Shown here: piece after piece, positions 1-57,886 of the stretch
Layout: every line of letters begins with the position of its first letter
Numbering within the stretch: position 1 is the stretch's first letter
Origin: an uncultured Mucilaginibacter sp.
Lineage (GTDB): Bacteria; Bacteroidota; Bacteroidia; Sphingobacteriales; Sphingobacteriaceae
DNA length: 57,886 bases
Direction: 5' to 3'
NCBI GenBank assembly: GCA_964657585.1
Contig: CAZZVY010000001.1
Coordinates: 1 to 57,886, forward strand
Notes under the pieces: generated by a model
Told to the model about the DNA's origin: nothing
What the model saw: the letters and a program-made list of their open reading frames with translations, nothing else
Databases searched by the model: none
Translations under genes and position numbers: made by a program

Positions 1-1
1 C

Positions 2-364
2 TTCGTCAGTTACTTCGTCAGTATTTGACAATGTAGTTAACAAAGACCTTGTATGTGCTCCACTATTTTTTTCATTTAAAACCAGTGAAATAACTTTTGA
101 ATAGTGCCTTGATTTTGAATTTAAAACCATTACCACAAATCCAAATTCAATAAGATCATTAAGAACAGATTTGTAGGTATTGTATGAACCTATATTTAAT
201 TTCGTCATTGTAAACTCTGTTGGTAATCCAAACTTTTTAACTTGCCCAAGTCTATTCCATTGGTCAACCAAATAAAAATAGAAGTCTGAATGAATTGCGC
301 GCACTGTATCCGGGTGCTCGAATTTAAAGTCATACCAGTTGCGCGTTAAATCATACCCGGTCAT
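2..364 (-). CDS. Phage replication initiator-like protein, N-terminal part (runs off the window)
   Basis: Own translation: MTGYDLTRNWYDFKFEHP...FYFYLVDQWNRLG..KKFGLPT...YNTYKSVLNDLIEFGFV, a winged-helix-like N-terminus; CTTCGTCAGT is repeated at 1-22 inside the gene, iteron-like. Confidence 0.6.
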   Translation of the reverse strand, partial: MTGYDLTRNWYDFKFEHPDTVRAIHSDFYFYLVDQWNRLGQVKKFGLPTEFTMTKLNIGSYNTYKSVLNDLIEFGFVVMVLNSKSRHYSKVISLVLNEKNSGAHTRSLLTTLSNTDEVTDE

Positions 365-365
365 C

Positions 366-644
366 TTAAAGAGTTTTAAGGTGACTTTCTACCTGATTCT
401 TTAAAAGATTTTTACACCACGGCTGCTGTACAAGCCAGTGAAGATATTCTACTTCTTCTTTTGAAGTTAAAGACGAAATAAAACGATCCTTGTATTTTCC
501 GAAAAATATTTGAGGTGGTTTACCTTGAGGTAGGTTTTTAAGAAATTTATCACATCCATTACACCATGCAGTGTTTTGGTTAGTTTTCATAATTGTACGG
601 TAGTCGTTTATGCTACCGCAATGCTGACATATAATATCTTGCAT
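366..644 (-). CDS. Zn-ribbon plus FGKYK-motif (DUF3820/ExoX C-terminal-like) protein
   Basis: CxxC...CxxC followed by FFGKYKD...YLHWL. Confidence 0.55.
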   Translation of the reverse strand: MQDIICQHCGSINDYRTIMKTNQNTAWCNGCDKFLKNLPQGKPPQIFFGKYKDRFISSLTSKEEVEYLHWLVQQPWCKNLLKNQVESHLKTL

Positions 645-662
645 AAAATAAGTAAAAATAAT

Positions 663-750
663 AAAGCCCTTATCTTTGGTGATTGGAGCACCGCCGACAA
701 AGGCTTTTAGTTTCTTTTATAAACCGTTGCAAATATAATCATCCTCCAAT
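663..750 (-). promoter_or_regulatory. Structured leader upstream of the replication operon
   Basis: Hairpin at 663-707 (AAAGCCCTTATC...GACAAAGGCTTT); its loop ATTGGAG (682-688) is complementary to CTCCAAT (744-750). Confidence 0.4.
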
Positions 751-867
751 GATAATTAAAATGCTTTTATATTAAATACTGAAATTCAAATATAACTGAT
801 TGCTACGAACATATAAAATTTTATTTCAAAAAAATAATGCGCCCCAACCGAAGCGCATTATAAAAAA

Positions 868-1059
868 TCAACCTATTATAGTTATGCTGTCTATTTCATA
901 GCTAATCATATTGTTAAGAAGGTTTTTTGCTTCATAGACGGTAAAATCCTTGAGTGCTAAAAGAATTTTATCTTTAGCGTCTTTATTTCTTTGCATTAAC
1001 TTTTCATATCCCGGATCAATGCATGGTGTTGAGTTTTGATTATTTAAGTAGCTTTCCAT
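868..1059 (-). CDS. Hypothetical protein
   Basis: ORF in a co-directional operon. Confidence 0.55.
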   Translation of the reverse strand: MESYLNNQNSTPCIDPGYEKLMQRNKDAKDKILLALKDFTVYEAKNLLNNMISYEIDSITIIG

Positions 1060-1066
1060 ATTGTTT

Positions 1067-1528
1067 TTATTTTAAATTAAAAGGTATCTGTTCCATCGGT
1101 TCGGGTAAAATTAGTCCGCAGAAGTCTTGAGCGAACATTCTTATTTTTTCTGTAAACTCAAAACATTCCGTGGTGCTCATGTCACTTGTGTCCTGTATAT
1201 ACATTGCCTGCTCTCCTGTTACCTTATCGTAAATTGGGTCACCATCTTTGTCCAGTAAGGGTTTTTTGGCGTACAAAGCCTTAATTGTGGTCTTAACAGC
1301 ATCCAAATCATTCCCGGTATCATCAGCTATCATTTGGAGACACATGTGCATGTACGCGTTCTGATTGAGTTTGCGTGGCTTACGGCGGCTCTTAACCTCT
1401 ACAGTTATCTTTTCCTGGTTCTCAAACGCATCACGCAGTTCACGGTAAACGTATTTTGCGTTGGGAAAGGTTATAATACATTCGTTATCGCCGGTGTGGG
1501 TTATAAAGCCGTCATAGGTGCGTTTCAT
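1067..1528 (-). CDS. NinB/Orf-like recombination accessory protein
   Basis: R-x-L-N-Q-N-A-Y-M-H motif; C-terminal TSDMST..F.E.I..FA....G..LP pattern. Confidence 0.6.
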   Translation of the reverse strand: MKRTYDGFITHTGDNECIITFPNAKYVYRELRDAFENQEKITVEVKSRRKPRKLNQNAYMHMCLQMIADDTGNDLDAVKTTIKALYAKKPLLDKDGDPIYDKVTGEQAMYIQDTSDMSTTECFEFTEKIRMFAQDFCGLILPEPMEQIPFNLK

Positions 1529-1531
1529 AGT

Positions 1532-1780
1532 TTAATCTACCTTTTCGTAGGTCTGCCAAAAAATATCGGGCTTACAAGGATAAAATTCTCCGGATACGCC
1601 TTTGATAATAAAATCTCCAACTTGCGCGTAGTGATCACCCTCTAAGGTGCGGATAGTAATTCCTGATAAATGTTGGTGTGTTATACCTGAACACCACCCT
1701 GCAATTTCGTCTCTGCTTGATTGAGTATATTCAAGTTCTCTTGCCTCAATAATTACTGGTTTTTTTCTATATTTTGCCAT
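1532..1780 (-). CDS. Conserved phage protein (PGDYG-like)
   Basis: KYRKKPVIIEA...TLEG...GDFIIKGVSGEFYPCKPDIF..TYE. Confidence 0.75.
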   Translation of the reverse strand: MAKYRKKPVIIEARELEYTQSSRDEIAGWCSGITHQHLSGITIRTLEGDHYAQVGDFIIKGVSGEFYPCKPDIFWQTYEKVD

Positions 1781-1863
1781 ATTTCTTTTTTTGATATTGT
1801 TCCCAAGTGTAAACCTTTACTACGCCGATTGAGATAAGGTATATTATTCTTTCGGTCATATCT

Positions 1864-2154
1864 TTATTTTTTAAGATCATCTGTAGGAATAAGCCAAAGT
1901 AAATTACCGTTAAGGCTGTCAGGTTTTACCTTTGATAAAAGTGTGCCTTTAGACGGCCCCGTACACCTGCAATAATTAATGCCCGCTGCTTCATTGTAAT
2001 AGATTGAGTTAGCGTAAAGCGTATCCTTTGGCTGGAATACGCCTGTATTGAATATGTTTGGCTTTACGCGGTAGGTGTGCCCGGAAATGATTGATATATC
2101 GTCTTTTTTGCAGGCAGTTAATAAAAGTAATAAGATTATTGTCAGCTTTTTCAT
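1864..2154 (-). CDS. Putative lipoprotein
   Basis: MKK + hydrophobic stretch + LTAC lipobox. Confidence 0.65.
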   Translation of the reverse strand: MKKLTIILLLLLTACKKDDISIISGHTYRVKPNIFNTGVFQPKDTLYANSIYYNEAAGINYCRCTGPSKGTLLSKVKPDSLNGNLLWLIPTDDLKK

Positions 2155-2825
2155 ATTCCTTTAAGAAACTTATACAGTTCAAAATTCCATTTAGCATCAT
2201 CCAGGGCAGAGTGTTTGTTTTGTTGTTTAGGGTAATTTGGTAGTGCTTTTATTTTTTCAGCTGTTATCTTTAATGTAACTTCTTCTCCGGTTCCTTTCAT
2301 GCATTTTACACTTTCAGGATAATAAAAAGTTTCTATCTGTTCATCGAACATCTGCTTTAAGTCGCGGCAATACATTGGAAAGCCTTTCGGCAGGTCAATC
2401 ATTCTACCAAATAATGAACAGAAAACCACCCAATCATAGTCGGCGTAGTAAGCGTAAAATTCTGGGTTATCTGGTATTCTTGAATTAGCAAGAGGATTTG
2501 ATGTATTAGTATTTGGTTTTAACACATAGCAAAAGTTTTTTATTTCCTCCGCTATCTGCTTATTTGATTTATATAAATCAAATTTTTGATTGTAACCACC
2601 CCTAAAAGAAATTTTATATTCATTTTTTGGGGGTAATTTTGCTATCACGTTATCCTTAACCCATCTATCTGCATCCTTGGGATTAAATTCTGTACTAATG
2701 GCGTAATAACTTCTGCCGTCCTCGCAAACAATACCAATGCTGATTAAATCAATAAAGTGCCTGCGCTTGCCAAATAAGGGTTTGTGGAATCCTTCAATAA
2801 ACTCCGTATCAATAAAGTATTTCAT
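2151..2825 (-). CDS. DEDDh 3'-5' exonuclease (Rv2179c/DUF5051-like)
   Basis: YFIDTEF, LISIGIV, YADYDWV and HSALDDA motifs. Confidence 0.85.
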   Translation of the reverse strand: MKYFIDTEFIEGFHKPLFGKRRHFIDLISIGIVCEDGRSYYAISTEFNPKDADRWVKDNVIAKLPPKNEYKISFRGGYNQKFDLYKSNKQIAEEIKNFCYVLKPNTNTSNPLANSRIPDNPEFYAYYADYDWVVFCSLFGRMIDLPKGFPMYCRDLKQMFDEQIETFYYPESVKCMKGTGEEVTLKITAEKIKALPNYPKQQNKHSALDDAKWNFELYKFLKGI

Positions 2826-3010
2826 GTCTTAATTCTTCGTTTATAATTTATAGCCGCCTTAACCTGTTCTTTGGTTAATGAATACATTTCCGAAATAGTA
2901 TCAATAGTGTGAGACTCATACCAGAATTTTATACAAGAACAGGTTATTCTTGTCCCTCTTATAACAGGACTTCCACCGCATGTATGTTTGTTTCGCGCTA
3001 TTAAACTCAT
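2822..3010 (-). CDS. DUF433-family protein
   Basis: CGGSPVIRGTRI...Y.LTKEQVKAAINY. Confidence 0.75.
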   Translation of the reverse strand: MSLIARNKHTCGGSPVIRGTRITCSCIKFWYESHTIDTISEMYSLTKEQVKAAINYKRRIKT

Positions 3011-3239
3011 ATTGTTTTTAAATTTAAAAGTCTTTTTTGCAGCTAAACAACATTATTGATAACAGCAAAATCTGACATAATAATGCTAGATAGGTTAAAA
3101 ACCTTTTTATCTTTTCAGTCGTGGTCATAACTATTTTTTATCAATATGTTTTGTTGCCATATGTCGCCAACCTTGGGCTTGATGGTATTTTTACTCACGT
3201 TTTATTTTTTAATTTATTTTTTCTTATCTACCTGAACTG

Positions 3240-3737
3240 TCATTTTGGTTTCGATACCGGGCCTACAATTACATTTTCTGGATATTTATTCAACCTTGAT
3301 CCTTTAAAAATAAACTTAGGGTTGATCCAATAAACTTCCTTAAGAAGCGGATTTGAGTGTGCATATATGTAATTATTGTCGCATAACACCCTTATCGCCT
3401 CTTTATAAGTGTTCAGAGACTTTATTTTCATCTTGTTCATATATACCACCCTGTCAACCCAAATAATGTCCTGTGCAGGCTCTATTGCGTGAATAAGCCA
3501 TAAATAAAACTCTTTACATCTAACAGGTAGTTCGTTAACCTCCTTTTTATTTCCCTTTATATCGAAAACTTTTGTATAAGGTGTTTTTTCTAACTCGTAT
3601 TCCTTGACATCCTGTTGATCGAACTTATTTAAAACCTTAAAACTTTTATGAATTACCGGTATTTCCAACCAGTTTGTAAAAGGATTTTTACCTATGTTTT
3701 CAGGACTTAAATCAGGTTTACTTATCTGTCTTGCCAT
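3240..3737 (-). CDS. RepL-like winged-helix DNA-binding protein
   Basis: HTH followed by YWINPKFIFKG. Confidence 0.5.
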   Translation of the reverse strand: MARQISKPDLSPENIGKNPFTNWLEIPVIHKSFKVLNKFDQQDVKEYELEKTPYTKVFDIKGNKKEVNELPVRCKEFYLWLIHAIEPAQDIIWVDRVVYMNKMKIKSLNTYKEAIRVLCDNNYIYAHSNPLLKEVYWINPKFIFKGSRLNKYPENVIVGPVSKPK

Positions 3738-3991
3738 TAATTATATCTTGCTTTATGTATATCTGTTATAAATTCTTGAGCATTTATAACTTTTTTATTT
3801 TCTTTTATATTCTTACCAAGCAATGCAAGCGATAACATTTCATCAAATGTACATTGCTTTAAAAAATCATCAACAACCATGTCGTTAATATATCTGACCC
3901 CATCAACAACTTTAACGTTATATTCTTTCCCGGCAAGTTTTACAACCCCGACATAATTTTTATCCATAAACCAAAGGTAATAAAAATACAT
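3737..3991 (-). CDS. Hypothetical protein
   Basis: ORF coupled to the next gene; start uncertain. Confidence 0.5.
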   Translation of the reverse strand: MYFYYLWFMDKNYVGVVKLAGKEYNVKVVDGVRYINDMVVDDFLKQCTFDEMLSLALLGKNIKENKKVINAQEFITDIHKARYN

Positions 3992-4033
3992 TACATTATA
4001 TCAACCTATTGATAAAATATTTATATTTGTTTT

Positions 4034-4813
4034 ATGGGTTATGAAAATGTAGTGTCGAGAAGGGCAACGAATAATAATAAGTTAAAACCCCGTCCGCAGA
4101 AAAATATGGATAATTTTACAGAAAAAACAAAAAAAGAGGCTAAGCAAGAAAAAAATAAGTCGTTATATCAGACTAATCCCACAATGAATAGTGAGTTTTT
4201 TGTTTATATGGTTGATGGTGAAAAAAGGTTTTACGATTTTTACAGAGATTTAAACACTGACTTTAAAGGCCACACCAATGTTATTTACCTGGGAATAGGC
4301 AGTCCACTTGATACTTTTTACGAAAAACATAAGGATTGGCCTAATTGTTATCAAGCTAAAAAGGGTCAGCGGTTAATTTATCTTTCCGGCGGGAAGCGAA
4401 TTTATTTTAAAACATCAAAGTCTAAAGATTATTTTGAGCAGGTACTAAAGGCTAAGGATGTAGTTTTTATAGGGGAAACTAATTATGTTCACGGCGAAAA
4501 TAACTTTGAAATAAAAATAAAACAGTCTTGTATTACCAATCTTAAATGCGTTTATTGTGAAACTGCTTTAATATCCGGCAGCAATACTCTTTCTAACTCA
4601 AAAACAAAAGATCATGTTATTCCACGCCATAAAGGCGGTAGGGTTGTTAGATGGTGCTGTTTAGCCTGTAATCAGGAAAAGGGTGGACTAATGTTACATT
4701 CGTATATTCAGTTGTTAAATCTTAAAATAGGCGACGCGAAAGGTTCGGACATTGACCTATTGCAAATAAAAATTAAAAATGCCAATAAACTTGCCATTGA
4801 AATAAACAAATAA
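4034..4813 (+). CDS. Protein with C-terminal HNH endonuclease domain
   Basis: CVYC...TKDHVIPR..GG...CLACNQEKG; TATATTTG box at 4022-4029. Confidence 0.75.
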   Translation: MGYENVVSRRATNNNKLKPRPQKNMDNFTEKTKKEAKQEKNKSLYQTNPTMNSEFFVYMVDGEKRFYDFYRDLNTDFKGHTNVIYLGIGSPLDTFYEKHKDWPNCYQAKKGQRLIYLSGGKRIYFKTSKSKDYFEQVLKAKDVVFIGETNYVHGENNFEIKIKQSCITNLKCVYCETALISGSNTLSNSKTKDHVIPRHKGGRVVRWCCLACNQEKGGLMLHSYIQLLNLKIGDAKGSDIDLLQIKIKNANKLAIEINK

Positions 4814-4842
4814 CATTACCCTACCATCTTGTCGATACTACC

Positions 4843-4878
4843 AAGGCCCCAATATTATCCTATCGGGGCCTTTTACTT
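4843..4878 (+). terminator. Intrinsic terminator
   Basis: AAGGCCCC...GGGGCCTT followed by a T-rich run. Confidence 0.55.
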
Positions 4879-4928
4879 TAATACTAATCAATTAGTTTTT
4901 ATAAAAACCTACATCAACGTATTGATAG

Positions 4929-4998
4929 TTTACCTATAAATTTATTAATTATTTTGTCAATACATTAAATAGCCTTTTTACCTATAATTTACCTATAA
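4929..4998 (+). repeat. Three direct copies of TTTACCTATAA
   Basis: Copies at 4929-4939, 4977-4987 and 4988-4998. Confidence 0.75.
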
Positions 4999-5805
4999 AT
5001 ATCATGCGATGATCTGGTCGGTATGTATATTAGAAAGGTTTTCATTATACACCATATCCCAATCAACCTATATAATTTCAGGTACTGTTTTTTAAGGCAA
5101 CTTTTTATTTAAAGTAGGTATAGCCTTACCTCGCGTAACAAATATATATTATGGCTATTTACTGTGAAGATAACGCCCCCTAATCAAGCCCACCCCGCCA
5201 CCCTAAAGGATCGAAACCATTTTAACCGGGTGCCCTTGTAAGTTTTAAACCTGTTTAACCTTGTTTTAAGCAAGCAAAAGGAATTGTTTGTAATAGAATA
5301 ACCCTTTTTATTATTGTCGCTTAGAAACGATCCTATTACTTCTCTTTAATGGTTTACTCTTTTGGTTACTGGCAGAAAGGATTAGCGGTAGAATAACTTT
5401 AAGTTATACAGTTTCATATGTAGTATTATGTTAACCAGGATTTAGCCCTTTTGCCATTACTTTTGGTTATATCATTTTACTCCCAACCGATTCAGGATTT
5501 TATCGCTTTTTAACCCTCTTCTAAGGGGGCTTAGTATATTGAGTTTTTGTTGTTAGTTGCTGAGTATCAGGGAGTTAAACCACCAACCAACCAACAAAAA
5601 ACACACATTTTCGCTGATTATACCTAAAGCCAATAAGATAATGGATAATTATTAAGTTATTAATTAGCTGTAATTGGCAATAACTAATTTATTGAGAACG
5701 GATTAGGTAATTTAATATGTAATAGTATTTTGAGAATATATAAGAGGTGTTACCTGCCACCCGGCTTAATGTCAACCTTTAGATTAAGTACATTACAAAT
5801 GTCAA

Positions 5806-6213
5806 TTAATCGCTTAACTGTGATTGAATAGATCGTAACATTTTATTTGCTTTTAACAAGGGATTATTTGGAGTGTTTATGCGGTTTAATAAATCAGGAT
5901 AACGTTTAAGATAATAATTAATCCACTTTCTTTCTGCGACTTTCATATCAGCATCATAATCACTAAATGTTTCAATCATGCAAAAAAGTGGGAATAATCC
6001 CTGTTTTATTATATCTTTAATCCAATAAGAAACAGGTGTTTTAGATTTTGTTGTACTGCAAATATGAACCAATATTCTTAATTGTGCATCTTGACATTGG
6101 CCGACATAAACAACTTTATGGGTTATTGGACATACTATTATATAAACTCCCTTAATGCCTTTTAAATAATAAAACCGACTTTCCTTAGATTTTGCTCTCA
6201 TTATTTTATACAA
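5806..6213 (-). CDS. GIY-YIG endonuclease
   Basis: GVYII...VYVGQ...R...H...E..WI...LLN. Confidence 0.75.
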   Translation of the reverse strand: MYKIMRAKSKESRFYYLKGIKGVYIIVCPITHKVVYVGQCQDAQLRILVHICSTTKSKTPVSYWIKDIIKQGLFPLFCMIETFSDYDADMKVAERKWINYYLKRYPDLLNRINTPNNPLLKANKMLRSIQSQLSD

Positions 6214-6355
6214 GTGTTAATATAGCCTGTGTAAGACTGTTAAACTTAGCGGTTAATAGATTATACTGCTTTGGCGTTAAAGAGACGCTATAAGCAGTCT
6301 TTTTGTCGTTCTGGTCAACCTTTGGCCGTCCTGCCTTTTTCTTAATTGCTTCCAT
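6206..6355 (-). CDS. Small DNA-binding protein (GRP motif, RHH-like), 49 aa, not in the ORF track
   Basis: MEAIKKKAGRPKVDQNDKKTAYSVSLTPKQYNLLTAKFNSLTQAILTLV; promoter box directly upstream. Confidence 0.6.
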   Translation of the reverse strand: MEAIKKKAGRPKVDQNDKKTAYSVSLTPKQYNLLTAKFNSLTQAILTLV

Positions 6356-6360
6356 GAATA

Positions 6361-6465
6361 CAAATGTAATAAAAATATAGATTAATTAAATTATTAATGT
6401 AATTATTTAGAATCATTACAAATTGCAATTAAATTATGAAACTAATTAAATATAATTTACATTTG
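6361..6465. promoter_or_regulatory. Divergent Bacteroidota-type promoters
   Basis: TACATTTG on the minus strand (6361-6368) and the plus strand (6458-6465), separated by an AT-rich spacer at the strand switch. Confidence 0.7.
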
Positions 6466-6508
6466 TATTGTCGTTACGATGAAGTGACGATTTAAAGCTT
6501 GACGGCAA

Positions 6509-6742
6509 ATGAAAAATATTACAATCAAATCAGTAGAACGTACACTTGAGTATAAGGGTGTTAAATATGTAATGTGCCCAACACAAGATATTAAACACAC
6601 AGCATTTTCAAAAGAATTTTTAGGTTACAAGACTATTTGTGCAACAACTAAAATTCACAAATCATTGCAAGGTGTTCGTGATATTCATGGCAATTATTAC
6701 AAAGGTTCTCAATTCTTATACGTATCAGAACAACGATATTAA
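6509..6742 (+). CDS. Hypothetical early protein
   Basis: First ORF after the promoter. Confidence 0.6.
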   Translation: MKNITIKSVERTLEYKGVKYVMCPTQDIKHTAFSKEFLGYKTICATTKIHKSLQGVRDIHGNYYKGSQFLYVSEQRY

Positions 6743-6858
6743 CCCGATAAGCTCGTCAAGCGCGGGTTCAATCTGCCAGCCTCGCTATTAATTGTTAACT
6801 CAATTTAGCGGGGATATGGCAGTAGTCAATCAAGGCAAATTAAAAAACGTATCAAAAG

Positions 6859-7281
6859 ATGAAAGAGCCAATAACTTACAGAACTTTTACAGAACAAGAA
6901 AAAAACGAGTTTATAGTCTTAACTTATTTAGGGTATAAAATAGAAAAAGAACCGCTTGGTAGCGGAGAGTGGTTTTCTTATACAGGTGGCGGCCGTAGTA
7001 TTAATAGTTATGGCAGCGAAGATGAAACTTATTTAACTATAGTAAATGAAATGATAAAAAGGTCTTCTATTATGGCGGAATACAGGGTTACAAAAAATTG
7101 GGATAGGCTTATTCCGGTAATTAAAAAATTAAGACGCGAACAGAATTATACTGAAAAATTTAAAAACCAATTAAATAAAGTTGATTATTGGCTTAATAAA
7201 TTAGATATTGATATGTGCTCGCGTTACGTTGCTGGCTCAATAAATGTCCTTAATGGAAAGGATGTCGCTTATCCAATTTAA
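6859..7281 (+). CDS. Hypothetical early protein
   Basis: ORF with A-rich leader; WDRLIPVIKK motif seen in phage proteins. Confidence 0.65.
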   Translation: MKEPITYRTFTEQEKNEFIVLTYLGYKIEKEPLGSGEWFSYTGGGRSINSYGSEDETYLTIVNEMIKRSSIMAEYRVTKNWDRLIPVIKKLRREQNYTEKFKNQLNKVDYWLNKLDIDMCSRYVAGSINVLNGKDVAYPI

Positions 7282-7386
7282 AAACACTCTGATTTGCCTT
7301 GATACGTTATCAGGGTCTGCCAGCGCAACGATCTTAGGGTCTTGTGCTATTGGCAGTATAAAACAATTAATAAATAACCCTCACGT

Positions 7387-7632
7387 ATGAAAACTACAAA
7401 TAGTAAAAGAACCTATGAATTAATCATGGTTGAAGGCGGCGGCGAATTTAATATAATCCGCAACATTAGTATTGATAAAATATTATTTCCATCGGAATAT
7501 GATTGGGAATATATATATGCCTTAAATGACTTAACCGACAAAATACTTGATTTAAAAGACGGAAGTTCATTATATTTTCAACCTAATAGGGATAATTACA
7601 ATACAAAAGGTATTATATTGAGGAAGTCATAA
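7387..7632 (+). CDS. Hypothetical early protein
   Basis: ORF with A-rich leader. Confidence 0.6.
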   Translation: MKTTNSKRTYELIMVEGGGEFNIIRNISIDKILFPSEYDWEYIYALNDLTDKILDLKDGSSLYFQPNRDNYNTKGIILRKS

Positions 7633-7840
7633 TTATTTAGCCATGCCATTTGAACACTACGAAATTGACGACCTTTTAAACGCTGTTAACTGTCTCCTTG
7701 ATATACAACGCCTTGCTGGTGCATGGAATGATTACCCTGAACTATTTCCACCGATAAGGATATACAAGGAAACATTATTGCTAATGGCAGAATTATTTAT
7801 CAATTAACATATTTCTAACTCATTTAACCTCACTAAAAAA

Positions 7841-8269
7841 ATGAAAACTAAACAACAAACCGCGTTAATCGCAGCAATGAAAGCCGGTAAATTAGAAAAC
7901 CAGGCTCAACAAAATTTAATCTTTAAAATCCTAAACGGAGCCGATAGCAATATTAAAGAAGAAGTTAAAGACTTTTTTCGCAATTCTGAATTTGAAGGAT
8001 TTGAATTGGCTGAAGACCAAATACAAAAAGGTTACGATTGGCTTAAAAACCTTTGGGTAACCCCTGCAGGAGCTGAACGCAAAAATAATCCCTATGGATA
8101 CCGGGAACAAGATGCGCTGGAAAATTTTAGCCATATAACACTAAAAGGCTATTATGATGCCGGTAATTACTCACATTCTTATTACGTCCCTCTTTACGAT
8201 GTTCATACTAAAGATGGATATGGTTTTGAATACCATATGGTAAATGGGACTATTTCAATAGTTGGATAA
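7841..8269 (+). CDS. Hypothetical early protein
   Basis: ORF with A-rich leader. Confidence 0.7.
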   Translation: MKTKQQTALIAAMKAGKLENQAQQNLIFKILNGADSNIKEEVKDFFRNSEFEGFELAEDQIQKGYDWLKNLWVTPAGAERKNNPYGYREQDALENFSHITLKGYYDAGNYSHSYYVPLYDVHTKDGYGFEYHMVNGTISIVG

Positions 8270-8518
8270 CGACCTTGTGACCAAGCGGTGAGGCGCAAAC
8301 CTCGCAAGCTTTTAGCCTGTCTCCTTTCAAGGAACAGGCTTTTGGTGGTGAAAGCTGATTACAATTTAGTAACAGTTAAAAACTGTTTTTAAAATATTGA
8401 CCGATATTTTTAAAGAAGTTCAAAAGGAAACATCAAGATATAAAGAATATGCTTAAATAGTAAATTTTAAGCCCCTCACACCCACTTGAATCTAAGCACA
8501 ATTTAAAAAAATATAATC

Positions 8519-9247
8519 ATGAATGGTATTTTAATTGATTTATTTGATTACTCCGGAAATGCAGCTGATCCATACCGCAAAGCCGGATGGGAGGTTATAC
8601 AAATTGATATAAAACTTGGTGTTGACATTTTGACTTGGAATTACAAGAAAGAAATAACTAAAGCAGTTAACGAAAACTGGTTTTATTCAACAATGCCTAA
8701 AATTGGCTTATTAGCCGCGATACCATGTACAGATTATGCACTTTCCGGCGCAGCGCACTTTGCGAAAAAAGATATTGATGGCCGTACAGCTAAAAGTCAG
8801 TTATTAGTAGATAAGGTTTATGAAATAAAAAAGTTTTTAGAAGATTATTTTGCCATTAATTTTTGGCGTGTAGAAAACCCCATGAGCAGAATACACAAAC
8901 TTAATACATGGCTTGGCCCGGTAAAGTTTAAATTCAACCCCTGCGATTTTAGCGGTTATTTAGATACCACAGAAGCAGAACGGGCACGGCTATATGAAAT
9001 CGGTGAACGCATGGATATGTCAACAGCTAAAAAAGAAGACATAAAAAAAATATTAGATGCTAATTTGTACAATAAACAAACCTGGCTATGGGGTAATTTC
9101 AATATACCTGCATTAAAATACAATCAACCCGTATACAAGGAATTTCCGGGACACATACTCTATGGAGGTAAATCAGAAGCGACTAAAGAAAAACGCTCCG
9201 TTGATCCCAAAGGTTTTTGCATGGCATTTTATGAAGCAAACCACTAA
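8519..9247 (+). CDS. Compact phage DNA cytosine-C5 methyltransferase-like protein
   Basis: LFDYSG (motif I), IDI, IPCT (catalytic PC), VENP, K.T.LWG. Confidence 0.7.
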   Translation: MNGILIDLFDYSGNAADPYRKAGWEVIQIDIKLGVDILTWNYKKEITKAVNENWFYSTMPKIGLLAAIPCTDYALSGAAHFAKKDIDGRTAKSQLLVDKVYEIKKFLEDYFAINFWRVENPMSRIHKLNTWLGPVKFKFNPCDFSGYLDTTEAERARLYEIGERMDMSTAKKEDIKKILDANLYNKQTWLWGNFNIPALKYNQPVYKEFPGHILYGGKSEATKEKRSVDPKGFCMAFYEANH

Positions 9248-9356
9248 ACCAACATAGCGGTATTTTTAATCCTCTCACACCCCCTTTTACTAAAAAAGAC
9301 AATACATAACACCAATAAATAATAAAATGCCTGTAATGGCTTTAAAATAGCTTAAA

Positions 9357-9704
9357 ATGAAAAATAGAAAATTGACTTTAGAGGAGTTATCTCCTTATTT
9401 GCCTTATGGACTGCAATGTATGACTAAGGATAAATCAGGGCAAATTTGGGTTTTATGTTGCGAAAATATTAAACACGCAATGCAATGGTGGAAGCCTTTA
9501 CTATTACCATTATCTGAATTTAATAATAGTGCCGCTGACAATGAAATATTTGAAATAGGGCAGCTTTATTCAAGTGTTGAATTAAATGAAATAAGTGAGT
9601 TTCCCTATTGGCAAATAAAAATCTTACTTAAACATCACTTTGACGTTTTCGGCCTTATTGAAGATGGATTAGCTATTAATAAATTAACCGTTAACGCACT
9701 ATAA
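9357..9704 (+). CDS. Conserved Bacteroidota phage protein
   Basis: LSPYLPYGL...KPLLLPLS...HFDVFGLIE.GLA pattern. Confidence 0.65.
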   Translation: MKNRKLTLEELSPYLPYGLQCMTKDKSGQIWVLCCENIKHAMQWWKPLLLPLSEFNNSAADNEIFEIGQLYSSVELNEISEFPYWQIKILLKHHFDVFGLIEDGLAINKLTVNAL

Positions 9705-9717
9705 ACATTATACTTTT

Positions 9718-9987
9718 ATGAATAAAAAGAAAATTATTCTTATTGGTGTAAGCGGTATTGATATTGCGCAAAAGGCGTTAAAAGAACTCTATGAGGATTT
9801 TGAAATAATTAAATTAACACCTGGTGAATTTGACGCCGAATATGCTAAAATTGATATGAAACCTTTAAAGCGGGATATTATTTTAAAACCAGTTGATCTA
9901 AATGATGATTTTGATTTTACAGAGCCGGTTAAGGGTCAATATTGCCCTAAAACTACATCCAAAAAACATAAGAAAAGATATTATTAA
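9718..9987 (+). CDS. Hypothetical protein
   Basis: ORF in operon. Confidence 0.55.
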   Translation: MNKKKIILIGVSGIDIAQKALKELYEDFEIIKLTPGEFDAEYAKIDMKPLKRDIILKPVDLNDDFDFTEPVKGQYCPKTTSKKHKKRYY

Positions 9988-10402
9988 TCCCGGCGCAGGT
10001 TTATAAACATTAACACCTATTTCCGAACAGCGCGACTAAAATTTATACATTGAAACTAATTTACTAAAGATATGAAAACAAACCAATATATCAAAGAACT
10101 TGAAATAGTTATAGAAAGACAGCAAAAGGAAATTGAAAAGATAAATCAAAATATTGGGACTATATGCGACAACTTAGTTATACTAACTAACGCTATTTCA
10201 GTATTACAAGATGCAAACTTAAAATTACTTAACCAATGAAAAAACTATACACCCTGTATTACGACTGGATCGGAGGATCAAGGCTAATACACAGCTATAA
10301 CCTGTTTGACCTTAGCCAGCATATTGATAAACTTTTAGAAGAACCTAACATCATTCATCAAGTGTTGTTATTGAAACAAGGGAGGTGGAAGCGTAAAAGA
10401 CC

Positions 10403-10786
10403 ATGCGGTTAAAGAAGACACAAACCGAATTAAAGCAAGAAGACTTATTCCGCGCACATAGACAAAGCATAGCAGCAAAAGCCAGGCACAAAGCTAAAAA
10501 AGCCGAAAAGAAAAAGGCTATTAAGGCTAAACGCCTGCCTTATGAAACAACTGAAGAACTTAAAAAACTCTCATATAAAGGATTTTTAAAAAGTAAATAC
10601 TGGAATAAGGTACGAGGGTTAATATTAAAGCGTGACTGTTATAAATGCGTTATCTGCCAAAGTAAAATCAGGCTGGAAGTACACCACGATACTTATATAC
10701 ATCACTTCGACGAATTAAAACACTTATACGACTTAATAACGCTTTGCAATAAATGCCATACAGCGCATCATTACTCACAGAAATAA
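10403..10786 (+). CDS. HNH endonuclease
   Basis: W..VR..IL.RD.YKCVIC...LEVHH...LITLCNKCH. Confidence 0.85.
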   Translation: MRLKKTQTELKQEDLFRAHRQSIAAKARHKAKKAEKKKAIKAKRLPYETTEELKKLSYKGFLKSKYWNKVRGLILKRDCYKCVICQSKIRLEVHHDTYIHHFDELKHLYDLITLCNKCHTAHHYSQK

Positions 10787-11002
10787 AAAACTATTTAAAA
10801 ATAAATAAAATTTAATTTGCATTTAATTAAAATATATTCGTTAAATTTGTCTTATGATTTAAAGCAATGAAAACAACATTAACAGTTACTCCAAAAATGT
10901 TCACTGAAATTATTACTGGCTTAATTATGTCAGGCGTAACGTTTGACGCAGAAGAAGAAAACGGATTTATAGTCATCACTTTTTTAGGGGGGATATTAAA
11001 AA

Positions 11003-11506
11003 ATGAACCAAGCGCAGCGAAATTTTCTTATTAAAAAAATTGAAGATCAGGTAAAGATAACCTGTGACGCTTTAAAAGAACAAAAGCCCGAACAACCTAA
11101 TTTAAATAATTGGTTATTACACGCGGTTTTATCTGATAATTTTGAATTGCAGTCAATTGAAAGTATTAAAGAAACGTTAAGGCAAAAAGCACTAAACGCT
11201 ACAAGGGATGTTAATTGGCTCACTGGCGAAAGAGAAAGCGGATGGGGCGGGAATGGCAGAGGCGTTGGTTTTAAAGTTTCTGAAATTTTTATTTTATCAG
11301 ATGATTATAAACAAAAACGCGACAGCTTTTTAGCAGCATCAAACGGCATTGATGAAAAAATAAAAACAGTCAGGATGCAGGCAGAAACTTTAATTACTCG
11401 AATCCAACTTGCTTCCGATAAAACCCTTGATAAAATGATTAACGAGGTTGACGATATGGGTGACATTTCGCTTATGGATACCAAAATAAGATATTTAAAC
11501 GCATAA
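11003..11506 (+). CDS. Hypothetical helical protein
   Basis: ORF in operon. Confidence 0.7.
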   Translation: MNQAQRNFLIKKIEDQVKITCDALKEQKPEQPNLNNWLLHAVLSDNFELQSIESIKETLRQKALNATRDVNWLTGERESGWGGNGRGVGFKVSEIFILSDDYKQKRDSFLAASNGIDEKIKTVRMQAETLITRIQLASDKTLDKMINEVDDMGDISLMDTKIRYLNA

Positions 11507-11508
11507 TT

Positions 11509-11697
11509 ATGAATCACGGGAATAAAAAATACTTTTTTGAAAAATTACAGAAAGCGGGGGACACGATATTGGTTGAACCTAAAAATATATACTCTTTAAA
11601 AAACCAATTGAAGCTATATAAACGCGATCAAGACCCATCGCTTGAATATGACATAACAGAACAGCGAGGCGGTAAGGTGTTAGTAACACGTCTTTAA
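11509..11697 (+). CDS. Small putative DNA-binding protein
   Basis: KY.F..L..GD...V...V.V.R pattern. Confidence 0.5.
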   Translation: MNHGNKKYFFEKLQKAGDTILVEPKNIYSLKNQLKLYKRDQDPSLEYDITEQRGGKVLVTRL

Positions 11698-11702
11698 TAC
11701 AA

Positions 11703-11897
11703 GTGAGTAAAACAAAAAGTAAGATGAAAACAGAATTTGAATACTTAATATCTCTTATTAATCATGAGATAGATAAAATTGGGGCCGATATGAAGCGTGC
11801 ACAGGCACATAGCGATTACGAGGAAATAGCTTTTTGCAAAGGACAAGAGGAGGCTTATAATAATTGTTTAGCAATGATAGACAAATTAAATGCCTAA
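11703..11897 (+). CDS. Hypothetical protein
   Basis: ORF in operon. Confidence 0.55.
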   Translation: MSKTKSKMKTEFEYLISLINHEIDKIGADMKRAQAHSDYEEIAFCKGQEEAYNNCLAMIDKLNA

Positions 11898-11949
11898 AAC
11901 CTGCTTATACAACAACTGCAATAACCCTGTATTTAGTCACGGCTGGTAA
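11890..11949 (+). pseudogene. 5' stub of a Cys/His-containing gene truncated by the IS
   Basis: MPKTCLYNNCNNPVFSHG runs into the left TIR and stops there. Confidence 0.55.
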
Positions 11950-11985
11950 ATAGGTATAAAGCTATCCTGACCCAAATTTAATTTG

Positions 11986-12041
11986 TTTGACTAACTGACG
12001 AGGCTATTAGAGCCGAAACCGCACCAGCGGTCTTAGTCGAA
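11986..12041 (+). ncRNA. Hammerhead ribozyme, type I
   Basis: Stem I GACUAA/UUAGUC; core CUGACGA (11995-12001); stem II GGCU-auuag-AGCC; GAAA; stem III CCGC-acca-GCGG; cleavage predicted after GUC at C12032. Confidence 0.92.
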
Positions 12042-12184
12042 AGATATAACGTTTAGTAATAACGTACAATTACTGCGACCGTGAAACGTGTACACGGATG
12101 AACCCAAATAGGGGGATTGATTGACAGATAACTAAGAATATTGCATGGTTGATCCGCAAATATTAGTTTACCTGTAATAACGTA
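12033..12184 (+). ncRNA. Predicted 152-nt RNA excised by the flanking hammerheads, function unknown
   Basis: Lies exactly between the two predicted cleavage sites; hairpins AGUAAU/AUUACU and CCGUG/CACGG, plus a long stem at 12124-12175. Confidence 0.6.
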
Positions 12185-12231
12185 TAAGTATGTGCGTACT
12201 TACTGATGAGAATAAAAATTCGAAACGTTAT
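12177..12231 (+). ncRNA. Hammerhead ribozyme, type III
   Basis: Stem III AUAACGU/ACGUUAU; cleavage predicted after GUA at A12184; stem I UAAGUA-ugugcg-UACUUA; core CUGAUGA (12203-12209); stem II GAAU-aaaa-AUUC; GAAA. Confidence 0.9.
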
Positions 12232-12295
12232 AATTAATTTAATAAATTATTTAAAACATGTAATCAATTGGCACACAGTTTGTTATGTTTTTTAT

Positions 12296-13225
12296 ATGAA
12301 AAAAGATAAGCATTTTAGAACAATACTTGACTTAGCTAAGGTTTTCCCCGATGAGCGTTCATGTCACGAATATTTTGCAGAGCGACGCTGGGAGGATGGT
12401 GTTATAAATTGTCCGCATTCACAGTGTGATGGTGAACGGGTTTATGTATATAAAGACGGCATACGTTATAAATGCTGTAAATGTAAGCGCGTCTTTACAG
12501 CTAAAACTGGTACTTTTATGGAGGCCAGTAAATTGCCATCCATTAAGTGGATTTATGCGATGTATCTTTTTCTACACAAAAAAGGAATTAGCAGTTTACA
12601 GCTTGGTAAGGATATTGGCGTTCAGCAAAAAACTGCATGGTTTGTATTGCAGCGTTTGCGCGTAGCTTTAGGAAATGAAGTTGATGAGACATTAAGTGGT
12701 ATTGTAGAAATTGACGAGTGTTTTGTTGGCGGAAAATCGAGATTTAAGCATAAAAACAAGCGGCCTAAATATAATCCCGGTCGTGGCTGGTCTGATAAAA
12801 CTCCTGTATATGGAATGCTGCAAAGAGGTGGCAAACTTAAAGCTGTAGTTGTAACAGATGTGCTGATGCTAACCTTAAAAAAAGCATCTTTAGATCACAT
12901 TGAGAGAGGCACAACCTTATATGGTGACGGCTTTAACGGATATAAAGGCTTAACACTATCCTATAACGTTCAGTGCGTAGATCATGGCAAGGGATTTTAT
13001 GTAGACGGCGATTGCCACACCAATACATTAGAGGGTGCATGGAGCCAGTTTAAAAAGACGCTGGTAGCGACGTATCATAAAACAACAAGAAAACATTTGC
13101 AGGGATATGTAAATGAATTTACATTTAGGTATAACTATCGTAATTTGCACGTTCAGGCACAAATAAATCAGATTATTGAAAATATGGAGTGCCGGTTAAA
13201 GTTAAAAGATTTAAAAGCAGCATAA
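12296..13225 (+). CDS. tnp: IS1595-family (ISXO2-like) DDE transposase
   Basis: Zn ribbon CPHSQC/YKCCKC, HTH, VEIDE, YGDG, HTNTLEGAW, YVNEFTFRYN; start placed at 12296 because the ATG at 12206 lies in the ribozyme core. Confidence 0.93.
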   Translation: MKKDKHFRTILDLAKVFPDERSCHEYFAERRWEDGVINCPHSQCDGERVYVYKDGIRYKCCKCKRVFTAKTGTFMEASKLPSIKWIYAMYLFLHKKGISSLQLGKDIGVQQKTAWFVLQRLRVALGNEVDETLSGIVEIDECFVGGKSRFKHKNKRPKYNPGRGWSDKTPVYGMLQRGGKLKAVVVTDVLMLTLKKASLDHIERGTTLYGDGFNGYKGLTLSYNVQCVDHGKGFYVDGDCHTNTLEGAWSQFKKTLVATYHKTTRKHLQGYVNEFTFRYNYRNLHVQAQINQIIENMECRLKLKDLKAA

Positions 13226-13226
13226 A

Positions 13227-13364
13227 ATGGCAAAAATAACAGCTAAAGTTAAACCCAAGCCAAAAACAAAAAAGGCTTCAACTCCCGCGGCTGCTAATAA
13301 AAGCAGCGGAAACAAGCGTTTAGATAACGCCTTTAGTAAAGCCTTAAAAAAGGGTACTAAGTAG
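13227..13364 (+). CDS. Small Lys-rich protein (45 aa) directly after the transposase, not in the ORF track
   Basis: MAKITAKVKPKPKTKKASTPAAANKSSGNKRLDNAFSKALKKGTK. Confidence 0.5.
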   Translation: MAKITAKVKPKPKTKKASTPAAANKSSGNKRLDNAFSKALKKGTK

Positions 13365-13375
13365 TTTTTTTTAAT

Positions 13376-13936
13376 TCATTTATGAATTATTATATTTTGA
13401 GCATTTACACCGCAACCTCTTAAAAGTACCGTTATGAGTATTCCTATCACCAGCACAATAACACCAGCTATTATTGTTGTCCATATGGAACTGGAGGACT
13501 TGGTTTTATGGATTGCTTTATCGCTAACAGTAGGGTTGCTCATAGGGCTTTTGTTAGCTAAAATGGTATTATCAACTGAAGAATGACTGTGTGCAATAAT
13601 TATATTATTTGCGTTTGTCAAATCATATGAAGACTTATTTTTATCTTCATTATCTCGTAAATATTGCTCGCCATCTGGTGTAATCATAGCTTTAATTATA
13701 ACCTCATCAAGTTCTTTGTATTTACCCTCAAACGTAGTTGTAAGGTTATAATAACCACCGTTTGTCTTAATAAAACCATTGTGATCTAAATGCTCAATGC
13801 AATTTTGAAATTTAAGTTTATCCTCATATGTGGTTAATTTGTTTAAAAAATGAGTTTTAATATCTATCTGTACAGAGGTTGCATCATGGTTTTTTAAATA
13901 TTCCAAAACAATAAACCTTAAAGGTTTTTCTTCCAT
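13376..13936 (-). CDS. IS passenger: winged-helix-like N-terminus with C-terminal TM helix
   Basis: L...GFI...ITPDGEQYL wing pattern; hydrophobic C-terminal helix. Confidence 0.6.
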   Translation of the reverse strand: MEEKPLRFIVLEYLKNHDATSVQIDIKTHFLNKLTTYEDKLKFQNCIEHLDHNGFIKTNGGYYNLTTTFEGKYKELDEVIIKAMITPDGEQYLRDNEDKNKSSYDLTNANNIIIAHSHSSVDNTILANKSPMSNPTVSDKAIHKTKSSSSIWTTIIAGVIVLVIGILITVLLRGCGVNAQNIIIHK

Positions 13937-14023
13937 AATTAGGGTAGTGTATTTTTTATTTTAATCTATCATTAAAGATACTGGCCTGTTACATAATCTA
14001 TTGTATAAACAAACCCAAAATAG

Positions 14024-14239
14024 TTACTTTTCGCAGTATCCGCAAGCATGTCTGTGGTATTTGTGTATGGCATCGTAAATCGATACGCGTACTTCTTTAC
14101 CCTTACAATTCCGAAGACCTTTGCAGTATAAAGATGCATGGTATGCATGCGAATAATTACCCATACAAAGCCAAACACTGTCTTGTTTAGATTGATAAGT
14201 GGTTACTAATAACGATATAGATAAGATAAAGGTTTTCAT
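14024..14239 (-). CDS. IS passenger: small secreted Cys/His metal-binding protein
   Basis: Signal-like N-terminus; V.LC...YH...C.GL.NC...R.ACGYC. Confidence 0.65.
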   Translation of the reverse strand: MKTFILSISLLVTTYQSKQDSVWLCMGNYSHAYHASLYCKGLRNCKGKEVRVSIYDAIHKYHRHACGYCEK

Positions 14240-14714
14240 ATTGGCCTAATAGATAATAAAAATTGCGTATCGTTAATTGTATTTGAATTGGTTTTTAATT
14301 CGTATCTCATATTTCGGCTTTTATAGCAAATATTAATGACAGTATCGTTGATCGCAACAGGTTCTTTTTTATAATTAGATTGCTTAAAAGAATTTAATAT
14401 GGATTGGTATATCTTTTCATCATAGAAATGATAATCAAACTCATATTCTAAATCTCCTTTATTATAAATAGTGTACCAGGCTAACGCCTTATCTTTATTA
14501 TAACTATCGCCAAAATATCCCCAGATTAAACTTGTAAATCCATATTCATTTGGTTGTGTTTTTCCATGAAATTTCCAACCTTTTTTTATAAGTAATGAGT
14601 TTATATTAACAAGTGGTTTATTTGGAATATTTAATAGTTCAGAAACGGTCAAATTTTGGCAATATGACGCCGTGCATAAAAGGCATAGGACTGCCAGTGG
14701 GAAGAAGATTTTCA
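14236..14714 (-). CDS. IS passenger: secreted protein
   Basis: MKIFFPLAVLCLLCTASYCQ signal peptide; start reassigned from 14736. Confidence 0.65.
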
Positions 14715-14720
14715 TTTTTT

Positions 14721-14871
14721 TTGTCGTGTGTGGCAATAAATATGGCGTGGACTAATATATCTGCGCTGCCACGGGACACGACTCCCTACCATGCACAAAG
14801 AAATAGCCACGCCATGACGGCGTACTAAAGCTTTGTATTGCATGGTGCTAAATTGTCGTGTAATTGGCAGC
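14721..14871 (-). promoter_or_regulatory. C4/CI-like alternative-pairing RNA element, copy 1
   Basis: Nested inverted repeats GCTGCCA/TGGCAGC, ACACGAC/GTCGTGT and ACCATGCA/TGCATGGT; competing stem ATGGCGTGG/CCACGCCAT. Confidence 0.55.
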
Positions 14872-14945
14872 AATACTAAACGTAGTACAATACGTTTGAG
14901 TTATAACCAGACGGTTACTATGTTTGAAGTTCTTCTTTTTCCATT

Positions 14946-15112
14946 GTTGGTACTTTAGAGGGTTAATAAAATAAGAATGGCGTAACTACAATATCTTCGC
15001 CGCTCAAGGGGTACCAAACCCTATCAGCAAAAAGACGTAGCTACGCCAATAAAGTAAACGTTACTAAGTCTTTCTATGCTGAACGGGGTTAAGGCTGGTA
15101 CTTTGGAGCGGC
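14946..15112 (-). promoter_or_regulatory. C4/CI-like alternative-pairing RNA element, copy 2
   Basis: GCCGCTC/GAGCGGC, GTACCA/TGGTAC, AACCC/GGGTT, TCAGCA/TGCTGA, AAAGAC/GTCTTT; competing stem TGGCGTAACTAC/GTAGCTACGCCA. Confidence 0.55.
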
Positions 15113-15294
15113 AAAAAATTCTTAGCGTAATATTTGCTTTAAATGTAAGGAGAGTATCTTATATTATCAAGTGGTATAAATACCTTAATTTTAAACTATA
15201 ATGTTTTATTATATTGTTGCTTTTTTAGAAAAAACCTTCAACTTAAAGTGTTTCTTTAAGTCAATAAAATAGGATAGATTTATACCTAATTACC

Positions 15295-15398
15295 CTAATA
15301 AGGGTAGTATAGTTCCAAATGTTGCTCCTTTAAATGACAACGGATATACATTCCCTGAAATCGCCGATTGGATAGAAGAAAATGTAGAATTTATTTAG
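15295..15398 (+). pseudogene. 3' remnant of a paralog of 23063..23398
   Basis: Encodes ...LNDNGYTFPEIADWIEENVEFI*; 15349-15392 matches 23349-23392 at 43/44 nt. Confidence 0.7.
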
Positions 15399-15404
15399 CC
15401 AACT

Positions 15405-15605
15405 ATGAAACAACTAACCGGCAACGCACAGTTAAACGCTACCCTGTGTAACCTTTACGCACACGCTGAATTAACAAGTAAGGTCTATACTTCAAGTAAA
15501 GACTTATTTATAGATATGAGAGCGGAACAGGCGGCTACAGAACGCGATAAAGAACGGGAGGATAGTTTTGAACGCTTGTCTGAATGTTTGTTTTTAAATT
15601 ACTAA
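15405..15605 (+). CDS. Hypothetical protein
   Basis: ORF in operon. Confidence 0.55.
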   Translation: MKQLTGNAQLNATLCNLYAHAELTSKVYTSSKDLFIDMRAEQAATERDKEREDSFERLSECLFLNY

Positions 15606-15616
15606 GAATTTAAGTT

Positions 15617-15961
15617 ATGAGTTTCACGCTAAAAAGAACGGTACAGTGCGCTAAATGCCCTTGGAAAAAGTCAACAAATCCATTAGATATACCTGACGGG
15701 TATTCGGTTGAAAAACATCAGCACTTGAAGTGTACAATTGCCACTGATCCGGTTCAAAGTATTTTTAAACCTACCAGTGTAATGGCTTGCCACCATTCAG
15801 ATGGCGACGACGAGATGTATTGCATAGGTTGGCTTAATAATCAATTGGGAGCTGGAAGCAATATTGGTTTAAGGATTAAATTTATGTCATGCACCAATTC
15901 AAAAGATATAAAAACTAAAGGAAAGCAACATTTAAAATTTGAGGATACCTTACCAAAATAA
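15617..15961 (+). CDS. Cys/His-rich protein (DUF6283-like)
   Basis: CAKCPW...MACH...CIGWL. Confidence 0.65.
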   Translation: MSFTLKRTVQCAKCPWKKSTNPLDIPDGYSVEKHQHLKCTIATDPVQSIFKPTSVMACHHSDGDDEMYCIGWLNNQLGAGSNIGLRIKFMSCTNSKDIKTKGKQHLKFEDTLPK

Positions 15962-16197
15962 TCATGGATAAGTTAACAGCCATAGCAAACAAACAGCGTC
16001 ACACTGTAAAACCAATTAAATACTGGCAGGTTGTTTCTTATCACGGCAATTTAGGACCGAAGGTAATTGACCAAAACAACAACATAGCATTTTTACGCGC
16101 CAAATATGGTAATAGTGTAGTATATAAACCTGTAAGATAAAAATAAGCAATTAACAATAATTTACATAAACATTAAAAAACCGCTAAAGGTAAGAAA

Positions 16198-16851
16198 ATG
16201 GCAATCAACGCAACAACAAACAGTGCTCCACGAGAGCTGATCGAAGCAGGGCTACATATGGCCCGGTGCTACAAAATGGTTCAGGTAGGAACCGTTAGGG
16301 AATTATTTAAGGGCGAATATAAAACCATGCAAAAAATACGCATAGGTTGGGAATTGCCTGAATTATTAAAAGTGTTTAAAGAGGGAACCGGCCCGCAGCC
16401 CCGCGTATTTGAACAGGAGTTTACGCTTTCAATGGGCGAAAAGGCAAACTTACGTAAGATACTTACTTCATGGCGCGGACGTGCTTTTACTGAAGAAGAA
16501 GCAAAATGCTTTGATGTTACAAAACTTATCGGCGTTCCATGCCTATTAAACATCACTCACAAGCCGTCAAAAAGTGATCCAACTAAAATTTACGAAGACA
16601 TAAGCGGGATTACACCACTTATGAAAGGACAAAAATGTCCTCCACAGGTTAACCCGTCTTTTATTTTATCATTCGATGAATGGGACGAAAACAAGTTTAA
16701 CAGTTTGCCGGATTTCGTTAAGGATAAAATTAAAACCAGTTTAGAATATCAGGCAATGCAAACAAAGGCGCAAAATTTGTTTGTTGGTGATGATGGACTA
16801 CCCAAAGACCTGCCAGCTGATTTTTATGACGACGAAGATATCCCTTTTTGA
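16198..16851 (+). CDS. Phage ssDNA-binding protein-like
   Basis: Beta-rich core with an acidic tail DDEDIPF, as in SSB C-termini. Confidence 0.65.
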   Translation: MAINATTNSAPRELIEAGLHMARCYKMVQVGTVRELFKGEYKTMQKIRIGWELPELLKVFKEGTGPQPRVFEQEFTLSMGEKANLRKILTSWRGRAFTEEEAKCFDVTKLIGVPCLLNITHKPSKSDPTKIYEDISGITPLMKGQKCPPQVNPSFILSFDEWDENKFNSLPDFVKDKIKTSLEYQAMQTKAQNLFVGDDGLPKDLPADFYDDEDIPF

Positions 16852-17070
16852 TGTTGTAAAATTTAAACAATATGAGGAGGCGACAGAATACCGTTACCTC
16901 CTCATAAATAAAAAAGTTGAAATTGGCGATTACGTTTATATCAAAGAAAATGGATATTTTACAGCTATTCAAAGAGTGTTGCATCATGCCCAACTTGATT
17001 ACGATTACCCAATAGTAGAAAAAACAAACAACCCAAATTACGAAGCAATTTACAATAAAGAATTTTAAAA

Positions 17071-17535
17071 ATGGAAACAGAACAATCAACCGGATTAACC
17101 ATAACACCGGCAAGCCTTAAAACGCTTACTAAAACCGATATAACAGAACTTTCACGCAATATAGTGTATGATTACCTTGAGGGGTATAAAAGTCCCGCAG
17201 AGGGCTTATTTTTCGCTAAGAAACTAAAAGAACTGGCCGAACAAGTGGAGGAAAACCTTAAAGGCGCAGCAGCCGACGAGTTAAAGCTGTCAAAAGGGGA
17301 AAAGCGCGAATTTATGGGTGCAACTGTTAATGAGCAAATGGTCGGCGTTCGTTACGACTACGCTTCTACAGGTGATAAGCAATGGATTGAACTTAATGCC
17401 AAATTGAAGGATCGTGAAAAGTTTTTACAAGGCATAAAAGGCAGCGTTATACTGGTTGATGAAGGAACCGGCGAAGTCTACACGGTTTTTGAGCCTGTAA
17501 AAAGTGGAAAGATGTCGCTTATTTTCAAATATTAA
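17071..17535 (+). CDS. Conserved hypothetical protein (recombination region)
   Basis: ORF between the SSB-like and RusA-like genes. Confidence 0.65.
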   Translation: METEQSTGLTITPASLKTLTKTDITELSRNIVYDYLEGYKSPAEGLFFAKKLKELAEQVEENLKGAAADELKLSKGEKREFMGATVNEQMVGVRYDYASTGDKQWIELNAKLKDREKFLQGIKGSVILVDEGTGEVYTVFEPVKSGKMSLIFKY

Positions 17536-17631
17536 AATGAGCAGCGAAACATTCCTTAATGGATTAGCAACAGGTTTGGCGTTTCCATCTGAATATATTA
17601 AACCTGTAAAACCTGTTAAAATTAAAAGGCC

Positions 17632-18150
17632 ATGAGTAAATCAAACCCAACATTCGCCGATTTAGCTAAAAAAGGCTTTGCTATGAAGGACGGCGTTATG
17701 AAAAAGATTGAGCCGGTAAAAGGTAAAGATAAAAAATTGCCTGTTTTTACAATTGACCTAAATAAAATACCCGAATTGACACCCGATGAAATTTATGACA
17801 AGTTTAAAGATTTAAAACTATCAGACTACACCACAATTGGTATTAAACCAATGACAGTCAACCGGGCGTGGCGGGGTAAGCGATTTAAAACCCCGCAGTA
17901 CAATAATTATTGTAAAGAAGTTTCTGCCATGCTGCCTGCTAATATAGTTATTCCCGAAGGCTTATTGAAGGTTTATTATGAATTCGGAATGAGTACCAAT
18001 TCTGATTTTGATAACCCGGTTAAACCTTTTCAAGATATTTTACAGGCCAAATACCATTTTAACGATAGTAAAATAATTGAAGCGGTAATTAGGAAGGTTG
18101 TAGTAAAAAAGGGCGAAGAGTATATCAAATTTAAGATTGAAAGTTTATGA
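17632..18150 (+). CDS. rusA: RusA-like Holliday junction resolvase
   Basis: PMTVN..W...SDFDNPVKPFQDIL...NDSKI. Confidence 0.7.
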   Translation: MSKSNPTFADLAKKGFAMKDGVMKKIEPVKGKDKKLPVFTIDLNKIPELTPDEIYDKFKDLKLSDYTTIGIKPMTVNRAWRGKRFKTPQYNNYCKEVSAMLPANIVIPEGLLKVYYEFGMSTNSDFDNPVKPFQDILQAKYHFNDSKIIEAVIRKVVVKKGEEYIKFKIESL

Positions 18151-18344
18151 CAACTAAAATCCCATACCTACAGCAAAAAAATCATTTGATGTATATGCTC
18201 GAACACCACCAAAACAACTGCCTCAACTATTTAGATTTGGACAGGATGGTAGATGACATTCAAACATTGTACGACTTCGATCAAAAATATGTTGCCCACT
18301 ACCGCGAAAAGATTCAGATGTTAGAATGTGTTACCTGGAATTAA
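18147..18344 (+). CDS. Hypothetical protein
   Basis: ATGA overlap with the rusA-like gene. Confidence 0.5.
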   Translation: MTTKIPYLQQKNHLMYMLEHHQNNCLNYLDLDRMVDDIQTLYDFDQKYVAHYREKIQMLECVTWN

Positions 18345-18804
18345 AAAGATTATGAAAATACAAAACATTTTAAATAAAGATTTAAATACCATGAGGGCCA
18401 TCCTTTATTTATTCCACCCAGAAGCGCCTGCTGTTGATGATAAAAAGTTAGCTGATATGTGCCGAAATGGTAGCTATGACTGGGTTGGAATATCTGGAAA
18501 TATTAAAGGATATGGTAAAATTGATATTTTGATAGACAACGGTCATGATACTACAGGTATGTACGGTTCTGGATGGAATATTGAAGACTTTGAAGAAAGG
18601 CAACCTAAAATGGTATTTAATATTTGGCGAACTTCAATGGATAAAATGCCTACTAATGATTTAACCGTATATGATCAGTCATCACGAGAATTCACCAATT
18701 CAGAAAGTTACAAACTTCGCCCTCAATATACAAAAATCATTACAAACGCAGGATATGAAACATTATCAGCTAAAGAATGGATGGAAGAATATTATTCGGA
18801 TTAA
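18328..18804 (+). CDS. Hypothetical protein
   Basis: ORF in operon; start uncertain. Confidence 0.6.
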   Translation: MLPGIKKIMKIQNILNKDLNTMRAILYLFHPEAPAVDDKKLADMCRNGSYDWVGISGNIKGYGKIDILIDNGHDTTGMYGSGWNIEDFEERQPKMVFNIWRTSMDKMPTNDLTVYDQSSREFTNSESYKLRPQYTKIITNAGYETLSAKEWMEEYYSD

Positions 18805-18946
18805 TATTAAAAGCTATGAAAAATCAAACAACTACCAAAAAACCGGAACCCATCATTACACCATCACCCCGCGTAATAGCGGGTACGAACGGAACTGTTG
18901 CCGGGTTAAAAGCACTGGCCGCATCTTTAGAAAGGAGTAGGTTAAA

Positions 18947-19135
18947 ATGAGATTTACAGTAAGGTATGAGGTTGGCCCATATAATGGAGCAATGATAGTA
19001 AATGCAGTGGATTCCGAAGATGCTATTGCAATAGTTAGAACTCAAATCCGCAAGGACGTGACAATCACTATGTATAGTGAAAGTTATAGGGTTGTTTGCA
19101 TTGAAGATAATTGGGATTTAGACAAAGAATGGTAG
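18947..19135 (+). CDS. Hypothetical protein
   Basis: ORF in operon. Confidence 0.55.
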   Translation: MRFTVRYEVGPYNGAMIVNAVDSEDAIAIVRTQIRKDVTITMYSESYRVVCIEDNWDLDKEW

Positions 19136-19356
19136 CCATGAGACAATCAAATAAAATGATAACAGTAAATAACGACGCTAAACACGCCCACGTATCAAGG
19201 CTGATAGCCTATGCCGGGTTAATGCAAGATGCTGCCATTGAATGCTATGACCTTAAAACTTTCTTTAAGTATCACAAGATTTGTTTAAGGCTAATTGAGT
19301 ACAGGATTAATTTAATGAAAAGATCAAAATAAAGTTATGTTATTTCAAAAAGATAT

Positions 19357-19800
19357 TATCTTTGTATTGTTAAAAGTAGTCAGGGACGGCGACTTAGAGC
19401 AAGCATATCCGCGTATTCACAATAAAACTAAAGCGTATTCAAGTTCAGGCCAGCCGTCCAAATCTGCCTACTTGATGCGCTTTTTTTATTGTGTCATAAA
19501 TGAAAATATTTTATCCATGCCGAACATAGCCCGTACACAAATAAGCAGTGTACGGCTCCATAACACTTTAAAAAGAGCGTTCCCCGCCGAGGGTAGTAGT
19601 AAACTACCCTTATTGGTTAAGGGTATAATTACCGGCTGTAGAAATGACTTGTTTCAGCCGTTAGAACGAAGCGAAGGGGATAAACGACCGACGACCGTTG
19701 CTATAAATAAAAAATGGGTCACAAGACTTTTTAACGGGGTTACGGGGTTTTGTGACTTATTTTTTCACTTCTCTCAAAAAATTTCACTCCCTCGTACTGT
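19357..19800 (+). promoter_or_regulatory. Promoter plus long structured leader (ash/C4-like)
   Basis: TATCTTTG at 19357-19364; GGACGGC/GCCGTCC stem competing with a 19418-19444/19470-19493 stem; further hairpins up to about 19765. Confidence 0.5.
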
Positions 19801-19826
19801 TGGTTTTACTTTAATATTTTAAAAAT

Positions 19827-20057
19827 ATGGGAACAATAAAACTTGTAGGTAAAGAAAAAGAAAATTGCTTAAACAGCATGGCAGAGATAGCCTCTAAAAC
19901 ACTTGGTGTTTCAAAAGAACAAGCCCGTAAACGGGTTGAAGCACTTTTTGAGCAACCTTTTATGAAAGAAGTACCCGACAGCGGTCCGGAGGATGATCTT
20001 CATGCTATGTTTATTCAGATAAAAACGGAGCAGTTTATGAAACAACATATCGATTAA
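19827..20057 (+). CDS. Hypothetical protein
   Basis: ORF after the structured leader. Confidence 0.6.
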   Translation: MGTIKLVGKEKENCLNSMAEIASKTLGVSKEQARKRVEALFEQPFMKEVPDSGPEDDLHAMFIQIKTEQFMKQHID

Positions 20058-20227
20058 TCTGCACATGATAGTCCCGGAGAAAAACAAGCACATTATTAAA
20101 AACACCCCGAATCAGTTAAAGCGGTTAAGGGATGCAGGCAATAACGCGTCAAACAACTGGAACTGGCCTAATACTATGAGATTGGTTAACTTTAAAAGAA
20201 CGTTTAAACGATATAAATTTATTTGAT

Positions 20228-20686
20228 ATGACAGCAAGCGAATTAAGAATAGGAAATTGGGTGACCTCAACAATAAGCAATCACTCAATGCTAAATAATC
20301 ATCCAATTTTAGTAGAAACTATTTCCCATGAAGGTATAAATCATGGTTGGCAACCCGATGGTGAAGTTGTTGATAAATGCGAGACTTATTTAAATCTTAT
20401 CGGCATTTCCTTAACTGAAGAAATACTTTTGAAGTGTGGGTTTGAAAGGATAAATCATTTTACCGTTACAAATAGCTTAGTTTTTGACGTTGGAAGAGGA
20501 AGGTATTTATCAATCGGTGACGTAGGTTCTCCAAACGAAATGCTTTGGTTATGTACTTATAACGAACCCGGTACTAATGATATAATCAACCTATGGAATT
20601 ATGATTATGATGGTAAACTTTATCTTCACGCGCTACAAAACATTGCCCACTCTTTTACTAGCAAAAAACTCGAAATAAACTTATAA
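20228..20686 (+). CDS. Conserved Bacteroidota phage protein
   Basis: ELRIGNWV...I.LTEEILLKCGF...YLHALQN. Confidence 0.7.
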   Translation: MTASELRIGNWVTSTISNHSMLNNHPILVETISHEGINHGWQPDGEVVDKCETYLNLIGISLTEEILLKCGFERINHFTVTNSLVFDVGRGRYLSIGDVGSPNEMLWLCTYNEPGTNDIINLWNYDYDGKLYLHALQNIAHSFTSKKLEINL

Positions 20687-20688
20687 AA

Positions 20689-21027
20689 ATGAATAGGGAA
20701 ATAAAGTTTAGGGCTTGGCATAAAGACAGCGATATAATGTTTCATGTGCTTGCTATCGCGTTTCATTTTAAAAAAATAGTAGTTAAATGGCATGGAGTCG
20801 AAAAATCAATTAATGCTAATCAATTTGAGTTAATGCAATACACTGGCTTAAAGGATAACGATGGTGTTGATATTTATGAAGGCGATAAATGTCAAGATGG
20901 AGGCGTTGTAGTTTGGAATAGTGATAGCGCATCTTTTTGTATTGATTACCCAAATATTGAGTTAATGGATATGCATGATGTTTCTGAATGGATGGTAGTA
21001 ACAGGCAATCTATATCAAAATAGATAA
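20689..21027 (+). CDS. YopX-family protein
   Basis: REIKFRAW...LMQYTGLKD..G.DIYEGD...GNLYQN. Confidence 0.9.
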   Translation: MNREIKFRAWHKDSDIMFHVLAIAFHFKKIVVKWHGVEKSINANQFELMQYTGLKDNDGVDIYEGDKCQDGGVVVWNSDSASFCIDYPNIELMDMHDVSEWMVVTGNLYQNR

Positions 21028-21029
21028 CT

Positions 21030-21257
21030 ATGACAAAAGAATATAAAACCCTTATTGATAAAGGAGGAAAAGGACATGAGTTTTCAATAACCTTATTTAA
21101 GCTGCACAGTTTATTTGGCTTTAAGTTCTATAAGAAGCACGATACCAAATTAGGCAACTATCATTCAGTTAAAAAGAAAATAATTGACTGGATAGCCTTA
21201 TATGGCAAGATGCCAATTGAAAACAGGACAAGGGATATATTTCCTGGTTTATATTAA
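21030..21257 (+). CDS. Hypothetical protein
   Basis: ORF in operon. Confidence 0.55.
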   Translation: MTKEYKTLIDKGGKGHEFSITLFKLHSLFGFKFYKKHDTKLGNYHSVKKKIIDWIALYGKMPIENRTRDIFPGLY

Positions 21258-21267
21258 TCACTTAAAA

Positions 21268-21441
21268 ATGGAAAATAAAAAAATCAATACTTGCAGTCAA
21301 TGCAGTGAAGAGTTTGAAACTTGGGATAGATACGAAGATTGGGGCTATGGCGAAATAGGGTCTTATGAAGAAACCGAATTTTGCTCGGAGGAATGCTACC
21401 AAGAATGGCGAAGTGATAATAGACTTGAACTTTGTAATTAA
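21268..21441 (+). CDS. Small Zn-finger-like protein
   Basis: CSQC...FCSEEC; start reassigned to MENKK. Confidence 0.5.
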   Translation: MENKKINTCSQCSEEFETWDRYEDWGYGEIGSYEETEFCSEECYQEWRSDNRLELCN

Positions 21442-21701
21442 TCGTTATCAATATGAATATTTATTTTCCTTTTAAAAGTCGGTGCTATATGCGTTTTTCT
21501 AAGTTGTTTACAATAGGAAAATATACGTTTCGGTTGGGTATATTTAATGTTACAAATAAGAACCATAAAACCCCTTTTAAACAAGTATGGAATTTATTTG
21601 GCATAGAATTAACGATACATTTAAAATCAACCAAACCTATTTATACAATAATAAAGTATAAGCGTTAACCGCTATATCAAAAACACTTAAAGTAAGTAAA
21701 A

Positions 21702-21995
21702 ATGGAAAATAAATTTACGCCGGCGCCGTGGGTGCTTGAATCAACGGGTAACGGATGGTACAGGATAAAAGGAAGCCCATTAGGCCCTATGGATGAATCA
21801 CAAGCCAACGCCCACCTAATAGCCGCCGCGCCTGATTTATTGGCAGCATTGCAAGACCTATGGCCATTAGCTACTAATGCTTTTGGCGAATTAAGTATTG
21901 ATGAAGTAACAGCAGACCCGATACTCAACCAGCTAAGTATCGCTATTGATAAATCCAAAACCGCCATATCAAAAGCACTTAATCTTAAAAAGTAA
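21702..21995 (+). CDS. Conserved phage protein
   Basis: TPAPW...ANAHLIAAAPDLLAAL. Confidence 0.75.
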   Translation: MENKFTPAPWVLESTGNGWYRIKGSPLGPMDESQANAHLIAAAPDLLAALQDLWPLATNAFGELSIDEVTADPILNQLSIAIDKSKTAISKALNLKK

Positions 21996-22000
21996 AGATT

Positions 22001-22345
22001 ATGAAATATTTAGAACGGGAATTTAAGGAATGGGATAGAAAAACCCCAGTATATAGCGAGCGTTTAGATCAATACTTTATGACAGTTGATGAACTTTCAG
22101 ATTATTGTTATGATGCTGAATTAACTGATGATGAAGAAGGCACTTTTCTAAAATTAATTATCTGCGATCCTAATTATTTATGGCAACTTGATTTTAATGA
22201 CATTTATTGCGATATACTACCTGAGGATATAAACATTGATGATGTATCATCAAAAGAATTAACGGAAGCTATGAATGCCTTTAATAAATCTATAGCCAAA
22301 CAGAAACCAGTTAGTTGGTCACCGGGGAAATATAGAACAATTTAA
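22001..22345 (+). CDS. Hypothetical acidic protein
   Basis: ORF in operon. Confidence 0.65.
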   Translation: MKYLEREFKEWDRKTPVYSERLDQYFMTVDELSDYCYDAELTDDEEGTFLKLIICDPNYLWQLDFNDIYCDILPEDINIDDVSSKELTEAMNAFNKSIAKQKPVSWSPGKYRTI

Positions 22346-22445
22346 CCATTAACCGTGAGAAGAAAATGGACTTATTAACTTTAATAATCATCCTCGTTGT
22401 AGCTAACGGTGGGGTATGGGTGTTTAACCATAAAAATGTTGAGAA

Positions 22446-22775
22446 ATGAAAATTACAGTTGAAGTATTACCTGAAAGCGACCACATGCGAGCAATTTATG
22501 CCTTGATGGATAGGACGGTATTTAAAGAAATTGACAGGGTTGTTACTGGCGGTCACATGAGTGCAGTTATGCTTGTTATTACCTTTCAAGGTAACGGTCA
22601 AGAGTTTAATATGCTTAAAAACTCCATCTATGTGGAGATGCCGTTTAATGATAAGTCTAAAATGTATTATAGCCTTACTTGTTTAAACGGTAAAAATGCC
22701 AAAAGCGTAGAGGAATTTATAGACTACCTTAATCAGCAAGTAATGACTAAGCCAGAAATTAAATACTTCAATTAA
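22446..22775 (+). CDS. Hypothetical protein
   Basis: ORF in operon. Confidence 0.6.
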   Translation: MKITVEVLPESDHMRAIYALMDRTVFKEIDRVVTGGHMSAVMLVITFQGNGQEFNMLKNSIYVEMPFNDKSKMYYSLTCLNGKNAKSVEEFIDYLNQQVMTKPEIKYFN

Positions 22776-22778
22776 CAA

Positions 22779-23066
22779 ATGAAAACCGCAAAAGAAATTC
22801 TAAAAGACTTTAAGAAGAACTCATTCTCAACTACGTTGTCAGATGCTGAAATTGAGGATTGTATGATTATTTACGCCGATCAATTAAAACAAAAGTGGAT
22901 TAGCGTTAAGGATGGGTTGCCTGATAGCGATAATTTTTACCGGGTGTTAATAGACGGAATCCCTACCATACTTCCATATTGTATTTATAACGGTAAGTGG
23001 TGGTGCTACGGCGAATCACACCCGACAACAAATAGCGTAACTCACTTTTTACCGTTTACTGTATGA
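22779..23066 (+). CDS. DUF551-like protein
   Basis: WISVKDGLP...VTHFLP. Confidence 0.7.
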   Translation: MKTAKEILKDFKKNSFSTTLSDAEIEDCMIIYADQLKQKWISVKDGLPDSDNFYRVLIDGIPTILPYCIYNGKWWCYGESHPTTNSVTHFLPFTV

Positions 23067-23398
23067 AAGAATATAAATTACCAAAAGAGTTTGCAACTAA
23101 GTGGGTAGAGGCTTTGAGAAGTGGGGAGTATAAACAGGGAGTGTCAGATTTAAAAAGCTCATTGGGTTATTGCTGTTTGGGAATAGCCTGTAAAATACAA
23201 GGAATATCCGATAAAGAGATGTTCGGTAAGGCATACCCAAAAGATATAACACAGCGTTTACATGCTAATATTCCGCCAATGTTATTGGAGGGGGCAGTAA
23301 CTCTTAAACTTATAGTTACGTTGGCTAAAATGAATGATGGGGGTACTTCATTCCCTGAAATAGCCGATTGGATAGAAGAAAATGTAGAATTTGTTTAA
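23063..23398 (+). CDS. Conserved phage protein
   Basis: KWVEALRSGEYKQG...YCCLG...MND...SFPEIADWIE. Confidence 0.75.
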   Translation: MKEYKLPKEFATKWVEALRSGEYKQGVSDLKSSLGYCCLGIACKIQGISDKEMFGKAYPKDITQRLHANIPPMLLEGAVTLKLIVTLAKMNDGGTSFPEIADWIEENVEFV

Positions 23399-23510
23399 CA
23401 ATTAAAAACAGGAGGTAACATGAAATACTAAGGTAGTTTTGAAACTTATCCGTCAACCCAACGTTATACGACTTGGGATTTGGCGGTAAAAAATATTAAC
23501 AATTTAAAAA

Positions 23511-23693
23511 ATGAAAAGACCGGGATTTTTAAGAATATTATCAGCAGTATGTTTATCTTACATGGTTGCATTTTTAATTGATATTGGAAATACCTTTGTT
23601 AATAAAAAATGGGATACCGCTGCTGAATTGATTATGGGAATATTTATACCAATTTTTTCATTTATAATTTGCGGTGTTTTCGACAAAAAGTAA
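23511..23693 (+). CDS. Small 2-TM membrane protein
   Basis: Two hydrophobic segments. Confidence 0.55.
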   Translation: MKRPGFLRILSAVCLSYMVAFLIDIGNTFVNKKWDTAAELIMGIFIPIFSFIICGVFDKK

Positions 23694-23728
23694 CAATTTT
23701 AATTCACATAATTTAAAAAACAAAAAAA

Positions 23729-24385
23729 ATGTCAACAACTCAAACATCTTGGCTAAGTAATCTCTTAGCTAAAATCGGATCATGGTTCTCCACAGCAACC
23801 ACAGAAACACATGACTTCGCTGTAATAGCGGATAACCTCGCTAACACCGTTAAGACGGTCGAGGCTTCAACCGTAGGTCAGGTATTTGAAACAACCCTTG
23901 AAATGATTATCCCGGCCTCTACTGGGCTCGTAAACGCATTTAAACTGTACTGGCCGAAGCTTATTACCACTTTAAACCTTGCGGTCGCTGAAACAGGTAA
24001 ATCAGACACACAGATCGTTGTTGACGGCGCAGGTGCATTGAATAAAATGAAAGGTATCGATCCCAATGCATACGCAACTACAGTTACCGGCATTGCTGCC
24101 AACATTAAACAATGGTTAATGGATAATACTGGGAGTGGCGGCACAATACAGCAGGGTATCATAACACAGGTTATCGCCCACGATCCAAGTTTGGCTACTA
24201 TTATTGGTAAGCCGGTTGTGGCAACCTCAACATCTGCGCCTGTAAACGCAGTAGACGACGCTCCATATAAAATTAACAATATCCCCGCGCCGGTTGATAA
24301 TAACCCGCCATTGGAAGCACCTGTAGTAAACCCCGTATCCACAGCGTACGTTGCCACGCAGGATGGAATGAATCAGCCGGGGTGA
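23729..24385 (+). CDS. Hypothetical Ala/Thr-rich protein with Pro/Val-rich tail
   Basis: Long ORF with an A-rich leader. Confidence 0.75.
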   Translation: MSTTQTSWLSNLLAKIGSWFSTATTETHDFAVIADNLANTVKTVEASTVGQVFETTLEMIIPASTGLVNAFKLYWPKLITTLNLAVAETGKSDTQIVVDGAGALNKMKGIDPNAYATTVTGIAANIKQWLMDNTGSGGTIQQGIITQVIAHDPSLATIIGKPVVATSTSAPVNAVDDAPYKINNIPAPVDNNPPLEAPVVNPVSTAYVATQDGMNQPG

Positions 24386-24692
24386 CTATACAGAGTGTCA
24401 CAGTGGTTTAGTAAGCTATTGTTTACTTTAAAACACGGTGCGCCGTAATTAAAAATTAAAATTAAGGAGGTTTTTATATGGTATGTACACTTTTAATCGG
24501 ATTGGTTTTATTGCTTACTCTAAATATATATTTTCAGCAGCAAAGGATTAAGCACCTTAATGAAATTATCGAAAGCTATCGTAAGGATATTAAAGACATC
24601 CATATAATACTGGATGAATTTATAAAAAATCCTTACCATTGACAGATATTTTAGTTGGTTAGAATAGCCCTCAAATGACAATCGGTCAGGGG

Positions 24693-24728
24693 AAGCGGCA
24701 GGGAGTGATTAACCTGCCGCTTTTTTTT
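24693..24728 (+). terminator. Terminator at the convergence of the early and late blocks
   Basis: GCGGCAGG-N10-CCTGCCGC followed by T8. Confidence 0.8.
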
Positions 24729-25029
24729 AATTAGTTGGTGATTCAGGTGCCGGATTGGTAACATTAACATTGGTAGTATCTGCATTCGTAGTAACTGTTG
24801 CATCAGCCTTCTTTGGCGTAGATGATCCGCCGAAATAAACACCACTGACCGAACCGAGCAGCGTTCCACCTATTAAACCTATTATTAGGGTTAATATTTC
24901 AGTATGACTTCCCCACATATATAAGATATAGCTAAGCATGGCTATTGATCCAATTGTAAATATGTAAGCAATATTTGACCTTGTCTTTTCTGCTAATGGG
25001 TCTGTAGCTGGTTGTATTTGATCTGCCAT
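24727..25029 (-). CDS. Holin-like 2-TM protein
   Basis: Two TM helices, YFGGS motif, close to the endolysin gene. Confidence 0.55.
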   Translation of the reverse strand: MADQIQPATDPLAEKTRSNIAYIFTIGSIAMLSYILYMWGSHTEILTLIIGLIGGTLLGSVSGVYFGGSSTPKKADATVTTNADTTNVNVTNPAPESPTN

Positions 25030-25309
25030 ATCTTTTTTTATTTAAAGGTAGGAAAAATCTTTATAAAATAACAAATGTCCTCAAACTCGCTTTTTGGACT
25101 TTTGTTTCATTCATGTTTTCGACGCTTGAATGTCTGATAAATTATTGGCATTTGGATGCCGGTGTAAATGTACAAAAAATGTCTACCACATCAACAAGGC
25201 ATTTTTATTAGGCGGCTTAACCCTTTGAAGTTTATTTTTCTTACTTCTTTTGGCTTTAATAGAATGAAATCCACAAACACAATCTTTCTTTGATCTGTTT
25301 TGCGGGTCT

Positions 25310-25513
25310 TTACAATTTGACATTATTGCTGCTTTCATTGATTCGCTGCATTACTTTTTCAAGCATTGATTCTTGTAACTCAATTGGAAAATTTATATCA
25401 GGATTGCCAATTGCTTCAAAATACTCAACCTGCTGTATTGTTTCAGGGAACAAAAATCCTAATGCTCTTAAACCTGATTCTATTTGTTTGTCTGTCATAC
25501 TTATATAATCCAT
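25310..25513 (-). CDS. Hypothetical protein
   Basis: ORF in the lysis region. Confidence 0.5.
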   Translation of the reverse strand: MDYISMTDKQIESGLRALGFLFPETIQQVEYFEAIGNPDINFPIELQESMLEKVMQRINESSNNVKL

Positions 25514-25528
25514 AAGCGTGACATTTTT

Positions 25529-26083
25529 TTATTCGCTTAAAACTAACGGCTCATAACTTTCCAAAACATAAACAAACCTGTCCAAATTCAATCCCAATGA
25601 TGAATGTGGCAATCCAATGGTATGCGTATGCGCGGCAACAGTCCAACCCTCGCGTATATCAGGTTGAGCAGGTGAAGATGTATTTCCCTCTACAGATGTG
25701 AATTGATTTCCGTTTATCGAAACCACGATACCGGTATGGCCTTCTGTAAAGCTATTTCCAGCCTGCCATACGACTATTGCGCCCAACTTAGGTATATTGG
25801 TAGACGTTTTCCAAACGGGGTCATTATGGAAGTTATTAGCCATTTGCTGGCTGTTTAACGATTGCAGGTGTTTAACCTTTGCCAATATATCAGGCCGGTT
25901 CTGATAACCCTTATACCAGTCAAGGATTGCGGCAGCCGCGCACCATTCATCCCCAGGCTCCCACCCGGTTGTACTAATATCTTTTTGGTACGGTTGATTG
26001 GTAAAACCTAAGTTTGGTTGTTTTTCTGTGATGTTAGCTGCTGCGTATGCGTTTGCTACTGCTACTATTTGTTCGTATATCAT
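25529..26083 (-). CDS. CHAP-domain endolysin
   Basis: EWCAA (catalytic Cys), P.LGAIVVW, GHTGIV (His), VEGN. Confidence 0.85.
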   Translation of the reverse strand: MIYEQIVAVANAYAAANITEKQPNLGFTNQPYQKDISTTGWEPGDEWCAAAAILDWYKGYQNRPDILAKVKHLQSLNSQQMANNFHNDPVWKTSTNIPKLGAIVVWQAGNSFTEGHTGIVVSINGNQFTSVEGNTSSPAQPDIREGWTVAAHTHTIGLPHSSLGLNLDRFVYVLESYEPLVLSE

Positions 26084-26435
26084 TGCAATATAAATTTATC
26101 AAGTATGTTTTGCGGTAATTGTTTTAAATTGGTTTGGTCGGAACTTCCGAAGAAGCCTGTAGTCCCAAAGATATAAGGGCCCTCGTCTGCGTTGTCGTAA
26201 TGGATGTGGTAGGTTCTGCCGTCATAGAAGTTATAATCAGCCTCATCAACTATACAAAGCAGTTTACCCTCTTTTAAAGTGGCAATGTCAATTAATTGGC
26301 CGGAGGTTGATTTAATGGTTAGCATTTTTACCAAGTATCACCGCCGTTACTTTTTATCACTATAATATCCATAACCCAAATATAATGTTTTTACTTTATT
26401 ACCGCCCAACCTAACTTAATAATCTCATCGGTGGA

Positions 26436-26645
26436 TTAATCAGCTATTTTACGGTTACACCAGTCTTTCATCTCCAGTGCTGTTTTGAACGCAGATTCTA
26501 ATTTATCATTAGGGCACGTTTCAAAATTCAATTTAATCCACTCCAAAACTGTAGCCGTTGAAGTATAATCTTGTGCCCTTAATACAAATAATGGTTCGTC
26601 ATCTCCTGCATTTTTAATGCATTTGCTTGTGTGTTTAGTTGCCAT
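26436..26645 (-). CDS. Conserved phage protein
   Basis: DEPLFVLRAQD motif; own TATCTTTG box at 26677-26684. Confidence 0.7.
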   Translation of the reverse strand: MATKHTSKCIKNAGDDEPLFVLRAQDYTSTATVLEWIKLNFETCPNDKLESAFKTALEMKDWCNRKIAD

Positions 26646-26694
26646 AATTATTATCCCGGTTTAATACCCGGCTTGACAAAGATAAAAATAAATA

Positions 26695-26725
26695 TTTGTA
26701 ATTGTGAAGTTTATTTGTACATTTG
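26695..26725 (+). promoter_or_regulatory. Bacteroidota housekeeping-sigma promoter
   Basis: TTTG-N19-TACATTTG. Confidence 0.75.
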
Positions 26726-26728
26726 TGA

Positions 26729-26953
26729 ATGAAATTAAATGTAACAAAACTTTTCAATGCTATAAAAGCAAAGAAATTTGGGCGAACTCTTGAAGAAAGT
26801 AAACTCCTAACAGATGCTGAAATTTCAAAGGAAATAGGAATTACACCATCGATATTGAGTAAAATAAATAAAGGACAAACAGATATAAGCTTAAAAAGCT
26901 ATGGCGAAATTTGCGACTGGCTTGGGGCTAATTCAAGTGAGTTTTTTTATTAA
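26729..26953 (+). CDS. XRE/Cro-like HTH regulator
   Basis: ISKEIGITPSILSKINKG...ICDWLG. Confidence 0.8.
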   Translation: MKLNVTKLFNAIKAKKFGRTLEESKLLTDAEISKEIGITPSILSKINKGQTDISLKSYGEICDWLGANSSEFFY

Positions 26954-27003
26954 CAAACCAAAATATTACCGGTAATGTATCCGGTGAGAAAAATTAAGTA
27001 TTT

Positions 27004-27351
27004 ATGAGAATTAAAGAACAAGTCTGCACATTATCTCAAGCTAAAAAACTGAAACAACTTGGCGTTATACAAGGTCTGTCGCATATTTATATTTACTTTG
27101 GCGATACAGGTACTAATTGCGATCACTATATTGTTAGGGAAAGAACAACCGATTATGGTGATGATTTATGCGTAGACGCTTTTACTGTTGCCGAATTAGG
27201 CGTTTTGCTTGGTGAATATGGATTAACTGTTCATAAACCAACCATAGGTAGAAACGAGGCAAGAGATAGGGCTGATGATTTAATTCACATGCTTGAAATA
27301 GGAGAATTAATCGTTGATTCTTGTAATGAGAGACTTATGCGGGCAATTTAA
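27004..27351 (+). CDS. Conserved Bacteroidota phage protein
   Basis: QVCTL.QAKKLK.LG...AFTVAELG..L. Confidence 0.65.
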   Translation: MRIKEQVCTLSQAKKLKQLGVIQGLSHIYIYFGDTGTNCDHYIVRERTTDYGDDLCVDAFTVAELGVLLGEYGLTVHKPTIGRNEARDRADDLIHMLEIGELIVDSCNERLMRAI

Positions 27352-27444
27352 TTCATTTAACCATACTTCTCCAAAAAGCAATAGCAAGCGCACCGGTGAC
27401 TATCATCAGAATAACAGCATCTTTTTTTGATGTTTTGCGTAGTG

Positions 27445-27753
27445 TCACTTCTCTTTATCTTTCTTTATTTCGCTCATTTTCTTGTAAAATTCATACATTT
27501 CAAGAGCGGCCCCTAAGAGTATACCTAACTGGGGATAACCTACACAGGATGCTAATGCTATTCCAATCATAGCCATACCAACACGTAGGTAGGTAAGGAA
27601 TTTAACAAGGTCAGGTTTAAAGATGTTTACTACCAAATCAAAACTTGTAATCCATACCATCAAAAACATCGTTACAGCAACGCCTGCCATAATCTTCTGT
27701 AATGACGTAATGTTTTTTACAAACTTTGGTTCTTCGGGTATAGGCTTGGTCAT
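27445..27753 (-). CDS. Membrane protein, holin candidate
   Basis: 2-3 TM segments and a charged C-terminus. Confidence 0.5.
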   Translation of the reverse strand: MTKPIPEEPKFVKNITSLQKIMAGVAVTMFLMVWITSFDLVVNIFKPDLVKFLTYLRVGMAMIGIALASCVGYPQLGILLGAALEMYEFYKKMSEIKKDKEK

Positions 27754-28364
27754 TACGCATTATTGGCAAAGTTAATGTACAAGGTATTCATTTTTTTATA
27801 TAAAATCCTTATAGCTATATAACCCGCAATAATACAAATTATCATTATGACACCTGCGGCAAGCAATATATTAGCTAATTGGTTTAGGTTATTTATTTGT
27901 TTAGCATTTCTTGCTACCTGGTTTTTTTGCACTTCACTATAATTCTTTTCAAGGTCAAAATACTCTCTATCCTTCCTTGCGTTTACGATATTAAAGCTGT
28001 CGGTGCGTTTAATTGATCTTACCCGCATGTTAATCAACATATCCGTAAGGGCTGCTATGCTTTCGTCTTGCTTCCGCATTCCTTTAGCCTGGTTAGCTAT
28101 AATAGCATTCAATTTAATAAATTCAGGTGAAAAATATTTATCGTAGTTGTACTTATAATACTTATCCAATAGTGCCTGTCTTTGAGTTGGCGTTAATGTA
28201 GTTTGTTTGTTGGTATCCGGCTTTGCCTGTGGCGGCGAGGGCATATATATACCAAAAAGAAACTTTTCCGCTAAAGGCGGCTTAACGAGGTTATGCGAAC
28301 AACTTATAAAGCACATTAAAGAAATTCCGGATAACCATTTAATTGATGATGTTGCTTTGTTCAT
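27753..28364 (-). CDS. Lipoprotein with C-terminal TM helix, spanin candidate
   Basis: FISC lipobox, Pro-rich linker, coiled coil, C-terminal TMD. Confidence 0.5.
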   Translation of the reverse strand: MNKATSSIKWLSGISLMCFISCSHNLVKPPLAEKFLFGIYMPSPPQAKPDTNKQTTLTPTQRQALLDKYYKYNYDKYFSPEFIKLNAIIANQAKGMRKQDESIAALTDMLINMRVRSIKRTDSFNIVNARKDREYFDLEKNYSEVQKNQVARNAKQINNLNQLANILLAAGVIMIICIIAGYIAIRILYKKMNTLYINFANNA

Positions 28365-28747
28365 GATTCGGCTATTTTTTCTTTATTGAGATAAATATAT
28401 AAAACAACAACAATAGCCATACCGTAAAAAATGTATCTGATAAAATTACCGGCTATTATAGCTATATCAATAGCGTTAACAGGTAAAAACGGGTAAATTA
28501 ACGCTGCAGGATAAATTAATGAAAAACAAATAACCGCTTTTCTTATTTTATTGAGTGCCCGATTTACCTCAACAACATAAGCAATTGACCCAATAGTTAA
28601 ACAGGAAAACATTACCCTCAAATTATCAATCTGAATATAACTTAACCCATCGTCTCCTCCACGCATCAAAGAAGTGAATATCAGCTGCATTATACAAAAC
28701 GCAACTGATATAAAGATAACATGTTTTTTTAAGAGCATGGCACCCAT
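28361..28747 (-). CDS. 4-TM membrane protein
   Basis: Four hydrophobic segments. Confidence 0.65.
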   Translation of the reverse strand: MGAMLLKKHVIFISVAFCIMQLIFTSLMRGGDDGLSYIQIDNLRVMFSCLTIGSIAYVVEVNRALNKIRKAVICFSLIYPAALIYPFLPVNAIDIAIIAGNFIRYIFYGMAIVVVLYIYLNKEKIAES

Positions 28748-28896
28748 ACATTAGCTACGCATGTACCGCAGCCGGTTTGCCCACCGCAGCCTTCAAGGTC
28801 TGTTTCCGTGTCAAGTTTGGCGTATTTCGCCAGCGCGATAGCTGCTTCAATTACTTCTTCTTTAGAAAGGGTTGCTAATTTTTCCTGTAAGTTCAT
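28729..28896 (-). CDS. 55-aa peptide with double-Gly-like leader and Cys-rich tail, not in the ORF track
   Basis: MNLQEKLATLSKEEVIEAAIALAKYAKLDTETDLEGCGGQTGCGTCVANVWVPCS; A-rich leader; fills the intergenic gap. Confidence 0.65.
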   Translation of the reverse strand: MNLQEKLATLSKEEVIEAAIALAKYAKLDTETDLEGCGGQTGCGTCVANVWVPCS

Positions 28897-28920
28897 GATA
28901 TTGTTGTTTTTAAATTGTGA

Positions 28921-29454
28921 CTAATAAAATTCCTGACCGGATGAATAGGTTATTGTTGTAGTCCCTGATGATGTGCTTACCATCCTCACCAATGCATTAG
29001 CCGGGATAAAGCCAGTTAAACACGCCTGCTGTACCGTTACGCTTTGCAGGGCAACAGCCAGTGTTACCGTATTTGAATTAGCCAATGTCGCTACAGTAGT
29101 CCACGTGCTCCCGCTATTCGTACTATATTGCAGGGCCACGCTGCCTGATGAAGTAGCACCAATTGTTGCGGTGCAGGATATGCTGATATTATAACTTACG
29201 GACGCGTTGGCAGTGGTGCTTATGGTATAAGTGGTGCTGTTTACTGGTCTGGTTACTGTAAATATTGTTGCTGAATGAAACGCAGGTGTGTTTAACAAAT
29301 CATTATAACTACCCGAATTAACAACCTGTGGTATTGGAAGTGTATTAATAACAGGCTGTCCGTTGGCGTTCATACCAAACAGGTAAATTACGTTTTGTGC
29401 CTTAACTGTAAGCCCTAAAAAAATAACCACTAAAATTAAAATTATCCTTTTCAT
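28921..29454 (-). CDS. Fibre-like protein with Sec signal peptide
   Basis: MKRIILILVVIFLGLTVKAQ; SGSYNDLLNTP fibre-type motif; Ser/Thr-rich beta domain. Confidence 0.65.
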   Translation of the reverse strand: MKRIILILVVIFLGLTVKAQNVIYLFGMNANGQPVINTLPIPQVVNSGSYNDLLNTPAFHSATIFTVTRPVNSTTYTISTTANASVSYNISISCTATIGATSSGSVALQYSTNSGSTWTTVATLANSNTVTLAVALQSVTVQQACLTGFIPANALVRMVSTSSGTTTITYSSGQEFY

Positions 29455-29459
29455 TGTTT

Positions 29460-32400
29460 TTATTGTAAGAATCCGAAAAGAGTTATTGTAACATTTCCAA
29501 CGCCACCTGTTGTAATTTGATAGTTAACAACGCCCCCCGCAGGCACAGCTAAACTCATGCCAGTGCTTGTAAAGAAAAACACTTTATTAACAGCATTTAA
29601 TCCGGCTATAACCGTGCTTGCAAATATATCACCAGGCGTTGTTGTATAAACATTGGCGGTATGTCCCGTTGTAACGCCTGTTAATGCCCGTACAGCCACT
29701 TTTGTTACCGTAAGTATCTTTCCTGTAGGTACGGTATATAAAACCGTTGTGGCTACTGTTGCTGAATTTACAAGGGTAACTACTGAAAGTATATTATCAG
29801 CAGGAATTGGATTTGTAATGTCTAAATTACTTCCATCTGAAACCAAGTCTACAGCGGTATTTTGAATAGATAAAACAACACTTGAACCGCCGTCAATTAA
29901 CCCCGATGCAGGTGTTACAGTTACCGTATTTGCTGTTGCATCGGTTTTTTTAATTACGTATGAACCAATAACAGTTGTTGGAACGGTGACTATTATATTG
30001 CCTGAAGATGCGTTGGCAAGTATCGTTATATTTTGGCCTGCTATAGATGGGATTTGCACCGATCCGACAATAGGTACTACCTGTTGTAATGGGCTGAATA
30101 AAGCCGCGGCCTTTGTCCCGACACCAGCAATATCAAAGTTTCCCGTAAATGGGGCATTAAATTTATAACTATATCCTAAAACAGCCTGCTGAACGATATA
30201 AGATATACTATACGCGCCAATATCTGGGGTTAAGAAAAATGGATTGCCGGTATAATCAAAAGGTGCTGCACCATTTATACTGCCAGCCGCTTTAACAGGA
30301 CTTGTTGACAACGGTATGAAATCAGTTGCTTTGGTTGGTGTTGTTTCATTCGTTAAAAGCGGATCGGTGTTTATTCCTGCTGTATCGTATCCTGCTCCCT
30401 GCCATAATGTCCATGTTGAATAAAGATTACATATAGGCTGTCCGTTAGGGTTCCAAACATCGTTGTTGTTTATGGTAAGGTTTGTTGGTAACGCCGATAA
30501 CCCATTTGCTGATATAAAATAAACAGGAATATTTGAAGCGGTAGGAACCTGATTGATTAAAATATTGTTTTGTATGATTATCTGATCTGCCTGTTGTTCG
30601 TTTACAATGGTCACCCCGTTAAATTGCTGTGAATCGGGCCCTACTAAAATATTTGTTCCGGTAGAAGCTGAACCGCTTATAATAAACGTGTTGTTGTAAA
30701 TAGTCGCGTATTGAGCCGCTTTGGTGTACCCTGCCGCCCCACCCTGTAACGATGAAGAAAAAAACAGGTTATCAAATGCCTGCGCTTTTGCAGTAGAACT
30801 TCCCTTTGTAAGTTTTAGTAAAAACCCTATACTTCCGCCGCTTTGTATGTTCTGATAAATCTTACCCCTTGTTACGCAAAATAAGGCAAGCATGTGCGTT
30901 TCAATCGTGGTGTTGGTAGTTGATACGGTATTTTTATAGAGCAGGCAATCAGTGATACCATAAGGGCCTGTAAGGAACCCAAATAATAGAGCATGTGTCG
31001 TGTCGGTAGTCCACGATGTGCCGTTTGCAGAGGTTAATATGCTTCCTGCGGTCACTGTAGTGTTTTCTTGTATCAACACATAATTTGTCCCGTCAATAGT
31101 CCCAGTATAGCTTAAAACAAGGTGAACTTTTGTCGATGGGTTTACCTTTGTCCTGTTGGCGAAGTTAAACTGAAAAGGCTGTGCACTCGTTGTAAGTGAA
31201 CTGGCTGAAAGAACAGTACTCGCTGTTTCTACAAGTGTTCCCGGTACACCTGCATTATCAAGGTAGCAAGAACAGTTTATAGTCCCGGTAGGAGAACCTG
31301 TTTTTAATAAGTTCACGATAAATGAACCTAAGTAAGAATAATGACTATAGGTTATCGCTGTTGTGGTTAAAAATTGGTCAACATAGGTATTTGCCGAAGT
31401 ATCGCCTAAGTTTTTATTCCCAGTTGTTGTAACGATATTTTGAACGTCGGTATGAAACCCGTCGTTACCTACCGCTATAGAGTGCTGACCGCCGTTATTT
31501 ACAACCGTGTTATTATAGATAACGGCAGCACCAAATCCATTGTTAATATAAAGCGGGTCAACATTTAAGGTCGTGCTTGAATTCGTTAATGTAGCACCGC
31601 TTACACTTGGGCACGCTGTATTTTCATTAGCACCAAACCACATTCCGTTTGTGGTATTGGTTCCCATTGTAAAGGTGAAGTTGGTTAAAACAGCTGCGGT
31701 AGGTATTGATAAGGTAGCATCTGAAAGCGGAAAAGTTACCCCGCCTAAAGTGTTGGTAATATCAAAGCTATTCATCGTTATCTGACCAACGATGCCGGCA
31801 AACTGTACAGGGAAATATGTACCAGCGGGAAACGTAGCCCTGCTTCCGTCGCTTCCTGCTGTTAGGGTAAAGTTTCCGGACGTGGTTGCAGCCACGCCAA
31901 AAACAATTGCTGATAAATTGGTAGTTGTATTAGAGTATGTCCCTCCCTTTAACGTAACATTGGTTCCTGATCCCGTGGTGAACATTTGCTGCGCAGATGA
32001 CCATGTGCTCCTGTCTACGGTCACATTTCCATTAGCACCGCCTACTATAAAAAGTTGCCCCGCAAACGTTGAATCGTTGGTATATTGATTGATAAAATAA
32101 TTTGATGTTGTACCGCCTGTAGCAATATTTAAAAAAGCGGCAAATGTAGTAGCGTTCACACCTTTGCACCGAGTGTAAGTAAAATTGCCTGTGCTATGCG
32201 GGGTTATACATGACTTTGATGTTGTTCCCTGGCAGTCAAGAACTAAGTCAATTAAGTACCCCATTGTTGCTGACGCGTCAGATGAATTTATCACCCTTGC
32301 TCCGGATGAAGATTGAATTACAACAAAATAACTTGCGGTGTACGCAGGATCGGCTTGTATGGTATTCTTTTTTGCACCTAAGTCAAGGTATCCGGAACCG

Positions 32401-32600
32401 CTTGTTTCAACATAAGGATGATTAGCTGATGTTGCGGACGTGCTTGTCGGATTGATAATACAGGTATCGCCCGTTGTGGCCATTACAGAAACGGCATGAG
32501 CAATAGTTAAAAACGGCGTGGTAATTGAAGTACCGTTATTGGTATCAACTCCAAGAGAATACCCGTTAAGGGCTAAATTTGAAACGTAGTAAGTTGCCAT
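29460..32600 (-). CDS. Tailspike/depolymerase-like parallel beta-helix protein
   Basis: TYYVS...G.D.N.G.S...PFLTI..A start; Asn/Thr-rich rungs; PDIGAY. Confidence 0.7.
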   Translation of the reverse strand: MATYYVSNLALNGYSLGVDTNNGTSITTPFLTIAHAVSVMATTGDTCIINPTSTSATSANHPYVETSGSGYLDLGAKKNTIQADPAYTASYFVVIQSSSGARVINSSDASATMGYLIDLVLDCQGTTSKSCITPHSTGNFTYTRCKGVNATTFAAFLNIATGGTTSNYFINQYTNDSTFAGQLFIVGGANGNVTVDRSTWSSAQQMFTTGSGTNVTLKGGTYSNTTTNLSAIVFGVAATTSGNFTLTAGSDGSRATFPAGTYFPVQFAGIVGQITMNSFDITNTLGGVTFPLSDATLSIPTAAVLTNFTFTMGTNTTNGMWFGANENTACPSVSGATLTNSSTTLNVDPLYINNGFGAAVIYNNTVVNNGGQHSIAVGNDGFHTDVQNIVTTTGNKNLGDTSANTYVDQFLTTTAITYSHYSYLGSFIVNLLKTGSPTGTINCSCYLDNAGVPGTLVETASTVLSASSLTTSAQPFQFNFANRTKVNPSTKVHLVLSYTGTIDGTNYVLIQENTTVTAGSILTSANGTSWTTDTTHALLFGFLTGPYGITDCLLYKNTVSTTNTTIETHMLALFCVTRGKIYQNIQSGGSIGFLLKLTKGSSTAKAQAFDNLFFSSSLQGGAAGYTKAAQYATIYNNTFIISGSASTGTNILVGPDSQQFNGVTIVNEQQADQIIIQNNILINQVPTASNIPVYFISANGLSALPTNLTINNNDVWNPNGQPICNLYSTWTLWQGAGYDTAGINTDPLLTNETTPTKATDFIPLSTSPVKAAGSINGAAPFDYTGNPFFLTPDIGAYSISYIVQQAVLGYSYKFNAPFTGNFDIAGVGTKAAALFSPLQQVVPIVGSVQIPSIAGQNITILANASSGNIIVTVPTTVIGSYVIKKTDATANTVTVTPASGLIDGGSSVVLSIQNTAVDLVSDGSNLDITNPIPADNILSVVTLVNSATVATTVLYTVPTGKILTVTKVAVRALTGVTTGHTANVYTTTPGDIFASTVIAGLNAVNKVFFFTSTGMSLAVPAGGVVNYQITTGGVGNVTITLFGFLQ

Positions 32601-32603
32601 TTT

Positions 32604-32921
32604 TTAGATAAAATCTTTTGCTGAATTAATAACTAAACGACACTTGTCATAAAAGTCCTCATTCATTCCTTCTATTGTTTCTTCCCATATTTCTAAAGAT
32701 TTATTTGCGTCTTCGTTGAAATAATGTGGGCCTCCTGCGCCGCCAATCACCAAACCAAAATCTGTAAGTATTTCTTGGCACAGATGTATAACCCTAAACT
32801 GTTCAGGGGTATATAAACCCTTTTCCGGATAGATTTCAACAGTATAAATATTACCCTCATTTTTTAATTTATCGCGAATTTCTAAAATATCGCTTACTGT
32901 TGAATTATACACGCTTGCCAT
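32604..32921 (-). CDS. Hypothetical protein inserted in the tail region
   Basis: ORF. Confidence 0.55.
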   Translation of the reverse strand: MASVYNSTVSDILEIRDKLKNEGNIYTVEIYPEKGLYTPEQFRVIHLCQEILTDFGLVIGGAGGPHYFNEDANKSLEIWEETIEGMNEDFYDKCRLVINSAKDFI

Positions 32922-33095
32922 TTATTAATTAAAATTTAGTAAAAACCCCAGTTACGCCTATAAATCTTGCATTTCTTCTTTTATTTGGAACATCATACAA
33001 ATCAAACTCATTTAATGACTTTTTACAATAATAGTATCTTATATCTACCTGCCAATAAGAATCTTTAAATATTTCTACACTATATTTATATACCA

Positions 33096-33344
33096 TTAAC
33101 TGTAAGTTAGTGATGTCCTGTTATTCCAAATATTTGCTGCCGATCCGGCGCCTGCATAAGTTATTGTTAAGGGGTTACCGTTTGTGTCATAGGTAATATA
33201 TTTTATTTGCCATAGCTCAGCAGATAAAGCCGCTCCGGGCAAAGCCTGACCTACGTATACCGGGCTTGTTCCGCCCTGATAATCAATTACAGTAGTTAAC
33301 CCTAATTGAACATACGGAAACACCCCAAATACTGCTGCTGACAT
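33096..33344 (-). CDS. Small virion-associated protein
   Basis: YVGQA.PG...WQIK...W.NRTSLTYS pattern found in tail regions. Confidence 0.6.
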   Translation of the reverse strand: MSAAVFGVFPYVQLGLTTVIDYQGGTSPVYVGQALPGAALSAELWQIKYITYDTNGNPLTITYAGAGSAANIWNNRTSLTYS

Positions 33345-33346
33345 AT

Positions 33347-34612
33347 TTAATTATCGTTTATAGTGTTAAAAAATTCCCTGTTACCGTCCGGCTTCCACAA
33401 ATATGTTGTTCTTGTTATCCCTTTATTTTCATCAGTGGCAACATTATAAAACGTGGCTGTTGTTGGTGTTCCGTCTGCAATCATTAAGGCGTAAGTAGCT
33501 ACCGATTTGTATTTAATTGAAATACTTGTTGATAACGCATAAGCAACGCCAGTTGACGTATGCGCAATATCACCATACAAATTAATTTGATTGGTTGATG
33601 CTGAACCTATGTTTACATGCGTTGCGTCTGCTGAACCAATATAAACGCCAGTATTAAGCCTTATTTGGGTTGTACCCGGCATTGAAGATAAATCCAAAAG
33701 AATAGGCGTACCTGTTACAGCGTAACCAGTTATTTGAACACCGTTGGCGAAATTACCAATCCCCGTAAATGACGCGCCGTTGACAAACGTTGGTACTTGC
33801 GTTACCGATTGATTGGGGCTTGCTAATGTAAGATAATTCGATGCTGCTGTACTTGTTTTTACATAGCCTGTTAGATTTGTAGCAAGCCTGCTTAGGCTGA
33901 CCAATTTTGTAGAATCTACCGACCATGTATAAGGTGTTCCCCCGTTAAAAGGCAAGCCGTTTATACCATAACCATTAGTCAAATAGTTTGGCGTTACCGC
34001 CGATACTGTCCATGCCCTGTTTGCTGATAAATCATAGGTTGTGCCGTTTATGGTTAGCGTTCTTGTGCTTTTAACCATAAAAGCCCTGTTTTCATCATAA
34101 ATATTATTTTGAACAAAATTAAGATAGTGGCTTGAGCTAATATCCTGTAATTTCATGCCGTTTACTGTATCCCCGGCATTGAAAGCTGAATTGTTAAAGT
34201 CGTATTGGGATGTACCTGTACTTCTATAACCGTTTAGTCCATAAAATGTAGGACTATTAAAAATGGGAACATCAAGCGTTTTTACCCCGTACACGTGTTG
34301 TGCGCCGTAAATATTTACTTTTTTAGCCGTATCATATGTTATTGTTCCTGCGGTTGAATAAACATATCCTGTGCCGGTAAGTGACGGTTGTGTACTGTGA
34401 GCGATTATGCGCGCTACTTGTATACTGTCGGTTAACTGTCGCCAAAGGTATGTCGCGCCATTATAAACGTAAAAATTTTTTGTTATACTATCCTGCCACG
34501 CTTGAAAAGTCAGCATTTGAATACCGTGGTTGGGTTTAGGGGTTGTCGGGGTAGTTTGCCCAAAAGACTTTAAGCCAATGAATAAAAATAATATTATTAA
34601 TAGTCTTTTCAT
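33347..34612 (-). CDS. Tail fibre-like protein with Sec signal peptide
   Basis: MKRLLIILFLFIGLKSFGQ; RTLTINGTTYDLSANR.W fibre motif. Confidence 0.7.
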   Translation of the reverse strand: MKRLLIILFLFIGLKSFGQTTPTTPKPNHGIQMLTFQAWQDSITKNFYVYNGATYLWRQLTDSIQVARIIAHSTQPSLTGTGYVYSTAGTITYDTAKKVNIYGAQHVYGVKTLDVPIFNSPTFYGLNGYRSTGTSQYDFNNSAFNAGDTVNGMKLQDISSSHYLNFVQNNIYDENRAFMVKSTRTLTINGTTYDLSANRAWTVSAVTPNYLTNGYGINGLPFNGGTPYTWSVDSTKLVSLSRLATNLTGYVKTSTAASNYLTLASPNQSVTQVPTFVNGASFTGIGNFANGVQITGYAVTGTPILLDLSSMPGTTQIRLNTGVYIGSADATHVNIGSASTNQINLYGDIAHTSTGVAYALSTSISIKYKSVATYALMIADGTPTTATFYNVATDENKGITRTTYLWKPDGNREFFNTINDN

Positions 34613-34671
34613 TGGCCTCTAAGGTAAGATTTTTTTGGAAATAAAAAATGTGCATATTTGTGGTATAAAAA

Positions 34672-34699
34672 TCGGTAATTCAGCCGATGTAAAATGCGA
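34672..34699 (+). repeat. Cassette 5' flank, copy 1
   Basis: TCGGTAATTCAGCCGATGTAAAATGCGA, identical to 36270-36297. Confidence 0.9.
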
Positions 34700-34703
34700 C
34701 ATT

Positions 34704-35054
34704 ATGGATATTATAGACATGAAAAGAGTGCGTGAAGCACTACCATTAAGAGCGTACGTTCAACTACGTAAGAAAAAATCAATCCCCTACATCTACATCA
34801 AAATTGCTAATCCATCAATGATGGAATATGGCAATGAAAAACAACAAGAGCAGGATATTGAAATGATTTTTGATTGGCTGCGTGAAATAGTTGGCAGACA
34901 CAATGTATCGGAGTTTTACCGCCATAGTACAGGTAGTCCGTGGGAGCTTTGGTTAAAAACAAATGTTTATGAGTTTATAAACATAACCGATGATGACATT
35001 AACGGATTTTCCAATATTGAATTGGTAAAAGACGGAAAATTAGCTACTGCTTAA
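34704..35054 (+). CDS. Moron cargo protein, hypothetical
   Basis: Antisense to the tail genes, with own promoter box (34653-34660) and terminator; start reassigned. Confidence 0.65.
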   Translation: MDIIDMKRVREALPLRAYVQLRKKKSIPYIYIKIANPSMMEYGNEKQQEQDIEMIFDWLREIVGRHNVSEFYRHSTGSPWELWLKTNVYEFINITDDDINGFSNIELVKDGKLATA

Positions 35055-35112
35055 GTTAAGTCGCATTGCCTTATGCGGTTATAAACCCTGTTTCCTAAAA
35101 AGACAGGGTTTT
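35052..35112 (+). repeat. Cassette 3' flank, copy 1, plus terminator
   Basis: 35052-35085 matches 36507-36540 at 32/34 nt; followed by AAACCCTGT/ACAGGGTTTT hairpin. Confidence 0.85.
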
Positions 35113-36051
35113 TTAATTACCCACTATTTTAGTTATGGTTGTACCTGCATTATAAAGAATACTACCGCTTCCTGTTACTACCGCTGTAGTTGTTACCGTT
35201 GATCCGTTTTGTGCCCTGAAGTCTAAAGTAGGGAATGAAAGATACATCGGCGCAATAGCGTAGTTTAACACTTGCCCTTGTCTGAAAAAGTAAAGGGTTT
35301 GCGGGTTGCCACTATTGTCGGTAAACTGTACCTTTACCCTTAATGTGTCTGTTCCTGATAAACTATTGATGTTAGCCCATGCGCCTACTCTAAAGGTATT
35401 ATCACCGCCTGTAACGTTATAATGCCCTAAAGTATCACTGGCTGTTATCCCGAATAATGCACTATTACGGGTATAGTTTAAAAAGGTTTGCGTAAGTAAA
35501 TAGGTCGCCAGTGTTGAACTTAATCCGGTTACCTGGCTTTGAGTTATTTGAATAGGGGTATTAGATGCTGCTGTTACCTGACCCTTACCGTTTACCGTCA
35601 CCGTAGACACGTTTGCAGCCGTTCCAAACGATCCTGTGTTAGTATTGACTGTTGGCAGTGTTGGATTGGGATAAGGGCCTGTAAGGTCACCTCCTGCGCT
35701 TCCTGACGGCGGCAAGGATGTTGGGAATGTTCTTAATGCTAATGTGCCGTCAAAATATTGTGAAGTTGTGCCAGTGGTAATAAGGTTCTGTTTTAATGCG
35801 GCTAAACTGTCAACCTGATATTTTTGATACCAATAGGCAAATCCGGGAGAACCTAATGCTGTGCGGTATTTTTTGGCATCGACGGTTCTTTGAAGTGAAT
35901 TACCAACCGATAACCACTGTGCGGAAGCGAAAAATGGGAATAGCATCAATATAAAAAAAGACGTTTTTTTGATAATGGCTTTAGTTTTCTTATAAATACT
36001 AAGCTGATAGTTTACTAATGCGATTATATCTTTTGTTGTTAATTTTTTCAT
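35113..36051 (-). CDS. Tail fibre-like protein with signal-like segment
   Basis: AGGDLTGPYPNP and TVTVNGKGQVTAAS fibre motifs; FFILMLFPFFASAQ. Confidence 0.7.
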   Translation of the reverse strand: MKKLTTKDIIALVNYQLSIYKKTKAIIKKTSFFILMLFPFFASAQWLSVGNSLQRTVDAKKYRTALGSPGFAYWYQKYQVDSLAALKQNLITTGTTSQYFDGTLALRTFPTSLPPSGSAGGDLTGPYPNPTLPTVNTNTGSFGTAANVSTVTVNGKGQVTAASNTPIQITQSQVTGLSSTLATYLLTQTFLNYTRNSALFGITASDTLGHYNVTGGDNTFRVGAWANINSLSGTDTLRVKVQFTDNSGNPQTLYFFRQGQVLNYAIAPMYLSFPTLDFRAQNGSTVTTTAVVTGSGSILYNAGTTITKIVGN

Positions 36052-36076
36052 GGTTTAAAGATAAGAATATTTTTTA

Positions 36077-36108
36077 TTTGCAAACGTGTTACATACTGCG
36101 TATATTTG
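36077..36108 (+). promoter_or_regulatory. Bacteroidota housekeeping-sigma promoter
   Basis: TTTG-N20-TATATTTG. Confidence 0.75.
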
Positions 36109-36112
36109 TTAC

Positions 36113-36262
36113 ATGAAGAAAGAGAAAAGAGTAACCGCTCATGTTACTAAACCAACAAAACAAGCTATAATAAAAATGGCTAAAGAACAGGACAGGTCTG
36201 AAAGTTATATAGCCGGTAAATTATTGGATACGGCTGTATTGGTTAGGGAGATTAAAGAGTAA
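36113..36262 (+). CDS. Ribbon-helix-helix (Arc/CopG-like) protein, 49 aa, not in the ORF track
   Basis: MKKEKRVTAHVTKPTKQAIIKMAKEQDRSESYIAGKLL. Confidence 0.7.
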   Translation: MKKEKRVTAHVTKPTKQAIIKMAKEQDRSESYIAGKLLDTAVLVREIKE

Positions 36263-36269
36263 TAACTTG

Positions 36270-36297
36270 TCGGTAATTCAGCCGATGTAAAATGCGA
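36270..36297 (+). repeat. Cassette 5' flank, copy 2
   Basis: Identical to 34672-34699. Confidence 0.9.
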
Positions 36298-36301
36298 GAA
36301 A

Positions 36302-36514
36302 ATGAAAAATTCAGAAATTATTAAATTATTACCAACAGACGAAGATGTTGCAAAATGGTACGATGAAAATATAGACGAAAAAGTTGCTACGGTATCCAGT
36401 AGTATTTACAAATTTAGGCTTTTTCTAAAAGAGCATATTAAAGCCAAAATAGAACCTATAAAACACAATATAGGCGGGTTTATGTACTCTGAAGAAATAA
36501 CTAAAGTAAGTTAA
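36302..36514 (+). CDS. Moron cargo protein, hypothetical
   Basis: Lies between the conserved flanks. Confidence 0.6.
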   Translation: MKNSEIIKLLPTDEDVAKWYDENIDEKVATVSSSIYKFRLFLKEHIKAKIEPIKHNIGGFMYSEEITKVS

Positions 36515-36567
36515 GTCGCATTTCCTTATGCGCTTATAAAGCGGTTTCAGCAATGAGCCGCTTTTTT
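36507..36567 (+). repeat. Cassette 3' flank, copy 2, plus terminator
   Basis: Matches 35052-35085; followed by GCGGTTTCA-GCAA-TGAGCCGC and T6. Confidence 0.85.
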
Positions 36568-36587
36568 AAACTTTTTAAAAAACTATA

Positions 36588-36893
36588 ATGGCAAAATTAA
36601 CAACTTTAGGTCACTTCGGATTTATTGAATATCCACCTTGCGATAACCCGGAATTTGAAATTAACAAAGATGGATTCTTGTTTGTCTTTGGATACAGCAC
36701 TCTTTTTTGGGAAAAACATGTAAGAATGGCAAAACAATTTAAATTCGACCTCTTAGATTATAGAATTGTTGGGAAATTTAATGATGTGAGAAATAACCTT
36801 GCTGATGTCGGCATATCAGATGAATTTTACCGTAATCAAAATATTGATACAGACAATTGTTTGGTTGTTATTAAAAAGGATTTAGATAACTGA
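36588..36893 (+). CDS. Hypothetical protein
   Basis: ORF with A-rich leader. Confidence 0.55.
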   Translation: MAKLTTLGHFGFIEYPPCDNPEFEINKDGFLFVFGYSTLFWEKHVRMAKQFKFDLLDYRIVGKFNDVRNNLADVGISDEFYRNQNIDTDNCLVVIKKDLDN

Positions 36894-37706
36894 AACAACA
36901 ATTGATTGGGTTGAGTTATTAGCAAACCCGTAAAGTCGCGCCGGGTTGAAACTTGTATCATAGGTTGTCGCAATAGAAACGCCATTAACAGTTGTAAAGA
37001 TTGGGTTTTTATTAGTTGGTAGCGCGAGAGGCAAATACCAACTTCCGTTTCCGTCCTGTAGTAGATTACTTTGATTATAGGTAAACGGTACAGCGCCACC
37101 GCTTCCTGATCCTGATGTTCCTGTAACCGGCATTACACCTGCTATGTTAATATACCCGCTTACTATTACTCCTGCCGGATAGTCAAATGTAATTGATGTT
37201 ATATCTGTAGTAGGGTCATTAGGCGTTAAGTAGGCAATAGTGCCCGGTGTTCCAAAGTCTTCCGTATAACCCGCTCCTGTTTGCACCGCCTGATAGGTAA
37301 TAAGGTTATTTCCGTAAACTTGCTTTAAAGTGTTATTGTAATTTGATAAAACAAATGGGCCTGTAGTGGTAAATGGTATCTTGCCATAAACTATATTTGT
37401 TCCGACCACTGAATTATTTACGTTAATGGTTATGCCTGAATTTTGAAAGTTAGGATCAATAGTTGCATTCGGCGGTATTCCTATCAGCTGATTAAGGCAG
37501 TCATATAAAAATGTACAGGTTATAGAAGTATAATCGCCATAATTATAACAATAAGTTAAAGCGGTTATGGTTCTGTTAAACTGTCGCGGTAAATCCCATT
37601 TAACAAAATAATTTCCTACAGCCAGTTGTAAACGGTTTTTCTCCATCAGGTTAGCTAATACAACCTGTCCGTTTAATATAGTCGCCTGTATTTGTGAACT
37701 GGTCAT
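36882..37706 (-). CDS. Virion structural protein (tail hub/adaptor-like)
   Basis: Position in the late operon; helical N-terminus followed by beta-rich domains. Confidence 0.55.
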   Translation of the reverse strand: MTSSQIQATILNGQVVLANLMEKNRLQLAVGNYFVKWDLPRQFNRTITALTYCYNYGDYTSITCTFLYDCLNQLIGIPPNATIDPNFQNSGITINVNNSVVGTNIVYGKIPFTTTGPFVLSNYNNTLKQVYGNNLITYQAVQTGAGYTEDFGTPGTIAYLTPNDPTTDITSITFDYPAGVIVSGYINIAGVMPVTGTSGSGSGGAVPFTYNQSNLLQDGNGSWYLPLALPTNKNPIFTTVNGVSIATTYDTSFNPARLYGFANNSTQSIVVSVI

Positions 37707-38176
37707 TAACTGCCCGATATTAAATTATTTGCCATTGTGATATTGTTTTGAGCCGCAATGCCTGAACCTGTCAAAGCATCAGCAATAGCTGCATTCTTAT
37801 ACATTTGGGCTATATCATAGTATCTTATATCCTCACTGCCGCAATCACAGGAACACCCTAATTGAGCAATAACCTGTGAGTAAATATAATCGTAGAACGC
37901 GGTATAAACATTATTAATTGTTCCCGTATAAGTCCCGGTATTATCAGTAATGGTTTCAGTAAAAGAATAATAAGCGTCGGAAAGTATCTGAAAAGTGGCC
38001 GTTAACGATGACCCCATATTTATCGTAGCAATAACGTTACCGTTTACATCAGCTATGTTTAATATACGTGAAACCAATGTTCCGACACCGGTAGTGGTGT
38101 CCGTGAAAAGCAGCGTCACAACATTTGTAGCTGACGGTATTGACGGTGTTACGGTTCCTGTTACTTTGGTTATCAT
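37706..38176 (-). CDS. Virion structural protein
   Basis: Beta domain, CSCDC, then a helical C-terminus; late operon. Confidence 0.55.
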   Translation of the reverse strand: MITKVTGTVTPSIPSATNVVTLLFTDTTTGVGTLVSRILNIADVNGNVIATINMGSSLTATFQILSDAYYSFTETITDNTGTYTGTINNVYTAFYDYIYSQVIAQLGCSCDCGSEDIRYYDIAQMYKNAAIADALTGSGIAAQNNITMANNLISGS

Positions 38177-38179
38177 TGC

Positions 38180-38521
38180 TTATATTCTGGACGCCTGATA
38201 CTGCTGCAACGCAATAGCCGCGTATATTTGAGGAATGTCAAGTGTTACTACCAATGCATCGGTGCTTTGTGCCGCAGTAGGAATATAAGGCAGCGTATAA
38301 ACCCAAACAGGTAAACCTGCCAAATAATTATAGCTTACTGTTACGCGCTTACAATTAATAAAGGCAGATAAGGTTGTATCGTAAATTGTATCAAGTGCCG
38401 CCTGTGTTAAATCAAAGCCCTGAACACCTGATATTGTTAATGTTCCTACTCCTGCCGCTACAGCCCATGTATAACTATACAGGTTGCTATGATTACCAGT
38501 GTTGCTTACTACTACTTTCAT
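38180..38521 (-). CDS. Putative structural protein
   Basis: Position in the late operon; beta-rich. Confidence 0.5.
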   Translation of the reverse strand: MKVVVSNTGNHSNLYSYTWAVAAGVGTLTISGVQGFDLTQAALDTIYDTTLSAFINCKRVTVSYNYLAGLPVWVYTLPYIPTAAQSTDALVVTLDIPQIYAAIALQQYQASRI

Positions 38522-38790
38522 TGGCTTTTTTTTGTAAATATAATAATTCCCGTTATAACTATTTGGAATGACCCATATGTTTTAAATTTGATTACATTTG
38601 ATAACGTAATTATAATTAGATATTAAGACGAAGGTATCCCCTTGTTGACTGCTTAATAGAGTGTCGACCGAAGTTAAGTAAGAGAGGGGTATACTAAATT
38701 ATAAAGGTTAAATTATTAAAATCAGAGCGGTACAATTCCGCGCTTTGCTATTATGCAAGGATTAATGTAATTGACAGAAGGGTTTTAACT

Positions 38791-41700
38791 TTATTCATCC
38801 CAATTAGCTATATCATAGCCGCCTGTTTGGGCATTGTGATATTTGGAAAGTATCTTACTTTTACTAACTTTTGATGCTATTGATTTTAATCGTGTTCTTA
38901 TTTTTTTCTGCTCCTTTGGTTTATCGGCAAGTTTAGCTATTTCCAATTTCATTCTTTTGGCAGCATCAGACTTCATAAAGTCATCATAAAATTTTTGCCT
39001 TTCCTGTACCTGTTTGTTAGATAGTTTTTTAGTTTCTTCGCCTACCTGTATTTTGTTAAATTCACGCTCCGGTTCTTTTATATCCAAATTCTTTCTTAAT
39101 CCCGGTATTCCGCTTTCAATTCCCTGCCAAACACCATGCGGAGTTCTTTTAACCGGATCGCCATTTTCATCCTTATCTTCACGTTGCGCCTCCTGTGTAA
39201 TTACCGATGGCACAATTAACCCACGTAAAAAGTCACCTGCAAACTGGCTTGCGTTATTGGAACTTTCCAACCCGCGTATAACTTGTTTTGGAGTTTCGTA
39301 AAATGGTGTGCTTTCTGCCATGTCTGTCGCTGTCGCTACAACAGTTTCCCCACTTGTAGCACCTTTGATAAAGCTACCGCCATAACTATCGGCAGCACGC
39401 CTTATAGTGGCTCCTAACTGCATAATAGTTAGCAATGGTGTGTGTGTCAGGAAATGGGGAACCTCTACACCGAATAACTTTACATCTCCTGCGTTTATAT
39501 CGCCGTCTTTTCTTTTCCCACCGGGAACACGGAACCCGCCAAATGCTTGCGGATTAAAATAGCCCAACGCCAATAATCCTGCACCCAATGATTGTTTTTT
39601 CATTACACGAAGTACATAATCAGCTTGTCGTGGAGATAGTTTATCTATCCCTCTTGCCATTAAAAATAAAGCCTTAGTTGCACCTAAAACCGGGGTATAT
39701 TGCGTTTTTTCAATAAGAAAGTTTGTTGGTACGCGCACAATAGGGAATAACACTTTAAGCACATCTGCCCCTATCTTGCCTGATTTACCAAACTTATCTT
39801 CTTTAGCGGTTTCAAGAGTCCTGATGATTGATTTATAAGACTTTGTGGCTAAATTATCCGCCATAAATATCTGCCGATTTGCATCTTCCAATGCTTCTTT
39901 TCCGATTTGTAACTGTACAAAAGGACTATCAGTGTCAACCCCGTGTTCCTGCGCGTATTTGGTACGCAAAATAACACTTCGCCTAAACTCATTTTGTTTG
40001 GCAAACTCTTTTTCAGCAGCGTGAATATTACCGGCTAAATCAAGTATTCTGTCAATATCAAAATGTTCTTTTTTATCGCCAAAAGTAGTATCTAAATTAT
40101 CAAGTTTTCCCTGAAACTTCTTCTTAACCTCATCAATAGTATTAGCGTCCCAAACCGTTTTTAACGCTTTCCATTCGGCGTTTAAATTAAAATCGTGTCC
40201 CTCACGCGGTGCTTTTGCGGCTATACGTGAAAGAATTGGTATACGCCTTACTGCTGACCCTGCAAGTTCATGTATGGGCTGGCCTATTATCCTGTACATA
40301 GAAGCCATTCCTACTTTGACCGCTCCGGCAATATTTAACAACAATTCAGCCCTGCGGTATTTTAAAGCTTTATCGAGCACTTTTTCAGTTGTGCTCCTGT
40401 TGGCAAGCCTGTCTTTTTCAAGTTCTGCCTGATAATCATCTTTTATGCGTTGCAGGTTGGCTGTTGCTGTTATTGCTTCGGGGTCAAGTTCAATAGGTGT
40501 TCTTACGTTTTTCGTAAAATCCCTATTCGCTATTCTTCGCTGATATTCTGCTATCTGATTGGCGGTACGGGTTTTTAACGATTTTAAAACAGATGCTCTT
40601 TTGGCTTTATCAATTTCATCTTTATTTATTTCAGCAAGTTGCTTTTTAAGTTCATCGCGCCTTTCCTTTAGCTTTAATGTTTCCGCATCCGGAGTAGCAG
40701 GTGTTCCTTTTTCCGGTTTTTCACCTGTGGCTATTTGTTTACTTAATGCTTCAATTTCATTGGTCAAACGTGTTTTAGTAGCCCTTGCTGTTATGTCGGG
40801 CTGCTCTAAATCCTTTATCTGCTTACGCAATTCTTCAATCTCTTTACTGATTGCAGGTTTTGCTTTTTCAGGTGCTTTATATTGTTTCGCTTCTAAATCT
40901 TCAAGTTTAGATATGAGTTTAGCCTGCTTCCTTAATTCATCTAATTTAGCCTGTATTTCAGACTTTGTTTGCGGCTCGTGTTCTGCTCCGTAGCCACTTA
41001 ATGCGTCGCGTACAGCCCTTTTATCAAGCCCCTCAAAAGCATCTTTTAGGTCGTCATGTATTTTATCAACAAGGTCATCTAATTTATCAATTCCTTCAGC
41101 AATATATGACTTAGCCAATTTTGCCAATTCAGGTGAAATAGCGGCCAGTTCCTTAAATTGCTGTGCAAAAGGAATAGAAGATGTAAGCGTTTGTGTTTTA
41201 CGCTGCGCCTTTAGTTTATTACGTATATCCTGAATAAGATCATCACGCTGACGCTTGCGTTGTTCTGCTGTTTTACTTTTTCGCTCGCGCTTTACCTGTT
41301 TTTTAAGGTCGTCAAGTTTTTCCTGCTCTACCCTCTTGCGTTCTTTTTCTTCAAGTTCCGCTATTTTAGCCTCAAGTTCTTTTTGCTTTTTTTGGTAATC
41401 ATCATGTATTTTGCGAATATCGTCGCGTTCTTCAGGCGTTAAATCACGACCCAACGCAGACCGCTTACGCAACTCCATTCGCGCCAATGAAAAATCGTTT
41501 TTTGCAGCTAATTGACGCGATTGCAGTGAACGACCTGACATGGTTCCGCTTTTACGGTCTATATCGTCAAGTTCCTGTAGTTTGGCTTGTTGCTCATCAA
41601 TTTTAGGGTCAATCTGGTCTGTTGGCTCACCGTCAACAATACGCTGGTGCAGCTTGTCAATCTCATTTTCAATAATTAAACGTTTATGTAATAAAATTGC

Positions 41701-44082
41701 ATTTTCTACATCATTAGGCGCAAAAGGCTTTTGGTTGAATCTGGTTATAATTTTATCGGCAGCATCAGGGTCTTTATCAATTTCTGACATTGCCTCATCC
41801 CATGTTTCCTTGTTGGATTTACTTTGTTCGCTAAATAACGGTGGCAATCCGCGTTTTTCACGCGATTTATCAACCGCATCATTATTACGCGATGTTATGC
41901 CAAATTCGTTAGAATTAGAGGGTGAAGTTTCATCCACACCCTCTTTTAAATTCACATTGCTTTCTTTGGCGGCCAGCCCTTCTTCTTCCCGGTTGACGCT
42001 TTCTTCTTTTTGTCCGCTTTCGGCTTCTTTACCTTCACTGGTGCTGTTACTGTTTTCATTGTCTGTTGGATTAGTGTTTATGTTATTTTTAATTGTTTCA
42101 TCATTATTTTCAGCAAGTGTGCCCGTTTGTCCTGCTTCATCTGCCTGTTGTTCAGCAGGTACTTCCTGATTTGATTGGGTTTGTTCATTATTGGGTTTTT
42201 CTACTTTTTCAAGTTCGTAACGACTTTTGGTTATTTTAACAGGTTTTTCACCGGGAATATTCTTTGTATAAACATCCTTTTCGGGGTCATAGGAATAAGT
42301 TATTTTATCCTTGCTGCCACGCACTATATTTTGAAGTTTATCATTTGCCTGATCAATTTTGTCAGTAAGCAACTGTTCCTGTGGTGATAAGATAGTATTT
42401 ACCGCGGGGTCTTGCGATTCCCTGTCTGCTTTTACCTTATCAAGTTGTGTTTGCAGTTCATTCCTGTTTTGAACTATATCAACAGCTTTGGCTACCTGAC
42501 TATGATGAATACCACGTGGTAACGACTTCGCTATTTTGCCTATTTCATCAATATGCTGTAATGAAGCGTCTAACTGTGGCTGTGTAAAATCCTGCGGGTT
42601 TCGCTGCGCGTGTTCTGTAAAATCCTTTTTTACCTGTTCGATGTTCTTATCGGAAGGATCGCGCATTAAACCTTCTACCGCTGTATTTTTATAATGGCTA
42701 TAAGGCGTAAGTTTTGAGGCATCCCCAATACTTCCTAATGCACCGAATAAAGGCGCCGCTTTTAAGGTTTCGCTTTCCTGGTCAGCCAAATTTCCTAAGT
42801 TTTCATTAAACACAGGTTTATCACTGACTGCATCTACTCCTTTTTTCAAGGCAAAGTTGGCAATATTTAATCCTGATAAGTCAACTACCGCTTTACGTGT
42901 ATTTTTAAGGTAATTAACACCTGCTTGTGCCGCTTTATCGCCCCATTCCTTAGCGCCGTTTTGTAATAATTCTGAAAATGCTTTTGGGGTTAAATCTTTA
43001 CCTGCTGCGTCTTTTATAGCATTTGCTGTAATAGAGGTAACCACATCGTCTTTTAATGTGCCTGATAGCGAATTGTATAACCCATGACCCAAATCACCCA
43101 TCAGTAACCCATTTACCGCACCTGAACCTAATATAAAAGCATTTTTGACAATAGGATTAACGTCTTTTACCTTATCCATTATCTCTTTACCTTGCCCAAG
43201 CCCTTGCAGATAAAAAGTAGCACCGCCAGTGCTTTCGCCAGCAACAGCAGATGGCAGAAATTCAGCTAATCCGCCTAAATTTGACATTACCTTGCTATCC
43301 TCAGCCCTTGATTGGTCGCCCTTAGATAAAAAGTCAGTGGCTTTATCGGCTTTATCAAAAGCCTTGTCGATATTAGGGTCATCACCGCTTATTTCGCCGT
43401 GCTGCGCGTTTACACCTAATGTAGCAAGATATGAAGCACCTTTGGCGACCTGTAAGGCTCCCTTACTTGCTTTTGATCCGAGATATTTAATACCATTCAC
43501 AAGTTTGCCAGTTGGCGTTTGTGAGAAGTTATAATCGTTGGTTTCCTGCTGTGTAGGTGCGCTTAACCTATCGTTTGAGTGCGCTGCTGCCGATAAATCA
43601 GATGCTTTATATAAGTCTTGTTTATCCTGTGGAGATAGCTTATCTAAATACGGCTGCAATTGCTTGTTTAAGGCATCCTGGCGCATTTGTTTTTGCTGCC
43701 TTACTTGTTTATCCTGTTCTTGAATGTTTGCAGCCAGTGGGCTATTAGGCTGTACAAAAGATGGTATATTGCTATTTTGGGAACTTTGGGAATTGTCCAA
43801 ACCATTTGATGATAAGTCGAATGTATTGTTTGAAACGGGTGCTGAAACTTTTTTTTTTAATCCCAACGCGGTTGAGAACTGATTAAAGTCTTGTGGTAAT
43901 CCTTTTACGCTTTCATTGCCCAATAAAGCATCGTGAAATGTTTTTGCCTTTGCAGGGTCTTGCATAGCTGCTTTAAACTTATCATAACTATCAGGCAAGC
44001 CCTTTATATTTTCATTGGTACGCAACGAATTATAAAAAGCTTGTAATTTATCAGGCGGTTGCTGTGTTTCGGCTTCTTCCAT
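38791..44082 (-). CDS. Large internal virion/DNA ejection protein (1763 aa)
   Basis: Helical and coiled-coil, with Gly/Ala hydrophobic patches; third gene of a small-medium-large trio after the tail genes. Confidence 0.65.
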   Translation of the reverse strand: MEEAETQQPPDKLQAFYNSLRTNENIKGLPDSYDKFKAAMQDPAKAKTFHDALLGNESVKGLPQDFNQFSTALGLKKKVSAPVSNNTFDLSSNGLDNSQSSQNSNIPSFVQPNSPLAANIQEQDKQVRQQKQMRQDALNKQLQPYLDKLSPQDKQDLYKASDLSAAAHSNDRLSAPTQQETNDYNFSQTPTGKLVNGIKYLGSKASKGALQVAKGASYLATLGVNAQHGEISGDDPNIDKAFDKADKATDFLSKGDQSRAEDSKVMSNLGGLAEFLPSAVAGESTGGATFYLQGLGQGKEIMDKVKDVNPIVKNAFILGSGAVNGLLMGDLGHGLYNSLSGTLKDDVVTSITANAIKDAAGKDLTPKAFSELLQNGAKEWGDKAAQAGVNYLKNTRKAVVDLSGLNIANFALKKGVDAVSDKPVFNENLGNLADQESETLKAAPLFGALGSIGDASKLTPYSHYKNTAVEGLMRDPSDKNIEQVKKDFTEHAQRNPQDFTQPQLDASLQHIDEIGKIAKSLPRGIHHSQVAKAVDIVQNRNELQTQLDKVKADRESQDPAVNTILSPQEQLLTDKIDQANDKLQNIVRGSKDKITYSYDPEKDVYTKNIPGEKPVKITKSRYELEKVEKPNNEQTQSNQEVPAEQQADEAGQTGTLAENNDETIKNNINTNPTDNENSNSTSEGKEAESGQKEESVNREEEGLAAKESNVNLKEGVDETSPSNSNEFGITSRNNDAVDKSREKRGLPPLFSEQSKSNKETWDEAMSEIDKDPDAADKIITRFNQKPFAPNDVENAILLHKRLIIENEIDKLHQRIVDGEPTDQIDPKIDEQQAKLQELDDIDRKSGTMSGRSLQSRQLAAKNDFSLARMELRKRSALGRDLTPEERDDIRKIHDDYQKKQKELEAKIAELEEKERKRVEQEKLDDLKKQVKRERKSKTAEQRKRQRDDLIQDIRNKLKAQRKTQTLTSSIPFAQQFKELAAISPELAKLAKSYIAEGIDKLDDLVDKIHDDLKDAFEGLDKRAVRDALSGYGAEHEPQTKSEIQAKLDELRKQAKLISKLEDLEAKQYKAPEKAKPAISKEIEELRKQIKDLEQPDITARATKTRLTNEIEALSKQIATGEKPEKGTPATPDAETLKLKERRDELKKQLAEINKDEIDKAKRASVLKSLKTRTANQIAEYQRRIANRDFTKNVRTPIELDPEAITATANLQRIKDDYQAELEKDRLANRSTTEKVLDKALKYRRAELLLNIAGAVKVGMASMYRIIGQPIHELAGSAVRRIPILSRIAAKAPREGHDFNLNAEWKALKTVWDANTIDEVKKKFQGKLDNLDTTFGDKKEHFDIDRILDLAGNIHAAEKEFAKQNEFRRSVILRTKYAQEHGVDTDSPFVQLQIGKEALEDANRQIFMADNLATKSYKSIIRTLETAKEDKFGKSGKIGADVLKVLFPIVRVPTNFLIEKTQYTPVLGATKALFLMARGIDKLSPRQADYVLRVMKKQSLGAGLLALGYFNPQAFGGFRVPGGKRKDGDINAGDVKLFGVEVPHFLTHTPLLTIMQLGATIRRAADSYGGSFIKGATSGETVVATATDMAESTPFYETPKQVIRGLESSNNASQFAGDFLRGLIVPSVITQEAQREDKDENGDPVKRTPHGVWQGIESGIPGLRKNLDIKEPEREFNKIQVGEETKKLSNKQVQERQKFYDDFMKSDAAKRMKLEIAKLADKPKEQKKIRTRLKSIASKVSKSKILSKYHNAQTGGYDIANWDE

Positions 44083-44159
44083 TACTCAAATGTAACAAAA
44101 AAAGCCGCATGTTTCAAAACATGACAGCTTCTCCTTTTAAATTAAAAATGTTTAATAAA

Positions 44160-44882
44160 TTATTTTTTCTGAATATTAGCTACCTTATTCCAGTAATCCC
44201 ATCCTTCGGGTGATGTTTTCCAATCGAACGCAATATCAAGGGCTTCATAACCGCTTTTAACAACAGAATCTAATTTGTATTTAGGGGTATTATTAAACGC
44301 TTTCATGCGTTCCTCTTGGTTCAAGCAAGTTTCAAATACATGGCGAATTGTTAGTTGCCCTCCATCTGTTTTTTTATCATAAGATTCATCATTATAATAA
44401 GGTTGATTATCTAACCATTCAAAAAATTCATGAATTTTAGACCAGCTCACATAATTATTCGGCACAGGCATTATATTGGACGGATCGCAGTGTAATGAAT
44501 ATTTACGGCATTCAACTTGGTCATCTTCGGATACAATACGCCCAACAATAGCCGTTTCAAATCTATGAAAAATATTTTCTTCAGGTATTGCAGCAATGGT
44601 GGTTAGTAAGTGCGTGCCATCATTAATTAACAACCGTTGATTAACCTCAAATAAATAGTTTTCTACAATATTGCGTGGCGTGTGAAGTAAATCGGCAACT
44701 AATTTGTCACGAGGATCAATATCGTGCGCTTCAGTGCATTTTTCACCTTCTCGTAAGTCAAGAGGTAAAATAATTTTAATACATGGTTTTAATTCGTGAT
44801 TACGGTCGTAATCGATTTTAATTGTACTTTTCATTATATTTTTTTTGTTACTGCTGGCGACATTGCTCGAACAGTTAAACAA
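44160..44882 (-). CDS. Moron: hypothetical protein (start probably at 44834)
   Basis: Own TATATTTG box (about 44880-44887) and terminator (about 44097-44130); composition unlike the structural genes. Confidence 0.6.
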   Translation of the reverse strand: MFNCSSNVASSNKKNIMKSTIKIDYDRNHELKPCIKIILPLDLREGEKCTEAHDIDPRDKLVADLLHTPRNIVENYLFEVNQRLLINDGTHLLTTIAAIPEENIFHRFETAIVGRIVSEDDQVECRKYSLHCDPSNIMPVPNNYVSWSKIHEFFEWLDNQPYYNDESYDKKTDGGQLTIRHVFETCLNQEERMKAFNNTPKYKLDSVVKSGYEALDIAFDWKTSPEGWDYWNKVANIQKK

Positions 44883-44924
44883 ATATAAAATACTTTTTTT
44901 GATATTTAGCTACTAAAAATAATT

Positions 44925-46349
44925 TTAGTTAAATATACTTGAAACATCGGTTACTTTTTTATTTGGCTTTATATGACCACTGGTGCCATAAACAGGTGTG
45001 TTATTCAACCCCTGCAATGCTCCTTTAACATCTTTTTGATTAGCAACATTCTTAGGCATCGTATTATAGTCCACTAAATGATCGGTTGATTCACGTGTAT
45101 TAGGATCAAGCTGCCGTACATGAACCATTCTTTTATATTGTACCAAATTAGGATTTTTTGCAGCAAAATCCGGTTGTACCAATGTGCCGTTTGCTTCATT
45201 ATTTGGATTATTTAATGTTGGGAAATCTCCTGCACCGACAATTGAATATTGGTCGGATGAATTTAAAGGTGCTTCCGGCTTACCTGTTTCCATGTTTATA
45301 CCTGCTGCTCCAGCGAAATTTTTATTTGGTAATGATAAAGGTACATAATTAGGCGCATGTACAACCCCTTTACCACCTGCGAATGGGATATTCATAGGTT
45401 GTGGCTGACCCCCACCGGGAAGTCCGGTAGGATTAGCAAGCCTGTAATCATAATGAGCATAGAAGTTATCAGGTGCTCTATTTGCCTTAAATTCAGGTTT
45501 TGTGCTTTCGTTTACCGTACTCGTTAATGCGCCTGTTTTTGGGTCTTTAACCAAATCACCCCTGTCCAATAAACTTTGCTGCACCCTTAAAGCCTTTGTT
45601 TCCTGCGGTGTTGAGCCGTTTATATTTTCGTATCGTTTGTTTAAAGCGGCTTTTGCATCATCAGACATATCGTAATAATGCATATGTGCCGACATAAGGT
45701 CTTCCGGCGCAACTTCGCGTTCATTATGCACAACTACCCCTGTTTTATTACCCTGTTTATCTATGCCTTGCGATTGTATAGGGTTGCCCCATTGTGCGTT
45801 TTTAAGCAACTCCTTATTTATCTTATCCTGCGAATCATCAATTTTTTCCTGATTTATATATCTGCCGAAATTCTGATATTGATTACCGGGTACAAAGTCA
45901 CCGCTTGACATTGGCGACTGCATAGACTTTATAAATTTAGCGTGTGCGTCATCATCAAACAGGTGTTGGTTGCCAATCCATTGCTGGGCTAATCCATGCT
46001 CGTTAGCCGCTTCTTTTTTACTTTCGCCTATAAAGTCACCTAAATCATTGTACTTTGATTGTGCGTCAGCTAATGCGTTTAAACGCTGCTGTGAGTTTTG
46101 AGGCAGGTTATAGGCGTTTATGGCTGTTTGTTTCCAGTCATTGTATTTTTTCTGATAATCTTCTTTGTCCGCATCACGGATAGCGTCAGGTTTTAGTTGA
46201 GACGCTTGATTTATCAGAGCCTGATCCTGCGCCTGTTTCTGGGCTTTTTGCTGTGCAATAATATTCCCAAACTGCTGTATAGCAGTATTGGGGTTGAATA
46301 CAGTCGCATCCCCTAAACCTATTGAGGTATCAAGTTTTCCGTTACCCAT
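44925..46349 (-). CDS. Internal virion/ejection protein
   Basis: Gln/Ala-rich helical N-terminus; position in the operon. Confidence 0.55.
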   Translation of the reverse strand: MGNGKLDTSIGLGDATVFNPNTAIQQFGNIIAQQKAQKQAQDQALINQASQLKPDAIRDADKEDYQKKYNDWKQTAINAYNLPQNSQQRLNALADAQSKYNDLGDFIGESKKEAANEHGLAQQWIGNQHLFDDDAHAKFIKSMQSPMSSGDFVPGNQYQNFGRYINQEKIDDSQDKINKELLKNAQWGNPIQSQGIDKQGNKTGVVVHNEREVAPEDLMSAHMHYYDMSDDAKAALNKRYENINGSTPQETKALRVQQSLLDRGDLVKDPKTGALTSTVNESTKPEFKANRAPDNFYAHYDYRLANPTGLPGGGQPQPMNIPFAGGKGVVHAPNYVPLSLPNKNFAGAAGINMETGKPEAPLNSSDQYSIVGAGDFPTLNNPNNEANGTLVQPDFAAKNPNLVQYKRMVHVRQLDPNTRESTDHLVDYNTMPKNVANQKDVKGALQGLNNTPVYGTSGHIKPNKKVTDVSSIFN

Positions 46350-47115
46350 TATCAGGAAAATAAGGATTGATATACTTTGGCGGTGTTACTTGTCCCCACT
46401 GTGCGCCAAAGTTAAATTGATTGGGGTTAAATTGGCTTTCAGATGCTCCCGATCCCATCCCAAGTGTACTCCAATACTTTTGTGGCACCTGCATTTGCTG
46501 TGCTGTACCGGCAGGTAAACTCATAGTTCCCGGTTTTGGCTGTCCCCAACCAAGCAGTCCCGCATTCTTAGCCATATAAGCGTCGCCTCCTAATTGGGCA
46601 ATACCATTTACGCCGTTCTGAATGTTTTGGTTAGCTGCTCCCTGTAGGGCTGCTGCCTGATTAAAGTTCTCCGTATATTTGTCAAATTTATTGTATTGCT
46701 GCGCAGCTAAGTTTTGTTGCCCCAATTGTGAATTTTCATTAAGGAACAACCTTTGGTTACCCTGTCTTGCAGATGCATCCTGTGCATTTAAGTTTCCGGT
46801 TGCTGTATTCCCTGCACGAACAACACTTGCAAGGTTTGCACCGGGGTTATTGCTATTTGACAAGGCCGCTACGGCACCTGCCTGATTTTGATTGATAGCG
46901 TTTACCTGATTATTATATTGCTGCTGTGGCAAGCCTATTTGAGCCATTTGGCGTGCCATCTCAACATTTTGTTTATACTCGTCAGGAATGGTATAATCAG
47001 GACGTGGATTACCTTTTTTAATAGCATTGGCTTCGTTATCCTGCTTTATGCCTTTATATACCCCATATCCAGCACTTGCAACACCAACGCCAGCTGCGAC
47101 AACCGCGAAACTCAT
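46342..47115 (-). CDS. Pilot/ejection protein
   Basis: Gly/Ala-rich hydrophobic N-terminus and Q/N/A-rich body. Confidence 0.6.
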   Translation of the reverse strand: MSFAVVAAGVGVASAGYGVYKGIKQDNEANAIKKGNPRPDYTIPDEYKQNVEMARQMAQIGLPQQQYNNQVNAINQNQAGAVAALSNSNNPGANLASVVRAGNTATGNLNAQDASARQGNQRLFLNENSQLGQQNLAAQQYNKFDKYTENFNQAAALQGAANQNIQNGVNGIAQLGGDAYMAKNAGLLGWGQPKPGTMSLPAGTAQQMQVPQKYWSTLGMGSGASESQFNPNQFNFGAQWGQVTPPKYINPYFPDNG

Positions 47116-47243
47116 ACATTAACCTCTCTTTCTTATTAAATATATAATTTTTAACATAGTTGATATTGCAAAACAGGGAAATGAAATAATATACAAAAAA
47201 CAAAACGCTTTTGCAGTTGAAATCAACGTATCTGAAATCCTAT

Positions 47244-47735
47244 CTAACATACTCTTTCTTCAATTAAGTCTTTTTCTATACGTTTTAACAGTTCATCTTT
47301 ACGCACTTCATCCCAATCATTTTCTTCGCCGGTAATATAAGGTAAAAAATGTGTAGTTACCCAAGTCGTGTCTTCTATAAGTTGAAGGATGCGCCTTGTT
47401 CCGGGTATAGTTATACCTGAATCACCTGAATTGAGTATTCCTAAAAAATTATCGGCTTTATTGAATACGGCAACACTTCCCTTTAAAATATGGAAAGGGT
47501 GTTTTGTTTTATGAATCTTGCTGATAACCACCGTATTTACCTGTTCGCCATTTGAATTGATCGTTAAAGCTGGCATAAATATTTTACGTGAATAAAGGTT
47601 GGGCGTGAACATATGGATTAGCGGGCATTCCACTTGTTCCATTTTTGACAACTCAACCTGTAAGTCATCAAGCCTTTCGTCGATATTCCTTTGCGGTAAA
47701 GTATGTTTTTCAGCAATTAAATCCATTAGGTTCAA
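47244..47735 (-). CDS. Cupin-like protein of podovirus tail/ejection regions
   Basis: HMFTPNLYSRKIFMPA...SKIHKTKH...PGTRR...W.TTH. Confidence 0.6.
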   Translation of the reverse strand: MNLMDLIAEKHTLPQRNIDERLDDLQVELSKMEQVECPLIHMFTPNLYSRKIFMPALTINSNGEQVNTVVISKIHKTKHPFHILKGSVAVFNKADNFLGILNSGDSGITIPGTRRILQLIEDTTWVTTHFLPYITGEENDWDEVRKDELLKRIEKDLIEERVC

Positions 47736-47746
47736 ATATATGCAAA

Positions 47747-48688
47747 TTATCTTGACCCAATTAATGAGTGTCGCGAAACAATATTTATACTATACAACCT
47801 TAGTGGCTGATTTGATGCAATAGTTTGCAGGGTTATAACCAAATAATTACCTCTTAGCACATCGCCGTTTTCAATATCACCTGTGTTTAAGTCACGCAGA
47901 AAATTAGCAGATAACACACCCTCTATTGTTTCTACCTCTACTGAACTATTGCTGTCACTAAGGAAATCCTTTATAAAATCTATTTCAGCCAATGCGCTTA
48001 CTTGCCCTAAAGATGTAGAAATACCGTTATTTCCGGTAACCATTAACTGGTTGCTTTGGATTGATAATGATTGAAAAGTTTTTACAATAGCAGGTGAAGC
48101 ATTCATCACGTATTGTATGATGCTTGGGAAAACAGTTCCATAAAACGTATTCCTGTCGTTACCACCATTTTCATGCAACCAAAACCTGCCCTGATATGCG
48201 GTTATCATATCTTCATATAGCGACCATCCATAATCAGGGTAAAAAGTCCTGTTATCGACCCAAACCTTATCTTTTGCATTGTAGGCCAGTGTCTGCCCTA
48301 CAGGCATTGTTATATCTTGTATGTAAACCGCAGTTATTTGACAATTTGCATTAGAATATACGTTTAATGACCCGTTACTTGTGGGGCTTAGTGTTTCGAC
48401 ATACAATCCAGGTGCTGTTTGCTGTGCCCCGTTACTTCCCGGCGATTGAAGTTGAACATAGCCGCCTGAAATAGATAAAACAGCCCATGATATACTATAA
48501 ATATGCCCCGATAGTAACGCATAAATTAAAAGCGTTTCACTGCCGCTATTACAAGACGAATGCTGTGCATTGACACCGTCATTTACCCAACTTGTATCAT
48601 TTGCAGCCGTTATTAAATTTACCGTTATTGGTACGTTTTCAACCTGTGAGTAACTCATATTATTACATAGTGAAAGGGTAAATATCAA
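47747..48688 (-). CDS. Probable C-terminal part of the tail stabilization/nozzle protein (start probably at 48658)
   Basis: TLAYN...W...FYP, NTFYG, KTFQSL, GDVLRGNY motifs. Confidence 0.5.
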   Translation of the reverse strand: MIFTLSLCNNMSYSQVENVPITVNLITAANDTSWVNDGVNAQHSSCNSGSETLLIYALLSGHIYSISWAVLSISGGYVQLQSPGSNGAQQTAPGLYVETLSPTSNGSLNVYSNANCQITAVYIQDITMPVGQTLAYNAKDKVWVDNRTFYPDYGWSLYEDMITAYQGRFWLHENGGNDRNTFYGTVFPSIIQYVMNASPAIVKTFQSLSIQSNQLMVTGNNGISTSLGQVSALAEIDFIKDFLSDSNSSVEVETIEGVLSANFLRDLNTGDIENGDVLRGNYLVITLQTIASNQPLRLYSINIVSRHSLIGSR

Positions 48689-51600
48689 TCGTAGTTGGGT
48701 TGTTCACCGTCCCTGTAAATGTAAGGTAGTAAGTACCGGGGTAATTAACCATGACAGAGTTTATTAAGGTGCCGTTCACTGCCAGTCCTAAATAAGTATG
48801 GTTAATTTGGGCCGCATTACCTGTTACCACAACTGCAACGGTTGTTCCGCTGCCGCCAGTCGTTGTATATGAAGCGTATATCTTTTGTCCGTTTGTTAAA
48901 GGAAAACCAGTAAAAGCAGGCGTACCTGTTGTTGTCCCATTTGTAACACTTGAAATATTTAAGTTATATTGGCTATATACGCTATAATTACCGGCACCTG
49001 CTGCTACTGTGGTCGCTGAAAAAGTTCCGCTTGTGCCTGAAATAGTTAAAGTAGCTGATGTTGTCGTACTATTTGAACCAGACGTGGTTACTTCTACCTG
49101 CACTGTGTCGTTTGGATTTACTGTCCCTGCTGTGTTTACAAAGGCACCTCCGTTCACACTATAATAGCCGCCTGTGATACTTATTGGAACAGGGATAGTG
49201 TTCCCGGTAACGCTAATGTAGTTTGATACTACGGTTGCCGATAGTGCCTGATTTGTTAGTGGTGTAAAAGCAAAAGCATTAACTACCGTTCCACCCGCTG
49301 GCCATACAAGGCAGTTATTCACTGTTTTTACGCCCTGTGGCGTGTTAAAACTAAACGAGGCAACATCACTGCCAACATAATTAGTTGTTGGCGTATAGGT
49401 CACTATTCCGGTTTCTGAATTGTATGATGCGGTGCAATGTGCGCCATTAGGGGTTGCTGTTACATCTGTTCCTGCAATATTATAATTGTTTCCTGCCTGC
49501 CATACTCCGGGTGTAAACGGATAAAGTATAATTATACCGCCTTGCGCCTGAATGCATAATATAACTTCTTCATAAAAGTCATTATAGTATTGATGCATTT
49601 TGGCTCCTGTTGCATAAGCCAGCTTAATGATATTCTTAAATAACTGTGTGTTTTTACCTGATATTGGCACTATCCCACCTAAACTTATTTCCATAGGAAT
49701 AGCTTTTAACGGGTCAATAAAATACCCAACATCGTACCGTTTGCAAAAACTTTCTTTTGCTGTGCCTATTCCTATTCCGCGAGGGTCATACCTGCCGTTG
49801 TTTAATAGTTTTTCACTTATGGATTGCCCTGTTATCTGATCGTTAAGAACGGTATAGGCGAAGTTTACAGGAATATAAAACGTGTTTCGTTCCTGTATGG
49901 CGATTAAAATATCGCCGCGCTGCCAAAGTATTTGTATAGCACCGAACGAGGATGATGTCTGCCCGTTTCCATCTCCGTAAATGTTTGCGGGATAAAACCT
50001 GTTTAACCCGTTATTCTTGCTTCCTAAAATATACGGCTCTGATGTTATTATAGATGCTTTTCTTTCTGCATTTTCAAGTTCATCATAGTAACTTCTTACC
50101 CTGCCAAATGAATGATAAGGCGAAAGGTAAAAATCACTGTAGTTTAAATCAGTTGCCAAAACATTGATTTGAGGATAGCTATAAGGCTTTAACGCATCCG
50201 GGAATTGCCTTGTTTTATAATACGCCCCGCCGTCATTAATAACTATACTTAGTGTATTATGTAAACCATTGGTTATCGTGAATTGCTGACCAACTTCATA
50301 CCAAACAGTTTCGTTATTTGTTGCTGAAGCGGCCTGCACTGTCGGTTCCGGGCTGTATAGCCGCAGGAAGATGTTTCGGGCATTTATTTGCGCGCCGTTA
50401 TAGAATATATTGCCGCCTGAATAGGTTAAAGCAGATGAATTTTCAACCTTTACCAAATATGTTCCTGCATCATATCCTAAAACAGCAAGATCAATGCATG
50501 GATTGTTAAAATAATTTATAACTCCGGTACTGTCTATCCAGTAATGAAGCGTACACCTGTCGCCCGCTGCATAATCATAAACTAAATTTGTGTTTACGCT
50601 TTCTGCGCTGTATTCCGCGTTTAAAAGGGCCAGTGAATTTAACGAGAAAACAAGTATACCGCCGGCGTTGCCGATATTACCGAAGTCTTTAGGCAGAACC
50701 TGATAGTATTGCCCCGCACCCGCGCCGCCTGATGTGCCGCCAATATCTACAATATAGTCTCCTGTATTATAAGTTGCGTCATTCCCTAAATTGGTATAAT
50801 GCGCTGTATCGGTAGGACTGCATGGTGTTGTTATCTGGTAAACGTCGCCAACATTACCTGAATTTATTGCAAGTGCCGGTGAGTTTCCCTTTGCGTCCCA
50901 ACCGCCTTTATAACTTATCGCGGTTGCTATAGAATCAAGAACCTTTGTAATTGGCGGTTTTGTTATTAACACCTGATAACCTACTGCACCAACCGGCGCA
51001 TTTGCGGTATTTATCTGTAAAATCAATTCTGTAGCGTTGCCGAGTTGCTGCGCATAAGACGGCGTATTTATTTCATAAGTGTTATCTGTACACAAAGGGA
51101 AATACCTGCCCTTATAGTCAAAATATGCTATTGCAACCTGATATGGCGCATTATCTAATACGGTCGGAATAGAATTAGCTACGCTTGCGCCTGCGAAGTA
51201 CAGTTCAACGCTAAAAGAGGTTAATTCAAAGTAAGGCTGTCCAGTGAAATTAATCTGATAACCACCGCCATAAGCTACGTAACTGCCTCCAATATTAGCG
51301 GCTATGGACATTACCACCGATAATAAATTACCATCCTGCGCAGCGGGAACTGTGTAAGAGTAGTTTAACGTGTTTGCTGCGTTCCTTATGTCAGAAAGTA
51401 TGATCGTAATTACATCATTGGTATGCGGTGTTCCTTTTAAATTTATAGAAATATACCGCCTGTGGTTACCTGCCCCACTGCCTGTTGCACCGGGGAAACT
51501 GCCATTGGTCATTAACGGGTTTGTAAGCGTTCCTGCGGGTATACCTATGTTGGGGTTATAACCAACAGCTCCTAATGTTATTTGCGTCGCAGGACGGCCA

Positions 51601-52658
51601 TAAAGCGTTTTAAAGTCGCCCAGCGCGATAAGGTTACCATTTATATTTTCTCCTGCATTTGACGGCCATATATAGTCATAAGGCAAGTCCGTTTCGGTTG
51701 CGGAAATAGGGGTGTTTATGGTATTATTGTAAAAAGCGAAAGAGTAAATGTTTGTGGCAGGGTCGTATGCTTCATGTATTTCTGCTGCAACATTTACTGT
51801 AGTGTTGGGTAACGAAAGAACGTAAGCGTTATTGACTGATTTTATCATTACAAAATCACCGCTATCATCAAACTGGCACCCGATATTGGTAGTCATTACC
51901 CGTATTGAGCCGATATTTACCGAAACGATGATATAGTTGTTTTGACCTACGTTTTGCCCTAAAGTTGGGGTATTTTCCTGATAGGGAACAATCCTTTTGC
52001 TTCGTGTGCTACACGCTGAATAATTATAATCAAAACCGACATATTGTACTATAAATTGCGGTAATTTGCTGTAAAGATAGTTAGCGGGCTGACCGGGATC
52101 ATTACCATATACCCCTGTTGGGGGGATCATGCACTGCGGTTTTAACAATGATAAATCTTCCCAAAGCAGTGTTGAACCGTAGCCACCGGATGCAAGGGTA
52201 TTAAGATTGAAATAAATTACTTCCAAATCTTTTCCCCATGCTACCACAAAGGTTTTATTTAACAATACAGCCCTTACTTCATTTTGTGGATTAAGAGGCA
52301 GAAAAGGAACACCTCCGCTATTGGTTAAATCAGTATAAAGTATCTGTAATTGCTTCGTAGATGAGGTATATTGAACGATCTGACAATTGCCTGCACTGTT
52401 CCACCTGAAACCAACAATAACGCCTATATCGTCAAATTTACCGCCGCCTATAATATTGTTTAGCCCCGGTAAAAGTGTCTGAATGATTGATACGGTACTT
52501 TCAAGGTTTGTGCCATAGGTTTGTTCGCTTTGTCCCGTACCTGTAAACCTAAGGTTTTGTGCGAATATATGCTCATTTGCCTTTAATACCTCATAAGCGT
52601 CATCGGTATTCATAGATGCGCCTGAAAAGGTTTTTAAATTATTTATAGGTTGTGACAT
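48663..52658 (-). CDS. Tail stabilization/nozzle protein (P22 gp10/crAss muzzle-like) with C-terminal Ig-like domains
   Basis: F.G..MNTD....L...E...A.N.R start; N.L.LGDF; YQVAIAYFDYKGR; S.PY..GSKNNGLNRF; FGAIQ.L. Confidence 0.65.
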   Translation of the reverse strand: MSQPINNLKTFSGASMNTDDAYEVLKANEHIFAQNLRFTGTGQSEQTYGTNLESTVSIIQTLLPGLNNIIGGGKFDDIGVIVGFRWNSAGNCQIVQYTSSTKQLQILYTDLTNSGGVPFLPLNPQNEVRAVLLNKTFVVAWGKDLEVIYFNLNTLASGGYGSTLLWEDLSLLKPQCMIPPTGVYGNDPGQPANYLYSKLPQFIVQYVGFDYNYSACSTRSKRIVPYQENTPTLGQNVGQNNYIIVSVNIGSIRVMTTNIGCQFDDSGDFVMIKSVNNAYVLSLPNTTVNVAAEIHEAYDPATNIYSFAFYNNTINTPISATETDLPYDYIWPSNAGENINGNLIALGDFKTLYGRPATQITLGAVGYNPNIGIPAGTLTNPLMTNGSFPGATGSGAGNHRRYISINLKGTPHTNDVITIILSDIRNAANTLNYSYTVPAAQDGNLLSVVMSIAANIGGSYVAYGGGYQINFTGQPYFELTSFSVELYFAGASVANSIPTVLDNAPYQVAIAYFDYKGRYFPLCTDNTYEINTPSYAQQLGNATELILQINTANAPVGAVGYQVLITKPPITKVLDSIATAISYKGGWDAKGNSPALAINSGNVGDVYQITTPCSPTDTAHYTNLGNDATYNTGDYIVDIGGTSGGAGAGQYYQVLPKDFGNIGNAGGILVFSLNSLALLNAEYSAESVNTNLVYDYAAGDRCTLHYWIDSTGVINYFNNPCIDLAVLGYDAGTYLVKVENSSALTYSGGNIFYNGAQINARNIFLRLYSPEPTVQAASATNNETVWYEVGQQFTITNGLHNTLSIVINDGGAYYKTRQFPDALKPYSYPQINVLATDLNYSDFYLSPYHSFGRVRSYYDELENAERKASIITSEPYILGSKNNGLNRFYPANIYGDGNGQTSSSFGAIQILWQRGDILIAIQERNTFYIPVNFAYTVLNDQITGQSISEKLLNNGRYDPRGIGIGTAKESFCKRYDVGYFIDPLKAIPMEISLGGIVPISGKNTQLFKNIIKLAYATGAKMHQYYNDFYEEVILCIQAQGGIIILYPFTPGVWQAGNNYNIAGTDVTATPNGAHCTASYNSETGIVTYTPTTNYVGSDVASFSFNTPQGVKTVNNCLVWPAGGTVVNAFAFTPLTNQALSATVVSNYISVTGNTIPVPISITGGYYSVNGGAFVNTAGTVNPNDTVQVEVTTSGSNSTTTSATLTISGTSGTFSATTVAAGAGNYSVYSQYNLNISSVTNGTTTGTPAFTGFPLTNGQKIYASYTTTGGSGTTVAVVVTGNAAQINHTYLGLAVNGTLINSVMVNYPGTYYLTFTGTVNNPTTIDIYPFTM

Positions 52659-52901
52659 TTATACGGCTTTATTATCACTAATATTTAGTTCTTTCATCAA
52701 ATCCTTTTGAGAAGATATTTCAAAATCATAATGCTCACTATTTGTTGCGCCAAAAGATAAGCCTAACATAATTGAACCGTTTGGATAAATAATGATTTTA
52801 TAAACCATTCTTTCGTATTGGTCGGGATCGGTCTTTAAAAAGACAATATCGCCGAAATTATATGATGTATCTATTATCATGCTTTTGGTACAAGTTTCCA
52901 A
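52659..52901 (-). CDS. Hypothetical protein
   Basis: ORF; FGDIVFLKTDPDQ. Confidence 0.6.
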   Translation of the reverse strand: METCTKSMIIDTSYNFGDIVFLKTDPDQYERMVYKIIIYPNGSIMLGLSFGATNSEHYDFEISSQKDLMKELNISDNKAV

Positions 52902-53650
52902 CTCCTGCGTTCTGCGTTTTGCATTTCGTTTATAATAACAGGATTTATACGCATTTTTGCCAAACGTTTTTGATTGTAATATTTCCTCTCTAAACTATCA
53001 ATCACGCCCTGACTTGCTTTTTTTGGCCTGTCTACAACATCCTGCCACCGAAGCCAGCATTTAACAGCTTCTGCCATTCTTACATCTACTTCATAGTCGC
53101 CGCTTTCATCGCAGCCATCGGCCATATATTCAAGCAATACCTGATTCCAGTAAAAATACTGCCCGAACAAAAACACTTTGTTTGTTTCGTCAATAGTGTA
53201 TTCGCCGACATTTACAGTCCCGCTTCCAATACCAAAAAGATTGTAAGAAGTACCGCCATACCAATAGTTAAGGTAAAGCAGGTTATTATAACCATATCCG
53301 TTTAAACCGCTGTTAATTCCGAAATTTGGCAGCGTTGGTATAGCAGAAAGGCTGTTTACATTATTAAAGTATTCTGAATGATAGGTGGTTAACTTGTTAT
53401 TTCTCTTAAAAGTCACAAACTCCCCTCTATCATTGGCAACGCCTATTTTCATGTACCGCACATAATCACATGGAAACTGTGCCGTTTTATTAGGATTAAC
53501 GTCGAGCAGTACGGTCTTTACTGTGGATTTTACATCAAGCCCAAACTCTGTCTCCATACCAAAAACACCAATGTTGAATAAACGCCGGAACTCCTGTGAC
53601 CCCTGGTCTTTAGAATCAAGCAAATTGGCTATCAGGCTTCTTAATTTCAT
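52877..53650 (-). CDS. Tail ring/adaptor protein (crAss-like)
   Basis: P.DYV.Y.KI, LEY.ADG and C-terminal R.AK.R patterns; position in the operon. Confidence 0.55.
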   Translation of the reverse strand: MKLRSLIANLLDSKDQGSQEFRRLFNIGVFGMETEFGLDVKSTVKTVLLDVNPNKTAQFPCDYVRYMKIGVANDRGEFVTFKRNNKLTTYHSEYFNNVNSLSAIPTLPNFGINSGLNGYGYNNLLYLNYWYGGTSYNLFGIGSGTVNVGEYTIDETNKVFLFGQYFYWNQVLLEYMADGCDESGDYEVDVRMAEAVKCWLRWQDVVDRPKKASQGVIDSLERKYYNQKRLAKMRINPVIINEMQNAERRSWKLVPKA

Positions 53651-53652
53651 AG

Positions 53653-54279
53653 TTATTTACTTACATCATCGTTCACGTAATCCGGCAGCACGTTCCTTAC
53701 AGGAATTATACGGCTCAATATTGTATTGATAATAGCTGATTGTACGTTTTTAGGGCAATTCATAGGCAAATTTACCAATTCTGTTCCTATTGGTACAGCA
53801 CCGACTAACTTTATATCTACCGGCCCAGTTACGCCTTTTGGTACATTGTCAAAGCATATATTCTGACCCTCAACATAATATAATATCATCCATTTAGGCG
53901 TTTTTTGCATTTGCTGGTTAAACCTGTCCTTATTACGCATAGGGAATACCTGTGCTGATTCATTTCCTGTAAAACCTACATAGGCTACCTCCCGCTGTAA
54001 AACCAAGCCAGCAGGCGCATTTGGCATAGGCACGTAAAATTTGCCGTTTACATCGGTAAGTAATGATAATCCAAAGAAAGGTGTTATAAACTGGTCGTTA
54101 GCGTATACACTCTCACCCAACCTGTCCTGCTCTACTGAATTTTTCCATGCCTCATTAGCAACCTCAATAGCTACCATTTCCGCCATATCACGCAACGAAT
54201 AGTTACTATTGTCGGTCTTTACCTGTTTATAGTAAGCTGTGAGTATTTCTTCGGCTACCTTGCCTATCGAATCAGGCAT
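53653..54279 (-). CDS. Tail ring/adaptor protein
   Basis: Position in the operon; helix-beta-helix layout ending PDYVND. Confidence 0.5.
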   Translation of the reverse strand: MPDSIGKVAEEILTAYYKQVKTDNSNYSLRDMAEMVAIEVANEAWKNSVEQDRLGESVYANDQFITPFFGLSLLTDVNGKFYVPMPNAPAGLVLQREVAYVGFTGNESAQVFPMRNKDRFNQQMQKTPKWMILYYVEGQNICFDNVPKGVTGPVDIKLVGAVPIGTELVNLPMNCPKNVQSAIINTILSRIIPVRNVLPDYVNDDVSK

Positions 54280-54524
54280 AAACCCCTCCTTCTTATATTT
54301 TCTAACAGTATTCTTTTATCGCCAAAAGTTTTATTAAGAGATATTAAATCAGAATCTGATAAAGGAATCATATCGAAATCACTGTATAACTTATAATCGC
54401 CAATTGTGCTTTGTGGTACTTCTATATATTTTTCGCAAACATTACATTTTAATGAAAACGTAGGTGGCCGTCCTTCTATTTTAGGTGTTTCACCTGTCTT
54501 TCCGTAAAAGTGTGTACATTCCAT
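54264..54524 (-). CDS. Hypothetical protein
   Basis: Overlaps both neighbouring genes. Confidence 0.5.
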   Translation of the reverse strand: MECTHFYGKTGETPKIEGRPPTFSLKCNVCEKYIEVPQSTIGDYKLYSDFDMIPLSDSDLISLNKTFGDKRILLENIRRRGLCLIR

Positions 54525-55714
54525 TACAAAATACCTCCTGTTTTCATATTGTTTTGAGCGAAACTTTCTGTTTCATTATCCCGTAAAAATATACCCATAT
54601 CAGCCATCATTAAGTAAATGATTTCATCAATATCATAAAATGACCATTCAGGGTCAACACTTCCTGTAGGGTTGTAAACCTGCCTTGCATTGGTTATTGT
54701 TGCTACGTTTACAGTAAATCCGGTTCCTCCGGGCAAAGTTGCGGAAAGCACATCCCCTGCTTTATAGGTAAACCCGCCCGATGTTATCGTAACGGTTGTT
54801 ACTGTATTGCCAGAAACAACTATTGTAGCCATTGCGCCTGTTCCAACGCCTCCGGTTAATGCAACGTTGGTATAGGTGTTATTGGTATACCCGCTGCCGC
54901 CAACAAGCGTGTTTAAGGTCGATATACTACCGTTAAGCGTATAGTTCCAATACGGCGAAACAGGCGCACGTAAATAAGCCAATTGCACCGTAGACAACGT
55001 TAACGGGTAAAACTGAATGTAGGTAGCGTATTCAACATAAATCGGGAATAATTCCGTAGGAAAATTTACCCATGAAAATAAAATATCTGCCAAATCCTGT
55101 TCCTCTACCCTTTTTATCGGTGTTGGACTGTTTTGAGTAAGTGTGCCTACATTTATAGTAAACCCGCTGCCTGCCGGTATGGATGCGGTTAATGTGTTTC
55201 CAACCGAATATCCAGAGCCTATTGAGTTTAAAATTACCGATGTAACAACACCTGCAACGACTGTAATTGTTGCCTTAGCACCGCTCCCAGCGCCGCCTGT
55301 AAGCTGAATATTACTGTATATCCCATTGGTATAGCCTGTACCACCCGCAAGTCCCGTTAACGACGCAATTGACGTGCCGCCTGTTCCAACTACGTAGTGG
55401 CGCATACTGTCAATAAAGTATAAATCAACTGGTTTCTGTATCTGCCCGTTTACATCTACATTAAGTATCTGCGGGATAGATTTGAACTTTGAAAGGCTTG
55501 ATGAAACTTTTAATGTTTCGGGGTATGCGATGCGCGGTACAGGGTTGCCTGCCTGATATTCGTTTTGGTTACCAAATAGTTTTAAGTAATAGCGTACGCA
55601 GGCAGCAGGGAAATTAAGGTTAAAATCGGAACTCGAAATAGTGCCTGTATATCCTGATTTAGATACAAGAAACTTTAACCGCTGAAATACATAATCAATA
55701 GTTGCCATCGGCAA
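54524..55714 (-). CDS. Tail ring/adaptor protein with two inserted Gly-rich beta domains
   Basis: G.IS..DFN, YLRAP..P.W.Y and SVD.EW core; two GG.GYTN..Y.N..LTGG.G.GA.ATI.V repeats. Confidence 0.6.
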   Translation of the reverse strand: MPMATIDYVFQRLKFLVSKSGYTGTISSSDFNLNFPAACVRYYLKLFGNQNEYQAGNPVPRIAYPETLKVSSSLSKFKSIPQILNVDVNGQIQKPVDLYFIDSMRHYVVGTGGTSIASLTGLAGGTGYTNGIYSNIQLTGGAGSGAKATITVVAGVVTSVILNSIGSGYSVGNTLTASIPAGSGFTINVGTLTQNSPTPIKRVEEQDLADILFSWVNFPTELFPIYVEYATYIQFYPLTLSTVQLAYLRAPVSPYWNYTLNGSISTLNTLVGGSGYTNNTYTNVALTGGVGTGAMATIVVSGNTVTTVTITSGGFTYKAGDVLSATLPGGTGFTVNVATITNARQVYNPTGSVDPEWSFYDIDEIIYLMMADMGIFLRDNETESFAQNNMKTGGIL

Positions 55715-55759
55715 TAAAGATATGAAAAACTAAATGTAAATTTTGTATATTTACCTATT

Positions 55760-55918
55760 ATGATACACGCAAACATTTTAGCAATCCTGTTCCTGTTTTT
55801 AGGAATAGTTACTTACTTTATTATCCCACGGGTTGACGCTGGTTTATATTGGATTATCGTGGTTTTAGACGCGATATTTTGGTGTTTGTTCTATTACTTT
55901 GCTTTTGGGAAGTTGTGA
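55760..55918 (+). CDS. Small 2-TM protein antisense to the late operon (52 aa), not in the ORF track
   Basis: MIHANILAILFLFLGIVTYFIIPRVDAGLYWIIVVLDAIFWCLFYYFAFGKL. Confidence 0.55.
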   Translation: MIHANILAILFLFLGIVTYFIIPRVDAGLYWIIVVLDAIFWCLFYYFAFGKL

Positions 55919-55943
55919 TAATTCTTTAGGCGCATCAACCACC

Positions 55944-56210
55944 TCAACAACAAGTGGCAGCATAAATTTTACATTCCTCAAATGTCATGTACGGAAGATG
56001 AATATTTGATAGAGCGAAATAGTCATTTTTAAACAGCCATTCATCAAAGGTGTCAGGAGGTTCTATTTTTGATAATAGTAAGAAGCCCGCTTTTTTATAG
56101 TAACTCAATACCGTTTCCATCATTTTAATATTTAAAATGCGTCTGTCGATAAAATAATTTAAATACTCCGGATAAAGCGAAAGTCGCTGGTCAATTTGTT
56201 GTAGTGTCAT
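55944..56210 (-). CDS. Hypothetical protein
   Basis: Translationally coupled ORF. Confidence 0.5.
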   Translation of the reverse strand: MTLQQIDQRLSLYPEYLNYFIDRRILNIKMMETVLSYYKKAGFLLLSKIEPPDTFDEWLFKNDYFALSNIHLPYMTFEECKIYAATCC

Positions 56211-56413
56211 TGATTTATAAATTGTCTATATTTTTCATAGTTTTCATAAATGTGTTTATTGGCTGCGTCTACAACCTCTTTAGATTTACATCCTATAACT
56301 ATATCCCCTATAACCATCTCCCAAAGCAATTCACGATATTCAAAAAACAATACCTCTTGCTTTATTTTGTCGTAATCAATCCAACACCTTTCACCATTTA
56401 TAATTATGTCCAT
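56207..56413 (-). CDS. Hypothetical protein
   Basis: Translationally coupled ORF. Confidence 0.5.
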   Translation of the reverse strand: MDIIINGERCWIDYDKIKQEVLFFEYRELLWEMVIGDIVIGCKSKEVVDAANKHIYENYEKYRQFINQ

Positions 56414-56414
56414 A

Positions 56415-56636
56415 TCAATCTATCGGCGGTTTACCTGTTAATTCACTGATTATCATTTTACCATTGCAAACGGAGCAGATGTTTTTGCGCTCGTGTATTT
56501 TTATGTTTCCATCAGCATCCTTGTAGATATTAGGCGTTTCTAAATTAAAAGCTACATCAAGCATAGCATAACCTGTAAATACAGGGTTTCTTTCTTTTCC
56601 TGTTCCGCCACATTTAGGGCATTTTTGGTAACCCAT
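56415..56636 (-). CDS. DnaJ-type Zn-finger-like small protein
   Basis: CPKCGGTG...CSVCNG. Confidence 0.6.
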   Translation of the reverse strand: MGYQKCPKCGGTGKERNPVFTGYAMLDVAFNLETPNIYKDADGNIKIHERKNICSVCNGKMIISELTGKPPID

Positions 56637-56949
56637 ACTCTGTAAAATAGTTCTGTTTCGCCAAGTCCCGTTTCAGTCGTCTTGTATTGGCTGCTGTGAT
56701 ATTTGACAGCGTTATCAATGATTTTATATAGCGGGTTGTTTTTGTCTATTTTGACAATTCCAACAAATTCTTTCGTTTTAAGCAGTTCATTATAATCTTC
56801 TATAGGTATTGTTACAGTGTGTGATTTTGTGTTCATGCCCACAAATATACGCCCCATCCCAATACGTTGCTTATTCCAAATAGTTATAACGCAAAAAAGG
56901 CACCTTTTTACAGATGCCTTTCTAAAACCAAAAAATAAAAAACTAAAAA

Positions 56950-57885
56950 CTATTCTTCTTCCGTTACGGCGTATCGTTGTTCAAACAGTTCAAGCAGTTT
57001 CTTTGCTTCTACATGGTCTGATAAGGCCAGCATAGCTAATTCTTCCGCTGCGTCATTACCGCGTATGTCAAATAATACCGCTCCTGTTTCCATTAATGTT
57101 AACCTGCCCATATTATGCGTGGTTGAGATAAGGTTATCTTCCAATGCCATAGCAAAAATATATTTATAATTGTTCTTAGGGCTGTCAAACTGCGCGTTAA
57201 ACGCCTTTGGATTGGTACGGGCATGGTGTATCAGTTGCTTCCTTATCGCATCATCTGAAGCGGTTAAATCAATGCCGAAGTACATACCTACCGAATACAT
57301 CTGCTGTGTTGTTGCCCTTCGTGCCGCTGTTTCTGCCTCAAACTGATCGTCAAGCAACTGCAAAGTAGCCTTGTCAATCTTTTCCTGATCTATCAACTTA
57401 AATTCAGTCGGCAACGCCTTTAAAGGCCGCACACACCCTTCAAAAGTATTATTAAGCATTATCGCCTTTAACTTCATCTCCTGATGCCCGAATACACGCA
57501 ATACACCGTTCCTAAAAACAATATCGTTACGTTCATCCGATAAATCTTCTTTTGTTGGTTCCGGGTCGATCTGTTCTTCAACCCAAATGGTATCAGGGTA
57601 GTTATAAAGATAACGCCACCTGCGCTGTCCTCCGGGCTTAGTCTTGCCCTTTGGTGTATATTCACCATCCCACGCCACTCCTGAATTTACAATGGCGTAA
57701 TAAGGCTGAAAAGGGTTTTCAATACGCCCTTCGGTTTCGCCCAGCTTACTTGTTATGGGCTTTGCCTTTGTGTGCTCTCTCGTTAACTGGAAGATATACT
57801 GCCTTTGCAGTTCTTCAGTTGTTTTTTCTTCTCTGGTAGGTTTTTTTGTAAAGTTTGGGTTTCCCCGTCTTCCGGTTGTTTTAAC
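56950..57885 (-). CDS. Conserved late-region protein (5' end beyond the window)
   Basis: Frame stays open to the window edge; R.WRY....TIW.EEQ...IVF.NG.L.V pattern resembles the capsid-adjacent gene of crAss-like phages. Confidence 0.55.
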   Translation of the reverse strand, partial: VKTTGRRGNPNFTKKPTREEKTTEELQRQYIFQLTREHTKAKPITSKLGETEGRIENPFQPYYAIVNSGVAWDGEYTPKGKTKPGGQRRWRYLYNYPDTIWVEEQIDPEPTKEDLSDERNDIVFRNGVLRVFGHQEMKLKAIMLNNTFEGCVRPLKALPTEFKLIDQEKIDKATLQLLDDQFEAETAARRATTQQMYSVGMYFGIDLTASDDAIRKQLIHHARTNPKAFNAQFDSPKNNYKYIFAMALEDNLISTTHNMGRLTLMETGAVLFDIRGNDAAEELAMLALSDHVEAKKLLELFEQRYAVTEEE

Positions 57886-57886
57886 A

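Follow-up and report, generated by a model that had tools for sequence, protein, structure and literature searches.

In a phage contig of an uncultured Mucilaginibacter sp., two hammerhead ribozyme motifs lie inside the left end of an IS1595-family transposon and enclose a conserved non-coding RNA. On balance we slightly favour the reading that the two ribozymes free a linear RNA of 152 nt whose core likely acts in trans, independently of transposition. The whole stretch of DNA analysed, 57,886 nucleotides of contig CAZZVY010000001.1, is referred to here as the window. With a covariance model the core of this RNA was found in 16 copies, spread over 15 of the genus's 229 genomes (14 of 228 beyond the source genome), with a single copy in 14 of the 15 carriers; in six cases the core sits immediately within the left repeat of an IS1595 element, and the other ten copies stand alone. 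Judged by comparison of these copies, the core is a structured, pseudoknotted RNA under strong selection.

That the window belongs to a phage follows from its proteins, 15 of the 35 tested matching PHROGs families, with tail, head, endolysin and recombination functions among them; the very large phage ORFs at 38791-44082, 48663-52658 and 29460-32600 (1763, 1331 and 1046 aa) have no PHROGs match. The IS1595 element within it is intact. It measures 3350 bp, from a left terminal inverted repeat at 11945..11967 (plus strand) to a right repeat at 15272..15294 (minus strand), the two identical at 21 of 23 positions, and encodes a 309-aa DDE transposase (12296..13225, plus strand) with a zinc ribbon and invariant D140, D211 and E246. 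The protein matches the Pfam DDE_Tnp_IS1595 and zinc-ribbon domains at 122 and 29 bits and NCBIfam NF033547 at 174.6 bits (cut-off 75). Between cassette and transposase lies a promoter box (12269..12282, plus strand) that is sigma-54-like as a sequence match to the consensus. Downstream of the transposase is a small basic ORF of 45 aa with an SG[DN]..[FL]D motif (13227..13364, plus strand). An ORF of this kind, which has no family match, was seen behind the transposase at 15 of the 18 loci inspected, whether or not a cassette is present (it was noted in the window and at L002-L015, L065, L066 and L144-L147). Three cargo genes follow on the opposite strand: one of 186 aa with a C-terminal hydrophobic stretch (13376..13936) and no Pfam or PADLOC family, a Cys/His-rich one of 71 aa (14024..14239), and one of about 160 aa with a signal-peptide-like start (14236..14736), the last two likewise having no family match. 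The first cargo gene of these elements is often a protein of 125-205 aa with such a C-terminal stretch (the window, G051, G102, G091, G088, L144 and L005), and several of these proteins are related to one another; a defence role is possible, and the window copy has no PADLOC match.

All five cassette-bearing relatives examined have repeats of the same type flanked by 8-bp target-site duplications, the length usual in the IS1595 family, and the window copy has no target-site duplication. Since its left flank resembles the start of one gene and its right flank the end of another, an adjacent deletion would account for the missing duplication. The G091 element (L400) appears to be inserted in, and to split, a serine-recombinase-like gene, again with an 8-bp duplication. 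The closest named relatives of the transposase are from Mucilaginibacter, and a cassette of this kind also occurs at L063, a named M. pedocola locus; a single-protein locus search in viral contigs gave no match. Elsewhere in the family, the transposases at L011, L013 and L015, which form one subclade, have 20-25 extra residues behind the region of the first catalytic aspartate, giving a total of 326-334 aa, and those at L012 and L028 contain a frameshift or stop.

The upstream motif is a type I hammerhead (11986..12041, plus strand) with stems of 9, 4 and 4 bp, an intact core and the cleavage triplet GUC, predicted to cut after 12032. Both on its own (z -2.86) and in the full precursor, where its stems have pair probabilities of 0.69-1.0, it comes out as the fold of lowest energy, and in four relatives the stems differ in sequence yet pairing is kept. 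The downstream motif is a type III hammerhead (12177..12231, plus strand) with stems of 7-8, 4 and 6 bp, all core bases and the triplet GUA, predicted to cut after 12184; it is A/U-rich and weak when folded alone (z -0.97). The first-pass annotation had proposed these two ribozymes, in the sense of the transposase and between it and the left repeat, and we found the cores, NUH triplets and three stems all in place. It had also put the catalytic bodies outside the intervening 152 nt, which holds for the catalytic cores; the excised RNA nonetheless retains one stem strand per ribozyme. A three-stem descriptor matched these two sites and no others on either strand of the genome (3,730,791 bases), and gave one match on 200 dinucleotide shuffles of the window. 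The check that had been suggested, a search with the Rfam hammerhead models, did not call either motif: over the whole window nothing reached the gathering score, and in a 291-base search the two scored 18.8 bits (E 0.16) and 18.7 bits (E 0.83), with the 5′ hammerhead scoring weakly to RAGATH-1-hammerhead. Against RF00008, the type III hammerhead of a relative, G106, reaches 39.5 bits (E 1e-5). Loop II of the window's 5′ hammerhead is able to form 6 bp with the leader; pairing of 5-6 bp is possible in three of six 5′ hammerheads, a figure that carries no chance control.

Cleavage at the downstream site may be less straightforward. In a nested-only model of the precursor, an alternative fold, in which the 3′ hammerhead is captured by pairing with upstream near-repeats, is better by 5.6 kcal/mol and the pair probability of the type III hammerhead falls to 0. 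When a pseudoknot near the 5′ end of the RNA is mimicked the probability rises to about 0.5, and it is then that the hammerhead becomes the best fold; in the window this ribozyme may therefore be a poor cutter or a switchable one. The pseudoknot in question is an optional module at 12049..12074 (plus strand), a 6-bp hairpin whose loop can pair over 5 bp with 12049-12053, and by eye a similar module is present in G051, G102 and G165. The substrate strand of the 3′ ribozyme is duplicated in a direct repeat of 11 nt and, in part, in a third copy (12046-12052, 12056-12066 and 12174-12184), which creates decoy pairings, possibly with an alternative cut near 12053. In the folding model, the module would shield these decoy copies.

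Between the two predicted cuts lies an RNA of 152 nt (12033..12184, plus strand). Hammerhead cleavage leaves 5′-OH and 2′,3′-cyclic phosphate ends, and the orientation of the ribozymes predicts such ends in all six two-ribozyme copies. These are the ends that a host RtcB ligase could join, and a small circle, made by a natural counterpart of the engineered twin-ribozyme circularisation design, is the alternative that survives best, albeit as an unlikely one. RtcB is present in nine of the ten other carrier genomes tested; it was not found in the source genome, in an assembly that is 96% complete. The ends of the excised RNA are neither conserved in sequence nor paired with each other, which leads us to favour a linear product, with circularisation possible. 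At the new 5′ end there is instead a separate hairpin of 4-7 bp in five of seven copies examined; it is weak in the window, where the terminal segment (12033..12049, plus strand) competes with hammerhead stem I, and absent in G088. Predicted products of the six two-ribozyme copies are 152, 184, 133, 133, 120 and 178 nt long, with twister cut sites taken from the consensus, and ten of the 16 copies have no detectable 5′ ribozyme at all. Of the linear or circular RNA envisaged at first pass, then, it is the linear form that these observations favour. In the case of clustered prophage hammerheads, which flank protein genes of varying identity, circular products could not be detected (Perreault et al., 2011, PMC3088659).

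The payload core (12076..12175, plus strand) consists of a 2-bp pseudoknot, a 5-bp P2, a 3-bp P3 with a 5-nt loop, and a long arm, P4, with internal loops; the covariance model matches the window at 12073-12176 with 103.5 bits. In the model alignment, in which five rows are shifted by one column in P2, 90.7% of cells are paired against 27-46% in slid-register controls, and once the copies are registered on anchors, each position of P2, P3 and P4 is paired in 12 to 16 of the 16. The pseudoknot, formed by the 5′ end of the core and the P2 loop, pairs in all 16 copies in three forms (nine, five and two copies). Double changes occur at 11 of 19 pairs, and none of 500 shuffles came as high. The count overstates independent events, as the copies are kin in three clusters at 86-98% identity; the independent events per pair perhaps number two to five at most. 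G182, outside the training set of the model, fits the fold with new compensatory changes. Selection on the core is also apparent where ribozymes are missing: the ribozyme-less copies of G030 and G077 share 97% identity over the core, whereas their flanks are 50-55% identical (random baseline 52%) and the neighbouring gene 70%. A second small pseudoknot-like 5′ hairpin is an optional module of 12 of the 16 copies and is absent from the window.

With its nested pseudoknot, its many invariant unpaired bases and its persistence in copies that lack flanking ribozymes, the core could itself be catalytic, a ribozyme released free that belongs to an undescribed class and cleaves itself, cleaves in trans or ligates, and new classes have been found beside known ones (PMC6765202, PMC10085705). 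We regard this as unlikely, as the same features also fit aptamers and no Rfam ribozyme model matches. Indeed the core matches none of 4227 Rfam families (in the window at E<=10, at 15 loci at E<=0.5-1). The hairpin ribozyme was considered on account of a likeness of P4 to its loop B. The invariants of loops A and B in that ribozyme are G8, A22-A24, C25, A38 and G+1 (PMC8216279); the required run A22-A23-A24-C25 is not conserved in the core, and RF00173 has no match at the core in five genomes at E<=10. Resemblances to RNase P, pistol, 5S loop E and ToxI likewise found no Rfam support.

The ribozymes around the core vary far more than the core does. At the 3′ side, two of the 16 copies have a type III hammerhead and seven a type-P1 twister, and in seven no ribozyme was detected; the twister matches score 34-52 bits (E 2e-9 to 6e-4), all below the Rfam gathering score of 67.2. 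At the 5′ side a hammerhead is complete in five copies, has a defective stem II in G165 and is lacking in ten. The core ends 1-8 nt ahead of the 3′ ribozyme, and seven of the ten standalone copies have no ribozyme. From these alignments, the position of the cut is kept while the class of ribozyme is swapped, and ribozymes are swappable and dispensable in a way that the core is not. Swapping of ribozyme classes marks sites where cleavage is needed (PMC10085705), and the tolerance of twisters is the subject of PMC11662667, the main text of which does not mention the genus. In G102, an otherwise complete element, there is no upstream hammerhead; its 5′ slot (L244:1605-1705, minus strand) holds an unrelated sequence of about 100 nt followed by the same 5′-terminal hairpin. 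This sequence is a candidate for a new self-cleaving motif or a decayed ribozyme. It matches nothing in Rfam and folds no better than shuffles, and a search of the 229 genomes for homologs gave nothing more than short chance matches.

The first-pass annotation had suggested that the RNA regulates the transposase or serves as its cofactor. Either the cuts would uncouple the gene from read-in transcription or the RNA itself would be a cofactor or inhibitor, and the position of the cassette lends this some weight, for it lies directly inside the left repeat in all six elements and ends 50-110 nt before the transposase start in five of them. Distribution argues the other way, and we consider such a role quite improbable. 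Descriptor matches were found at six of 222 transposase loci, two of the six having the same sequence, always ahead of the transposase gene and reading in the same direction as it, and the spacers at these loci share a core of about 100 nt. Among 21 transposases of the same subclade, 15 have no cassette (two of these with less than 140 nt of upstream sequence). The cassette is lacking at L003 and L144, whose transposases are 63% and 66% identical to the window's and for which 1.5 and 3 kb upstream were inspected. In a tree of 31 loci chosen from the 222, the cassette is present in six rows and its distribution takes four changes, at least two of them forced by well-supported branches. In G091 an opposite-strand cargo gene separates cassette and transposase, and the ten standalone copies, with no transposase nearby, are conserved all the same. 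As for insulation, one ribozyme would be enough, although insulation of the transposase may arise as a side effect. The RNA is thus likely to be cargo rather than a transposase cofactor, given that closer relatives lack the cassette and that a gene intervenes in G091, and given also the mosaic nature of the window's core, whose first 48 nt are identical to standalone G077 and G197 and whose P4 tip is of the other type. Such a mixture of two types points to exchange between mobile and chromosomal copies; in the tree of the core one of 13 branches is well supported, which gives no direction of transfer. A pure cargo model does not account for the fixed position inside the left repeat, the point at which read-in transcription enters.

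Two further proposals made from the window's sequence fared differently. That an IS1595 element carries a natural cassette of the ribozyme-RNA-ribozyme kind is borne out by the relatives, which keep the ribozyme pair and a conserved spacer upstream of homologous transposases; this speaks against a one-off capture. An antitoxin RNA of the type III toxin-antitoxin kind finds no support, as there is no repeat array, the cargo has no PADLOC match and the downstream genes vary. Promoter-like boxes, which are consensus matches counted with no chance control, follow the 3′ ribozyme in five of the six elements and precede six of the ten standalone cores; a scan for sigma-70 promoters and terminators gave no excess over shuffles. 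The cassette-less loci L005 and L145 have in common another conserved region within the left repeat, some 350 nt ahead of the transposase. It contains a small ORF on the opposite strand and has no Rfam match, and the complementary words that recur in it suggest another structured RNA.

Core copies occupy at least five unrelated kinds of site. By sequence inspection, the standalone ones adjoin AraC-like stress clusters, a capsule locus, and amidohydrolase or oxyR-like genes. Three of them (L402, L404 and L406, in G182, G169 and G093) lie within 3 kb of a pair of genes for a sensor kinase and a sigma-54-type response regulator, and two of the three have an upstream sigma-54-like box. Searches with the core covered the genus and samples of the family, class, phylum and viral contigs, the metagenome and all-genome scans having used the transposase as query. 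A strict core pattern matched, among 401 family genomes, only inside the genus; the covariance model gave no match in 150 phylum genomes and one weak match in 150 family genomes, rejected because it lay in coding sequence and lacked the motifs, and a core pattern gave none in 290 class genomes. Viral contigs yielded six chance matches to one pattern, 120 loci with a pattern that was too loose to discriminate and none with a two-gap pattern, and blastn against phage and plasmid records returned nothing meaningful. This scatter over unrelated sites, together with the mosaic core, would fit a selfish, non-autonomous element that resembles retrozymes and relies on a foreign reverse transcriptase for its copying. 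That reading is very improbable, and membership of the retrozymes was rejected, since the two ribozymes differ, carriers with one exception hold a single copy, no terminal repeats surround the standalone copies, and ribozymes are lost while the core is kept. Least probable of all is that the core, as a riboswitch aptamer, controls the ribozyme or gene downstream of it. The close spacing of core and 3′ ribozyme and the AraC-like genes downstream of four standalone copies might speak for this; against it, the core has no conserved overlap with ribozyme stems, the downstream genes differ or, in six of the 16 copies, are convergent, and in three standalone copies a twister separates core and gene.

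We therefore return to a freed linear RNA with a trans-acting core. The sequence itself contains the two motifs, the inverted repeats and a conserved core that covaries, and ribozymes placed inside the left end of the element would cut any transcript that passes. A transcript arising by read-in or from a promoter near the repeat would be cut co-transcriptionally, very probably at the 5′ site and quite probably at the 3′ site of the window copy, with the hairpin at the new 5′ end displacing the upstream ribozyme arm. It is rather likely that the product stays linear, protected from exonucleases by the hairpin at its 5′-OH end and by the cyclic phosphate at its 3′ end. With somewhat more confidence, the ribozymes can be regarded as interchangeable processing parts that would make the RNA expressible wherever the element lands, while chromosomal copies with a promoter of their own could lose them. 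The chance that the core, once folded, serves as decoy or scaffold by binding a host protein or a small molecule is about even. The next downstream gene is on the opposite strand in six of the 16 copies, which argues against a role in cis, and from its anatomy the core is likely to be a stable small RNA that binds protein or ligand. A bolder version we think unlikely: bacterial DNA transposons would carry, in a plug-and-play expression cassette, an RNA of undescribed class, catalytic or regulatory, that is set free and matured by interchangeable hammerheads or twisters and possibly circularised; the payload would be a new ribozyme class and the G102 slot would hold another new self-cleaving motif.

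The roles of bacterial self-cleaving ribozymes besides glmS are described as largely elusive (PMC6765202). Here the comparative data show what is cut out, and that the position of the cut rather than the class of ribozyme is conserved, so that the purpose of the ribozymes becomes directly testable with a 250-nt transcript and cultured soil Bacteroidota; if the reading is true, bacterial self-cleaving RNAs would gain a concrete purpose. The analysis also adds an RNA family that is new, compact and pseudoknotted and that evolves under strong selection. It presents a non-coding RNA that serves as insertion-sequence cargo and moves between chromosome, transposon and phage, and it singles out one slot, in G102, that may hold a new self-cleaving motif. 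The literature searched, in which coverage of subscription papers and supplements is thin, describes neither ribozymes in IS1595 elements nor this RNA, and the motif may already be listed in supplementary material to the 2015 paper on ribozyme discovery or to later surveys of motifs.

Several known systems share features with the cassette. Clustered prophage hammerheads (PMC3088659) also lie close together in a phage context with predicted transcript processing; they flank protein genes, whereas here a conserved, structured non-coding RNA is flanked, inside an insertion sequence. Retrozymes and other retroelements with ribozymes are mobile elements that likewise free a non-coding RNA out of a co-transcript; they are eukaryotic, carry a single ribozyme repeated in LTRs and are reverse-transcribed (PMC6765202); the present cassette is bacterial, has two different ribozymes and sits, in single copy, on a DDE DNA transposon. 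RAGATH motifs in Rfam are similarly structured RNAs near bacterial twister and hammerhead ribozymes, although the payload matches neither these nor any other Rfam family. The element itself resembles IS1595 transposons with passenger genes in its zinc-ribbon and DDE transposase, its repeats of about 23 bp, the 8-bp duplications of its relatives and its cargo, and differs from the usual passenger-gene elements in that part of the cargo is a ribozyme-processed RNA. In engineered ribozyme-RNA-ribozyme and Tornado cassettes, flanking ribozymes give defined ends from any promoter. As in these, the 5′ ribozyme here is predicted to cut at its 3′ side and the 3′ ribozyme at its 5′ side; unlike them, the cassette is natural and has no end-pairing ligation stem. 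We conclude that the cassette is a variant of clustered bacterial ribozymes that would work like the engineered ribozyme-RNA-ribozyme design, and that its payload, on comparative grounds, is a previously uncatalogued, conserved pseudoknotted RNA, a transposon cargo carried into phage.
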